The notes under the pieces: generated by a model | The model's input: only the letters and a program-made list of their open reading frames with translations | The model's database searches: none | Told to the model about the DNA's origin: nothing | Source: Ruditapes philippinarum | Lineage: Eukaryota | Length of the DNA stretch: 64,000 bases | NCBI RefSeq assembly: GCF_026571515.1 | Contig: NW_026863607.1 | Coordinates: 186,001 to 250,000 of the forward strand | Direction of reading: 5' to 3' | Made by a program: the position numbers and the translations under genes | Shown: piece after piece, positions 1 to 64,000 of the stretch | How positions within the stretch are numbered: position 1 is the stretch's first letter | How the letters are laid out: the number at the start of each line of letters is the position of its first letter

Positions 1-33
1 TTTGTTATTTTGACAGTTTTTATGTGTTACATG

Positions 34-192
34 ATAAATAGAAAAACATGCTACTGTCTTTTGATATCAATTTTATCAGGCTCGGCTGATATGGGCAGAA
101 AGGGCTCGGCAAGCCTCGCCCTTTCTAGCCCATATCAGCCTTGCCTGATAAAATTGATATCAAAAGACAGTAGCATGTTATTCTCTATTTAT
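34..192. mobile_element. Palindromic MITE-like element
   Basis: Two ~70-bp near-perfect inverted arms (aacatgctactgtcttttgatatcaattttatcaggc... / ...gcctgataaaattgatatcaaaagacagtagcatgtt) around a ~12-bp loop. Confidence 0.8.
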
Positions 193-430
193 TGTAAGAT
201 GTAATACAAGATAAGATTAAAAGATAGATAAACGTTTTATAAATTTGGATGGAATAGAATACTTATCAAGATGTCATATGTTAATTTGAGTCACATATCA
301 AAATAACAATGATCATAGTTCTTTATGATAGGATCTCTAAGGGAATAAGAACAAAGTAGAGCGGACGATTATTTGTAGAACTGGATGACCTGTAAAAACA
401 ATTTGTCTGTTTTGACGAGTGAAAATCCGT

Positions 431-664
431 TCATGACAAAACCAACATTATAATGGGTTTGCGACCAGCATGGATCCAGACAAGCCTGCGCATCCGCGCA
501 GTCTGATCAGGATCCATGCTGTTCGCTGTCAGGTTCTCTACTTGTAATAGAGTTGGTAAGCGAACAGCATGGATCCTGATCAGACTGCGCGGATGAGCAG
601 GCTGGTCTGGATCCATGCTGGTCGCAAACCCATTATGTTGGTTTTGTTATGACGCGGCTCATAT
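431..664. mobile_element. Palindromic MITE, left end truncated
   Basis: ~95-bp inverted arms (aatgggtttgcgaccagcatggatccagac...cgcagtctgatcaggatccatgctgttcgct and its reverse complement) around a ~30-bp spacer. It resembles a family abundant in venerid clams (from memory). Confidence 0.85.
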
Positions 665-3600
665 ATTACACATACAACAATAACTGGTTAGCTGTTTAGA
701 ATCAGAATATTTTGTTGCATATTTTCTCGATCCTAAACACTGAATTGATATGTAAAATTGACATTGTTTTCGAAAGACGACATATTTGTATTTAATTTAG
801 GACTTGAATAATCTATACCTGCATTTGCCAATACTTGTTGCAGTTATAAAATAGAGTATAAAATCTTATGCCTTTGCCAAATACCTCAACAAACACCATT
901 AAATATATTTGTATGTATGACGAACTTACACGAAATTGAACACCCACATTATAGTAATAAGTAGGAGGATACAAATTGATAGATAGTGTTATTGTGCTAC
1001 ACCTTATTGTTTGCAATATAATTGAATAAGATTACATTATTCTTCAATATATGCATATGTCAAGATAAATACTGTTTTGCATTTGTTTGAGTGTATCTCA
1101 TATTAAAATGTTTCATCCGAAATGTTTCATCCAAGAGAAGAAACTAAGACAGTTTAAGATTCAAGAATTCTTATTGATGTTTCTAGTATAGAATGTGAAG
1201 CATAAGTATCTTGCCAAATAATTTTGATATATTATACTCAAAGGAAAAATACAATCGAGGTTTCTAAAGACAGTATAACATTTTATTGATCTTGTCTTGG
1301 GAGGTTCACGCTTCATTCTATACCGGTGTGATCAGAATTAAACATTCAAATATGTAAATTAAATATGTGTTTTTTAGAATTAAGTACGATCCGAAAATAT
1401 GTTCAATTGATAATGATAATAGATCACCCGTTGTGTCATCCAATAAAAACGGCGGGTGGTTTTCAAGTAAAAATGTAATAATTGCTATTCAGTTACTTCC
1501 AAGTTACAAAGACTCCTTAAAAGTTCAATAGTTATTGCAAGTGAAATTTAAAAACATTTTTGTATAAAAGTACACATTGTTCGCTTTTTATACACAGTTA
1601 AAGAAAGACGGGCAAACTGAATTTTACGATGAACAGTAACTTTTTAGTCTATAAAGTGTAAAGAAAGAAACTGGATAGCTTTATCACTTGAAATTATCTG
1701 AGGATACAAACGTGCCTCAAACCTAAAGTGGTGTAATATACGGATTCTATATTTTTTTATATTCCGTTTGAAATTCCATTTAACCATTTGTTACTGGACA
1801 TGAACGCGTTAATAAGTGAGAGTTAAAAGAAAACATATTAAAATTCTTCTTTGTGTTTGGTTTAATATATTCTTAATATACTTTTCCTAACAAATATTTA
1901 CCATTAAAAATTGATATACATGCTCTTGCTCAAAGAGGACATATTTAGTTTGATTTTCTCTTGATTTCATTTATTTGTCACCATAAAAGTATTTTACTTA
2001 AGGATGAGCAAAGTACATATTTAAGTTATATATAATCTAAATCTCAATGTATTTTTATGTGTAAAGTTGAAGATCTTTCATTTTAAATGTCCAGCAGTTA
2101 TTAATGCTACAGTCTGTTCATTTTTAATTTGAAAAAAGGCTATCTCAAGAGAAACCTGTCAATCGCAAATCACAACAAAAAGTGATTGATGTCTTTATAT
2201 GTTTTCAAGAACAAACAATTTTGAAAAAAATTTGTTACATACTCTTAGAACTATGAAAAATAGAATTTTATATATTATCGAATTTTCAAGGGTGTATTAT
2301 TGCCCTTTGCATTATACTTCTCATAAATAGACGATATGAAGCTTGAGTTTCTTGATCGACTAAAAGGCAAAAAGTCGTATAAGACACTCAGATTTGTGCC
2401 CTTTTTATCTTGAAGATTTTTTTTATTTATTTATTTTTGATTATTTATTTATTTATTCATTATTATTTATTCATTATTTTTTTTTTTAAAGAAATTAGTA
2501 TTATTTGTTGAAAAAGATATTCATAATAATAAGACAGCGTGTACCTCTGTAAAAGGCAGAGACATATAAATAAAGATGTCAACATTACAAATAAAGAATC
2601 CTTTTCAAGCATTTAACACAATCATATAATAAATAAAAGAGGTATGAAAGGCAGAAATATGAGCCACTTACATTTGAGAACTATCATATCATTGCAGATT
2701 TCAAGACATATTGTAATATTGAATATAAGAATTGTGCTGTTTAGCAAATTGAATAATATTATTGAAACATTTTGTCTTTTATCATTCGAAAAAACATAAA
2801 AGATTAATAAAACCAACGCACATCGAGGATTTGGAGTATTGAATTTAGTAATATTTTGCTGGGACCTAAACTGAATGAATTGCTTGTTTTCATGTTGCTA
2901 TTCTATTCATTCAATTCAACAAACTAAAACTTATTTCTGAACTAAACATTGGGTGAAACTACATTTGAAGGTCATAATCGTTTCTTATTCGCTTCGCTTA
3001 AGAAAAAATAAATCACATATCACCTAAGACCTTTAGTCTGGGACAGAAAAAACAACAACACTAAAATAGGATTAAAGCCTTTGAAATGTTTCGATATCGT
3101 TTAATACACGTCAATACAAAACAAAACACTTTATGTCTTCGGAAGCTGAACCTCTAAACTAGCTCACAGCGTGGAAAATAAACTATTATCTTTTTTATTA
3201 ACATGTCGATATCTACGGATAGAAACAACCAAAAGCTTTACTGCCAATAGGGTTTCTAGTTTCAATAATTGTTATATTTACAAAACATACACTAATGAAT
3301 ATTAGTAAAACGATTAACATTTTTGAATACAGTTGTAAAAGAAAATCGAAATCAAATTCGAATTCAAATAGGTTTTTGTATACAATAATAATCATATATA
3401 AGGTATGCTTTGTTATGATATGTTTCTTTGTCATTATAGTGTCCGTAAGAAGATGACAAGTGGTCGATAAATGAACGTGATTTCATATGCACACATTTTT
3501 CAATATCGAATTTTATATTACCAAGAAATGTCAGAGATAGTTACAGCATGAAATCATATCGTTGTTTTTTTTACTTGCGCAGAGTGATAGAAATGACGTA

Positions 3601-4515
3601 AAATGACTCGAATTACACAAAGTCAGTGAGACAGACTAGCAATGTATAATGAGCCCGAATTGTTTTCTTTGTTAGCTTTGTTGTATAATATAGTCTAATT
3701 CAATTTTGTATCTCTATTGTCGCAATTCTAGATTATCTTAATGTATTCAGCTTTTAATATTGATAACACTCCGGTTGTTACTTACGCCATGAGTATATAT
3801 ATTATATAATCAAGTTATTCTTATGATCTTCTTTTATTTGTCGTTGCCCCTTTACAGACATATATGAGGCAACAATACATCAATCAATTCCGGAAGCTTT
3901 AAATTATGCCACTGAGAAATATTGTGCTAGAAATGAAATTCATTTCATAGCACGCATCACGTAGTAAATCTAAAATGCACTTGCTCATTTTACACTGTGG
4001 ACCCAACCATGCATCTTTTATAGAGATTTTTTAAATATTTACTTACGGAGTATTTGTTGGCTTATTTTGATCCGGTTTTTTTTTTGTTTGTTTGTTGTTT
4101 TTTTTGTCGCATAGGTCGAAGCAGATCGAAGCACCTGAGAGAGTATAAATCTTTATATAATTAAACTATTCGGCCTTTCTCAGATAAGACTATACGTGGA
4201 TAATACGAGACATACATTTATTTGAGAAGCATTTATCCTGATGGCTACTTCATTAGTTATAAGTGTAAAACAGAATCTGATATATTATTAATCTAAAGAA
4301 TCTTTTATCACGAATAATTGATAAATATGATTAATAAGTAATAGTAAAACGCTTATAAGAAATAATTAAACAATTTGACCATATCAAACGGAGTTTCATA
4401 AGAGCGACCGTATATGAATTCTTCTTATTTGCGCCCGTTTACCCACATAGACTCGACATTTAACTAAATGGTTAAACAAACACTTTTCGAGACCGTTTTT
4501 AACAGTTTTATCAAA

Positions 4516-4662
4516 CCCCGTCAGGGTCGAGCTATTGTTTCCTTGAGCAAGTAACTTTTCACTCATTAGTACTGGTTGGTTCGGAGAACAGATTAGAGAG
4601 TGTATCTATAAGCTTATAGCTTCTTAAACAATCGAACTGAAATAAATTCTACATAAACCAAA
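4516..4662 (+). mobile_element. Truncated SINE remnant with CORE-like domain
   Basis: ttgtttccttgagcaagtaacttttcactcattagtactggttggttc resembles the CORE motif (ccttgrgcaag.cactt) of bivalve SINEs; the 3' end is A-rich. Confidence 0.5.
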
Positions 4663-7600
4663 AATGTACTAGGATTTCAAAGAAAAACAATTCCAGATAA
4701 TAATTTAAATGCTATGTGCAATTATTGACTGATTTTGCAGAAATAATCACCATATTAAATAACGCAGTAAGGGCAATTTTGTTTTAGTTTTCGTAATTTA
4801 TGTAGATTGTAAATGTGCAAAATTCTTTACTTGTTCATTTTACAGTATTCTACTTTCAGATACATTTTTAGAATTTGTATGAACATTTGCATTAATCTGT
4901 CGATATGCTGCCCTAAAACTTTAGATCTGGGAAAACCTATAAGTGGGACCAAAACAGACCATGTCTTCTATTCGAGTGTTGTTATCTATCTAACGCTATT
5001 TTTTATGATTTGTTGTATTATTTTATTTTTATAAGCACTGTCGTCCGTTTGTTCACATGTTAGTGTAAAATATCGATAAACGGTATGCTCAAACAAATAA
5101 TATCATTCTTTATCAAAATAGATACATATAAAATACTGTGGAACTGAGCTTAACTTAAAATGATTTTACCTTTACATCATGAAAAAATATTTTGTGTGTA
5201 AAAATATTGAACTTGTATACGTTTTTCTTTTGAACGACTTTTAGCTTTATGACACAAAGTCATCTAAAATGAGTTTAGTAACATGTCTGTTGATTAAAAA
5301 AACGAATTCTGTGAAGAGAAAAAAAGTTAAAACATTATGGTCTTACTTTTGTCGACAAACAAACAAATGAGATGCTATGTTTCAAAGTTGTGACAAAGTT
5401 GATGTTGAAGTGTTATAAAGCTTATAGTACAAGGATATGGAAAATATATTTGAAACTTCAGAAATCTGTGTTACAAATGTTACTTACGTAAGATACATTA
5501 ATTAGTAGGGTTGCAAAGATGCTACAAATATTGTTACAAAGCTGTAAAAGCTTTGTTTCTTAATTTACGATAGCTATGAATTGATTGAATTTATAGGAAT
5601 TTTAAAGCATATTTAATTTGTGAAAATGTTCCAAACATTGCTTTTATTACATTACAAAACCTAAAATGGTTAAAAGTATATTTTACAGCAAAATAAATAA
5701 CATTGATAACACAAAGAAAATGAAATTACTTGTTTAAAAAAAATTCTTCTGTATTTTAAATGAAACAAGTTGTTGTAAGTTATTAAATAATACTGAGTTA
5801 TTCTCTTTTTTCTCTAATACAAATAAATTTGAGATAGTGTAAGTGTTTTTGTTTTAAACTATTATTGAATATGTGTCTGATAGCTTTTTGTATTTAAGAA
5901 CTTATTTAAGAATTTTATTTGATGTTTTCGGTCAGTGTTAGATACATGATTCGATATAACATATCTATTTATAGCAGGTAATAAATTGTTCTAATATTCA
6001 TCATAAAAATACTACCTCTCTATGACCTACAAAATAAAAACAATTTAATCATCGATATTATACTATACATTTCTGTTGTTTCTATTAATATTTGAAATAG
6101 CTATGGAAAAATGTGCCCATTGTAGATTTATTTTTTTTCAAGATCAGCAGCCCGATATTATTATAACTTCCAATGTTATATCGATTTTTTAAGAATCCGG
6201 GTACATTTAATTATTCTATTTCATGGTTTGTAATCATTGGCAGTGTTTCCTTACAATATATTCACGCTGTCTTTTCCTTCATTATTTGAAGTCACTTAAT
6301 GAATTTAAATTTTGTGCAGAACTTGAAGGTACGGTATTAGGTTATACAAATTTTACACAAAAAAGACACACTTTTTTGTACTACTATAATTCTATTTATG
6401 AGCAATTGACTTAGTAATAAATAGAAAAGGCAGAAATCATATTTATTGTATGTAAAAATTACTGGAAAGTTTCATTATAATATGGAATCTTATATAATTA
6501 CAAATATAACCAAAGACAAACTGTTTATAGTGCTTTCACGAACCAACTACATGATATTGATTGTGACATAGAAGTGTAATATAATCATTATGTTGACGCT
6601 AACGACTAAACCCGTTCTATGTACCGCAACAATGTTTCGGCTGTGGACAATTGGTCATGAATATCATGTGCAAAGACAGCAATAATACAGCTGAATTTTA
6701 TACAGCGATGCCCAAATTAATTCAAAATGAACCATGGAGTGTTACTTATGGGTAAACGCCCTTTTTGTTGCCTTGAACATTTAGGAAGCGCATTTAGTGG
6801 TGACGGCACTATCTGGCTTGATGTGATTGCTTTGACATTTTAAATTTGTCAACATTATCATATTCCAGTTTGTCATCACAATAAAACTTTTAAAAGTGAC
6901 AACGATTCTTAAATAACTACACGATTGTCGAGAAATACGCTAAAATTTGAATTACTAAAACGAAAAAAAAAACATAAGTATCTTAGCTTGTGATTTTTCA
7001 TAGTTAAAATAGATATCAAACATGTTCATATTGAAATATAGCATTTAAGTAACAAACACGAGCAAAATGATTGTATCTAAACAAAATGTATTAACATTTT
7101 ACCCTACCCAACCAACTTGAAAGACTTATTTGACCATTACCCTATTACCAGTTATGTTCAAATAAGACTTAAAATTTAGAGGAGCGCGATATCCAAACAA
7201 AATGAGAGTTTATTTTGTTGAAGTAAATGCGTAAATGCAAAATTTATGTTATATTCGGCTTGTCATTAGTATTTCCCATACCAATGAATCTATCGGATAT
7301 GACAAATTCAATTATTCTTGCTTAAATGAATATAGTTTGCTTGCCTTGCAAATAATGTAAATTAAATCAAAAATTATTTCCTTTATTTCCCAGATGATTT
7401 TCTTTTGCAGATATAGCTTTGATAAAGACTATTCTACAGACATTGTTTGAGAACAAATTCAAAGTGCAATTGCTTTATATTCACAACATAAGATTTAGCC
7501 GAAAAAAGGTGTATGCACTATAGATATTCAATTAAATTGATACGAAAATAGACATAATAAACTGAAACGCTACTATGTTTGCTTATTTTATGTTCAGAAA

Positions 7601-10600
7601 ACACAATAGGGCGATGATATACGGGTAATGAACTAATATTTCACCCTTAGCACATCAAAATATAAATGAGCATAGCGAAATAGATGTAACGTTTTGAAAA
7701 TCAAACCTAAAATGTAGAAATGGCGAAATGGTTAAAATAAAGCTTTGATGATACCTTTAAACAACCTTTGTGAGTCGAGTGTGCATTAAATTGCAGATCT
7801 GCTTTGCAAATTTGCGGCCGTATACTATTTGTTTTGAAACACAGTGAGCTACTGAAGGAAAAATGGATTTGAACTGGACGTTTTTAAACTCCAAACAGAC
7901 CCCTTGGAAACTCATCTAAATATCTAATTTAAAAATAAATGTATAGTGTTAATAAAAAAACTCTCTTAACCCAGAAATTGTTTTAATCGTTCGAGATGAG
8001 TAAAACAATATAAACAACAATTGAAACACAAACTCTTGTTTAGAGCTAGAGGAAAAACGTCATTTATTTGTAATATTATATGTTTCTGTACATAAAGAGA
8101 AATGATATAATTACACAATGTGAAACATAACAAAATTTAGATTTTACAATGATATTAAGAATTAAATCAAATATGCATATTTACAACACATTTGCAGTGG
8201 ATTTTAGAAATACTGTAAATGAATTTGTTCCAAACATAACATAAAAGTAGATTTTTATTAAAAGTGATGAGATGCACTGCCTAAATTACTCCCAGAACAA
8301 ATTACGCCTCAGATGACCGAATCAGCGCCACCTATGTTACACATCCGATTTTCTCCCTATTTCTCTCTGCGATAAAATGTAAAACATAGATAAATGTTAC
8401 CTCCGTACATTAAGATCTAAATAGGGAAATACACATCAGTTGAGATATTAACGGTTAAATAATATATTTAGATCAACACAAGCACATGTATTTTGTATTT
8501 TATCTTTAATATATTGTGTTCTAATCACATATTTGTCTTTATCTTTGTTTTAAACTTACTTTCTGGAGTATTACCGACTTATCAACAAAGCAATAATGTT
8601 TCTCCATCAATGCTTAAATATAGCATTTCGAAAGGATTGGTAGAAACGACAAAGAACAATAAACGCTGATTATATTGACAATATAAAAGATCACTGGATT
8701 AAAACCTTTGTAATTCAATTTGATTAGATAAATCAATTAAAACCATTAACACACCGGCAAGTATATAAAAATAACTAAAGGTGAACAAAAGGCAACAGGA
8801 ATGATTTGGCAAAATAGTCAATAGAAAATGAGGGTTGGCATGTTATCTTATTTTATTTATACCTATTCTCTTTATACAACAATTAATATTGCTTTTGAGA
8901 TGAATAATGAATCCTGTATGTTCACCAAGTCTCTGTCCATATCAGTCATCTACAAGTTTTTAAAACTTTTAAGATTGTTACATTTGAACATTACAATTGG
9001 CGGAAAAGCGATATTTTTGTGATCATGATTCCTGCAAACGTCTAGGTACCGTTATAACACTATAGTGAGTTAAATCCGTTGTTTAAAAGATCGTTGGGGA
9101 CCATTACTCACACGGGCTTAAAACTATGTGGTTCATTTTTTGATATGTATTATGTATTACATTTGTCATAGTTATACCTCCATTGCGTAAATGCTTGGTC
9201 TCCTCAAATAGCTAGATAACATTTCATATGTATAACATTTATTTATTCCCTTTTACATAATTCTGTTATGTATTTTGATTACAACTCATTATTACCGATT
9301 TTAGTATTTGAATAACCATTGCAACTATTAACTTTAATCTTCAATTTATTTTTCGTCTCCGTGAAAACCTTACATTTTGTATGAATTTTATTCCATTGTA
9401 TAAAATATTGATTTAAGGCACATTATGCCTCTAAAAGCAAATAACGTTTTATTTCTTTAAATGGGACAACATGATTTTTTATAGTGTTTAAGCAATTGCT
9501 TTCAAGAATGTTAGAAGATTGTAACCTAAAGAAAGTAACGATAAATGTGCAATTATTTGTTATAAAAGTAGCAAATTGTAAACAAAGTAGTATTTTGACT
9601 TCCATACAAAATATTTTTGACTAGAACTGAACTTCTTGCTAAATAGCAAAATATAAAAAAGGTGGTACATGTCATTGGCCAATAAGTTACTTATTGGATA
9701 TTACTATAAAGTACACCAAAATTAAAAGCTTTCGAAAAATAAGAATAAAAGCATTTCTGAGGCAAATTGGGTCTTTAGTAACTCATAGAAGCAGCACAAA
9801 GATTAAAAACTTGGATAAATGTCAATGACAGCTAGTCATATGCTGCCCTTTGAGTATAAAATAGAAAAATAAAAAAAATACTACATATTGAATTTGGGAT
9901 TCTTATGCTCGTATCCTGAGTTATTACAAATAATTAAAGTACGTTGTTTTGGTACTTTTATGGCACATTTATTGAAGGAATTACACAGTTCTGTTCTTGT
10001 AAATTATGTTTCCTTTATTCTTTTTTTCTACTCGACAAATATCAAATTCCATTAACCAATCATGTTTATAAATTATGTATAAGGATTATTGATTGTACAT
10101 AATTATAAAGAACACTAAAGCTAATCATTTTATCTATTCAAAGGCTAATAAAAGGAACTATTTTGATTCTAAATGTGATGTACTTTACTACGTAATATCA
10201 TAAGATAAGAAACTCAATTAAGATAAAGGAAAATTAAGAAATAAAACAAATATCATTTGAACTTTAAATGTACATTAGGCTTTTGAAACGACCATTTAAC
10301 ATATTTTAACTAATTATAATATCAATGATTTCCTTATAATTCCATTGATACATTACTTTTTGTATTGTATGGCATAATTGAAGTGTCTTTCACTGATAAA
10401 ACTATCAATTTGTGTTTACTTTTCCAACATACCAGCATTTAATAAAACTGATTTTCCTTTACCCTCTTACACCAGATATTTCAAAGATACTCAGTCCTTA
10501 ATATGTAATCATAAAGTCACTATTCCGTCAAAACTGTCCAAAACATGGTTCAATGTATTGGACTTTTAGACGTTAAGAGGCACGGCAAGTAAAATAAGAG

Positions 10601-13366
10601 CTACACCAACCCATCCAATGTTCAGTAACAGTTCTTTTTATTACAATATGCGTATCATATGATGAACTATGTTTTAAAACAAGAGAGAAAACATGTCAAA
10701 ATAAGGACAGTTTAGCTGAATAGTATGATTTGTTTATCACTGTCTGTCAATGAAGATGAGACAAAGTCACACAATAAATATGGTATCATGTTTAAAACGC
10801 CTTTGCATTCATATGTACCTTAGACATGTTTTTCAGACGAATGACCCTTGTTCACGAATGGAACCAAGGATTGATGAATGGATATTGTAATAAACGCTCG
10901 TACATAACAAGGTAAAACGAGAAACATAATATCATGATGAACTCATGACTTTTCTCTGGTTCATTTTACAACGTAATATGTAGTTTTGTTTTTGGTTTAG
11001 AAGGACACTAACGGTAAATTTTTAACAGGAAACAATGCACGAAGTATGTAATATATTCATTGAAGAACAAAGCGTTTACATTAAAACACTTTTTTAAAGA
11101 GCATGTGTTTAATGAATAAAACATCAATCTGATTAGAAACAGTACAGAATAAACACATCCTGTATATAAAGTACTGTGTATGCGTAGAAACGCACCACGA
11201 AGTCCATTACAATATCATATTTAAAACTGTTTAGTGTAATTTAATTCCTCAATTGTTTTTTCTCAACTAATCTACAATGCAATAGAATCTTTTTTCCGCT
11301 ATGTATTTTGGTTCAATTCTGCCATTGCCTGTAAACCAAACTGATTATAATAATCACATGTGTACATCTGATATAAAACGGTCATAGAAAAGGACTGAAA
11401 TATATTGTTAAATTATGAATAGCGGTGTACACCACACTGTGATAAGGTTAATGTGTCGTCATCTCTTTGCATTTTCACCAAACCAGATACAAAATAGCAC
11501 CTTTAGCCATCTCGTTTGTCACCATCAGCGTTTAAGGATAGTCGTTAGACCCGTCATTTTCATGTCGGTGTGATCTAGCTTGATTTGGATACAATGCCAA
11601 TGTTTCAAAATCTTTAAGTTAATAAGTTTAGTAAGACATGATCAGAAAGCTGATAAAAGTGGCAAAGTCGCCACAATAACGTGGTGATGTCTGAAGAATA
11701 CGCTTAAACTCAAACTCGCGCTAGGTTACTAAAATGATACAATTTAACTTACCCTAAGTATCTTAGCATGTTCCTTGTTTTTGCTCTGTTCATGTCTGAC
11801 TTGAAAAAACTCTGGCAACCAAACCTCGTTAAGTGTTTATATCAATTTAGCTCTTCATTTGAATACCTCTACAATTTGCATTTTAAACGTTGGATGACCA
11901 TCATTTGTAAGAAATGATACTCATTACCAAATCACCTTGACAGTGAATATTACTTTATTAGAGAAAATCAAAATAATTAAATTGTTCATATATTAACTTC
12001 GAACAATATGAACGAATTCTATTTTGAAATAGTGACAAAAAAAAGGAATTCATAATTTGCTACATTATATAACCTAATTTAATTGTGTCTTGGTTTCGTG
12101 ATAATTCTAATGAATTTATTTATTGAAACGCAAGGGAACACTTTTATTGTTATTTCCAATTTGATTGTAAGGCGTAATTGTGTCAAGTTAAAAATATTTA
12201 CTGCTCGAAGTCAACAGAATATCTATGTATATCGATGAAAATATTATGCTAATGCCCTTTTAAACATTTGATTAAAAGTCAAAAGTCATTTATTTCATGT
12301 TTTTTGGAAAATCATCAAAATTTTATTCTTTTGTTTCATACATTGATCAGCAAACGTCGTAACACACACAGTTTTTTTCTTACAAGTATATGATGAAACA
12401 TATTCAAAAGTTTTTGTTATGTGTTTGTGTATGTTATATTTGTGTGTTTCTGCTTTTTTTGGTTTGTTTGTTTTGTTGTCGTTGTTGTTGTTTTTACAAC
12501 ATTTATTGCTAATCATACTCGTACTTGTGATGATTTTAACGAGTTTGAAAATGAATACAAAGAAAGTGTTTGTTTTTACTGCAGAGGTAATTCTGATTTA
12601 TATAATTATGCTGTTTGACTTGAATGTATTTACTTTCATATTCAGACGACTGTAAAATGTATTTAGACAGAAAAGTTTTATGTTTTCCTTCTCCATATTA
12701 AACAATTTATGATATATATTTAATCTAACTATTTATGAGTAAATAGAAATAAGAAACTATTTCTTTGATTTCTCATTTGAATATAATTATCTTGTAGTCA
12801 TAAATTTAATCTAATTTTATATTATTCTTCAATATTGTTTGCTAAAATTGTTTTGAGAAAAGATTACAGGCAAAAATATTTCATAACTTTACAAAGGATA
12901 GATCTGAAAAGATTTTATATATATTGCCTTCCTATTTTGATTGATACGAAAATGAAATAAATAAATGAATTGATAACCAGAATGTTTGCTCGATTTTGCC
13001 ATTTAATTTATCCTTGGTCACAAAAAGGCTTTTTTTTAAAATTAGATATGCGTGTTTCTTTTTTTCTGTTTAATTGAAAAAACTGAAATACAAAAACATT
13101 GTTGGCATATCAGTACGCCCAAAAACACGTCGGAGTTTAGAGTCGTTGTTAAAGTTGCAATATGTTTAATTCATTGATAAAAGTGTAAAACATTACGGAA
13201 ATCATGTTTTCTTTATTAAATGCTTATTTATGTTTATGCTAAAAGGCTTAGAAAAACTACACGAGTGTTATGTCAAGAGCACAGTGAATGCCAAGCCGTC
13301 GCAACAAAAGCTAAGACACCCAAAGTGCGTTATTTACATGTATCAGATGTGATATACAATGAATGA

Positions 13367-13582
13367 TTTTACCTTGTTGGTAAATTGCAATGCAGTTTTG
13401 TAATAAACGATTTTGATCGCATGATAAGTTATTGATATTTACAAAAATCAAATTCAACGTAATATATTTGCTCTTTTTTTCTTTTATTCTTAAAGGTTAC
13501 TATGTATGTTTTACCCTGTTGGTAAATTGCAATGCAGTTTTGTATTAAACGATTTTGATCGCATGATAAGTTATTGATATTT
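13367..13582 (+). repeat. ~74-bp direct repeat, 2 copies (13367-13440 and 13509-13582)
   Basis: ttttacc[t/c]tgttggtaaattgcaatgcagttttgta[a/t]taaacgattttgatcgcatgataagttattgatattt occurs twice with two mismatches. Confidence 0.9.
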
Positions 13583-15976
13583 TTCTCCACAAATATGAGG
13601 CTAATAAGACATTTGTCGGAATGAACATATAGTATATAAATTTACTATCTATTTCATAAAATCTGGATAAGTTCCCTCGAAAATTAGTAACAACGCAGAC
13701 CTTGTGTGATTGAATCGCTCTATGAGAGATAATGTTACTTCTATCACGCCTTCTTGCATAAACCATATAAAGAAGAAGCGTTAAGAGGTTATTAGTTTTA
13801 CCATAAGAACTTTTAACGCAGATCCTGTTTTGTCAGTTAAATGGATCGTGATAGAAATGCGGTTTTTTGTTTGTTTTTTTTTTTCCTTCCTGTCTTTGCA
13901 TTTCAATGCAACATTTATCTCCCGATTATGTCACATTATTGTGTTGACTTCCCGTTACTATTCAATCGAAAACAAATGCCACAATTTAAATTGGAAGCTT
14001 TGTTTACAAATAGTATCACACTTTTTTGTATATTTCTTGTAATGAATATTAGGATATGTAGAGTATAATGGAACTTTTCTAAGTTAAACTCGGACATAAA
14101 AATATATTCAATTTGGTAGTAATATGCCCTTTGTAGATTGTTATTTTAGTAACTTTATGGTTCCTTTCTTTTAAATAAAATTTTAAAAAATGGTCATAGA
14201 TACGTTTGGACTTATTCAAGGTTAGAAAAAGAAATAATACTTCGGACAAATGGTATTGCAACAATAGAACTGAAGGATAAGTCATAATCAAGCATTTACA
14301 ATGAGCATCTGCGATGTTAAGACATGGGCACGTTCTCACCTTTAGTCTATTTATTATCACTTAATTAATCACGAAGGTCTGTCATTACATCCCGATCATG
14401 TGCGGAATGATTGCGTCCAAATGCCTTACGATAAAGATTAAAAATGCAACCTTTACTTAAATCGTGGCCAATTCTTGTGTCAGATACAACTTGTGATAAG
14501 AGCAACTATTGTTCAAGAAAACAAAGTCACATTTGCACCGACACAAATCGATTTTTCAAAATAGTATTTTATTACCATAAATGTGGCATTTGACGAATTG
14601 TCCTTTCAAACAACTAAGTAAACATATAAGTTGTGGTCAGTATTTGGCATTACTGTTGGCTATTTTAACACATCCGACGGTCAAATGATACATTTTTGAT
14701 GAAAAGTCATTGCCGATGAGGCAAAATCAGACAAGGAATTTGTTTTACAGGGGTGATAAAAAATATCGTTCTCGTTTTGTCCAGACTAATTACTGTTGTT
14801 TGTATGACCAGACAAGGGATTTATGGGAAGAACTTGTTAAATACATGACAAGGTATCATGAGGTAACAAATTAAAGAGCACGTGAATTCGTTCTAATTTC
14901 TAGCATTTTAGCAATTTTAACTGTTACAGTAATGTTTTCTCTCATATGTGCAAGAGAGTGCTAATTTTATTGCCCGGTATGGAGATGTAATGTGCATGAA
15001 AATGAGTTAAGAAACTCTGTACATCAAATGTTTTATATGTTTGTAAAGTTTTTGAGACATAGATGTACGTATATACAAGAACTTATATATAGGGGAAAAG
15101 GTAAAATAACAAAATCATTCATCAAAAGACTTTATTAAACTTTAAACCAAACAAATTCAAAAAGAAATATCTAGAATGCTTTTATATATTAATTTAATAT
15201 ATTTTTTCTATCTATCTAGCAATGTTCCATATCAATATTTATATTGAAAAATTGATAGTGATTTTATTATTTACTTATAACAATCAAAGAAATATTGACT
15301 CCTTTTAATTTTGCATTTAAAGTTTCTTTTTAATTTCAAATTCTATAATGATACATTTTTGATATTGCTAACTTTAAAATGGTGTACTTTTTATTTGTTA
15401 CATTCCAGGTCGTATCATTTCGCAAATCATTGCTTTCAAAACCCGATTAAGATTAAGAGAAGATACAAAGAGCATAAAAACGGAACTTAGAAGCATGTAT
15501 TTATATTTGCTGTAAACATTGACGTCATCGCTTTATGGTTGTTCTTGTTGTTTTATGATGACATTCATATACTATGATGTTACAAATATCGTTATCTGTT
15601 AGACATTTTGAGAGAAAACAACAGTTAAAGCTCATGAATGTATTCCTAAAATATTTAAATAGATTATGAGATAAGCTCTTTGCAGAATAAAAAAAATGCT
15701 TTAATGATTATTTAAGTTTTAAGCTCACGTGTAAGATAAGACATCCAATGAAAATTCAAATAAAGGGATGTATGTTGATTGAAATAGATTCGTTTCAATG
15801 TATAGCGCGTATCTGTCAACTAAATCATTTTAAATAGCGTGTGTAAATACCATCGGTTTGCATCCTTTGTTTGCAAAAATGACTATGTTTACAAAATTAT
15901 AAATTGCAATGCGTCAAATATATCACTGCTGAAAATTGGCTGTTTTTGTTGCCAATCAGAACTATAATTTCCGGTT

Positions 15977-16107
15977 TTACTTCCTTCTGCGTCCCACTGT
16001 TCTCATAAGCATGCGCAATCTGTTTGTGTTCATGTTGACTGACATTGGTAGCCGATTTTGAGCCAGAGTTTTTGTCATCATATCCAAGTTTTCCAAACCA
16101 GCTACTC
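15977..16107 (-). CDS. Neuropeptide precursor, last coding exon: GVAGLENLDMMTKTLAQNRLPMSVNMNTNRLRMLMRTV-GRRRK*; CRH/DH44/ELH-like amidated peptide
   Basis: Acceptor gttttgttttcgttatattttag| at 16108. Phase-1 reading gives an open frame ending GGA CGC AGA AGG AAG TAA, i.e. an amide-donor Gly, a basic cluster and a stop. The ORF track reads this exon in a different frame. Confidence 0.88.
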
Positions 16108-18309
16108 CTAAAATATAACGAAAACAAAACTATGTTAAAATTAATGTTCTTAAAGGATTCTGTATTCTCTATTGTATGATACAATATGTTACGTTTTTTA
16201 TATATTTATTTTGTTTGCATTGAAATCATTGTCAGCTTATTTCATCAAAGATTAGGCCTTCATTTCCGTCACTGTGTGACCTATCGTTAAATGTAACAAA
16301 TGCACTTTAGATAAGAATTGCAAAATTATGTATTTTTTCCGCGCAATATGAATATGAGTGACAATGTACGTCAAACAAAAAACTAAGAAACAAAAAACAA
16401 GCAGTAAATACGCCAAGTGAAGGTCGGCTGTCCCTTGGCATAAAATTACTTAGAAATTTAAATAAAATACAATTATCTGGTATTATCAAACAACCGATTT
16501 AACAGATCTACCTTATCAAACAGCTGCGATTGAAATGACATTGAAGAAACTTTATGATATATGATGATGAAAAGTGGGAGTAAAAATTGTTTCATAAGCT
16601 CTGACATATTTCATTTTGAAATTATAGTCGTTAATGCCTTTTATCGTTGATGTTACATGCTTTATGTCATACAATTGTCCAATATGTGATAAATATATTC
16701 ATTACGACAGTGTTACAATGTTACCCTACAATACTGAATTCTATAAGAGAATTGCAGAGCTGTTAAGCCTAGATTGGGCCAGGCAGTTGCAATGTCTTTG
16801 GCAAAAAACCTACAGTGTTCTGCATTACATTTAAAGTTAAATAAAAGGTTTGCCCGTTGATACACTACACTGATTAATTATTAATAATGTGAATAGAAAA
16901 CATTTTCAAGGTCTAATATGAATTTGATATGGATATTCTTGATTTGAAAAATGAAAACGATGATTGACGGAGTACAATTTGAATTTGATATAAATAGTTT
17001 TGGACGGGACTAGAAGGAGTAAACTAGTGATATGGCATGGACTATTTTGGCTTGGGAAATAAAAAAGATGCTAAATTGATAAAATCAGATCCAATAATTA
17101 TCACCAATGGTGCAAACGCTTGTACATTTTACAAGGTGTGAAATATAGAATTACACTTAATTTTGGAAATGGATTAGATTTTATATTTACCCATATGTTT
17201 TCAACGACTATAATTGAAACGATCTAGTACTGTCGGCTACGATTTTAAATTGATGTTATCATTTTCCAAAATATGTTATTCTGCTAGGACACAAGATAAT
17301 TAGATTTAGTCACTAACACTTATTTGAAATGACGTAAACATATCCTCCCTTGTAAGCCAAACTATAATAGGTAATTTAACAGCGACAACAACACTTGGAT
17401 TTCCTTAAATCAATATCTTTCTTACAGCCTAAATACGTTAGCAAGAGCAATTAGAATTTGTTATTTCTTCATAAATACTAAATTCTGTCACCGGAAGGTA
17501 TAATTTGTACCTTCTAATAGACACCTATGGAAGATAAGTCTTAACACCAGGTTAAGAAAACGTTAGCAAACCGTTATCAGATTTGTCAAAAGACCTTGTT
17601 AACGTAGATCAAACCGTTACTGAGCTAACAGAACATCCAATTATAGGAGATAATGGGCTTAAACAGAACAATACTTTTACTCATCGCTAAGCATCATATG
17701 CGCTTGCATGATAGTTGTACTTTTTTTTTGTTTTACAGCGAGGCGTTCAAATTGTATCAGAATAGTTTGGATATGTCAAATGCAGCGGCCATGGAGTAGA
17801 AATCAATTCACATTAATTTCGGTCTTCAATTGCTAAAATTTCATTTTTCATCAAAGCACAAGTACAACCCAAGGTATACAAGTTGTTCCCTTAACAGAAT
17901 GCGTAGGAATACAAATTCACTTATTATCAACATTTAAAGATTTTTTCAATTAATACATAAGACTATTTTAGTGGCCTCTAATTATTCAAGAAATAAATCA
18001 GTACTAGTTAAACGACGGTCAAAAGTACCTTCAGTAATGATATACAGCGTTATAATATAATTATAATACTGGTTTAAACAATCATATATTTTACATCGTC
18101 AGAACATATGAGGTGACATTTATTCAATGACTCAATAGTTTTAGCTGACGCTATGTAGAACATGTGTGGGTGGTTCGATATTCACCTTAAAGGACACACT
18201 TTAGGTATGAAGAATCAAAAACAGATCTTTAAAATCATTTTTTTTGTAGGAATAGCTCGATTATTGCCGCGAAACCACATGAGTAAGTACAAGCTATAGA
18301 TAAATTTAC

Positions 18310-18363
18310 CTAAACGTTTAAATCTTGATGCACCTTGGTCGTTCTCGTTGGCTTTCAGCTGGT
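18310..18363 (-). CDS. Neuropeptide precursor, coding exon 2 (54 nt, phase 1-1): DQLKANENDQGASRFKRL, containing the KR convertase site
   Basis: Acceptor attcttttt..atttcag| and donor TTA G|gtaaat. The exon is open, its length is a multiple of 3, its phases match both neighbouring exons, and it is locally GC-richer than its flanks. Confidence 0.88.
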
Positions 18364-19302
18364 CTGAAATTAAAAAGAATCACACATATGAAATCTTCAA
18401 ATATTAACCAAATTCAGAAACCTATAAAAATATATCCGCAATCTAAATGCCGTTTGACAAAGTGCATAAATAAATAGATAGTTCATTAAGAAAATTATCT
18501 TGAATACAACTGGCAAGCAAAGTTTCCTATTCGAAAACCGTTTAATTGCTAATATGTGTAATAAAAATCGCACATGACTGTTAACAATATTGGCTCTTTT
18601 TTAACTATAACAACAGCTCTTTACTGATTCCGCTATTTGTATATTCACGCCTTTGCTTTGATAAATACAATTCTTGATGTTCTATTTTTGTATTAGAGAA
18701 ATAATGCAATAGGCGTCAAGCAAACAATGTACTTGTATTTCCCATATTGTTCGGTTTCACTTTCCGTTTGTCTGATTCTTGCATTGTCCGTTTAATTATC
18801 ACCATAAATGATATCTACACACTTCATACTGTCATTTAATGATGGCACTGTGTTAAATTTAAGCTTCTTTACTTTATAATTACGTCATTTGAAACAGCTC
18901 GCCAACTATCTAAAAAGACAGGAATAATTAGAAGTAGTTCTTCCACGTTGCCAGATCGACATGTGATTTTGTTTTGTAAAGTAACATTTGTTAGATATTA
19001 TGATAGTTTTATTCTTGAAACAGGTCTTGTATTTCGAAAATTAAATAATGACTAGTATATGGCGTTAGATCAGAAACAAAATTCAAATATGAAAACTCGA
19101 AAATATCGTCCCATATGTTTGAGTTGTTTTAACATATAGGAAAATGAACATTTAGGATTTTTGAAGTCCTAGTGTCAAAGAATAAAATTATGTTTCTTTC
19201 AAGTTTATTGAATATATGTGTATTTTAAATATAATATCTTGAATATCTTTGATATTTTTGAACAGATCCAAAGAGATTATTACATATTTATCTTATTATT
19301 AA

Positions 19303-21134
19303 GGCGACAACGGACACTTTCCGTAGTACTACCATAAATGTCTTTTAAACCAACTTATTTTAGTAATAATTGTTATTTATTTAAATTATGTGCATTAAAT
19401 GTCTTTGATCTTCATAAAAAATATCATATTTGAAAAAAATGCCTTTGTAAATTATTGATTTTGATACAAAAATCTATAATATCAAAGTCATTTTTTATTT
19501 TTTTGTCATCAAACTCTTGGAATATATATAAACATAATTATAATATCTGGGGCACCGTGTCCCAGATTTGTTCTATCTTTTCTCAAAAAAAAAGTACGTA
19601 ACGTCAAACAATTTATGCGACTTTTTTCACCATACATATTACGTAATTAAAGATAATTAAGTCGCTGATTGAGCAAACAAAAATCCCTGACATGGTTCCT
19701 TCCGGAATTGAATTCCCTTTTATATGCTTTAAACCACATGTAAATTGCTTGTTGATTTAAAAAAGTTATGCCGATTCAAAGTTAGTCCGACGCGCATCAA
19801 ACGAAGTGTCATAAATCGGTTGTTCTCTCTCAAACCCCTACGTTTTCCGTTAAATTATTGTATAACACGCAAATATCACACCAAAGTGGGTGACACGATG
19901 TGGTAACTCATACTCTAACAACTTTTATTACCCAGTGACATCTGACCAATTAAAAAGCAGCTGATATTTTCTTCAAATCTTAACGTGATTTACTATCCGT
20001 CTGGTATCTGTCGCACATGTCACGTGACTATCTGTGAAATTTAAGGCACTTAGTGGGATAAAATGGAACGCATTTAACGTTCGTACTGCTATCGAGTAAT
20101 CATATTGTTTCGCTTTTGATGTTATTATTATTATCTAGCATCATCATCATTATTACTACAATATTATATCAGTGTCACTCTGCCTGTGTATTCGTGTATG
20201 AAATTCCGTTAAAATATCAATTAAAATAACGAAAAACTGTGCTCCTGACAGACTTTTAAAGTCCGTACATGGTACGTTGTACAAATAAGAACGGGATATT
20301 ATATATTTTTGTCCGATCAGTTCATATATTAAATGCTTGACATACATAGATTCAGTTTCTTCTTGGACATACAATAAGTTGTGTTCGATTTACTAATGAA
20401 CAATATATTCAAACCGTTCACTGAAAATATATTTTCATATCTTTAAGAATTAATTATCCGAAGACTATCGTAAAAAATAGTTTAGAAGTTTGTAAGGGCC
20501 ACCTGTCAACCTGTTCACATAAATGTGTTGTCTGTTTCTTTTGACATTGTTAGAAAAAACGAGGTTGCATGCAAAGCAAGCTCTTGAATCCGTACTTAAG
20601 TTCATAAACTCAATATAATGTCTATCAGATTACTTACGTGATAAATAAATTTCACACATTATGGATAAAGGCAGCTACATTGTTTTAACTATCCCAATGG
20701 TCGTGCGATTTACCGCTATGCTAAATTATTTGTTACATCTTGGCCGACAATTTCTTAATTTATAAAATGGCTACTTAAATGGTACACGATATAATGTTGA
20801 AATATTCATAAAAGATGTACAGTATTTTTATGATGCATGTATTACGAGTAATATCGACTGATAACAAATAAACCGGTAAGTCATGGATATATGGAACTAC
20901 CGATTTCCCTCATTGATGCCTCAATAGGGGGCGGCGTGTTATCGATAATTGACAGGCTACGCGCATAGCGGATAAAAAATGGTATAGGTATCGTTTTCAA
21001 ACGTTTAAAAACATAGTTTCTTGACTAACTGCTCTCAAAATTAAATCATGAATGTATTCAGAAAAGGTTGATAAATCTACTTAGCTAAAATCTCATTTTA
21101 GGTATTTTTAGTGATAATTGACTCCGTTGTCACT
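19303..21134. mobile_element. Putative non-autonomous Kolobok-type DNA transposon in an intron of the neuropeptide gene
   Basis: TTAA on both sides (19299-19302 and 21135-21138). Imperfect TIRs ggcgacaacgga / tccgttgtcact match at 10 of 12 positions and have RR..YY termini. No transposase ORF is present. Confidence 0.55.
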
Positions 21135-22545
21135 TTAATCTGTCCAGAATTTATTCCTATAATTGTGATATAAAAACATATTTTGTTTGATATTCTTCGT
21201 CGTTAGAGAGAAATATATTTCCCATTGTTTGATAAACCAAAATAATTTGATTAACAATCCACGTCATCAGAGGATCGTATTTTCTTCAGCATTTATATCG
21301 GATTTAATTAAATAAATGTTTCGATTTTTTTTCCTTCAGTCTAATGTATCTTTTACACATTACTTAACGTTACAAAAGTGCTGTAATGAAGCAGGGCTAT
21401 TTTCCAGCGCTCACTGGGAATATTAACACAATCCTTGCTGAATGCAAGCTTCATGCCGATACAATTATTATTACTGCTGATATAGTTAGGATCATGTGAA
21501 GTACACAAATTTGTCAAAGGTGTAACACTAATTTACTATAAATATTTATTTGCTCACCGGGTAAGGCGGCAATTCCGGAAAGAAACCATTATATTATAGC
21601 AACCTATTTTTATTAACAGCACATCCTAACATTCGATATGTCAAATTTAAATATAAAGTACATACAAGACATACATGTATGTCTGTTACCTAGGACCGCT
21701 TGATTAACCTTTAAGACACAGAAGTTTGAATATCTTCCTTACAACATATAAAACACTTAATGTACGTTCACGATGTTCATTGTTATTACATTTGTGTTTA
21801 TTATTTCTATATATTCATCATGTCTTGCTCCTACAAATTATTGTATTATGTTATTTGACTTTTGAGAAACGAAAATTTCACATTAAAAAAAACAATGTTT
21901 AAATTTTTTATTCTGTATTCGTTTTCTGATTGTATAAAAGTATTACTCTGTTAGTTTTTTTAGATAGCTTATTGATTTTAGCGAGTAAATTTCATACTGC
22001 ACTTGCAAGGAAAACCCTAAATAACACGATGCAGATAGCCAAAAAGCGGAAACACAAATCAGGTCTGAATATATATAGATATACGACAATATGTCATGTA
22101 GTTTGTTTCCTTACCATATAAAAGAGCTTGTAACATACTGAGAAAACATTTATGATCAGTGAAATCGGCTTACAACCAAAGTTGTAATGTTAGAAGAAGC
22201 AAATGTTAATCGAATAGTCAGGACTTGCATCCGTTGTTTTTGGGACCGATGCTACTGACTTCCAGTAAAATTTAATAAAGCACTATGCTATATCTACAAA
22301 ACTAATATATGTAGCCCAGTGTCACTAGGCAAGTATTACGACTTTTTTTATAGTAACAATATTATATTATATGGTGTTTCGTCAACAAAAGTCATTGTTA
22401 TGTTTAACATTTAATGAAATATGAATATCCTGTTCTCAATGATTAAGAATCTGTAGTTTACGCATTTATTATACGGACTAGTTGTACTGGCTGAGTATTT
22501 TACCTCATAATTAAATAAAAACAGTTGAATGGAAATAATTCTCAC

Positions 22546-22816
22546 CGTTTATGTAGTCGTAATTTGATGACTCAGCATTGTTCAAATGTTCATCTAACCA
22601 CTCCGAGGCTTTTCGGTTGAGATCAAGTTGTAATCGTGGTAAAAGATAAATGTCCCATAACGTTTTAAAGTCTTGTGTGGCAACGTCCTCATTGTTATAC
22701 CCTGTGTCAGTCGATCTGTCACCAGACACGGCCATTATTAATGAAACTATGACGGCAAATAAACATATAAACACTCGATGATTCAAATATAAGACATTTC
22801 CTCGGTAGATTTCCAT
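22546..22816 (-). CDS. Neuropeptide precursor, coding exon 1: signal peptide and acidic pro-region (MEIYRGNVLYLNHRVFICLFAVIVSLIMAVSG|DRSTDTGYNNEDVATQDFKTLWDIYLLPRLQLDLNRKASEWLDEHLNNAESSNYDYIN)
   Basis: ATG at 22816-22814 sits in a GCCATGG Kozak context. A hydrophobic stretch VFICLFAVIVSLIMAVSG ends in small residues, as expected for a signal peptide. There is an upstream acceptor (ccttttcag, exon start 22877) and a phase-1 donor AAC G|gtgag at 22545. Confidence 0.9.
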
Positions 22817-24228
22817 GGCAAAGATTGTTTGATTTTGCAACTTTTTTTTCTATTCGTTACTTTTACTTAAATGAAATCTGAAAAGGAAACATTTTGTTTA
22901 GAAATAAATATCATACCAAAATCAGAATTAAAATACAAACATTATATTTGAAGAAAATATGTTTGTTAAGACTGAGTTCAAATATCATATATTGCATCTG
23001 TGTCAATAATCATAAGTGATAAGGTGGTTTCTTAAATACGAAGAGTATCAGTCTACTATTACAATAATGAAGCAAAAAAAGAGACAGTCTGTTGAAATAA
23101 TTCGCCAATGCCAGATAACACCGTTATCCCTTATGCTTCCAATGATTATAACAAAAAAGTATGAAATTGTATGATAGAACGATGTGTTACAGCCTCTATT
23201 TACTATAAGAGTAGATTACTTTCTGTTCTAATAAATATAGAAACATCAACTATATCAAATTAGCACGATCATCCTATCAATGCTGTAATCTAATTAATAA
23301 AATGGTCGGACGTGATCTTCTCAGGATAAATGCGAAGTAAAATGCAAACAAATAGGCTTTTGACATGCAATAAGCAAAAGCTTTGTTACCATAACATTTA
23401 AATCAGAAAATTGTTATGTGAAATAACATTTACAACCTTTCGAGATATATCTACTTTTCTTAGCGGTTGCAGTCGAAGACTTATAGCTAATAAAAAGTAT
23501 GAACACAATAAAACCAATGTTTGATCTTTTTAAATATTTTTTTCTTAAAAACAATTTCGAGCAAAATCTGTTTAATTTCTAAATCACCTTTTCATGTTTC
23601 TAACATGCCTTTTGGCAAGTAAACTTTTGAAATTATCAGGCCAAAATTCGTATTCATTTACAGATTATTAAAACTACTATAAAAGCTTACTTTGCAAATT
23701 AGTTGACACAATTTCAAAATCGCAAATTCAAATAAAACATTTGTTTCGTATAATATATATCAAGAATTAGTTACTTTGTTTCGCAATTTATTATATAAGA
23801 TTTAAAATAATTCACTATTTTTTCTTTGTATCAAATCAACAACTTAGAATACATTAAAACTATAATGTATTTTATCTTCAAATATAAATTTTATGTCAAT
23901 GATAAATTTTATAAAAGCACAGTAAAATCCATTTTACGTTGTCATTCAGACATACTTATGCACTGACTTAACATCAGTCGATGATTAGGTTTGTTGACTT
24001 TTTAAATACAATTAATTTAAAAAAAAAAAAATAATTTATAAATGTTTAATTATATGGCGTATTTAAAAAAGATTATTAGAATATTTGTCCATATAAAGAA
24101 TAAATTTGTTTATTTTTGTTACTTATAGAATTTACTTTATTCCTTATCAAAACATATCACTTATATCAATAGATGAATTAAATTAATTATTTGTTATCAA
24201 ATATTAAAACTAATTAAATCGCAGTTAC

Positions 24229-24327
24229 CTTGTTTAACCTTAATAATGTTCGATAAAAAAATACATCCGTAGTAAAATAAAGTCGATAATAAAAATGTGA
24301 CACAAAACTCAATGGAACATATTTATA
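24229..24327 (-). promoter_or_regulatory. Candidate TATA promoter and short non-coding first exon of the neuropeptide gene
   Basis: Minus-strand TATAAATA at 24327-24320, an Inr-like TCACATT about 29 nt downstream (24300-24294), and a donor AAG|gtaact at 24228 that could splice to the acceptor at 22878. Confidence 0.5.
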
Positions 24328-24769
24328 CAAGACCGAATTGCATAAAGAACGCTCATGTATCCATACGCTGATACCAAAACTAACACATACAGAGAGAAAA
24401 TGTCTCTCTTATAACCAATACACTGTATTGTAAAATATCCATTGCTTTATAATTCAAAATATTTCGACATTGTGCTGAGACTAGTTACTAACTGACAATA
24501 AGCCTGACAAAATCATCTAATCTAACATGATGCCATACCGTTTAATCTGTATCAGATACTTGTCGTTCAGTGGCTTTTTCTCTAGTGAAGATATTTCCAC
24601 ATGTGTGATCTCTTATAGCGGTAAGGGTCGCTAAGCACGCGATCAGGACTAATAATTGCATCATTTTTACCTGAGAACTTAACAAATTATCTGTTTTTTA
24701 ATGAATTATTTAAGGCTCTACAATGTACACTTTCTTATATTAAAGTAAAGTCTTTCTTTTCTTTCATGT

Positions 24770-24900
24770 TAGAGAGTTATCAACGTAGCTTACGAAATGT
24801 CGGTGGTGATCGGATGTATACCCGTATGAAATAATGACGGCGGGACACCTGAGATAGTATAGTAAAGCCTACTGTGTGTGTGCGACGTAAAACCAAACAT
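24770..24900 (+). mobile_element. Degenerate SINE 3' fragment
   Basis: tagcttacgaaatgtcggtggt...tgaaataatgacggcgggacacctg...tgtgtgcgacgtaaaaccaaac resembles the body and tail of a common bivalve SINE (recognised from memory). Confidence 0.45.
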
Positions 24901-27372
24901 AATTATGTGAATTCAATTTAACCTTTATTTTTTCAGTTGGTATCTATAATTTAGCATAATTCTGAACTGAAACTGTTTTGTCATGTTATGTTAAGTTAAA
25001 ATCTGATAACATGTTACTTCAAGTTATAAAATGATACGATGGACTTTATAGTGTACTGGACGGAAAATTTGCGTAGGCAGAGATAATGTTTGTGCTTCTT
25101 AATTATATCAGGTTTGCATTAAAGCAAATGTAGTTTGGAAAAAAAGAATCAAATCATAATATCAAACCCCTTAAAATTTTCTGTACGTGAAATTTTAATT
25201 CGATATAATTGATTTAAATTCCCATAGAATTCAAGAAATATCAGGGAAAATGTTTCTAAAAACGAGTATAATTTTTTCCAGCATTGTCGAATTTCAGAGC
25301 TAGTGGCCAGTATCATGATTGTGAAAATAAACCCAGAGACAATTTTAACATTGCAAAAGGCAATATGTTCAAAAGTTATAACAGAATGCATTTTATATAA
25401 TCAATGTATCGAAATAAGTTTCTTTAGGATTGCAATGAAATATTATTTGTTATTATTTCATTTTTCTTTCATCATATTATTAAGATTTTTTTTTCTTTTC
25501 TTGAGGCATTGATACAAGTCAGAAGCGGATAAGAATTTGAAGCATGCTTTTTCTTCTTTTTTTTTTAATTTTGTGCTCCTCGTGAAATAATGTTTTCGAA
25601 GGTTTCTAATATTAATTGTTTATCTAGGATGTTATTTAAAAAAAGGAATGAATTTTTGAAAGTTCATATAAATTGTTTGATTTCCATGCAATTGCTTTGA
25701 AACTTTACAATATTCTGTTTAAAAGTTTAAAAGGCATTAAAGCAGATTAACATGTACTCAATTATACTTTTTATTCTTTGTTTTCGTTTTTCATGAAATC
25801 CATATTATTCGTGCAATTTATCAAAGAGCACAGACTTTACCTGACCCATAGACATCTTTATCTGATTGCGAATGATCTTTTATTTGCATGGCAAGTTTTG
25901 ATGGATTTACACGGTATGTATGATTATATTAAAATTATCATTAAATAGAATCATGACGGACTAAAATAAGATCTACTAATAGCTTCACAAAATTCAATTT
26001 TAGCCTCCGCTATTATTGATAAAGCTTTATCTTTATACATGTTAAAGCATCATTTTTTGTAAGTATTACAAATACGTTTTGTACACAAAAAGTCTTCTTA
26101 TTTAACTTGACATAGTAACAGGCCTATTTTATGAATGAAAATGGAAACCTTTTCCACGCGGAAATGTATTCGTACTTTGAGAGAATCTTGTAATTACTGA
26201 AGCCCTTTTTGACATTGAAGCTCATGTCACGGTACAAGCCCAAGCGTAATCATATCATCATATAACCTTATAAAACAGAAACAATGAAATTATCCCCGCA
26301 ATGTGAAGCCTTACATAAACACTTGAAATTGTTCTAATCATACTAAAACTAAGATTAACCATGATCGTTTTGTAAATAGCGGGTCTAATTGCCTCATGAC
26401 TTCTTGAGGGCGTACCAATTAAACAAACGGATGGAGCTGCAGATAATGCTGTTACTGAAGTTGCAAAAGCATAGTTCCATGAATTTATGAACTGTTTTAC
26501 AATTGCATAGCGAGTAAAGGAAACATAATTATCCCATTTTAGCTATGGTAATACATTTATAATACCATTTCATTAATTGAAAGTATCATCATGATAAAAA
26601 AGATATATTTCTATATATTGGATATCTGAATGCATTGTTTTAGAAATTAACGAATACGTAGTCGCGAATACGTTAATTGCATTAAACTTAAAACTATTTA
26701 AAAAAGTTTAAATAATTTTCCAGTGATTCATTCGATGAATTTTATGAGACAAAGAGCAAATATAATATTATATTTTTTAATAATATCAAAGCACTGTTTT
26801 ATGAAAAACCAGTAAATCATAGGTAATATAAATGACAAGCATTTGAAGAAAAGTCAGTATCATAAGATAAAACTATTATTATTCATTATTAAACTGGAGT
26901 GTTTAAGCAAATATTAAGATCTACCGCCGTAAAATTGTCATGGAATTTCACAATCAAAAGAAGGAAAATAAATGCTGTTTCCTAAGTTGTAAAAATTGTA
27001 AATTGAATATGCCATATATAAATTACCAATGACATATTTATACAGTGTACTATTACTATTTTCTAATTTATTACATATTTCATTAATAGTAAATTAATAA
27101 ATTCACATGTATGAATTCCGTTTTAGACGAGCTAAAATAGACAAAAAAATGGGATAATTTGAATCAAATTTAGTGATAAAATAAGTGATAACATTTTCCT
27201 TAATCCATGTATGTAACGTGTATTACAATACGAGGATTCTTAAATATATCAACTAATCAAAACATTTAGCGTAAATTGTGGTGCGAATCCGTACATTCGT
27301 AAAATAAAAACATAAACATACAAAATTTAATAAATACTTTCAAAAATGAAAAACAAAAAGAAAATAACTTAC

Positions 27373-27528
27373 GAACTGTTATCACGTACGTTTTGCTCAA
27401 TATATTACTTTATCTCTTCATGTGTAATGTTCTAATTAAAACAGAAAAATGAGGAAAGAGGTCTTATCCGAACCTGTTAGTCTTGTAAATTACTTTGCAA
27501 AATCCTTACATTCGTTCATCCTTATATA
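27373..27528 (-). promoter_or_regulatory. Possible alternative upstream TATA promoter and first exon
   Basis: Minus-strand TATATAAG at 27528-27521 in the same TCTTGTATA context as the proximal candidate, and a consensus donor gtaagt at 27372. Confidence 0.3.
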
Positions 27529-28509
27529 CAAGAATCTACTGAAACTGCCGAGTAATTCAGATACCCTATCTAATAAATCGACTTTCTCTTGTATTACAGT
27601 TGGTGTCGTTTATTAGTAAAACAGGGATGATCTGGCAATTCACAAATGAAAAATCAGTACCGTTAGAGTTTTTGAAACATATTCACTCGATTGCAGAGTA
27701 CAATAGGTATATCGTGCTACATGAAGCTTAACTTGTAATAGGAAGATGAAATAATTACATAAAGTTTAAAACGTGATCCAGAATTCATGAGATAAATGCT
27801 TACAATGTTTGTGTCTAGTTTAATTTAACATTTTATTTGTTTACAATTACGAAATATAGCGATGCATTACTTTTGCCATTTCGCGTAAATTAGAAAAGCC
27901 AGTATCTGCGTCTTTGTCTAGGAATGCGCAAATGCCTGTATTCTTCACATTTTTTTTTTTTTTTTTTTTTTATATAATTGTTAGTTGCAGACTTGTTTGA
28001 TTTGTCTTCCACTTTTTACATATGAGACAAGTCAGCTTTGTAATTATAAAGGGATAAACTTATATATCAATCGTTAACATGTTTCCGTCAGTTTCCGGAG
28101 TTTTGCTAGGTAAAGAGTTTCGAAATCAAAGTGTCATCATGAGAAAGGCATTATTTTAAATTGTATAAAGGATAATGAAAGTTTTGAACAGAGACAAGCT
28201 CCATCATGCACTATTTTTATCTTTCAAATAAAAACAACAGTCAACTTTGTAATGAAATCAATTACATACATACGATACCGTTAATTAAATGTACAAATGT
28301 AAAAAAAACAGTGTTTTAAAGTGATATCATCTCCAAATAAATACATTTTAATTAAATATCATCGGATGCATTAATTCATTCTGTTTATCCTTCTTATGTC
28401 CGTCTTTCAATCTGGACAAACCCATTCATTCCTTTTTGAGAGTGCAGCCAACATGACCATAAAACAAATTCTACTTTCTTTATTTTTAATAAGTATGTTT
28501 TTATAAGAA

Positions 28510-31500
28510 CTAGGTGTTTTATTAAATTTCAATAAAAAGCATGAAATGATGAAGTATCTTTGTGTATCTCAGCATTGAATACTCGAAAGTTGAAAAATCT
28601 ATCTTTAAGTTAGTCTTTGGTAAAAATGAAATATGTATGACTTGATCTTTTACAAACACGCAAGAGATGCTTCAAATGTAAATATGATTGACTTTTTCTA
28701 TTTCTATATTTATTTCTTTCTGCATTTTTTAATTTATTGTAATGGATTGTCTCTCACGCAACATAATACACATCTGAGAAGAGTTGTCTTATACGTCAAT
28801 GGATTAGACATGATAGAGGAACCTCTTAAAATAGTCATACAAGATCATACCGATACTGGTGTTACTCTCAGAGTGAGTTTAATACATATCACAAATCCGA
28901 AGCTATACTGTAAAGAAAATGAGGCAAAGACAAATGCCATAGCTTATTCTATACCATCCTAGATAAGAGGTCTATGAAGTAGTCATGGCGTGTCATAAAT
29001 ATCCCTATTTATCTACGAATGCTTTTTTTCATTTCCCTTATAAGACATCTTTACGCCCTATATTGCGTGACTACGCATGAAATAGATTGGAATCTATTCT
29101 TCATTTTGACTAGCGATAGAAATAAAAAGGCTTAATGTTGACATAGCGTTTAACAAAGACCTTATAATCAGGTTAGAATAGTTATCTTTACTATATGTAT
29201 ATATCCTATACATCAAATTAACGTGGAATAATATTTAATCATATTTGCAGTAAGCTTTTGAAGGTTCGTCATATTTTGATCAATGCAACTTATATTGATC
29301 CAAAGAAAACTTGCGATCTAAGTATTATATTTCCTCATTTTTTGACGACATATAATATAGATCATTGCATACGAATATCACTTTTTGACGAATAGGATTA
29401 TTGATGCTGTATAACCTAACACCATTAATACTTTTTTAGCGCTAGACCTATTGTTTATCATTCTGCAAGGCTTTTACCCAATGTATCTGTTAATGAACAT
29501 GGTTTGATATCTATTCCATGTAAAATTACATGGAATAAAATATATTAAGAATCAAACTGCTAACAGATTAAATCTATCATTAAATTGTTCATAATTATGT
29601 GAAACAATTACAATATCTTAATGAGTTCTGCAAATAATGTTTCGGAAAGAAAACAAATCTATTAATTAAAGTATTACTAGAAGATACTGTTGATAAAAAG
29701 TAAAACATTATGCACATACATGCAGTACTTTAATAGTCAAAGTCATCAACACATATTGCAAAATTTGCAATTACTACTGCAGATTTAAGAATCAAATTAT
29801 GAAATTTCATATAAATGACGGGCTGAATAAATGTTATTTGTAACAAACTCAAAGTGATTTCTTTTTCAAACGTTTGCGGTGTTGTGTACATTTACACAAT
29901 TCACGCTGAGGACGACAATGTGTAAGTGTGTGTGTTTGGTTTGTTTACCCTTGCCACCAAAATAAACCATATGGGCGAGCAATCTGTGAGGTAATACAGA
30001 CTATTGTTATTTTTATATAAATGGCAAAAACTAATAACATTACAATCGATAAAAGACACCTGCAAAATTGTCAAATAATCAAGTTAATTGTTATCTACTG
30101 TACAATGTATTCAGTTTTAGTTATAACGTAATGCATTTTTATTGTTCTGAACTGTTGCTTAGTAACCGAGTATAATTTTACACGTTTCCTTTATATATAG
30201 ACCAACGTTCAATACCACGTTACTGTATTTAGTCTCAGAAATTCTTTTGTATCAGAGCGCATCTGTCAAGATAAAACGTAATCACAAAGAGGTTAATTTC
30301 TGTCGCATTTCGAGTGTTGTTTGTTTAAGTGTCGCTTATATAGCCATGGTGCATACGATTCTAACTGATAAATACAACTTAACATATTTTGATGTGGTTG
30401 CAAATGAAGTCGGTGAAAAATAAATGAATACCTATCACCATGATTTGTTTCAAGTTTCTTACATATCAAGCATACGCTTTACTATGTGTTGTTGTGGTTT
30501 TTTGTTTGTTTGTTTTTTTTGTTGTTTTATATAATTTTATTTTCATTCTTATTCATTATTTCGTCGTTAAACGATATATTATACATAAAACCAGTTTCGA
30601 CCACCTTATTTGTATGTTGGGAATTTTACTGTTAAGGAAAGTGTAAATAACATTGGTTTAACTTGAATTAAATACCAGGATTGTCAATATTTCCATTTAA
30701 ATGAACAAGTATATAGCATGTGTGGTTGTTTGTTTTCTTAGGAATGTTATTGCTTACTAAGGTTAAGAAATCATGTTAGTCATAGAGCATAACGTTCTTA
30801 TTATTTGTCAGTCTCTGACGAAAGAATTAGTTACTACTGCTTAAGTTTCCCAGAAAGCCAACTAGGTGGACCTACTGCTGATCTATGCACGTTTAACCCA
30901 TTACTCGATATACACGAATATATATGAAATTGGCGTTAAATGAAACTAATTCGCAATTACACATTGATCGACATGTGTTGAATGTTTCCAAATATACGGC
31001 AAATACTTTTGATTCTAATGATCAAATCAATAATTTACTGCATCTGAACACAAGAGAAAATATCGTTTTAAATAAAGAGTTTAGAAGTATATATTGACAT
31101 TCCATACGAATCTACTGTATATAGTACTGTTGTATAGAAAATATTCACCATGAATATCAGTATCGTATTATATAAAGAATACAATTTAGTTTGATTCTGT
31201 TGGTTCAATTAATCATTATGACAATTTTATTGGAATCGATCTTGTAGGATTTTAACAAGTTAGATTTAATCAAATTAAATAAAATAACACTGCTCGTCTG
31301 AATATTAGCATTGTGGGAAATGTGACCTTTAACAACTGTAAAATCAGGGACAATTTAAAATCTCAATAGAGAGAAATCTAATTTGCAAGACATAGTGTTA
31401 TATAAAAATTCTATATCTGTCAGACAAAAGGGTTAAATGCATTAGGCGTACAATCACATGGTTAATGGGATTTGACAGACGTTACTTGATATGTCTTTAC

Positions 31501-33290
31501 AATTTGATAAAAAATGCATTTTCGAAGGATTTCAATTTGCACGAGCATTAGTTAAAAAACTACGAAAGACCGGTAGGGACATTTCAACTTCATGAAGTCC
31601 CGATTTCAGCTTCATGAATTCTCGATTTCAACTTCAAGAATTCACAATTTCAACTTCATGAATTCACGATTTCAACTTCATGAATTCACGATTTCAACTT
31701 CATGAATTCACGATTTCAACTTCATGAATTCACGATTTCAACTTCACGAATTCACGATTTCAAGTTCATGAAGTTGAAATCGTGAAATCGTGAAGTTGAA
31801 ATTGTGAATTCGTGTAGTTGAAATCGTGAATTCGTGAAGTTGAAATTGTGAATTCACGAAGTTGAATTCGTGAAGTTGAAATCGTGAATTCATGAAGTTG
31901 AAATCGTGAATTCGTGAAGTTGAAATCGTGAATTCGTGAAGTTGAAATCGTGAATTCATGAAGTTGAAATCGTGAATTCGTGAAGTTGAAATCGTGAATT
32001 CATGAAGTTGAAATCGTGAAGTCTTGAAATTGAAATTGCGAATTTGCGAAGTTTAAATCCTGAATTCATGAAGTTGAAATTGTGAATTCATGAAGTTGAA
32101 ATCGTAAATTCGTGAAGTTAAAATCGTGAATTCATGAAGTTGAAATCGTGAATTCGTGAAGTTGAAGTCGTGAATTCATGAAGCTGTATCGTGAATTCTT
32201 GAATTCCGTATTTTAAAAACGGGAATTCATGAAGTTTAAATTGTGAATTCATGAAAATGAAATCGGGAATTCATGAAGTTGAAATGGCCCTACTGGTCTT
32301 TCGTAAAAAACAAATGGCCTATTTGCTTACCTTAATATGAACTATCTTTGCCGGTTTTAAAATACAATGTGGCTATCGATACCTAATTGGCATTTTGTAT
32401 ATATCTAAGTTAATATCGTTTTAACTTAAAAGCGATTTTCATGAAGATTTTAATTTCGCCATTTTCATGTTGAAACATTAAATACTTCTAAACCCATTAC
32501 TGCATGAGCATTTTGTGAAAAATGGCTGTTTTCATTGAAAAGTTTCTCGTTACAAGTTCCAATTGCTATAAAACTATAACCTCAAAATTGCCAAAAATCA
32601 CTATTTTGCGTTGATTCTTTCCACCAAAATTGATTTCAAAGTACTGCAACTTCTCAATGGATTGAAATAGAGTCAAAGGCTTTTCAGCGTTTGTTACATG
32701 CTACCTTATGATCGCCCTGGGATGCATAACCTTTGTAGAATAACTTATATACCTAAAATTAAAAAACAAATGATTCCCAAGACAGCAAAATAATGTTCTT
32801 TATATTGCTAAAGAATAGCCATTCATATCATTATAATAAAAAAATCTTTCTGCATCATCAACTCGTCCTCTTAGGAAGTATTTTACACTGAATTATATAA
32901 ATTCTAGACCAATAATACAATAAACATAAGTTCAACTTCCACCTTCTATGCTAAAGTTATACTTTTCTTTATTCCATTAAATCTTTAGGTTGATTTAGAC
33001 AAAGTGAAGGCGTTTTAACAGTGTTGCATCGTAATGAAAATAACAGGTTTTGACATAGCAAATGGTGTAATCATGTAATAACAGCTGTGCAGACGTAGAA
33101 AATAAAATCAATACTGATATCACAAACGTATAAGAGAAAACATTAAAATGGTTGTTGCAAACAAAGTATATCAGATTGTGGTCTACTGTTGGGATCAACT
33201 CTATCACGAGGATTGCGCCACAAGTTTGTAGGTTAATCTTGTTTGGAGTTCATATGCTGTTTTAATGCAAGCATATTCAGACAGACATTT
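28510..33290 (+). repeat. Segmental tandem duplication A, copy 1 (paralog at ~37190-42865)
   Basis: Colinear blocks aligned by eye: 28740-29290/37359-37910, 30040-30470/38320-38760, 30930-31550/39295-39955, 32312-32450/39968-40122 and 32721-33280/42269-42860. Confidence 0.9.
31561..32305. mobile_element. Non-autonomous IS3EU-like element made of an inverted 22-bp tandem array
   Basis: TIR tacgaaagacc[g/a]gtaggg[a/c]catttcaacttcatgaa, termini TAC...GTA, and 6-bp TSD aaaaac (31555-31560 and 32306-32311). The 22-bp unit tgaattcacgatttcaacttca flips orientation at ~31768. The paralog has an empty site at ~39950-39975. Confidence 0.9.
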
Positions 33291-33806
33291 GTGCGCGTAC
33301 AAACTGTTATTCGGATACCTCTCAGGAAAGAATTTTGTAAAAATCCCCCATGTTCATGCATATTTTTGTTGCAGACTTGAACTTCAAGCATTTTTGGTTA
33401 CAAACTTATGTGTCAATAATATGGCATGCATATTATTCATCGGACACTAACTAGTCATTTCTTATAATACTTATAAGCAATTATATATTTAGGCAGTTAT
33501 ACCCGTATGTTCAATAAGAAATTTTTTCGTCGATTTTTCGTGCAATTTTTCTATGTATAATTTCTCACTCATGACTTTCTTTCTTTCATATATATTCATT
33601 CCTGGGCGGGAATGGTCTTATATAAACAAAAAATGTGTTTGCTATAAGATATTTGTAATAAGAAAATTAATAGTGACTGAGTCAGCCAACTGCGGTAAAA
33701 GAAGCTATAAATAGCTCGCCGCTATGATAATAAAAGTGATGACGTCACAATAATGTTAAAAATAACTTAAATATATAAGGCCAATTAGCACGAAGAAAAA
33801 ACAACG

Positions 33807-33879
33807 GCCGCTGTGGTGTAGTGGTTAGCATACTGGACCGGCAATCCAGAGACCCGTGGTTCGTGTCCCGGCTGCGGCG
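33807..33879 (+). pseudogene. tRNA-like (pseudo-tRNA / SINE-head) sequence, GGC at the anticodon position, copy 1
   Basis: 73 nt. Acceptor GCCGCTG/CTGCGGC has one T-T mismatch; A box TGGTGTAGTGG; anticodon arm CTGGA-CCGGCAA-TCCAG; degenerate B box GGTTCGTGTCC; no U33. Confidence 0.65.
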
Positions 33880-34159
33880 TGCCGATTTTTCGTGCGATTT
33901 TTCTATGTATAATTACTCGCTCATGACTTTCTTTCTTTCATATATATTCTTTACTGGGCGGGATTGGTCTTATAAAAACAATAAATGTGTTTGCCATAAG
34001 ATATTTGTAATAAGAAAATTAATAGTGACTGAGTCAGCCAACTGCGGTAAAAAAAAGCTATAAATAGCTCGCCGCTATGGTAATAAAAGTGATAACGTCA
34101 CAATAAAGTTAAAAATAACTTAAATATATAAGGCCAATTAGCACGAAGAAAAAGCAACG

Positions 34160-34232
34160 GCCACTGTGGTGTAGTGGTTAGCATACTGGACGGGCAATCC
34201 AGAGACCCGTGGTTCGAGTTCCGGCTGCGGCG
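34160..34232 (+). pseudogene. tRNA-like sequence, copy 2
   Basis: As copy 1, with loop CGGGCAA, B box GGTTCGAGTTC and an extra acceptor-stem mismatch. Confidence 0.62.
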
Positions 34233-34777
34233 TGCCGATTTTTCGTGCGATTTTTCTATACATATATATTATATATAAAATATATATATATGTATATTTA
34301 TATGCAACTTGTGCATGCGTGTAGATATATCATAAAATAAGATGTTAATTTTAAGTTCCAATTGAAATGGATTAAATTGTGAATTTGAGTGAATAAGACT
34401 TAAGTTCTCTGAAAAATTATTATATTATATTATGCGCATTCACAAATAGTCAAAACTTGTCTTGGGGTTTTATTGTTTGGTTGTGAGTCCAAATGTTTTA
34501 TTTAATTTAAAGCTGTTAAAGTATTACGAAATTCTAGAAAAATATGTATATGAAGAAACACATAATCATTACATTTTCAAGCAGAATCGTTAAAGTTAAT
34601 TTCACTAAGTGAAAATTAAAGGTGAATTATTAAACAGGTTCTTTCAACACAGCATAAGTACGATAACATGCTATGAAGTATGGTAGTAAACTAAATTTCA
34701 ACAATGTTTATTCGATGGTTTTTTTGTCCATGCTGGTGATATAAAGTTCAAGGCTGGATGTGTTTGACGACGAATCT

Positions 34778-35381
34778 TTCCCACATTGTGGAATATGTGT
34801 GAGAAGAAGTCTGTCTAGATTGGTTTAACGCGCCATGTGACCCCAAATGATCCAATATCATACACATGTGACTTTTTGAAAAAAGAGCTTACCAACAAAA
34901 ATTCTTTAAATGAACATATGAAAATAAACTTTCAAATTCGGTTGGTAGTAAAGGTTTCATTAAACCTTGTTTACTAAAACAACATGAAAGGAGTATCCAC
35001 GCAGATATTTCGCCTATAATTGTTCAACTTGTGGGAAAACTTTTAAAACCGAACTGTGTTCGTATGAGTTCATATGAGATCTCATTCCGATACACCCCGC
35101 CCGTTTAAATGCGGTAATATAAAACAGCTTGGTCTGAAATTTCAAACAGTGTCAAAACACCAAAAGCGCCATTGACTAAAAGTGACAGGCCTTGTAAAAA
35201 GTGTGGAGAGTCGTTTAATGGCGGAAGACTTCTAAAACAACATTTGAAAATACGTGAACCTCCTTAATATAACTGTCATGTTTGTGGAAAATCATTCCAC
35301 TGGAAAAAGTGCCTACGACTTCAAATGAGATGTAAAGTGGACGACGAGAGGGAGATAAGTGAATATATCTTGAAGATCTAA
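34778..35381 (+). pseudogene. Decayed multi-finger C2H2 zinc-finger coding sequence
   Basis: Manual translation across frameshifts and stops gives YTCDFLKKELTNKNSLNEHMK, KGFIKPCLLKQHERSIH, YNCSTCGKTFKTELC/VHMRSHSDTPRPFKC and PCKKCGESFNGGRLLKQHLKIREPP*YNCHVCGKSFHWKKCLRLQMR. Confidence 0.85.
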
Positions 35382-36872
35382 ATATAGAAAAATATTTTGA
35401 TGGACATTTATCACAGGATTTGATCATATGTCGTTCATTTTTTTATTCGTCATATAATTCATGTTAAATCTTTAGTAAGTTTAAGACAGAAAATCGCATG
35501 TCGCGTTTCATGATTCATGTTCATATTGTGATACTATGAGTAATAATTGTGAACAGTATTATGGTTTGATTACATTTATTAACACATATTCATTTTTTTT
35601 TAATTATTTTTGTGCCCTACCCTATGATAATTCTACTCCCACCAAACATCATTTCGTTTGAGGAAGCGATCAACCTATTACATTGGTACTATGAATACAT
35701 AATGTATGGTCTATTGATAAAGGTGGTACTTTATTTCCTTCTGAAATACTTAGAAGCTGTCATATAACGTTTATGAGGGTTTGGCTTAGAAAAATAAACC
35801 AAACATTAGAATGACGATTATATCATTTCAGACTCTGTAGTAGGTAAAGTTTTAACATGATGACATGCGTTTGAATTCAAGCTGAAATTTATATCTTGTA
35901 TATGCTATTATTTTGTTTACAGGTTCAATTCAGTTGTAATTTGATGACATCACAATAAATTATCAAAAATAGTTTTTACTAAAGATTTTAGTATTAAGCA
36001 TTATGCAATAAATTTGAAACGTAAACACTCATACTGTGTATTTTTGTTGTTAAAAAAATTGTTTAAAATTTTAAAAATAAAACAAGTAAAAGAACACAAA
36101 ATAATGTAAATAATTGACATTTATAAATATAGCCTTCATTCAGCCCTAGTTTGATATTGAGTTCAATAAAAAAGGAATAAGTTTGAAACCAAAAATGCTT
36201 GAGGTACAAGTCTGCAACCTAACTCTGCTTAAACAAGCTTTTTTGTGTATTGAAGGTTACAAAATCATTTGTACAGTATTGACAGAAACATATTTTTCTT
36301 GTTTGATTTACATTAAAACTTAAAAATACGAATAAATGAGGAGAGAAATAAACTAACAGAAAAGTTACTCGTCAAATCTAAAAATATGAACATGATCAGT
36401 AAATAACTTCTAAATTCAAATTCAAATTCTTTATTTCTCTCAGTGCATCATACATGATACAAACATAAGGTATATAACAATTAACATTTGTAAAAACGGC
36501 AATACATACATGGCAAGTCATTTACAGAGAACAATCACAATACATAAAAAAAGATTAACCATCTATTGTTTATTTATTTTTTCTTCTTTCGTTCAGGAGG
36601 AGTATTCTCTCAATATCTTCGTCAAAACAGAAGCTAGGATGTTGACACCTATAACCGAGAGTGTCATATACGTGCATTATGGACTGTACATATTAATGGA
36701 CTTCAAAAAAAACAACCTCAAACCTCTTGCCTGTCAATCATCTGTTCACGAGTTGCAAAATATTTCGCCGTGGTCGCCATGTTGTCAGGTTGGAACCAAT
36801 TCACACCTTTGAACCAAGTTAGCAACAGTTTCACGTCCTGCCCCTTGTACAGCTCTGTTAGTACTTTACTTA

Positions 36873-39800
36873 AGCGAGTGTCTTACTCGAAGGTTATTTA
36901 AAGTAATTTTACGTTTTATTTTATAATACAGTTCTGTAATTGAATACGACATTCCAATAACGCCGCTAAATAGCCGTTTAATTACTCAAATGAATTAACA
37001 TAAATCACTGCCAAACAATAAAATTTAAAAAAAAGATAGCATGTACATTATTTAAATGATTTTCGTAAAATCTGTTAAATAATATACACACCGAATTAAG
37101 CAATCGTTGTCACTTATCTATTATTTCCATGTGTTTTATAATAAAGAAATAGAAAACAAACAAACAACCTTGTGATTATATTATATCACACCAGGGTTTT
37201 TATTGAATTTCAATTATTTGAAAAAATCTATCTTTAGGTTAGTTTTTCGGTAACAATATACATGCCTTGGCCTTTTATCAGCAAGCAAGAGTGTCTTTAA
37301 AATTAATGATTGGCTTGTTTTATATTTGATTCTTCTTACAAAGTTTTTCATTTATTTTAATGGATTGTCTCTCACACAACATAATACAAATCTTAGAAGA
37401 GTTGTCTTATACATCCATGGATTAGACATGATAGAGAATCCTCTTAAAACAGTCATACAAGATCATACCGATACTGGTGTTACTCTCAGACTGAGTTTAA
37501 TAAATATCACAAATCCGAAGCTATACTGTAAAGAAAATGAGGCAAAGACAAATGCCATAGCTTATTCTATACCATCCTAGATAAGAGGTCTATGAAGTAG
37601 TCATGGCGTGTCATAAATATCCCTATTTATCTACAAAATTCTTTTTCATTTTCCCTTATAAGACATCTTTACGCCCTATATTGCGTGACTACGCTTTAAA
37701 TAGATTGCAATCTATTCTTCATTTTGACTAGCGATAGAAATAAAAAGGCTTAATGTTGACATAGCGTTTAACAAAGACTTTATATTCATTAGAATAGTTA
37801 TCTTTACTGTATGTATATCCTATATACATCAAATAAACGTGGAACGTGGAACAATATTTTATCATATTTGCAGTAAGCTTTCAAAGGTTCGTCATATTTT
37901 GATCAATAGAACTAATATTAATACAAGAAAACTTAATGCAATCTAAGTCATATATAGCCTTATTATGTGCCATTGCATCTAAATCACTATTTGACAAGAA
38001 GGGTTTATTGATTCTATATCGTCTCTTACCATTATTACTGTTGTAGTACTAAAACTAATTGTTTATCATTATGTAAGGCTTTTTGCTTATATATTTGTTA
38101 TTATATATTTTTGAATGAATATATATTTGCTGAATATTTAATATTTGTAACAAATAAAAAGTGATTTGTTTTTCAAGCATTTGAGGTTTTGTGTACATTT
38201 ACATAAGACAATGTAAGGTAAGAAACATTATTCTAATTTTTATATAAAACTTTTAAAGGCCCATTTTTTCTGAGGTCATAACATGTCAAAAATGGATAGG
38301 ACTAAATTACGTTATAATCGATAAGAAACACATGCAAACGTTGTCAAATATTCAAGTTTTTTTGTTATCTATTGTACAATGTATTCAGTGTATTTTATTT
38401 ATAACGTAATGCATTCTTATTGTTCTGAACTGTTGCTTAGTAACCGTGTATAATTTTACACGTTTCCTTTATAAATAGACAAACGTTCAATACCATGTTA
38501 CTGTATATAGTCTCATAAATTAGTTTGTGTTAGAGCGCATCTGTCAAGATAAAACGTAATCACAAAGAGGTTAATTTCGGTAGCATTCCAAGTGTTTGTT
38601 TAAGTGTCGCTTACAAAGCCATGGTGCATACGATTAATCAAATGTTTATCTAACTGATTAATACAACTTAACAGGTTTTGATGTAGGTGCAAATGAGGTC
38701 AGTGAAGAATAAATGAATACCTATCACCATGTTTTGTTGCAAGTTTCTTACATCTCAAGGATACTCTTTAATATACGTTGTTTGTTTTGTATATTTGAGT
38801 TGCTCTTTTTTGTTTCTTTTTTATGTTGTTGTTGTTGCCGTCGTCGTTTTTGGTACTTTTTTGCGGGGAGGGTGGATTCTTCGCACCAACATCACGATTA
38901 GATTTTTCGTAGGTAAATTGATATATATGGCGGCCGTTTCGACCTCCTTATTTGTTTTCTGAGATTTTTACTGTCAATGAAAGTGTAAATAACATGCCGT
39001 TTCGACCTCCTTATTTGTTTGCTGAGATTTTTACTGTCAATGAAAGTGTAAATAACAATGGTCAACTTCACTTATTCATTCAATTTTATGCCAGTATTGT
39101 CAATATTTTTATACAAAATGAACAAGTAGGCAACATGTTTGTTTGTTTGTTTTCTGAGGTATGACATTGCCTACTAAGCTTAAAAAAAATGTAAGTTATA
39201 GAGCCTTTCCTACTTATTATTTTCCAAGTTCTCCCAATGGAAGTGGAAAGCCGACTAGGTGGTTTGACTGCTGAACTATGACCAAACAAGTGATGAAATT
39301 GGTGTTATAGCAAACCTATTCGCATTTACACGTTGATCGACACGTTTTGAATGTTTCCAAATATAGGAGAAATAAATATGATTTTAATGATCAAATCAAT
39401 AATTAGGATTTTAAGTTTGTAAGACATGAATACAAGACAATAAATATTCATTTAAAATAAAGTGTTTAGAAGTAAATACTAAAATGCTATACCCTTCTAT
39501 ATTGTACTGTTGTATAGAATATTCACCATGAAAATCCGTATCGTATTATATAATCGTACGGTAAAACACAGGCATATAAACACATTGTTATAAGAATACA
39601 ATTTAGTTTGGTTCTGTTGGTTCAATTAATCATTTATAACAATTTTATTAGAAACGATCTTGTCGGATTTCAACAAGTAAGATTTAAACAAATTAAATGA
39701 AAGCAAAACGGCTCGTCTGAATATTTGGATTGTGGGAAAATCAGGGACAAATTTAAATCTCAACAGAAGCGAATCTAATTTGCAAGACATTATGTTATAG

Positions 39801-42800
39801 ACACTTCTATATCTGTCAGACACAAGGGTTAAATGCATTAGACATAAAATTAAATAGTTAATGGCTTTGACAGACGTTACGTCTTTACAATTTTATAAAA
39901 CATGCATTTTCGATGGATTTGAAATTTTGCACATGAACTACTAAACCGGCATTAGTTTATCTAAAACAAATGGCCCAAAGCATGTGTTTACCTTCATATG
40001 AACAATATTTTTCGGTTTTAACAAAGAGCATAAACAAAGTGGTTGTCAATACATAATTGTCATTTTGTATATATCTAAGTTAATATTGTTATAACTTAAA
40101 AGCGGTTTTCATGAAGATTTTAAGATTTCAAATAAACGTGCTCGGTAGCTTGTAATTACCAGTAGCGCCCATGAACAGACTTAATCATACCGAGCTTGCA
40201 ACATTTTCAATTTTATTTTTTGGACATTTTTAGGGGTTTCGTTTTTCTCTATTGCTGTAGAATGACATGTTAAGAGATAAACCCAATATGTTACAACTTT
40301 CGAATACAGATAATTACAATTATCTCAATCTAAATACTATGATTTCGTAAAAAGAACATAGGCATATGACCCCAACTTACCGGTAATAGCAAAATCGATG
40401 ATACTATCAGAGAGTGAATTTAAAGTTTACAGTAAAACAGATTAAACTTACATTTTAGGCAATATATCACATAAAATTACGAGCTTTTGTGCCATGTGAA
40501 ATATAAATAAATCGAAAATTAACATCACACAGTTCTTTAATTAAACGTTTCACTTTTAGCGTTTAGTAAGTGTTCTTCTGTAACTTGTGGCATAAAAACC
40601 ATAAATTAACTTGAATTTATTAGACCATAGAGAAATTATTTGGTAACCCACTCATTCAAAGGTAAACATTGAACAAGAGAAAAAGTAAATATTCATTCAA
40701 GAGTTCGATTGTTTTATTATTATTAAATATTCACAACAAATGTATCAATTTAAATCAGTTATTATTTTGGCGCAGACCATTAGTTGTTTAAATTTTACAA
40801 CACTTGATCAGACTTACATATATTTTAAGTACGACTTAGTACGTTTTAAACAATCAAACGTTTTGTTTAATATTTCAAATGATGATTATCGTTACTTTCA
40901 GGCAGTCAAGTCAAGTCAAGTCAAGTTAGAACCCCGTGAGGTCAAGCCGTTGTTTCATTTAGCAAGTCACTTTACAGAAGCATACGCATTGCACAGTATT
41001 TGTTTGTTAGAGGAACGGAATTCAGCTTTTAAGAAACACGATATAATCGAGAATTAGAAATAATGTGTATCAAAGAAATTAACTAGATTTATGATTAATA
41101 TAATTTGGTTAAAATAAATTTAACAAGTCATCAGTAAAGTCAAATACTTTAGTGGCAAAAACAAATACACGTTTATCCTGCAGATAATATATAAATTATT
41201 AAGTAAATTATTTTATACAGTTTAATTAACTATTCACAAAAGTCATCAAAATATCGATCTTAGTCAAACAAGTATATATAAACGAATACCTACATATAAG
41301 TAAATACTTTTTTAGCCTCTTATACATATTACAATAAGTCAATAACCATTTGTTTTGTCTTTAAGTAAACATACATTTGTTTTGAAATATTATTTAAATG
41401 AATATTGATCCAAAATATCTTTTGAAAGCAAGTATCCATTTTGCTTTTACCTTGACCATTATAACCAAAGCAAAAAAATGTTTCCAACAAAATTCATGTT
41501 CGCTAATTTCCAGCAGACTTCTTCCACAACATTAATCCGTACCAGTTGGTAGATATCAACAGCTCCCCATGACATAATTTAATAACCTTTACAATGCAAA
41601 TCAATCTTTATTTATATCAAACCTACTTAGCTGTTATACTTTTCAGAAAAGAACGCATACTTGATTATTTTGTACTAGTCTTGTTAGAATAAAATATAAA
41701 TGCAGCTTATTCAGTGTTTGAATTAATCAATTTTAATTTATCACTTTTTACATCATGTACATAGTAGCACATTATTTATGTAAATAGAAGTTCAATAATA
41801 ATAACATTATAATATCTATAATATTATAATATTTATAACCTTTTCTGAATCCTCATGTTTTACTTCAAAGGTTAAACTGACAAGACCGACGCACTTTCCT
41901 ATTGTTTCAGTCAAACGCACCTTTCCGTTAAAAGAAGTATTAACATAAAAGCATGTAAACATGATAACAATCTCTCTTTGAGGTATTTATTTAACATTAA
42001 ACACATGCAGGGTGCGAGGAAAGGTTACCCATCATTCAGTTCGTTAATCGATAAACGTAATCTCATGAGGTGTGTATTGTCCATAATGAGTTCACAACTA
42101 TGATAATAAGTGAGTTGGAAAACAATCAAATTATTTAGATAAAATAGATTCATAAGTAATTGATATTTTCAGCTTATTAGTGTATATTTATTCACTCATT
42201 TGAGGTTTATTTTAATTTTTGGAAATGTGTCACATTTGTTGTTTTGAACTGATGTTATCTTAATCAGAATGCATAACCTTTGTAGAATTACATACAGACG
42301 TAAAAAAGAAAATGATTCCCGAAACAGCAGGATACCTTTCTTTAAGTAATGTTCTTTAGAATGCTAAAGAATAGCCATTCATATAATTATGATAAGAAAT
42401 CCTACTGCGTCATCAACTAGTCTTCTTAGGATGTATTTTACACTTAATTATATAAATTCTAAACCAATGATATAATAACATAGGTTCCACTCCCACCTTC
42501 TATGCTAGAGTTACATTTTTTTTTATTTCTTATTCATTAAATCTTTAGTTTGATTTAGACAAAATGAAGGCGTTTTAACAGTTTTGTAGCGTAATGAAAA
42601 TAAAGGGTTTTGACATATCAAGTGGTGTAATCAAGTAATAACAGCTGTTCAGACGTAAAAAATAAAAATCAATACTCATATAATTGTATTTATTTCAGAA
42701 ACGTATTAGAGAAAGCATTAAAATGGTTGTTGCAAACAAAGTATATCATGTCGTCGTTGTCTACTGTTGGGGTTTATTTTTATCACGAGGATTGCGCCAC

Positions 42801-42865
42801 AAATTTGTGGGTAAATATTCTTTGTGGTTCTTAGTTCCTCTGCTGTTTTAATGCAAACATAATCT
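36873..42865 (+). repeat. Segmental tandem duplication A, copy 2; its first ~300 bp recur at ~43428-44145
   Basis: Same blocks as copy 1. In addition agcgagtgtc...aagtaattt[t/c]acgttttatt and ttccaat[a/t]acgccgc..aatagc..tttaattactca are shared between 36873-37170 and 43428-44145. Confidence 0.88.
38933..39057 (+). repeat. Tandem duplication of a ~63-bp unit
   Basis: gccgtttcgacctccttatttgttt[t/g]ctgagatttttactgtcaatgaaagtgtaaataaca occurs twice; the paralog at ~30592-30652 has one copy. Confidence 0.9.
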
Positions 42866-43829
42866 GGCAAACGTTTTTCGCGTTAGTAATTATAAAAAGT
42901 CATGTTTATTCGACAAATTTACAGGAAAGACTTTCATGTAAACCATCATGGTTAGAAAAAAATGAAATAACTTAACAGCAAAAACGGACGTATATAACCC
43001 GGAATGAGACATACCGTAAATTTTATCTCTTTTGAGTCAAGGCATGTTGAAAACATGCAAAATAAAATGATCCTACTGGGTAACATTTACGTGGATTATA
43101 AGAGCATTGTCAAGTGTTATTTACTTTTTTATTTACTTCACAATACTTGTAAACATGCTACTTTCAAGATCTCCAGCCTAAAATATAATTTATTAACTTT
43201 TTGCAATTATATATTTTGTTAAGCAATTGATGGATTGCAATAAACATGATAAAATGTTAGATGTCTTTTTATGAAAAAAATATAATTTTGAAAGTCGCTT
43301 TTCTGTAATGCGATCGGTATTTTCCGCAACTATTTTCGCTCGCAACGAAGGAATATCCCTATTAACCGCGTTAACATATATGTAAGGCATCCATGTGTGA
43401 ATACATCAAAGTATCGAAGTGTCAGCAGCGAGTGTCATAATCGAAGATTATGTAAAGTAATTTCACGTTTTATTCATTATTATTTCATGCTTTCCAGTAT
43501 TTTACTGTAATATATCAGATGATTATATTCTGATAAACCAATGCATTTGTAGTAAAATCTATAAAATTTTCACAGTAGTCGGACTATATCTGAATGCGGA
43601 TGAAAAAGAAAATCATAACTTAATGGAATAACAGGCACAAATAAATGCCGTCATACGTCAAATCTTGCTTCTCTAGGAAAAGAAAGTCGATGTCATCATG
43701 CATGCATCATGTTAGAAATGTAACAAAATTAAAGAAAATTAACAGAACTATATTTAAAAAAAGATGATGCGACTTAATGATGTGTAGTAAAATTAAGTAT
43801 ATTTCATTTTTCATGTTCTTGAAAAATGA

Positions 43830-43897
43830 CTATGCCACTCGTGAAAATATTGCATCTGGTGTTCACTTTTACATGCAAAACAAACAAATAACCTATG
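43830..43897. mobile_element. MITE terminal remnant
   Basis: atgccactcgtgaaaatattgcatctggtgttcact...aaacaaacaaataacctat resembles one arm of a common bivalve palindromic MITE. It lies in sequence absent from the paralogous 36920-36950 region. Confidence 0.4.
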
Positions 43898-44744
43898 TAC
43901 ACTGTGCTGTTTTTCCAATTACGCCGCCGAATAGCTATTTAATTACTCATATGAATGATATCGTAAGAACTATTGTAGACACAAATCACTGCCAATCAAT
44001 AAAAGAAGTCATGTACATTATTTCAAAGATTTACGGAAATATCTTAAGGTCCAGCCCTAAAATAATATACAGGCCGACTTACAGCAACCGTCTAAACTTT
44101 ATTTTCATGTATTTTATAATAAGATAGAAACAAACAAAAAACCAAACAAACGATTATCTTGACAAATGTTATATTCTATATACAAAATTTACACTGGATA
44201 TTCATTGGTTGGGAATTAAAGGTTTATAATCGGTGTTATGTGGCAAGAGGGCTGTTGCAAATTTCTTTATCCCGCATGTACAGACTTAATCAAACCGAGT
44301 CTGCAATGTTCGGGTTATTTTTTGCGATTAATGCTTCCGAGGGATCACACTTTTTCTAGATTTTTGTATGTGAAATGACGACGTTTATAAAACTTTATAT
44401 AGTTATAAGACCCCTAGAAATTACAATTCGGGGCATTATTCAATGCACGATTATTCACATTCAACCCTATAAAAAATCTTAGAATATTGGTTGTGCATAA
44501 CAAGATATTATCATAATTACATGACGTAAATGTCGAGAGTTCTGATCACCCTTGACTCACTAACAGTTGACTTAAGATTTAAACATGCAAGCTAAAGTAT
44601 TGTGTTATTTAGTACTGGTGACACTTATGAACTTTACATACAATATCTAAAATAAAAGATTTGAGCGCCGAAATGAATGATTTGACTCCACAAGCATACC
44701 TTACGTTCTGTTTATTGTTTTTAGGACTTGGGGGTTATACACCG

Positions 44745-44975
44745 CTTGTCATCGAATAGCACTAACGTGTCACATTGAAAGTTCCATCATAACCGCCATG
44801 TGAACACATCTGCGGATGTCTTCAGATTTCACTTTTTTTCAGTTTAAGTGTTTGATACTCTTTAAGCTGATGCAAATGGGCATGGGCGGACGGAAGCTTG
44901 CAACTGCCAATACCGTCAATGAACAGGCTAGATCACACGGAGCCTGCAATTTTGTCATTTCATGCGTTCTTTAGG
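44745..44975 (-). repeat. Dispersed repeat fragment; inverted copy at ~62545-62770
   Basis: cataaccgccatgtgaacacatctgcggatgt is the reverse complement of acatccgcagatgtgttcatacggcggttatg (62699-62730). Flanking matches include gagcctgcaa/ttgcaggctc and tgcgttctt/aagaacgca. Confidence 0.75.
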
Positions 44976-45120
44976 GGTTACGTTTTCTCACTTCTACAAG
45001 CCTAATGATGTACAGGCGCAACAATTTGTCATATAACGCATGCATATTTTTGTTGATTTTTGTTTTCGAATTCGTGGTATCCTTACTAGAAAGTGCAAAT
45101 CTCAAGAGTATGGTTTCTAA

Positions 45121-48100
45121 TAACCAAAATAAAAATGTTTATGTAATGATAGAAGAGAAGGTAAATCTTAAAAACGACATCAAAAAGTCAATTACTTATG
45201 ACACTTTTTTGTGTTAGTGATTTATCTGTAGAAGAAAATGTATCAATTAAATATAAGAAAAAATATCAATATTGAAGAAATTTGATCAATTGTGACTAAG
45301 TTAAACGAGACAGAAGGAGAATAAGCTATTTTGTTTAGACTGAAAAAGTCGATAGTATGACCAGCTTGAAATGACATGCCATTTAATTAAAACCGACAAA
45401 AGTGTTTTCTGAAGCTGCATATTGTGTTACTTAAAAGCTCTAAAAGAGATAAGTTATGCTATAGTTTCAGTCAGACACACCCTTTCATCGGAAGATGTCA
45501 TTTCAGAAAGGCATGTAAGCATGCATGATGATAATCTCTCTTCGAAGTGTTTATTTAGTACTGTAAACACGTATAGTGTTCAAGGAAAGGTTACAATATA
45601 TTGTTCAATTTGATAAAATAATCAGATAATATGTGTTTTGTCCACAAAGGAGTTCACACGAATCATAATGAATAACTTGCAAAACAATCAAGTAATTTAG
45701 ATTAGATTTAATGATTTTTTAAAATGTTTGGAAAATGGAATGTTATGATATTTTCCCTAGCCTCTTAAAGTTATCATCAGTAGGTTTATTGTAATTTGTA
45801 TGAAATAAGCTCCGAATATGTATTCAAAAACATGTATAAACAGGTTTAGACAAATGAAGAAATCAAGTTATAAAAGTTGAGCAGGCGTAAATGAGTAAAT
45901 CAATGTTGACGTTGACGCTCATATATTTGTTTTAGAATTGTTTTACAAAAATAAACAACATTCTGATGGTTTCCTATTCAGAATGAAAAATCGCTTGATC
46001 TATTGTTTGTTAATCAAAAGGATGGCTCAACAAGTTCGTAGGTAATTATGTTTGTTTGTTTGTTTGTTTGTTATGTAGCAAACCGCAATTCGGCTGCAGT
46101 TTGTCCAGACAGCCTACATAATAATGATTAGTAAGATATTGTAAACATACCAATAGCACCAAATAAAAACTAATTTAAAGCACCAGAAACGAATGTATCC
46201 CGAAACGACTGTTTATCTTAATATTGTAAATAATTAACTTTATTAAAACATGCAACATACAAAAAATGATCATAGTTACTAGGAACATAAAACTTTAGAA
46301 GGTTATGGCAAAGAACCTCACACTTACTTGAAGTGTCAATACAAGAAAGCAAAAGAATATTTTAATGCTTAAAGTGGCATATTAAAGAAAAATTAATTCT
46401 CTTGAATATGGTTCATCGACTGATAATAGTTCAATATCTTGTGATAAAAGTATCAATTATATTACAATCGTCGTCATTTCGAATATTTATCTCATTTAAG
46501 ATATGGTATCAAGGTAGTAAAATGAGCCGCATTTGTCACATTTTCAGACTGTTTCATATAATTATATTTTAAAGATGTATATATGTGATACAACAACTCT
46601 TATTAAATCCTACGTATAGTAGGCCTCAAAGTTACAACACGGGGCACCAATCATTACATGATAATCCCCTCTTAATTAGTTAGTTATTATCATTATATAT
46701 ACACATTATTTGAATTTTTATTAACTTATAGAATAGAATTTGTCATTGTTAAAGAAAAGGTACAAACTATGGTTGGAATAAAAAAGTCAACAATAAATAA
46801 CCATACTCAGAGTAGTCACTCATCATGTACATATAAAATAAAGAAATATTAGTAATTTTTAAATCCATGTTTTTTGCTGAGGCATGCTATGACCAGAACA
46901 TGTCTTTACAGCTAATTATAACGTTTTCACAACATAGTTTAATCTCACTTTGTGGTCAATGCAAACACAATCAGAGTGCACATAAAGGTAACCCATTACT
47001 AGATGTTGTATCTTATTGATGAACTCTGTGTGATAAAATGAGATTTGTCAATAAAATAGTTCACCAACTCTAATGAGTGTTTTGTTTTCAAAAACAATCA
47101 GTCGATTAAGATAAGATTTATTCAAGAGTCGTTGACATTTCTTCTCATAGAGTTGATATTTGAACAAACGCGTAAGTCTACTCGTACTTGAATTAAAATT
47201 ATTACAATGAGTTAACTTATTTCGACAATTATAAATTTAAGTTTTAAACTTATTAGCTGTTCCCACACTTATAAGATATGTTTCATTTCTACTGCATTGT
47301 TGTTTCAAACACCGTTATATATTGTTTAATTATTTATTACTTTATATGTAATATAATTATTTAATGATAAAGCAACAAAATCGAATTGTAAAGGTCATGC
47401 AGTCACAAAATTTCTAATTGGCGGAATAATATTCATAAGCATATTATAGCACGTGAGTAACGTCAATTTTTATGGAACATTTGTGTACATATTCAAGGCT
47501 CTGCAAATTCATAAATGAGTGTTTATTAAAGTCGTTATTTACACTTTTGACCGGTTTTATGAACCTACCTTCGTTCAAATTGTATCAAATCAGACACATA
47601 ACCGGTTTCAATTGACCATTTATCGAGATGTTTTGATTCTTTTCATATCAAAACTATTGGTGTGTCTAACCACTTCTAATGTTCTACTCATTTATATATG
47701 TTTATCTGTTCTAATAAGGTGTGCTTTATCCTTAAAGGAGTGCACTTATAAGGATGACAACATAACAGCGACAGTAATTCTGGTTTTATTGAAGTAAACT
47801 GAATTGTCGTTAACGATAAGTGATACCGAGAGTCCATGATTTAATTTGAAAACCTGTTTGTAATTGTTCACTGATTAAACTTGCAGTTGTTACGTGAAAA
47901 CAGATGACCAATTTGTATAATCGGTGTTACAAACGTTATCATCGTATCATCGGTTTACTCTTGGCTAATTTATCAATCACCGATGGCTCTGTGTAACTTT
48001 GGCAAACCAAAGTCGAATACAGTTTATTATTTCTGTATAAATATAAGTTATTGAACAACTGAGATAGAAATTTATTTGACTTTTAAAAGGAAGAAGAGCA

Positions 48101-51100
48101 TTAAGCAAATTGTTTGACAATGGCAAGAGATGAATACCATTGAAAGGATTTTAGGATATCTTCATACATTGCTTTGAGGGTGTAACTTACTACTGTGCAG
48201 TACAGTGCAGTACCTGTAGATTCTTGCAGAAAACATCATCACGAAGTTCAAACTTTCCGCCGATTCTTACATTTTTAATTAATAAATCGGCAGGAAAAAA
48301 TGAATTAGTTAGCCGTCTAAACAACAAGAATAAATTTATTGAATAATTTAAATCACTACAAAGCTACGCAAAAAGAAGATTACTATGATTCGAAATATCT
48401 AGTCTTTTAAAATACCTTACTTATGCTTCGAATTTGATTCTTGAACATTTATAATTGATTTACTCAATTGTGTTCTTTAATGTTATACTCTTGTTATATT
48501 CACAAAACAACTCTTATTAAAGAAATTCTTCACTATGTTTCTTTACCACCGAACTTTTTGGACTATTACTTTTTAGAAGACTTGAACTTAATATGCCCAC
48601 TATAACCATGCAAGTAAAAATGAAATAATTTTGATGGGTATTGATTATTTTAAAAAATGAACTTTCAGTATGACGACTGATTCGCGCCATGACGTACATT
48701 CACATTTTCGCCATACTGATTGTAACTTTCAAATTTTCGAGTTTGCGACAATGTGACACATATTCAATGTTTTGTGTTTTCGTTTAAAAAGTGTCTTTTC
48801 TTTGACTGCTTTCGCGGTGTGAACGCGAAAATGCAAAATGTCGACATTGGGTAAATAAGGAAATGTGCTTCAAACAAAACTTAAATAATGAATCATCTAT
48901 GTTAAAAATTACAAGTACGAGGAACATATATTGATATCAAGATATAAGTTAATATGTTTTTTTATAATCCTTATTTGAAAAAGAAACTAAAATCGAACCG
49001 TATGCAAAAAAAATATCATGAAATAATAAGGCAAAGCTTTAAAACTTTAAAAAGGATATGGCTTTCGAAACAATAACTTAGTTGATCTTATATATGACTT
49101 GTTAGCGTTTTACCTCAAAAGTCTAAAGTTTTAACACATTTTTGGTTTTCGTGTTTCTCACTCGTTAAGACAAATACATCTTCTATCGGAAGTGGCAAAA
49201 CAGCTCGTACGTCAATGTAAAATATTATTGATCGATTTTTTGTTACAATCATGTATACTACACAGAAAGCAACTATTTCAAGAATATGAATTTTGGGGGA
49301 AAAAATGATGAAATAAATCATTGGGTAATGAATATTTAAAAACCTATTTTCAACATAACCACTCCTAAACTGATTGATTTGAAGTAAGTGGGAGTGCATA
49401 ATTATGTTTTTCTATAAAATGATTAATTTCACTGTCAAATATAATCCACTGTTAAGATGTTGTATATTGTTAAAATATCCATGTACTAGTATGAATACTT
49501 TATTCCCGACTTTTGTAATAATTGTCTTTTTTAATACCTGCTTTATTTTAACAGTAACTATTTATTTTTATGTCCGAGTTTACGGCAATCTAAAAACAAC
49601 GCTTTGTCATTTTACAACATTCGGTCTACCGGTTATGTTTTAGTTAGATAACTAACCAGAAATTTCTTCGCAAGTTACTGGTATTCCAGCGTGGTAATTA
49701 AAGAAGCATTGAGACACCGCTTCACTCAAGTTTAGTTTGTCTCAGAAAAGCCCTGTTCATTACTTTAATGCTAATTTATGTATTGATTACTTAGGTATAA
49801 TTATTAATTCTTTATTTTTATTTCTTTTTCATATATTATAATTATTTATTTATTTATTTTTCTTTTTTCTCCATCAAAATACGTACCTATTGATGGTGAC
49901 TATTTCTGCCTTTACAATGTCATAACAGATGTTACCTATATTTTAAAATAGGTGTTAAGGAAGCATGTCTCGTAAAATATATTGCTGTTCGTGTTCAGCA
50001 GCAGGGGATTGGTGACGAAAATTTTAAGATTTGTTTTTAAAAGAATGACCATATGTATCACCATATAACTACAATGTTTTATAAGAAAAAGGAAATAGCA
50101 TGTTACATATTAAACTATTTCATAACATGTAAATGTTATATAAATATGAATATATAGATATGTTTAGTATTTGAATTATATTACGCACGTATAAAATAAC
50201 ATCACCGAAACGTTATAATAATTATTTCCAAAACATTTCCTTTGAAAAACGGCCTACTGGCGCGTAAAACGTCAGAATAATTTTTATTTTTCTTTATTAA
50301 AGGGACTCCACTGAGGTTTAAAAGCCGAAAATATTACATTTGAATTTCTTACATAAATAAACTGGGGTACTTTAAACAGAAATATATGCAAAGATAGTCA
50401 AGAAATTTTCTTACTTTTAAATAAACTAAAAATCGTACTCAGTCCGATTTGAGTGGAAAGCGTTTACACACTTTTTCTTTTGGTCAATTTCACATTTAAC
50501 TTAAAAAGAATAAAATATTTAAAATTTGCAAAAATTATTTTAATTACTAAAAGGGGTTTTTGAATTTTTAAAAGATAGTCTAATTGAAAAAATTTAATTT
50601 TCAACTTTAAATTCCCCTTTTGATTTAAAAAAAAACAAAGTAAAAAATTTCCTATTTTTAAAACAAAATATAAAAAACCCAGCAAATCTTCTGCTATTTT
50701 TTTTTATCAGCAGCTTAAAATGATAACCATAAATGGAAACAATAAAACACGTTTCATCTATTTGAAAGATTTATGTTTTCCGTTTAATATGACTAGGTCA
50801 CATTAACCTTAAAATAAGCTGTTTTACTTGCCTGATATAAAGGCATGTTTTTGACTTATGGTAGATATGTCGCTTTATGAAGATACTTTAGAAGTGACTT
50901 GTAACAGTATATATTTACGAACTTTTATTAGTTGCATAGGTTGTTACATGTATAAATGACTGATGATTGCATATGTGCAGTATATAAAAGTAGTGATAAC
51001 AATGTTCAAAGAATGCAAGCCGTGCAAAATGTTGTTGTTTTATTTACTATTTTTAGAACTTTACCAAATTCACTCTTGATTGTTAATTTTCCGAGCTTGC

Positions 51101-51905
51101 AACTAATTCATTAACATCGACATGGCCAACATCAATGCATCTGTTACATACACCATTTTATCTTTATTATTTGATATATGACACCTTATGATGCTTTTTG
51201 CAATCGGATATTTTAGGAATATACGTTTTCCTAGTATACTAGAGGTATGCACATCTCAGTCACGTAATGCATCACGGACATTTTCTTAAGTGCTGCTCAA
51301 TCATGTATTATTGTTTTACCAATAATGATAAATGTTGTATATGTATTCTCTACAGTATTCTTATAGAGTCATCAACGAGGAAAACAAAGAGACTTTTATA
51401 ATTTATTATTACAGTAAGAATTCGTAGAATTTCTTTTGAAAAGTACTTTTATATCAAGCAAAAGGTGTTTGCATTTTTCCTTAGCATAAGCAAGATGTTC
51501 AGTTTCAACAACTCGATTATTTTAGAAAAATCATGCAAAACTAAAATGTTTGACATTATTTAGGAATAGTACTATCACTAAAATGAAAGTAAATCGAAAA
51601 CAAACAAAGCATAATAAACATTTTTACATAATGATTATTAATTTTTTAGATTATAAAAATTTAGTACTAACCAAAAATGGTGTATAAGATTAAAAATAAT
51701 AGAAATGTGATTTTTTTATGTACTTTCTATGTATTATTCCTTTTCCTTTTTTTTCTTTCTGGTTTTTTATTTTTCTTTCTGTTTCTTTTTTCATTTTATG
51801 CCAGTCATGTTAAATATATTCTTCCTTACAAAATGTATATGAGTCTCAAGTGTATACAAATGAATACAAAAATAATTCTTACGTACTTGCCATTGTTAAA
51901 GGAAT
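45121..51905 (+). repeat. Segmental tandem duplication B, copy 1 (paralog at ~53034-63910)
   Basis: Colinear blocks: 45121-45830/53034-53745, 46870-47090/55085-55325, 47588-48445/56973-57825, 49055-49372/62219-62522 and 50950-51500/62955-63510. Confidence 0.9.
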
Positions 51906-52369
51906 ACTCAGGCAAATCAATGACAAAAATAACAAAAATATTTTATGATTGTACTCAAATCACGCTAAAATGACATTTTATAAAGTCCTAGCATGAATTT
52001 CTGTATAATTATATATATATTGGGTTTGGAGCATTAATAAATCTAAATATGTTGAACAAAGTTGTTTTTAAAAAAAGTCAAGTGACTTGAACAAACCCTT
52101 GAAGTAACAATTATAGATATAGTGGATATTGTATGACTGAAACAAGGCCAAGCCATTCATTTAACATGCTTTTTAACGTTTCCAGGGTTCACCTTGACAA
52201 CTATTTTGGAACCTTAACGCTCTAACCTGACCCAAGCGGGTCAAGTTAGGAAACCACCATATCTTTCTCTGTAAGGAGAAAAGTTTTGTTCTTGACCTTT
52301 ACAACGGTATTTACCAAGCTTTTGAATAAATAACGACGGTCGATTCAACCAACAGGCTTTCCTTGATAA

Positions 52370-52505
52370 CGAACCACTAATAGCCACTTTCTCCGCAAGT
52401 GATGGACTACTAACTCCACATGATTTCTGAATCGGTGGTGAGGTACAAATGATCATCAATCTCAAAGATCGAGACCAATTGTCACGAAGAGAGTAAGCCT
52501 CGCCT
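52370..52505 (-). mobile_element. Degenerate SINE fragment
   Basis: ttctccgcaagt...aactccacatgatttctgaatcggtggtgagg...gtcacgaagagagtaagcctcgcc resembles the reverse complement of a bivalve tRNA-SINE body (from memory). Confidence 0.4.
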
Positions 52506-55500
52506 ATACAATGAAATCTTGATTAATTATTGTTTGAATCATCGAACAATGTTCAAAATTTCAAATATAATTTGATAAGATTATACAAATATTCCAATAT
52601 TGTTATATATGTTTTGAACTATATGATTAACATGTGTAAGTGTTGAATACAAACTTCTATATATAGAAAATCATCTCTTGATTCATGTCGTTCCATTTTG
52701 CTGCATTATAACATTATTCCGTAAAAGGAAAATATAACTTCAGTGGAAATTACAGGGATATGTCGGAAAAGCATTACGCTCATCGGAAACAGCTAGCCGA
52801 GCGACTGTGATGTCATTCCAATTTGAGATCTATAGAAGAACGAGTTACACAAAGGTCTGACAAAACGGTATGACATGTCAGACATATCGTCATGAAGTCG
52901 AAGGTCATTTTACTTTGCCTTAATATAATCTGAGAAAATAAAGCGAAAGATGCAAAATTTAAGAGGGAACAATTCAATTACCAATGCATAACATATTCCT
53001 TAGAATTCTTTCAAATGGCAAACTTTTCGAAATAACCAAAACAGAATTGTTTATGTAATGATAAAAGAGAAGGTGAAATCTTACAGCCGACATCAAAAAA
53101 TCAATTTTTTGTGGCATTTATCGTGTTTGCGATTTATATGTAGAGGTTATTGTATCAATTAAATATACGTAGAAAATTTAATCAATTGTGACTTTGTTAA
53201 ACAACACAATAAACATGAATTGACCGAGAGTAAGCCAGAAATAGAAACAGAATTAAACTGACAGTCGAGAGTATGGCTCGCTTGAAATATCATGCTTTAT
53301 AATTAAAACCGGCAAAATTGTTTTCTGAAGCCGCATATTGTGTTTCTTACAAGCTAAAAGAGACCAGCTATGCTAAGGTTTCAGTCAGACACACCCTTTC
53401 ATCAGGAGATATCATTTCAGAAAAGCATGTAAGCAAGATGCTTATCTCTCTTCGAGTTGTTTATTTAGCATTGTAAACACGAATAGTGTGCAAGGAAAGG
53501 TTACAATATCTTGTTCAATTTGATTAAATAATCAGATAAGGTGTGTTTTGTCCACAAAGGAGTTCACATCAATTATAATGAATGATTTGCAAAACAATCA
53601 AGTAATTTAGATAAGATTCAAAAATCTTTAAAATTCTAGGAAAATAGAATGTTATGATAAGTTTGAATGTCCTAAACCTCATCAAGTAATCATCGTTAGG
53701 TTTATTGTCAATTGTATGGAAAAAAAGCTCCGAATCTGTATTAAAATATTAAAAGCAGAATTACATCTCACTTTTTAAGTTACAGTTGCATGTTATCCGT
53801 CATATGACATGCAATTTATTATAGCATTGAGACAATTAGAAGAGGTTTGACATATCAAATGAAGAAATCATGTAATAAAAGCTGAGCAGACGTATATAAG
53901 CAAATCAATGCTGGCATCAAACTTTTACGCAATTGTACTTATTTTTGAACTGTTTTACAGACAACATTGCAGTGTTTTTTTTATAATCCTATCAATGATT
54001 TTTTTAATCCAGAGATGGCACCACGGGTTCGTAGGTAATTTTGTTTGTTTGTTTTTGTTATCCTTTGTTTTTGTGGATAACAATATGTCTACAGTTTAGT
54101 GCAATCATATCTATGCATCAATCAGTTTGAAAGACACTGCAATTTGTGTGCAGTTTGTCCAGATACTCTAGAAGAGAATATTTCTGATCAAATCATGACA
54201 ATGATTAGGAAAATATTGGAAGCATACCATTTTCATCAAATAAAAACAAACTATTTTAAAGCACCAGAAACGAATATATCCCAAAAAGATGTCTTTCTAA
54301 ATACTGTTCATTTAGTAGTTATATTTCTCAAAAGATACAACATACAAAAAATTATCATACTAGGAACATAAAACTTTAGATGTCAAAGAACCTTACACGA
54401 ACTTAGTCAAATCAAGCGTTTTTTGAAGTGTTAGCGTTTAAAACAGAATCGATTGTTGAATCATATATGTTATTTTTAATTGAACTACTAAATTCTATGT
54501 TAAAACATAATATAACATAACAGTATCTCGATATAATGTAGATATAAATGTTGTATTTGGATATTTTTTTGTCAAACTCGTTTTCATTTGCCAAAAATGG
54601 TTGTGAGACAATCGCAACAAAATTATGATACCAGAATGTTCAATGCGATGCATTTGTTGCAAACCTCGTTTAATTGTAAAGCCGGTTGTAACAAAGTGTG
54701 CCAAAATCTAAAGAGAGCAATCAAAATTCATTGTCTTTATGTTTGTCTCAAATAGTGAGATCTGTGTCATTATTAAAGGAAAGGTACACACTACGATTGG
54801 AAATAAACAGTCAATAATAAATAACTCATCTGTACAAGTAAAAAAAACATTATAAATTGCTATTAAATCAAAATAGGTAGAAAAGTGTAAATTGTAGGTA
54901 ACAAATCAAGTTATTGCACCAATTTTAAAGTAAAAAAATCTTTTATTTGAATAATCTGTTTTTACCAATCTCTTTCAGTTTTAAATTTCGATATGATTCA
55001 TAAGTCATCCAATAAAATACAAAGACAAACAAATAAACAAAAACTAAAACTACAGGAATCTTTCCAAAATTAATAAGAGGAGCATTTTATGTTTAAAGTT
55101 TATTACTGAAGCATGCTTAGACCAGAATTTGTCTTTACAGCTTCTAAAGTTTTCAAAACATATGTTAATCTCACTTTGTGGTCTTCGTTTAGCCATACAA
55201 ACACAGTCAGAGTGCACATAAAGGTAACTCATTATTAGATGTTATATCTAATTGATGAACTCTGTGTGATAGAATGTGATTTGTCCGCACAAAAGTTCAC
55301 CAACTCTACTGAATGTTTTGTTTTCAATTACACGAATCATTGGTATTTCTCACAAATCAATTGAAGAAACTCACTGGGAAGATGTTATCGGTGTCATGGT
55401 GTTGTTATTTGAACAACACGTTTGTGTACACATATTTGAATTAAAATTATAACAAGGTTGTAAAATATCTCTCAATAATTAAATCGTTAACAAAAAACAC

Positions 55501-58500
55501 AAACAATTTTTCAAATAACAACAAAACTTTGTTTACGTAGTGTTTTTTTTAAGTTTATGAAATAGCAATTATAATGTAATGAACAATTATAACAATTGCA
55601 ATAACAAAAACTAATAATATAACAGTTTTTATGTAATAATGAAATATGTTCGCTGTCTCAAATGGTGTTTTTATTCACGACATAAACTTCAAAACATTAC
55701 TTTAATCAAATATATTCAAGAATTAAACTGCTAAGTAAAATAGCTTTAGATTGAGACAATATGAACACAGACACAGATGAAGATTATCATGGTTATAGTA
55801 AACGTCTTGACATACATGTATTATTCTAATCTAAACCAGTAATGATTTCAAACTTACTTGCAATTGTGTTTCTTGTTTGACAAAGTCAGAGACAAAAAAC
55901 GAATGGTTTCCCATACAGAGGAAGTGTATATTTAGCGTAAACATAGTTCGTTTAAAATAGTTCTAATTGCTAACCAATGAGTTATCTTATTTTGACGATG
56001 ATATATTAAAGCTTTCAACTTACCAACGGCACATTGTAAGGAAATGTGCATTTAAAATGTTTTAATCTTTCTCAGACTTAGTGAAATATGTCATTTTTAC
56101 TGCATTCTCTTTTTCAAACTCCATATATATTGTTTTTATATAAAATAATAACATTATAATATACACATATAATTAGAAAACTGTGTAGGTATTCAAGGCT
56201 ATGCATATTTATTTTTAACAATGTTCATCAAGTTCGTTATTAACACTTTTTGTCATGTTATATAAATTTAGAAAAGAAGCAGTTTATTGTTATAAATGTT
56301 ATCTCAAAGCAGCTCTTACAACCGTTTATACTGTGTTGAATTATCATCTGTTAAAAGATATAGACGTACAAGTAATATTTTACGATATACCTAATCGGAC
56401 TAAGGCATTATAAAGTCTAGAAGATATGTTATATTGACTTTAGTATAAGAGGCAACCATTCTAAGTCTCCCGATAATTAACTAGACACAAACCCTTCTTT
56501 AATGTCAAAAAAAGATGTGTCCTTGAGATAACAAAGGTCCTGAAACACAGTATGTGAAATCATATGGTCAATTATAGTTGACAATAGACTTAGCACCTTA
56601 TACATGCTTTATGTAGCTAATGACAAACTTAAAAGATATGTGAAAGAGTATAAAGTAATTGTGTTCATCACGATTCATGCAATCTAGACATGCAAATTAG
56701 AATTATACAAGTTACGCTATTTCAATACATATTAGACCGCTATTGGTCGGATAACATTATGAAATTATTATACAGAAAGTTTTTTATAACGAATGCTAAA
56801 CTGTTATATATAGCCATAAAGCAGAACAGAATTTATTTAAACTTTGGTTGATCGTAGATTATGATATAGAAATAGTTTAAGGTATTAGATATTTAATGCA
56901 TAACCTCCTTCCTGAAACGTATTCATTTTCAGTGAAATGACAAAAATGACCAGTTTTATGAACCCACTTTCTAATCAGACACATAACCTGTTTCAATTGA
57001 CATTTTTCCAGGTGTTTTGTTTCTTTTCATTTCAAAACTGTGGGTGTGTTTAACCACTTCTAATGTTCTACTCATTATTCTTCCAATGTTCTACTCATTA
57101 TTATATGTTTATCTGTTCTAATAAGGTGTGCTTTATCCTTAATAGAGTGCACTTATGACACCATAACAGCGGCATTTAGTAATTCTGATTTTATTGAGGT
57201 AAACTGAATTGTCGTTAACGATTGGCGTTACCGAGAGTCAATGACTAAATTTGAAAACCTGATTGTAATTGTTCACTTATTAAACTTGCAGTTGTTACGT
57301 GAAAACAGGTGACCAATAGGTATAATCGGTGTTAAATACGTTATCATCGTATCATCGGTTCACTCTTGGCTTATTTACCAATTAACGATGGCTCTGTGTA
57401 ACTTTGGTAAACCATATGCGAATATTGTTATTTCTGTATAAAGTAATTGAACAACTGAGATAGAAATTTATTTGCCTTTAAAATGAAGAAGAGCATTAAA
57501 CAAATTGTTTGACAATGGTAAGAGATAAAACCCATTGAAAGAATTTTAGGATATCTTCATACATTGCTTTGAGGATTTAACATAATACAGTGCAGTACCT
57601 GTAGATTCTTGCAGAAAACATCTTCACAAAGTTCAAATTTTCAGCCGATTCTTACATTTTTCATTAATTAATCGGCAGGAAAAGGAAATAAGTAAGCCGT
57701 CTAAACAACAAGCATAAAATTATTGAATAATTTAAATCACTACAAAGCTACGCAAAACGAAGATTACTGTGTTTGGATACATCTAGTCTTTTTAAATACC
57801 TTACTAATGCCTCGACTTTGATTCTTGCTGTATTCACAAAAGCTTTGCAATAATAAAATAATACAACAGCATGGAACAAACTGACAGGTTATTTTATCAA
57901 GGACCTATATGGCTGTGAAAGTATATTATATATAATCACAGAATTTGAAGTATAGAATAAAATGAACGATAACATCTTTCAATTTTAAAGACAGGTTACC
58001 TTGACTTCAGAAATCAAAAGACCTTTTGTAATCTCTAGCGAGTATATGCTTCTTATTAACATGGCACATTCTCTTCTTGAATGTCCACAAAGGATTCGAT
58101 CTAGACAAAGTATGTGAAATTATATGGTTAATCATTGATGGCACTAGCTTTCATAGATATCATCTCTGACATTAACATAGACTTTAGTTTCTAGATAAAA
58201 TATCCTTGGTATTAGACATATCAGAACGATTTTTATTTTGATACATTACACTCAATTGTATACGGCATCAATTTCCTTTGATTAAATTGAAGATTTACTA
58301 AGTTATTACATTATGATTAATTTTTGGCAATTGACAGCTAAGAATAAAGTTTTCAAAACATACGGTTATATACATATAGATATAAAACATTGCAAACCTT
58401 AAACTTAGGACTCTTCAAAGAATTACTGATGAAAGAAAATCAAAAACTTTTTTAATTTGAAGGTTTTTTGTGAGGGGAAAAGGCTAACTTATTACTGGAT

Positions 58501-58977
58501 GTTGCCTGTTTTATATAAGATAAATCTTATGATCTCACAACTACGGTGTTCCGTTTGGACACGTTTGGACAATCGTGACATTTTATTTATTCTGTACCCG
58601 CGATGCACGATGGTACGATGGTGAAAACGCGATGGCACGATGGTACGATGGTGAAAACACGATGGTACGATGGTGAAATCACGATGGTACGATGGTGAAA
58701 TCGCGATGGCGCGATAGTACGATGGTGAAAACGCGATGTAACATCGCGTTTTCACCATCGTACCATCGCACCATCGCGCTATCGTGTTTTCACCATCGTG
58801 CCATCGCGCTTTCACCATCGTGCCAGCGCGATTTCACCATCGTACCATCGCGATTTCACCATCGTACCATCGCGATTTCACCATCGTACCATCGCGTTTT
58901 CACCATCGTACCATCGCGTTTTCACCATCGTGCCATCGCCTTCCGGTGGACATGCGCATTGTACATCTTTATCAACA

Positions 58978-59100
58978 ATGGATGAATGCATAACTATGTA
59001 TTATGTGAGAGGCTATACGTATCGAGACATTTTAAATATAGTGAGGCTTAAAACGGGATTTGATCTCAGCACAGACTATTTAATAAGTGTTGTGTATTAA
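58978..59100 (+). pseudogene. Truncated N-terminus of a putative transposase/HTH protein (MDECITMYYVRGYTYRDILNIVRLKTGFDLS), left arm
   Basis: The pattern I-x-x-Y-[YF]-x-x-G-x-x-Y-x-[DE]-I-L...G-x-x-[LI]-S resembles the N-terminal HTH (Clr5-like) region of integrase-core transposases (from memory). The ATG is in a caacaATGg context downstream of CTTCCGG and TGCGCA motifs. Confidence 0.55.
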
Positions 59101-59884
59101 GATTCAATCATTATAAAACCTTTATGCACTGTGCTTAATTCATCTTGTCTAGATGTCTAGATATCTATAACACAATTTTTTTAAAGGTTTTATATCATAA
59201 ATATGATGCTCAAATTAAGATAAGTTCCAAAAAGCATTATTTGTAAAGATGTTACCGAATCTAACATTTCATGTAAATAAAGGGAGTTAATAAAAATTTA
59301 TTTTCTGTAAAGTCTAAGTCAAATTTTTCAATAAGAAATGCTATAATCTATAACAATAAAATCTGAAAGTAATTGTAATTAAGTAAATTACTGATCAATC
59401 CCCAGGTCTGGCACTGGAACCTATGCTCGGATTATAGCGCCGAATTTACAATTTTTGCAGTAATAATTAATCTTCCATAGTAATATAATATTCTTTGGCT
59501 TTAAATTCCCAATCGGACCAGGTCAAGGGCAAACATTTCTCACTTTAAGGCATACACATTCTAATAGTCTCGGGAAATAGAATTATCTTATCTATATGTA
59601 TGAGCTCTTGATGCATCATTTTCTGGCTCAGTATTTTCTTTAATTTTCCTTTTATTTTCATTTTGTTTTATAATTCACTTTCTAATACCTGAACGTATTG
59701 GGATTTTTCATTCTTCCATATCCAAGCAAGAATAATTGAAAAGAAAACACATGACAGCTATACCAAAAGACAATTTTGTACCGTTCTAAAGATTTTGAAT
59801 GTTGTAATTGAGGTTGTACACCGTGGTGGTTGTGGTGATAGTTTTCACTTCCGATCATGACAGTAAGCCACATTGAATTCACAA

Positions 59885-60114
59885 GAGCACAGTTCAACCA
59901 CCGCATTTTCCTGGGCAGGCTGTCAAGCAGTTTACCAGTACCAGTTGCCTTCACTTTCGCAAGGAACTGAAACTTCTGCAGAGCAGAGACCAGTGTCAAT
60001 GACCGTAGAAAGGATTTCATGATCAATCACAACGAAAGTGACCTGCACCCGTCGGGGGAATCCAAACCGATCGCCCGATTCACAGTCCAACGCTGTACCT
60101 GTTGAGCTAACACC
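59885..60114 (-). mobile_element. tRNA-derived SINE (Meta-domain-like) within the foldback spacer
   Basis: The minus strand begins ggtgttagctcaacaggtacagcgttggactgtgaatc...ggtttggattcc (degenerate A and B boxes). The body contains gaccgtagaaaggatttcatgatcaatcacaacgaaagt on the plus strand, similar to the MetaSINE central domain (from memory). Confidence 0.6.
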
Positions 60115-60475
60115 ACACTTCAGTGAAATTATATATATTTATATAATAATGCTTTAATATAATGTTTCAAACATCGAGAATATGTAAAATATGTACTGCA
60201 AATATTTATACATATTATATGTTATCATTAAAATATATGCATTCATCTCTTATTGAAAAATTTTACTTAGACTTTACAGAAAATAAAATTTTTATTACCT
60301 CCCTTTATTTACATGAAATGTTAAATTCGGTAACATCTTTACAAATAATGCTTTTTGGAACTTATCTTAATTTGAGCATCATATTTTTGATATAAAACCT
60401 TAAAAAATTTGTGTTATAGATATCCAGACAAGATGAATTAAGCACAGTGCATAAAGGTTTTATAATGATTGAATC

Positions 60476-60598
60476 TTAATACACAACACTTATTAAATAG
60501 TCTGTGCTGAGGTCGAATCCCGTTTTAAGCTTCACTATATTTAAAATGTCTCGATACGTATAGCCTCTCACATAATACATAGTTATGCATTCATCCAT
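60476..60598 (-). pseudogene. Second, inverted copy of the truncated transposase N-terminus, right arm
   Basis: Same peptide with one R/K difference (MDECITMYYVRGYTYRDILNIVKLKTGFDLS). Confidence 0.55.
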
Positions 60599-63500
60599 TG
60601 TTGATAAAGATGTACAATGCGCATGTCCACCGGAAGGCGATGGCACGATGGTGAAAACGCGATGGTACGATGGTGAAAACGCGATGGTACGATGGTGAAA
60701 TCGCGATGGTACGATGGTGAAATCGCGATGGTACGATGGTGAAATCGCGATGGTACGATGGTAAAAGCGCGATGGCACGATGGTGAAAACACGATAGCGC
60801 GATGGTGCGATGGTACGATGGTGAAAACGCGATGGTACGATGGTGAAATCACGATGGTACGATGGTGAAAACGCGATGTAACATCGCGTTTTCACCATCG
60901 TACTATCGCGCCATCGCGATTTCACCATCGTACCATCGTGATTTCACCATCGTACCATCGTGTTTTCACCATCGTACCATCGTGCCATCGCGTTTTCACC
61001 ATCGTACCATCGTGCATCGCGGGTACAGAATAAATAAAATGTCACGATTGTCCAAACGTGTCCAAACGGAACACCGTACACAACAGTAACAAATACAATG
61101 AATACAAAAGAAAATATCTGACAACAGAATTAAAACAATTCGTTCTACAACCTGTTATAAAATAACTTATTACGTGCAAATAACAGAAATATATAACACA
61201 ATCATGAACATTTTGTCAAAACCGATTTGTGATGACACGGTAGACATGAATGCATTAGTTGAAGTTTCTTTGAAATAATATCATGATCTTCATTTTGAAA
61301 GTAAATATTCCATCATTATAATTTATACATCTTAACCAATGTGAGACTACTTTACTGTTATGTTTGTACACGGTTATGAACATTCGTTAGGAAAAGCAAC
61401 TTTTAGAGTGAGACTAAAGTAAAGGATTGGAGCACCACACTAAATACTGTATTCCGGTAAATACTGGACAAGGCGCTTGAATGATTAAATGCTAAAATCT
61501 CACCTTTCCTCCAAACGGAATGAACCTTAAAACGTCTTATTCATCTCTATAGCAGATTTATATATGATATTGAATGAAAAATATAAGAATCGCCGGAAAA
61601 AAGATATTTGTCTATTTTGTTATCATGATTTCTGCAAGCGTCTGGATGTACTGCTCCAACTCTGTGTTGCGTAAAATCCGTTTTAATAATGAATATTAAT
61701 ATATTTAATTGTAGATCACAAAGTCTCCATTGTGTCTCTTCTTAAAATAATACGAATATATAAAACATAAATTATCCCCTGTCGGCTCTCTGTACAACTT
61801 CTTGTTTGTTCTCAAAATCGTTAAAATGACCTACTCAGCATTTCCAGCACTGCATCCCTTTCAAAATAATGAATGTTCGCCAATTATTGGCTGTTCGAAA
61901 GATCACCAGAAGATAACCTCTTATCGGTGCTCGCTTTTCAGATCCTAATGTGTAGCGTTAATAAGGAGCTGATTTTGATCAGATTGGGACTACTTTTTAA
62001 CGAATATTAAAATATTAAAACACAGCTTTAACACTTTAAAAAAGGAGTGTTTCAAACTAAGTGATAACTTATTTGTAAATACATTTGAATCAGACATATT
62101 TGAACATACAATATCAAACAATCTTGCTTTTATTTCTTATAATTTATGACCAGCATGGAACATTGTGCCTGAAAATAAAATGATTTCTATAAATTTCCAT
62201 TCTCAATATCCTATAAACGGATATGGCTTTCGAAACAGTAACTTAATTGATCTAATATATGACTTGTTAGCGTTTTACCTTTAACGTTTTAACACATTTT
62301 TCCGTGTTTCTCACATGTTAAGACAACTACATCTTCTAACGGAAGTGGCAAAATAGCTCGTACGTCATAGTAAAATATTATTGATCGAATATTTAGTTGT
62401 CATAATCATGTATAGGTACTTTTTTAAGAATATCAATTTTTAAAAAAAATAATGATGATATAAATAATAGGCTTATGAATATGTAAAAAAAATCTGTTTT
62501 CGACATAACCACTCCTAAACTAATGAATAGAGAAAAACGGATTTTTTTAAGAACGCACAAACAAAATAAAATGAAAAAGTTGCAGGCTCGGTTTGATTGA
62601 GCGGTAACGGAATGTGCAAGTTAACTTATACGCCCCAAGCACCGGCTTAAGCAGAATTCAACATATAAACACGAAAATTGTGAAATTTGAATTTAGAAAC
62701 ATCCGCAGATGTGTTCATACGGCGGTTATGGAACCTTCAGTGAGACACTTACGTGCCATTCGATGCCAAAAGAAAAAAGAATATGTGTGGCCTAAACGAA
62801 AACACAATGGTCAGAACTAAACAAAATGGAATTCTGAGAGAAAATCAGAGGTTATGAAGCCTGCAGTGGCAGTGCATTAGTAATTTGCAAATAATTAGTA
62901 TATCTGTCGTTTTAACCCACTATATTTCTGATCTTTTATTAGCTGCAAAGCCTGTTATAAATGGCTAATGATTGCACCTGAGCAGTGTATAAAGTAGTGA
63001 TTACACCGATCAAAGAATACAAGCCCAATTTCACAAGTATATAAATCTTATCAAATTCATATGATTGCCCATCATTTAAGTATGAAAAACGTGATTGATT
63101 CTGTAAATTTTCCGAACTTGCACTAAGTCATATGGACATGGTAAACATCAAAATTAATGCATCGTTTCAAACACCAAAGAATCTTCATTCTTTGATATAT
63201 GACACCTTATGATCCTTTTTTGCAATCGGATATTTTAGGAATGTACGTCTTCCTAGTATACTACAGTTATGCACATCTCAGTCACATAATGCATCACTGA
63301 CATTTTCTTAAGTGCTGCTCAATCATGTATTATTATTTCACCAATAATGATAAATGTTGTATATGTATTCTCTACAGTATCCTTATAGAGTCATCAACGA
63401 GGAAAAAAGAGACAAATGTAATTCATTATTACTGTAAGATTTCGTAGAATTTCTAGAAAAAAGTAGGTTTATAAGCGAACGGTATCTGCATTTCACCCTA

Positions 63501-64000
63501 GCATAAGCTAAATTTACAGTTCTGAAAATACAATGTAGGGTTAAAGGAAACAGTTTACAAGCTGAAATGTATGAACATTATCTAGGAATTATATTATCAC
63601 AAATATAAAAGTAAATTAAAAAATATTAAAACATTCTTTTTTCATATCAATATGATAACTCAATTAAAAGGTTAAAAGATTTTTGCAAGATTATTCAAAT
63701 TGTGAACTAACCTACTTAGATGTTTGTTTCAAAAATAATACGGACTGTTATATCTGTGTGTTCGAATTTTATATGTAATTTCGTTTTATTTTTTTGTGGT
63801 TTGCATTTTATGCCTGTAATATTAAGTAAATTATTTACAAAATGTATATGAGTACCAAATGTATACAAATAATAAAGTATTGCTTATAGACGGGTGACTG
63901 TTAAATGAAAATGGATTATAAAATATATTATGTAAAATACTTAATTTAACAGGTGCATATACAACTCAATAATGCATTTAATTTTCTTGATATTTACACC

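What the first reader, a model, noticed from the sequence alone, without database searches (positions are those of the whole stretch)
15977..22816. Hidden three-exon prohormone encoding a divergent CRH/DH44/egg-laying-hormone-like amidated peptide
Seen in sequence: three phase-compatible exons with canonical splice sites join into a 151-aa protein. It has a 32-aa signal peptide, an acidic spacer, RFKR, a 39-aa peptide LGVAGLENLDMMTKTLAQNRLPMSVNMNTNRLRMLMRTV, and GRRRK-stop. Established knowledge: this is prohormone-convertase/PAM architecture, and amidated helical peptides of about 36-46 aa are typical ligands of secretin-family (B1) GPCRs. Inference from manual alignment: the C-terminus LRMLMRTV-amide matches CRH NRKLMEII-amide and Aplysia ELH LRQRLLEK-amide, and NLDMMTKTL matches ELH DLKAITDML and DH44 PLDVLRQRL. 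However, the hallmark [LI]-S-[IL] motif is replaced by LGVAG and the precursor holds a single peptide copy. It may therefore be a separate, little-described lophotrochozoan branch of the family and a candidate ligand for an orphan molluscan B1 receptor.
Basis: partly seen in the sequence, partly recalled or inferred. Interest (0 to 1): 0.9.

Follow-up and report, generated by a model that had tools for sequence, protein, structure and literature searches.

The report
Unnamed clam amidated-peptide prohormone gene
This is a real, transcribed three-exon gene of the Manila clam that encodes a secreted precursor for a single ~39-residue amidated peptide; it belongs to an unnamed family seen so far only in clams and freshwater mussels, and its proposed kinship with CRH/DH44/egg-laying hormone could not be shown.

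Summary
Three minus-strand exons (22816-22546, 18363-18310, 16107-15977) join in phase into a 151-aa protein. Transcript contigs from four independent studies carry both junctions. The protein is identical to NCBI's [quoted passage not shown], so the gene is annotated but unnamed.

Homologues turned up only in heteroconch bivalves (Mercenaria, Mactra, Mya with at least 7 copies, Sinanodonta, Potamilus), and none has a name. Conservation is highest at the R-x-K-R site, the peptide and the Gly-plus-basic tail, as in a prohormone. Three further divergent paralogue genes lie 117-150 kb away on the same contig.

The CRH/DH44/ELH assignment is not supported:
- No Pfam CRF or ELH match.
- No PDB peptide-hormone match.
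- Profile-profile and pairwise scores against ELH peptides do not exceed shuffled controls.
- The canonical two-peptide DH44/ELH gene lies elsewhere in the same genome.

A collinear eye-level resemblance to ELH remains (L-S-I-G-G-L start in unionid members, N-K-L-R-x-L near the C-terminus), so distant paralogy is possible but unproven.

Verdict: a new, clade-restricted family of an ordinary kind (amidated peptide prohormone). Receptor and function are unknown. Moderate interest.

The parts
22817..22981 (-). 5'UTR (extent inferred, not mapped)
   Evidence: The transcript contigs extend 331-436 nt beyond exon 2 (table 8). Of that, 271 nt are the exon-1 coding part, which leaves up to about 165 nt of leader if it is colinear. 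An in-frame stop lies 11 codons upstream of the ATG.
22546..22816 (-). Coding exon 1: Met1 to the first base of the Asp91 codon. It holds the signal peptide (22816-22721), the poorly conserved N-terminal pro-region, the conserved pro-region motif F-K-x-L-W-x-x-Y-[IL]-L-P-x-L-E-x-D-L (residues 49-66, 22672-22619) and the acidic spacer.
   Evidence: 100% identity to P0001; motif identity 0.42 against 0.14-0.16 in the flanks; hydrophobic core. The loose end in 4 runs equals window 22547-22576.
18364..22545 (-). Intron 1 (GT..AG, phase 1), 4182 nt. It contains repeat-like segments.
   Evidence: Short high-depth RNA contigs on both strands at about 19300-21300 do not belong to this mRNA.
18310..18363 (-). 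Coding exon 2 (54 nt): end of the spacer, the R-F-K-R convertase site (18325-18314), Leu108 (18313-18311) and the first base of Gly109.
   Evidence: covered by one contig in each of 4 runs. K106 is invariant; R104 and R107 are at least 90% conserved.
16108..18309 (-). Intron 2 (GT..AG, phase 1), 2202 nt. It lies two residues after the cleavage site.
   Evidence: table 5: a joint skipping 2202 bases, CT..AC on the + strand, in 4 of 4 runs. Paralogue B (L009) has an AG acceptor that puts the intron at the same position and phase; the copies at L010/L011 align over the same stretch.
15977..16107 (-). Coding exon 3: rest of the 39-aa peptide (to Val146, 15997-15995), the amidation-donor Gly147 (15994-15992), RRRK (15991-15980) and the stop codon (15979-15977).
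   Evidence: G112, N115, D117, L123, M130, S131, L139, L142 and G147 are invariant in 17 sequences.
15118..15976 (-). 3'UTR of about 860 nt, with AATAAA (minus strand) at 15136-15131.
   Evidence: Contigs run through 15700. The longest (X7) has 582 nt beyond 15700, which places its end near 15118. TTTATT on the + strand is at 15131-15136.

Best explanation
The locus is a real, transcribed gene of Ruditapes philippinarum (NCBI LOC132722671, 'uncharacterized'). It encodes a 151-aa secretory prohormone.

Inferred processing:
1. The signal peptide is removed, after about residue 32.
2. A furin/prohormone-convertase enzyme cuts after R-F-K-R107.
3. A carboxypeptidase trims the C-terminal RRRK.
4. 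Peptidylglycine alpha-amidating monooxygenase uses Gly147 to give the 39-residue peptide L108-V146-amide (monoisotopic mass 4431.30 Da).

The peptide is predicted at low confidence to form two short helices, G-L-E-N-L-D-M-M-T-K-T-L and N-R-L-R-M-L-M, joined by a variable, Pro-containing hinge.

The gene belongs to an unnamed family that dates back at least to the common ancestor of heterodont and palaeoheterodont bivalves. It sits in a tandem cluster of divergent paralogues. The peptide most likely acts as an extracellular signalling peptide (neuropeptide or peptide hormone) through a receptor that is not yet identified.

What is shown: the gene structure, transcription, conservation pattern and phyletic spread. 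What is inferred: secretion, cleavage, amidation and a signalling role. The peptide is not demonstrably a member of the CRH/DH44/ELH family.
For: - Gene structure and splice junctions.
- Identity to a public prediction.
- Full-length homologues with the same layout in Mercenaria (68% identity), Mactra, Mya (7 loci), Sinanodonta (2), Potamilus and 4 unnamed transcript or metagenome contigs.
- Mean pairwise identity by region: cleavage site 0.67, peptide N-half 0.57, peptide C-half 0.52, Gly+basic tail 0.64, against spacer 0.16 and hinge 0.19.
- Gly147 and Lys106 are invariant.
- Every family member has an N-terminal hydrophobic core. Net peptide charge is only about +1 to +3 (one member +6).
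- The pro-region is acidic, pI 4.1.
- The nearest language-model clusters for the whole precursor are all neuropeptide precursors: DH31, NPFF, urotensin-2B, NMU/NMS, 26RFa, CCK.
- Paralogues on the same contig have their own signal-peptide exon, R-x-K-R exon and peptide exon ending in G-R-[RK]-R.
- AlphaFold2 predicts helix 114-124, a coil, then helix 136-146.
Against: - No peptide has been detected.
- The expressing tissue is unknown, because run labels are coded and contigs cannot give expression levels.
- No signal-peptide predictor was available.
- R-x-K-R is also a furin site used in the constitutive pathway, so a non-neuronal secreted factor is equally compatible.
- The AlphaFold2 model has low confidence (mean pLDDT 56).
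- The apparent restriction to Heteroconchia may reflect search sensitivity. There was one single-sequence HMMER pass, and the profile search was limited by its word index.
Confidence: 0.7

Rival explanations
1. The family is an old, strongly diverged paralogue of the bivalve DH44/ELH (CRH-type) gene. Its peptide would then act on a secretin-type (class B1) receptor.
For: - Length and form agree: 39 aa and amidated, like Ruditapes ELH-2 (also 39 aa).
- The best pairwise alignment is collinear over almost the whole peptide: L-x-V-x-G-(P)-L-x-x-L-x-x-M near the start and N-K-L-R-x-L near the end.
- Unionid members start L-S-I-G-G-L-E-N-L-D-L-L, against ELH-1 L-S-L-T-G-G-L-R-S-L-A-D-M. One other member starts I-S-V. 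So the [LI]-S-[LIV] hallmark is present in some homologues.
- The mean pairwise score is slightly above shuffles (z 1.8; 16 of 300 shuffles reach it).
- hhalign of the whole precursors gives one local hit with P = 0.002.
Against: - Pfam CRF and ELH models do not match.
- Mature-peptide profile-profile scores are within the shuffled range, z -0.9 to +0.5.
- The best pairwise score is below the shuffled mean maximum.
- The P = 0.002 hit aligns this peptide's C-terminal half with the N-terminal half of ELH-2. It leans on the shared G-R-R-R-K processing motif (probability 12.8%), so it contradicts the collinear alignment.
- Gene structures differ. The ELH coding sequence is one uninterrupted ORF with two peptides. 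This gene has two phase-1 introns and one peptide.
- The peptide has a Pro-containing, length-variable hinge in the middle.
- The z of 1.8 is anti-conservative, because the sequences within each set are related.
Confidence: 0.25
2. It is a secreted effector that is not a receptor ligand. One example would be a host-defence (antimicrobial) peptide released from an anionic pro-region, as in cathelicidin-like or myticalin-like systems.
For: - The layout is an anionic pro-region followed by a basic (pI 11.5), amidated, helical C-terminal peptide.
- The family shows tandem copy-number expansion: Mya has at least 7 copies and Ruditapes 4.
- The transcript was assembled in at least 14 runs from 6 studies that are unlikely all to be ganglia.
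Against: - Net charge is low, about +1 to +3 in nearly all members.
- Acidic and polar positions (N115, D117, S131) are invariant between unionids and venerids. That fits specific receptor recognition, not membrane attack.
- Antimicrobial peptides usually evolve faster than their pro-regions, which is the opposite of the pattern.
- The language-model neighbours are neuropeptide precursors.
Confidence: 0.07
3. The ORF is a chance or non-functional product of a transcribed locus, with no peptide product.
For: There is no protein-level evidence.
Against: The full-length ORF, the cleavage site and the amidation signal are conserved across Venerida, Myida and Unionida. The splice junctions are identical in 4 studies.
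Confidence: 0.02

Closest known systems
DH44 / egg-laying hormone / CRH family. The species' own member is the two-peptide precursor LOC132736947, at G000:C1955 and C9240.
   Same: Both give a long (34-46 aa), C-terminally amidated peptide predicted to be helical and cut out after basic residues. As in vertebrate CRH precursors (from general knowledge), the single peptide sits at the extreme C-terminus. There is a loose collinear resemblance at both ends. Some homologues have an L-S-I or I-S-V start.
   Different: - No Pfam or profile match above chance.
- The window's peptide starts L-G-V, not [LI]-S-[LIV].
- It has a Pro-containing, variable hinge.
- It has one peptide, not the two typical of bivalve DH44/ELH (De Oliveira et al. 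2019, PMC6425005).
- It has two phase-1 introns, against an intronless coding sequence.
- Both genes coexist in Ruditapes, Mercenaria and Mya, so this one is not the orthologue.
Calcitonin / DH31 family
   Same: The top three language-model neighbours of the whole precursor are DH31 clusters, score 0.90-0.91. Both have a helix-hinge-helix build. The conserved G-L-D start of the core recalls insect DH31 (G-L-D-L-G-L; recalled from memory, a lead only).
   Different: - There is no C-terminal Pro-amide and no N-terminal Cys pair.
- Only 157 shared features, which is below the tool's 170 mark, and only 3 of 10 best hits agree; the tool itself rates such a call as probably wrong.
- The peptide alone gives nothing at 0.9 or above.
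- Pfam Calc_CGRP_IAPP does not match.
- The DH31 model PF27927 is not in the local library, so it was not tested.
PDF / cerebrin
   Same: The precursor layout is the same: signal peptide, associated pro-peptide, K-R, then a single amidated peptide at the C-terminal end.
   Different: PDF peptides are about 18-20 aa (from general knowledge). Pfam Pigment_DH does not match any of the 9 members scanned.
iPTH / PXXXamide / QSamide family
   Same: Both are long amidated protostome peptides. That family is linked to a secretin-type (PTH-like) receptor (PMC8398477, PMC8557429).
   Different: The defining Pro at position -4 from the amide is absent in all 17 members (the endings include R-T-V, A-A-A, R-N-A and G-S-L). 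No sequences of that family were available for an alignment test.

Membership tests
Peptide-hormone / neuropeptide prohormone (generic kind) | N-terminal signal peptide | tested here: inconclusive
   A hydrophobic 15-mer core (mean Kyte-Doolittle 2.0-3.1) sits near the N-terminus of all 17 members, followed by small residues (V-S-G, T-S-A). No SignalP-type tool was available.
Peptide-hormone / neuropeptide prohormone (generic kind) | Basic convertase site before the peptide, and Gly plus basic residues after it (amidation signal) | tested here: met
   R-x-K-R: K106 is invariant, and R104 and R107 are at least 90% conserved. G147 is invariant and followed by 3-5 K/R, then the stop, in 17 of 17 members. 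The same holds in 3 paralogues.
Peptide-hormone / neuropeptide prohormone (generic kind) | Conservation concentrated in the predicted mature peptide rather than in the spacer | tested here: met
   Identity is 0.52-0.57 in the peptide halves against 0.14-0.16 in the spacer regions.
Peptide-hormone / neuropeptide prohormone (generic kind) | The gene is transcribed and spliced as modelled | tested here: met
   One contig per run in 4 runs from 4 studies carries both junctions.
Peptide-hormone / neuropeptide prohormone (generic kind) | Mature peptide present in neurons or endocrine cells and active on a receptor | not testable with these tools
   This needs peptidomics, in situ hybridisation and receptor assays.
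CRH / DH44 / ELH | Match to the family's sequence models (Pfam CRF PF00473, ELH PF02323) | tested here: not met
   No hit at E<=10 for the window exons or for 9 family members. Whole-genome scans with both models do not return this locus, whereas PF02323 does find the canonical gene.
CRH / DH44 / ELH | Profile or pairwise similarity of the mature peptide above chance | tested here: not met
   hhalign, local and global, against ELH-1 and ELH-2 gives z -0.9 to +0.5 with 120 shuffles. The Smith-Waterman maximum of 31 compares with a null of 35.6 +/- 4.1; the mean score has z 1.8.
CRH / DH44 / ELH | N-terminal [LI]-S-[LIV] motif | tested here: inconclusive
   The motif is absent in the window's peptide (L-G-V) and in most members. 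It is present in two of the three unionid members (L-S-I; the third starts F-S-I) and in one unnamed member (I-S-V).
CRH / DH44 / ELH | Being the species' orthologue of DH44/ELH | tested here: not met
   A canonical two-peptide precursor carrying PF02323 exists on other contigs. It also exists in Mercenaria and Mya, which carry this family as well, and in Dreissena.
CRH / DH44 / ELH | Activation of a DH44/CRH-type class B1 receptor | not testable with these tools
   This needs a receptor assay.
Calcitonin / DH31 | C-terminal Pro-amide (both) and N-terminal disulphide (calcitonin) | tested here: not met
   No member ends in Pro, and the peptide has no Cys.
PXXXamide / iPTH | Pro four residues before the C-terminal amide | tested here: not met
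   It is absent in all 17 members.
PDF | 18-20-aa peptide matching Pfam Pigment_DH | tested here: not met
   The peptide is 39-47 aa, and there is no Pigment_DH hit.

The most novel reading that the evidence does not exclude
The peptide family could be the endogenous ligand of a lophotrochozoan secretin-type receptor that lacks a convincing native ligand in bivalves. One candidate is the DH31-receptor-type cluster (L-DCc1). DH31 itself is reported lost in most molluscs, and mussel L-DCc1 receptors respond to mussel calcitonins only at micromolar doses (Thiel et al. 2021, PMC8557429). Another candidate is the 'PDF-like' receptor group. In that case the family would be a strongly diverged class-B1 ligand, DH44/ELH-derived or DH31-derived, that replaced or supplemented the ancestral one in heteroconch bivalves.
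Probability: 0.12. Interest if true: 0.75.

Novelty: new member of a known kind. Interest (0 to 1): 0.42.

Why it matters
Published bivalve neuropeptide catalogues rest mostly on oysters, scallops and pearl oysters. A conserved family of long amidated peptides that is present in clams and freshwater mussels, but missing from those catalogues, adds a candidate hormone for commercially important clams.

No family motif was found in the full text of the paper library or in the supplements of three molluscan catalogues.

The family also has tandem paralogues, which make it a tractable case of lineage-specific peptide diversification. The predicted peptide is defined exactly (sequence, amidation, mass 4431.30 Da). 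That makes peptidomic detection and receptor deorphanisation directly testable, including the secretin-type receptors that still lack clear ligands in molluscs.

Tried and rejected
- Pfam scans of the exon translations and of 9 family members gave no relevant family. The only hits were weak chance ones (OpgC_C, Gastrin at E 0.07 in one member).
- PDB sequence searches with the family profile and with the peptide exon found only designed helical proteins, protein A and an LRR protein. No peptide hormone appeared.
- The ESM Atlas gave only generic neuropeptide-precursor neighbours for the whole precursor. DH31 came first but below the tool's reliability marks. The peptide alone gave nothing usable.
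- Genome-wide Pfam scans:
  - The CRF hits were a mitochondrial-carrier exon and noise.
  - The Pigment_DH hit lacks an amidation Gly and contains an internal RR, so it is probably chance.
  - Calc_CGRP_IAPP stayed below its cut-off.
  - PF27927 (DH31) is not in the library.
- hhalign of the whole precursors gave one P = 0.002 hit. I rejected it as evidence because it rests on the G-R-R-R-K motif and is not collinear.
- The metagenome scan returned one locus that was already known.
- Literature searches for family motifs found nothing in full text or in the supplements of PMC6425005, PMC8398477 and PMC5996578.
- The AlphaFold2 model has low confidence. I used it only for secondary structure and ran no fold search.
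- Complex prediction was not run, because no receptor is claimed.
Exons were searched by reference. All later whole-protein searches used the public record P0001 that the exon-1 search returned.
- The search of earlier findings gave nothing that bears on this locus.


Full report

Yes. On the minus strand the window shows:
- an ATG at 22816, with an open frame running to a GT donor after 22546;
- a 54-nt exon at 18363-18310, flanked by AG and GT;
- a last exon starting after an AG at 16107 and ending with a stop at 15979-15977.

The exon translations are as follows. Exon 1 gives 90 codons plus one base. Exon 2 in frame gives QLKANENDQGASRFKRL. Exon 3 gives VAGLENLDMMTKTLAQNRLPMSVNMNTNRLRMLMRTVGRRRK-stop. 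Both introns are phase 1, splitting Asp91 and Gly109. An in-frame stop lies 11 codons upstream of the ATG.

The exon-1 search returned a public 151-aa protein, P0001, named [quoted passage not shown]. It contains all three exon translations in this order. Later whole-protein work used that record. The organism is therefore the Manila clam. The gene is not hidden from public annotation; it is simply unnamed.

**2. Transcript evidence.**

Fourteen runs from six studies each hold about a tenth of the sampled words of the 7-kb stretch, which is roughly the exon share. Read laying is limited to 6,000 letters here, so I laid four of these runs (four studies) on 15700-21699.

In every run one contig (805-1481 nt) covers the 3'UTR and exon 3, and then skips 2202 bases with GT..AG on the minus strand. 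It covers exon 2 and continues with letters that lie outside the stretch. Those letters are identical to window 22547-22576, the 3' end of exon 1.

Junction 18310/16107 is thus seen directly. Junction 22546/18363 is seen through the loose end, to the base. The longest contig places the mRNA 3' end near 15118, 13-18 nt after an AATAAA at 15136-15131.

Contigs cannot give expression level or tissue, and the run labels are coded.

**3. Relatives.**

A full HMMER pass over 1.84 billion representatives found 17 proteins at E<=0.001. A profile search added more.

The named sources are Mercenaria mercenaria (68% identity), Mactra antiquata, Mya arenaria (seven loci on one chromosome), Sinanodonta woodiana (two neighbouring genes) and Potamilus streckersoni. 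All are labelled hypothetical or uncharacterized. Four further full-length members come from unnamed transcript or metagenome contigs.

Every named source is a heteroconch bivalve (Venerida, Myida or Unionida). No oyster, mussel, scallop, gastropod or annelid sequence appeared. This is non-detection at the available sensitivity, not proof of absence.

**4. Anatomy of the family.**

All members share these features:
- an N-terminal hydrophobic core;
- a poorly conserved stretch;
- a conserved pro-region motif, F-[KR]-x-L-W-x-x-Y-[IL]-L-P-x-L-E-x-D-L;
- an acidic, variable spacer;
- an R-x-K-R site;
- a 39-47-residue peptide;
- an invariant Gly followed by 3-5 Lys/Arg and the stop codon.

Within the peptide, G112, N115, D117, L123, M130, S131, L139 and L142 are invariant. 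The core reads G-[LM]-[DE]-N-[LFM]-D-x-[ML]-[TF]-[KA]-[TS]-L. A hinge of variable length follows, often containing Pro. Then comes M-S-[VMI]-x-x-[ML]-[SN]-x-[NGD]-x-L-[RQ]-x-L-[ML]-x-x-x-amide.

Mean pairwise identity is 0.67 at the cleavage site, 0.57 and 0.52 in the two peptide halves, and 0.64 in the Gly-basic tail. It is 0.14-0.19 in the spacer and hinge. This is the signature of a prohormone whose product is the C-terminal peptide.

Net peptide charge is low, about +1 to +3. The pro-region has pI 4.1 and the window's peptide has pI 11.5. AlphaFold2 with the family alignment predicts, at low confidence (mean pLDDT 56), helices at 114-124 and 136-146 separated by a coil.

**5. A local gene cluster.**

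Scanning the clam's own genome with the family profile found three more peptide exons. They lie on the same contig and strand, 117-150 kb from this gene and outside the window. They encode:
- ...G-V-A-G-L-D-N-L-D-L-M-T-K-M-L-G-K-T-M-V-T-G-T-S-L-S-D-M-Q-K-L-M-L-K-M-G-R-R-R-stop;
- two near-identical copies of ...G-F-A-G-L-E-N-L-D-L-M-S-G-I-F-S-K-L-P-M-R-S-S-A-G-I-S-D-M-Q-A-L-M-R-E-V-G-R-K-R-K-stop.

The first copy (L009) has an AG acceptor at the same intron position and phase as this gene.

Upstream of each copy lie an open frame with a start codon and a hydrophobic leader, and a small exon ending in R-[FM]-K-R. Ruditapes therefore has at least four genes of this family in tandem, as Mya has seven or more. 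Their expression was not checked.

**6. Testing the CRH/DH44/ELH call.**

(a) Pfam CRF and ELH models do not match the window exons or nine family members at E<=10.

(b) The same models were run over the whole 1.4-Gb genome and do not return this locus. The CRF candidates are a mitochondrial-carrier exon and noise. The ELH model finds a different gene on contigs C1955 and C9240.

(c) That other gene is an uninterrupted 196-aa ORF with two peptides: AQLSLTGGLRSLADMVYSQR...ALLSL-G-KR and SQQLSVSGPLSALANMLAAEGRRRKQSESFNNRMKLLEI-G-KR. This is the two-motif layout described for bivalve DH44/ELH by De Oliveira et al. 2019 (PMC6425005). Orthologues carrying PF02323 exist in Mercenaria and in unnamed transcript contigs; more distant relatives were found in Mya and Dreissena. 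The window's gene is therefore not the DH44/ELH orthologue.

(d) The family profile and the peptide exon find no CRF, urocortin, PTH, calcitonin or glucagon-type chain in the PDB at E<=10.

(e) hhalign of the two whole-precursor alignments gives one local hit (P = 0.002, probability 12.8%). It pairs this family's C-terminal half with the N-terminal half of ELH-2. It leans on a shared G-R-R-R-K motif, which is a processing signal and not evidence of descent.

(f) With mature peptides only, local and global hhalign scores against ELH-1 and ELH-2 fall within the range of 120 column shuffles (z -0.9 to +0.5).

(g) Pairwise Smith-Waterman over 17 x 27 peptides gives a best score of 31, against a shuffled mean maximum of 35.6. 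The mean score is slightly raised (z 1.8; 16 of 300 shuffles reach it). That figure is anti-conservative, because the sequences within each set are related.

What remains is an eye-level, collinear resemblance. The best alignment pairs L-G-V-A-G-L-E-N-L-D-I-M with L-S-V-S-G-P-L-S-A-L-A-N-M near the start, and N-K-L-R-M-L with N-K-L-R-L-L near the end. Unionid members begin L-S-I-G-G-L, like ELH-1's L-S-L-T-G-G-L.

I rate distant paralogy with DH44/ELH at about one in four. It is neither shown nor excluded.

**7. Other families considered.**

- **Calcitonin/DH31.** The language-model atlas ranks three DH31 clusters first for the whole precursor (0.90-0.91). However, only 157 features are shared and few of the top hits agree, which the tool itself flags as probably wrong. 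The peptide alone gives nothing. The defining C-terminal Pro-amide and the Cys pair are absent. The DH31 Pfam model is not in the local library.
- **PDF.** The length is wrong and there is no Pigment_DH match.
- **PXXXamide/iPTH.** The Pro at position -4 is absent.
- **Literature.** No family motif occurs in 8.4 million full texts or in the supplements of three molluscan catalogues.

I therefore treat the family as unnamed.

**8. Mechanism.**

The gene, its splicing, its transcription, its conservation pattern and its phyletic spread are shown. The following steps are inferred from established prohormone biochemistry:
1. Co-translational signal-peptide removal.
2. Cleavage after R-F-K-R by a furin or PC-type convertase.
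3. Removal of RRRK by a carboxypeptidase.
4. Amidation of Val146 using Gly147.

The product would be a 39-residue amide of 4431.30 Da.

Polar and acidic positions are invariant over a split as old as Unionida versus Venerida, and net charge is low. This argues for recognition by a specific receptor rather than membrane activity. The receptor class is unknown.

Thiel et al. 2021 (PMC8557429) note that lophotrochozoans keep DH31-receptor-type and PDF-like secretin-type receptors. They also note that DH31 is reported lost in most molluscs. This makes a class-B1 target conceivable, but it is speculation here.

**9. Verdict.**

The prohormone reading is well supported. The CRH/DH44/ELH assignment is not supported, and the orthologue lies elsewhere. 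The claim of a hidden gene is wrong, since the gene is annotated as uncharacterized.

The finding is a new, clade-restricted family of an ordinary kind. It has a precisely testable peptide and a tandem paralogue cluster. Interest is moderate.

Noticed in passing
Outside the window, same contig and strand: G000:C12094:356685-358540 (L009/L021), 325700-328066 (L010/L017), 335623-338912 (L011/L020): Three further genes of the same family form a tandem cluster 117-150 kb away. One is divergent, and two are near-identical copies of another type. Each has a leader exon, a small exon ending in R-x-K-R, and a peptide exon ending in G-R-[RK]-R.
   Followed up: partly
G000:C1955:395135-395725 (L004:1135-1725, +) and G000:C9240 (L003:1477-2103, -): The canonical two-peptide DH44/ELH precursor of the clam (NCBI LOC132736947, also labelled 'uncharacterized') is present on two contigs as near-identical copies. 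These may be haplotigs or a recent duplicate.
   Followed up: partly
Alignment A4 (ELH precursors of heteroconch bivalves), ELH-2 residues 153-157 of P0035: The second ELH peptide carries an almost invariant internal G-R-R-R-[KQ]. That could be an extra amidation and cleavage site, which would give a 19-residue amidated N-terminal fragment instead of, or besides, the 39-mer.
   Followed up: no
window 19300-21300 (intron 1): Many short, high-depth RNA contigs on both strands in all four runs do not join the mRNA. They are probably transcribed repeats or transposon fragments inside the intron.
   Followed up: no
window 15770 (3'UTR): All four runs from four studies read A where the assembly has G. 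The assembly may carry a minor allele or an error at this base.
   Followed up: no
P0002 (74 aa, JGI contig of 1183 nt): A public 'hypothetical protein' is 95% identical to exon 1 and reads through the donor site into intron 1 (...YDYIN-GENYFHSTVFI). It was therefore called on genomic DNA of this or a very close clam within a JGI data set.
   Followed up: no
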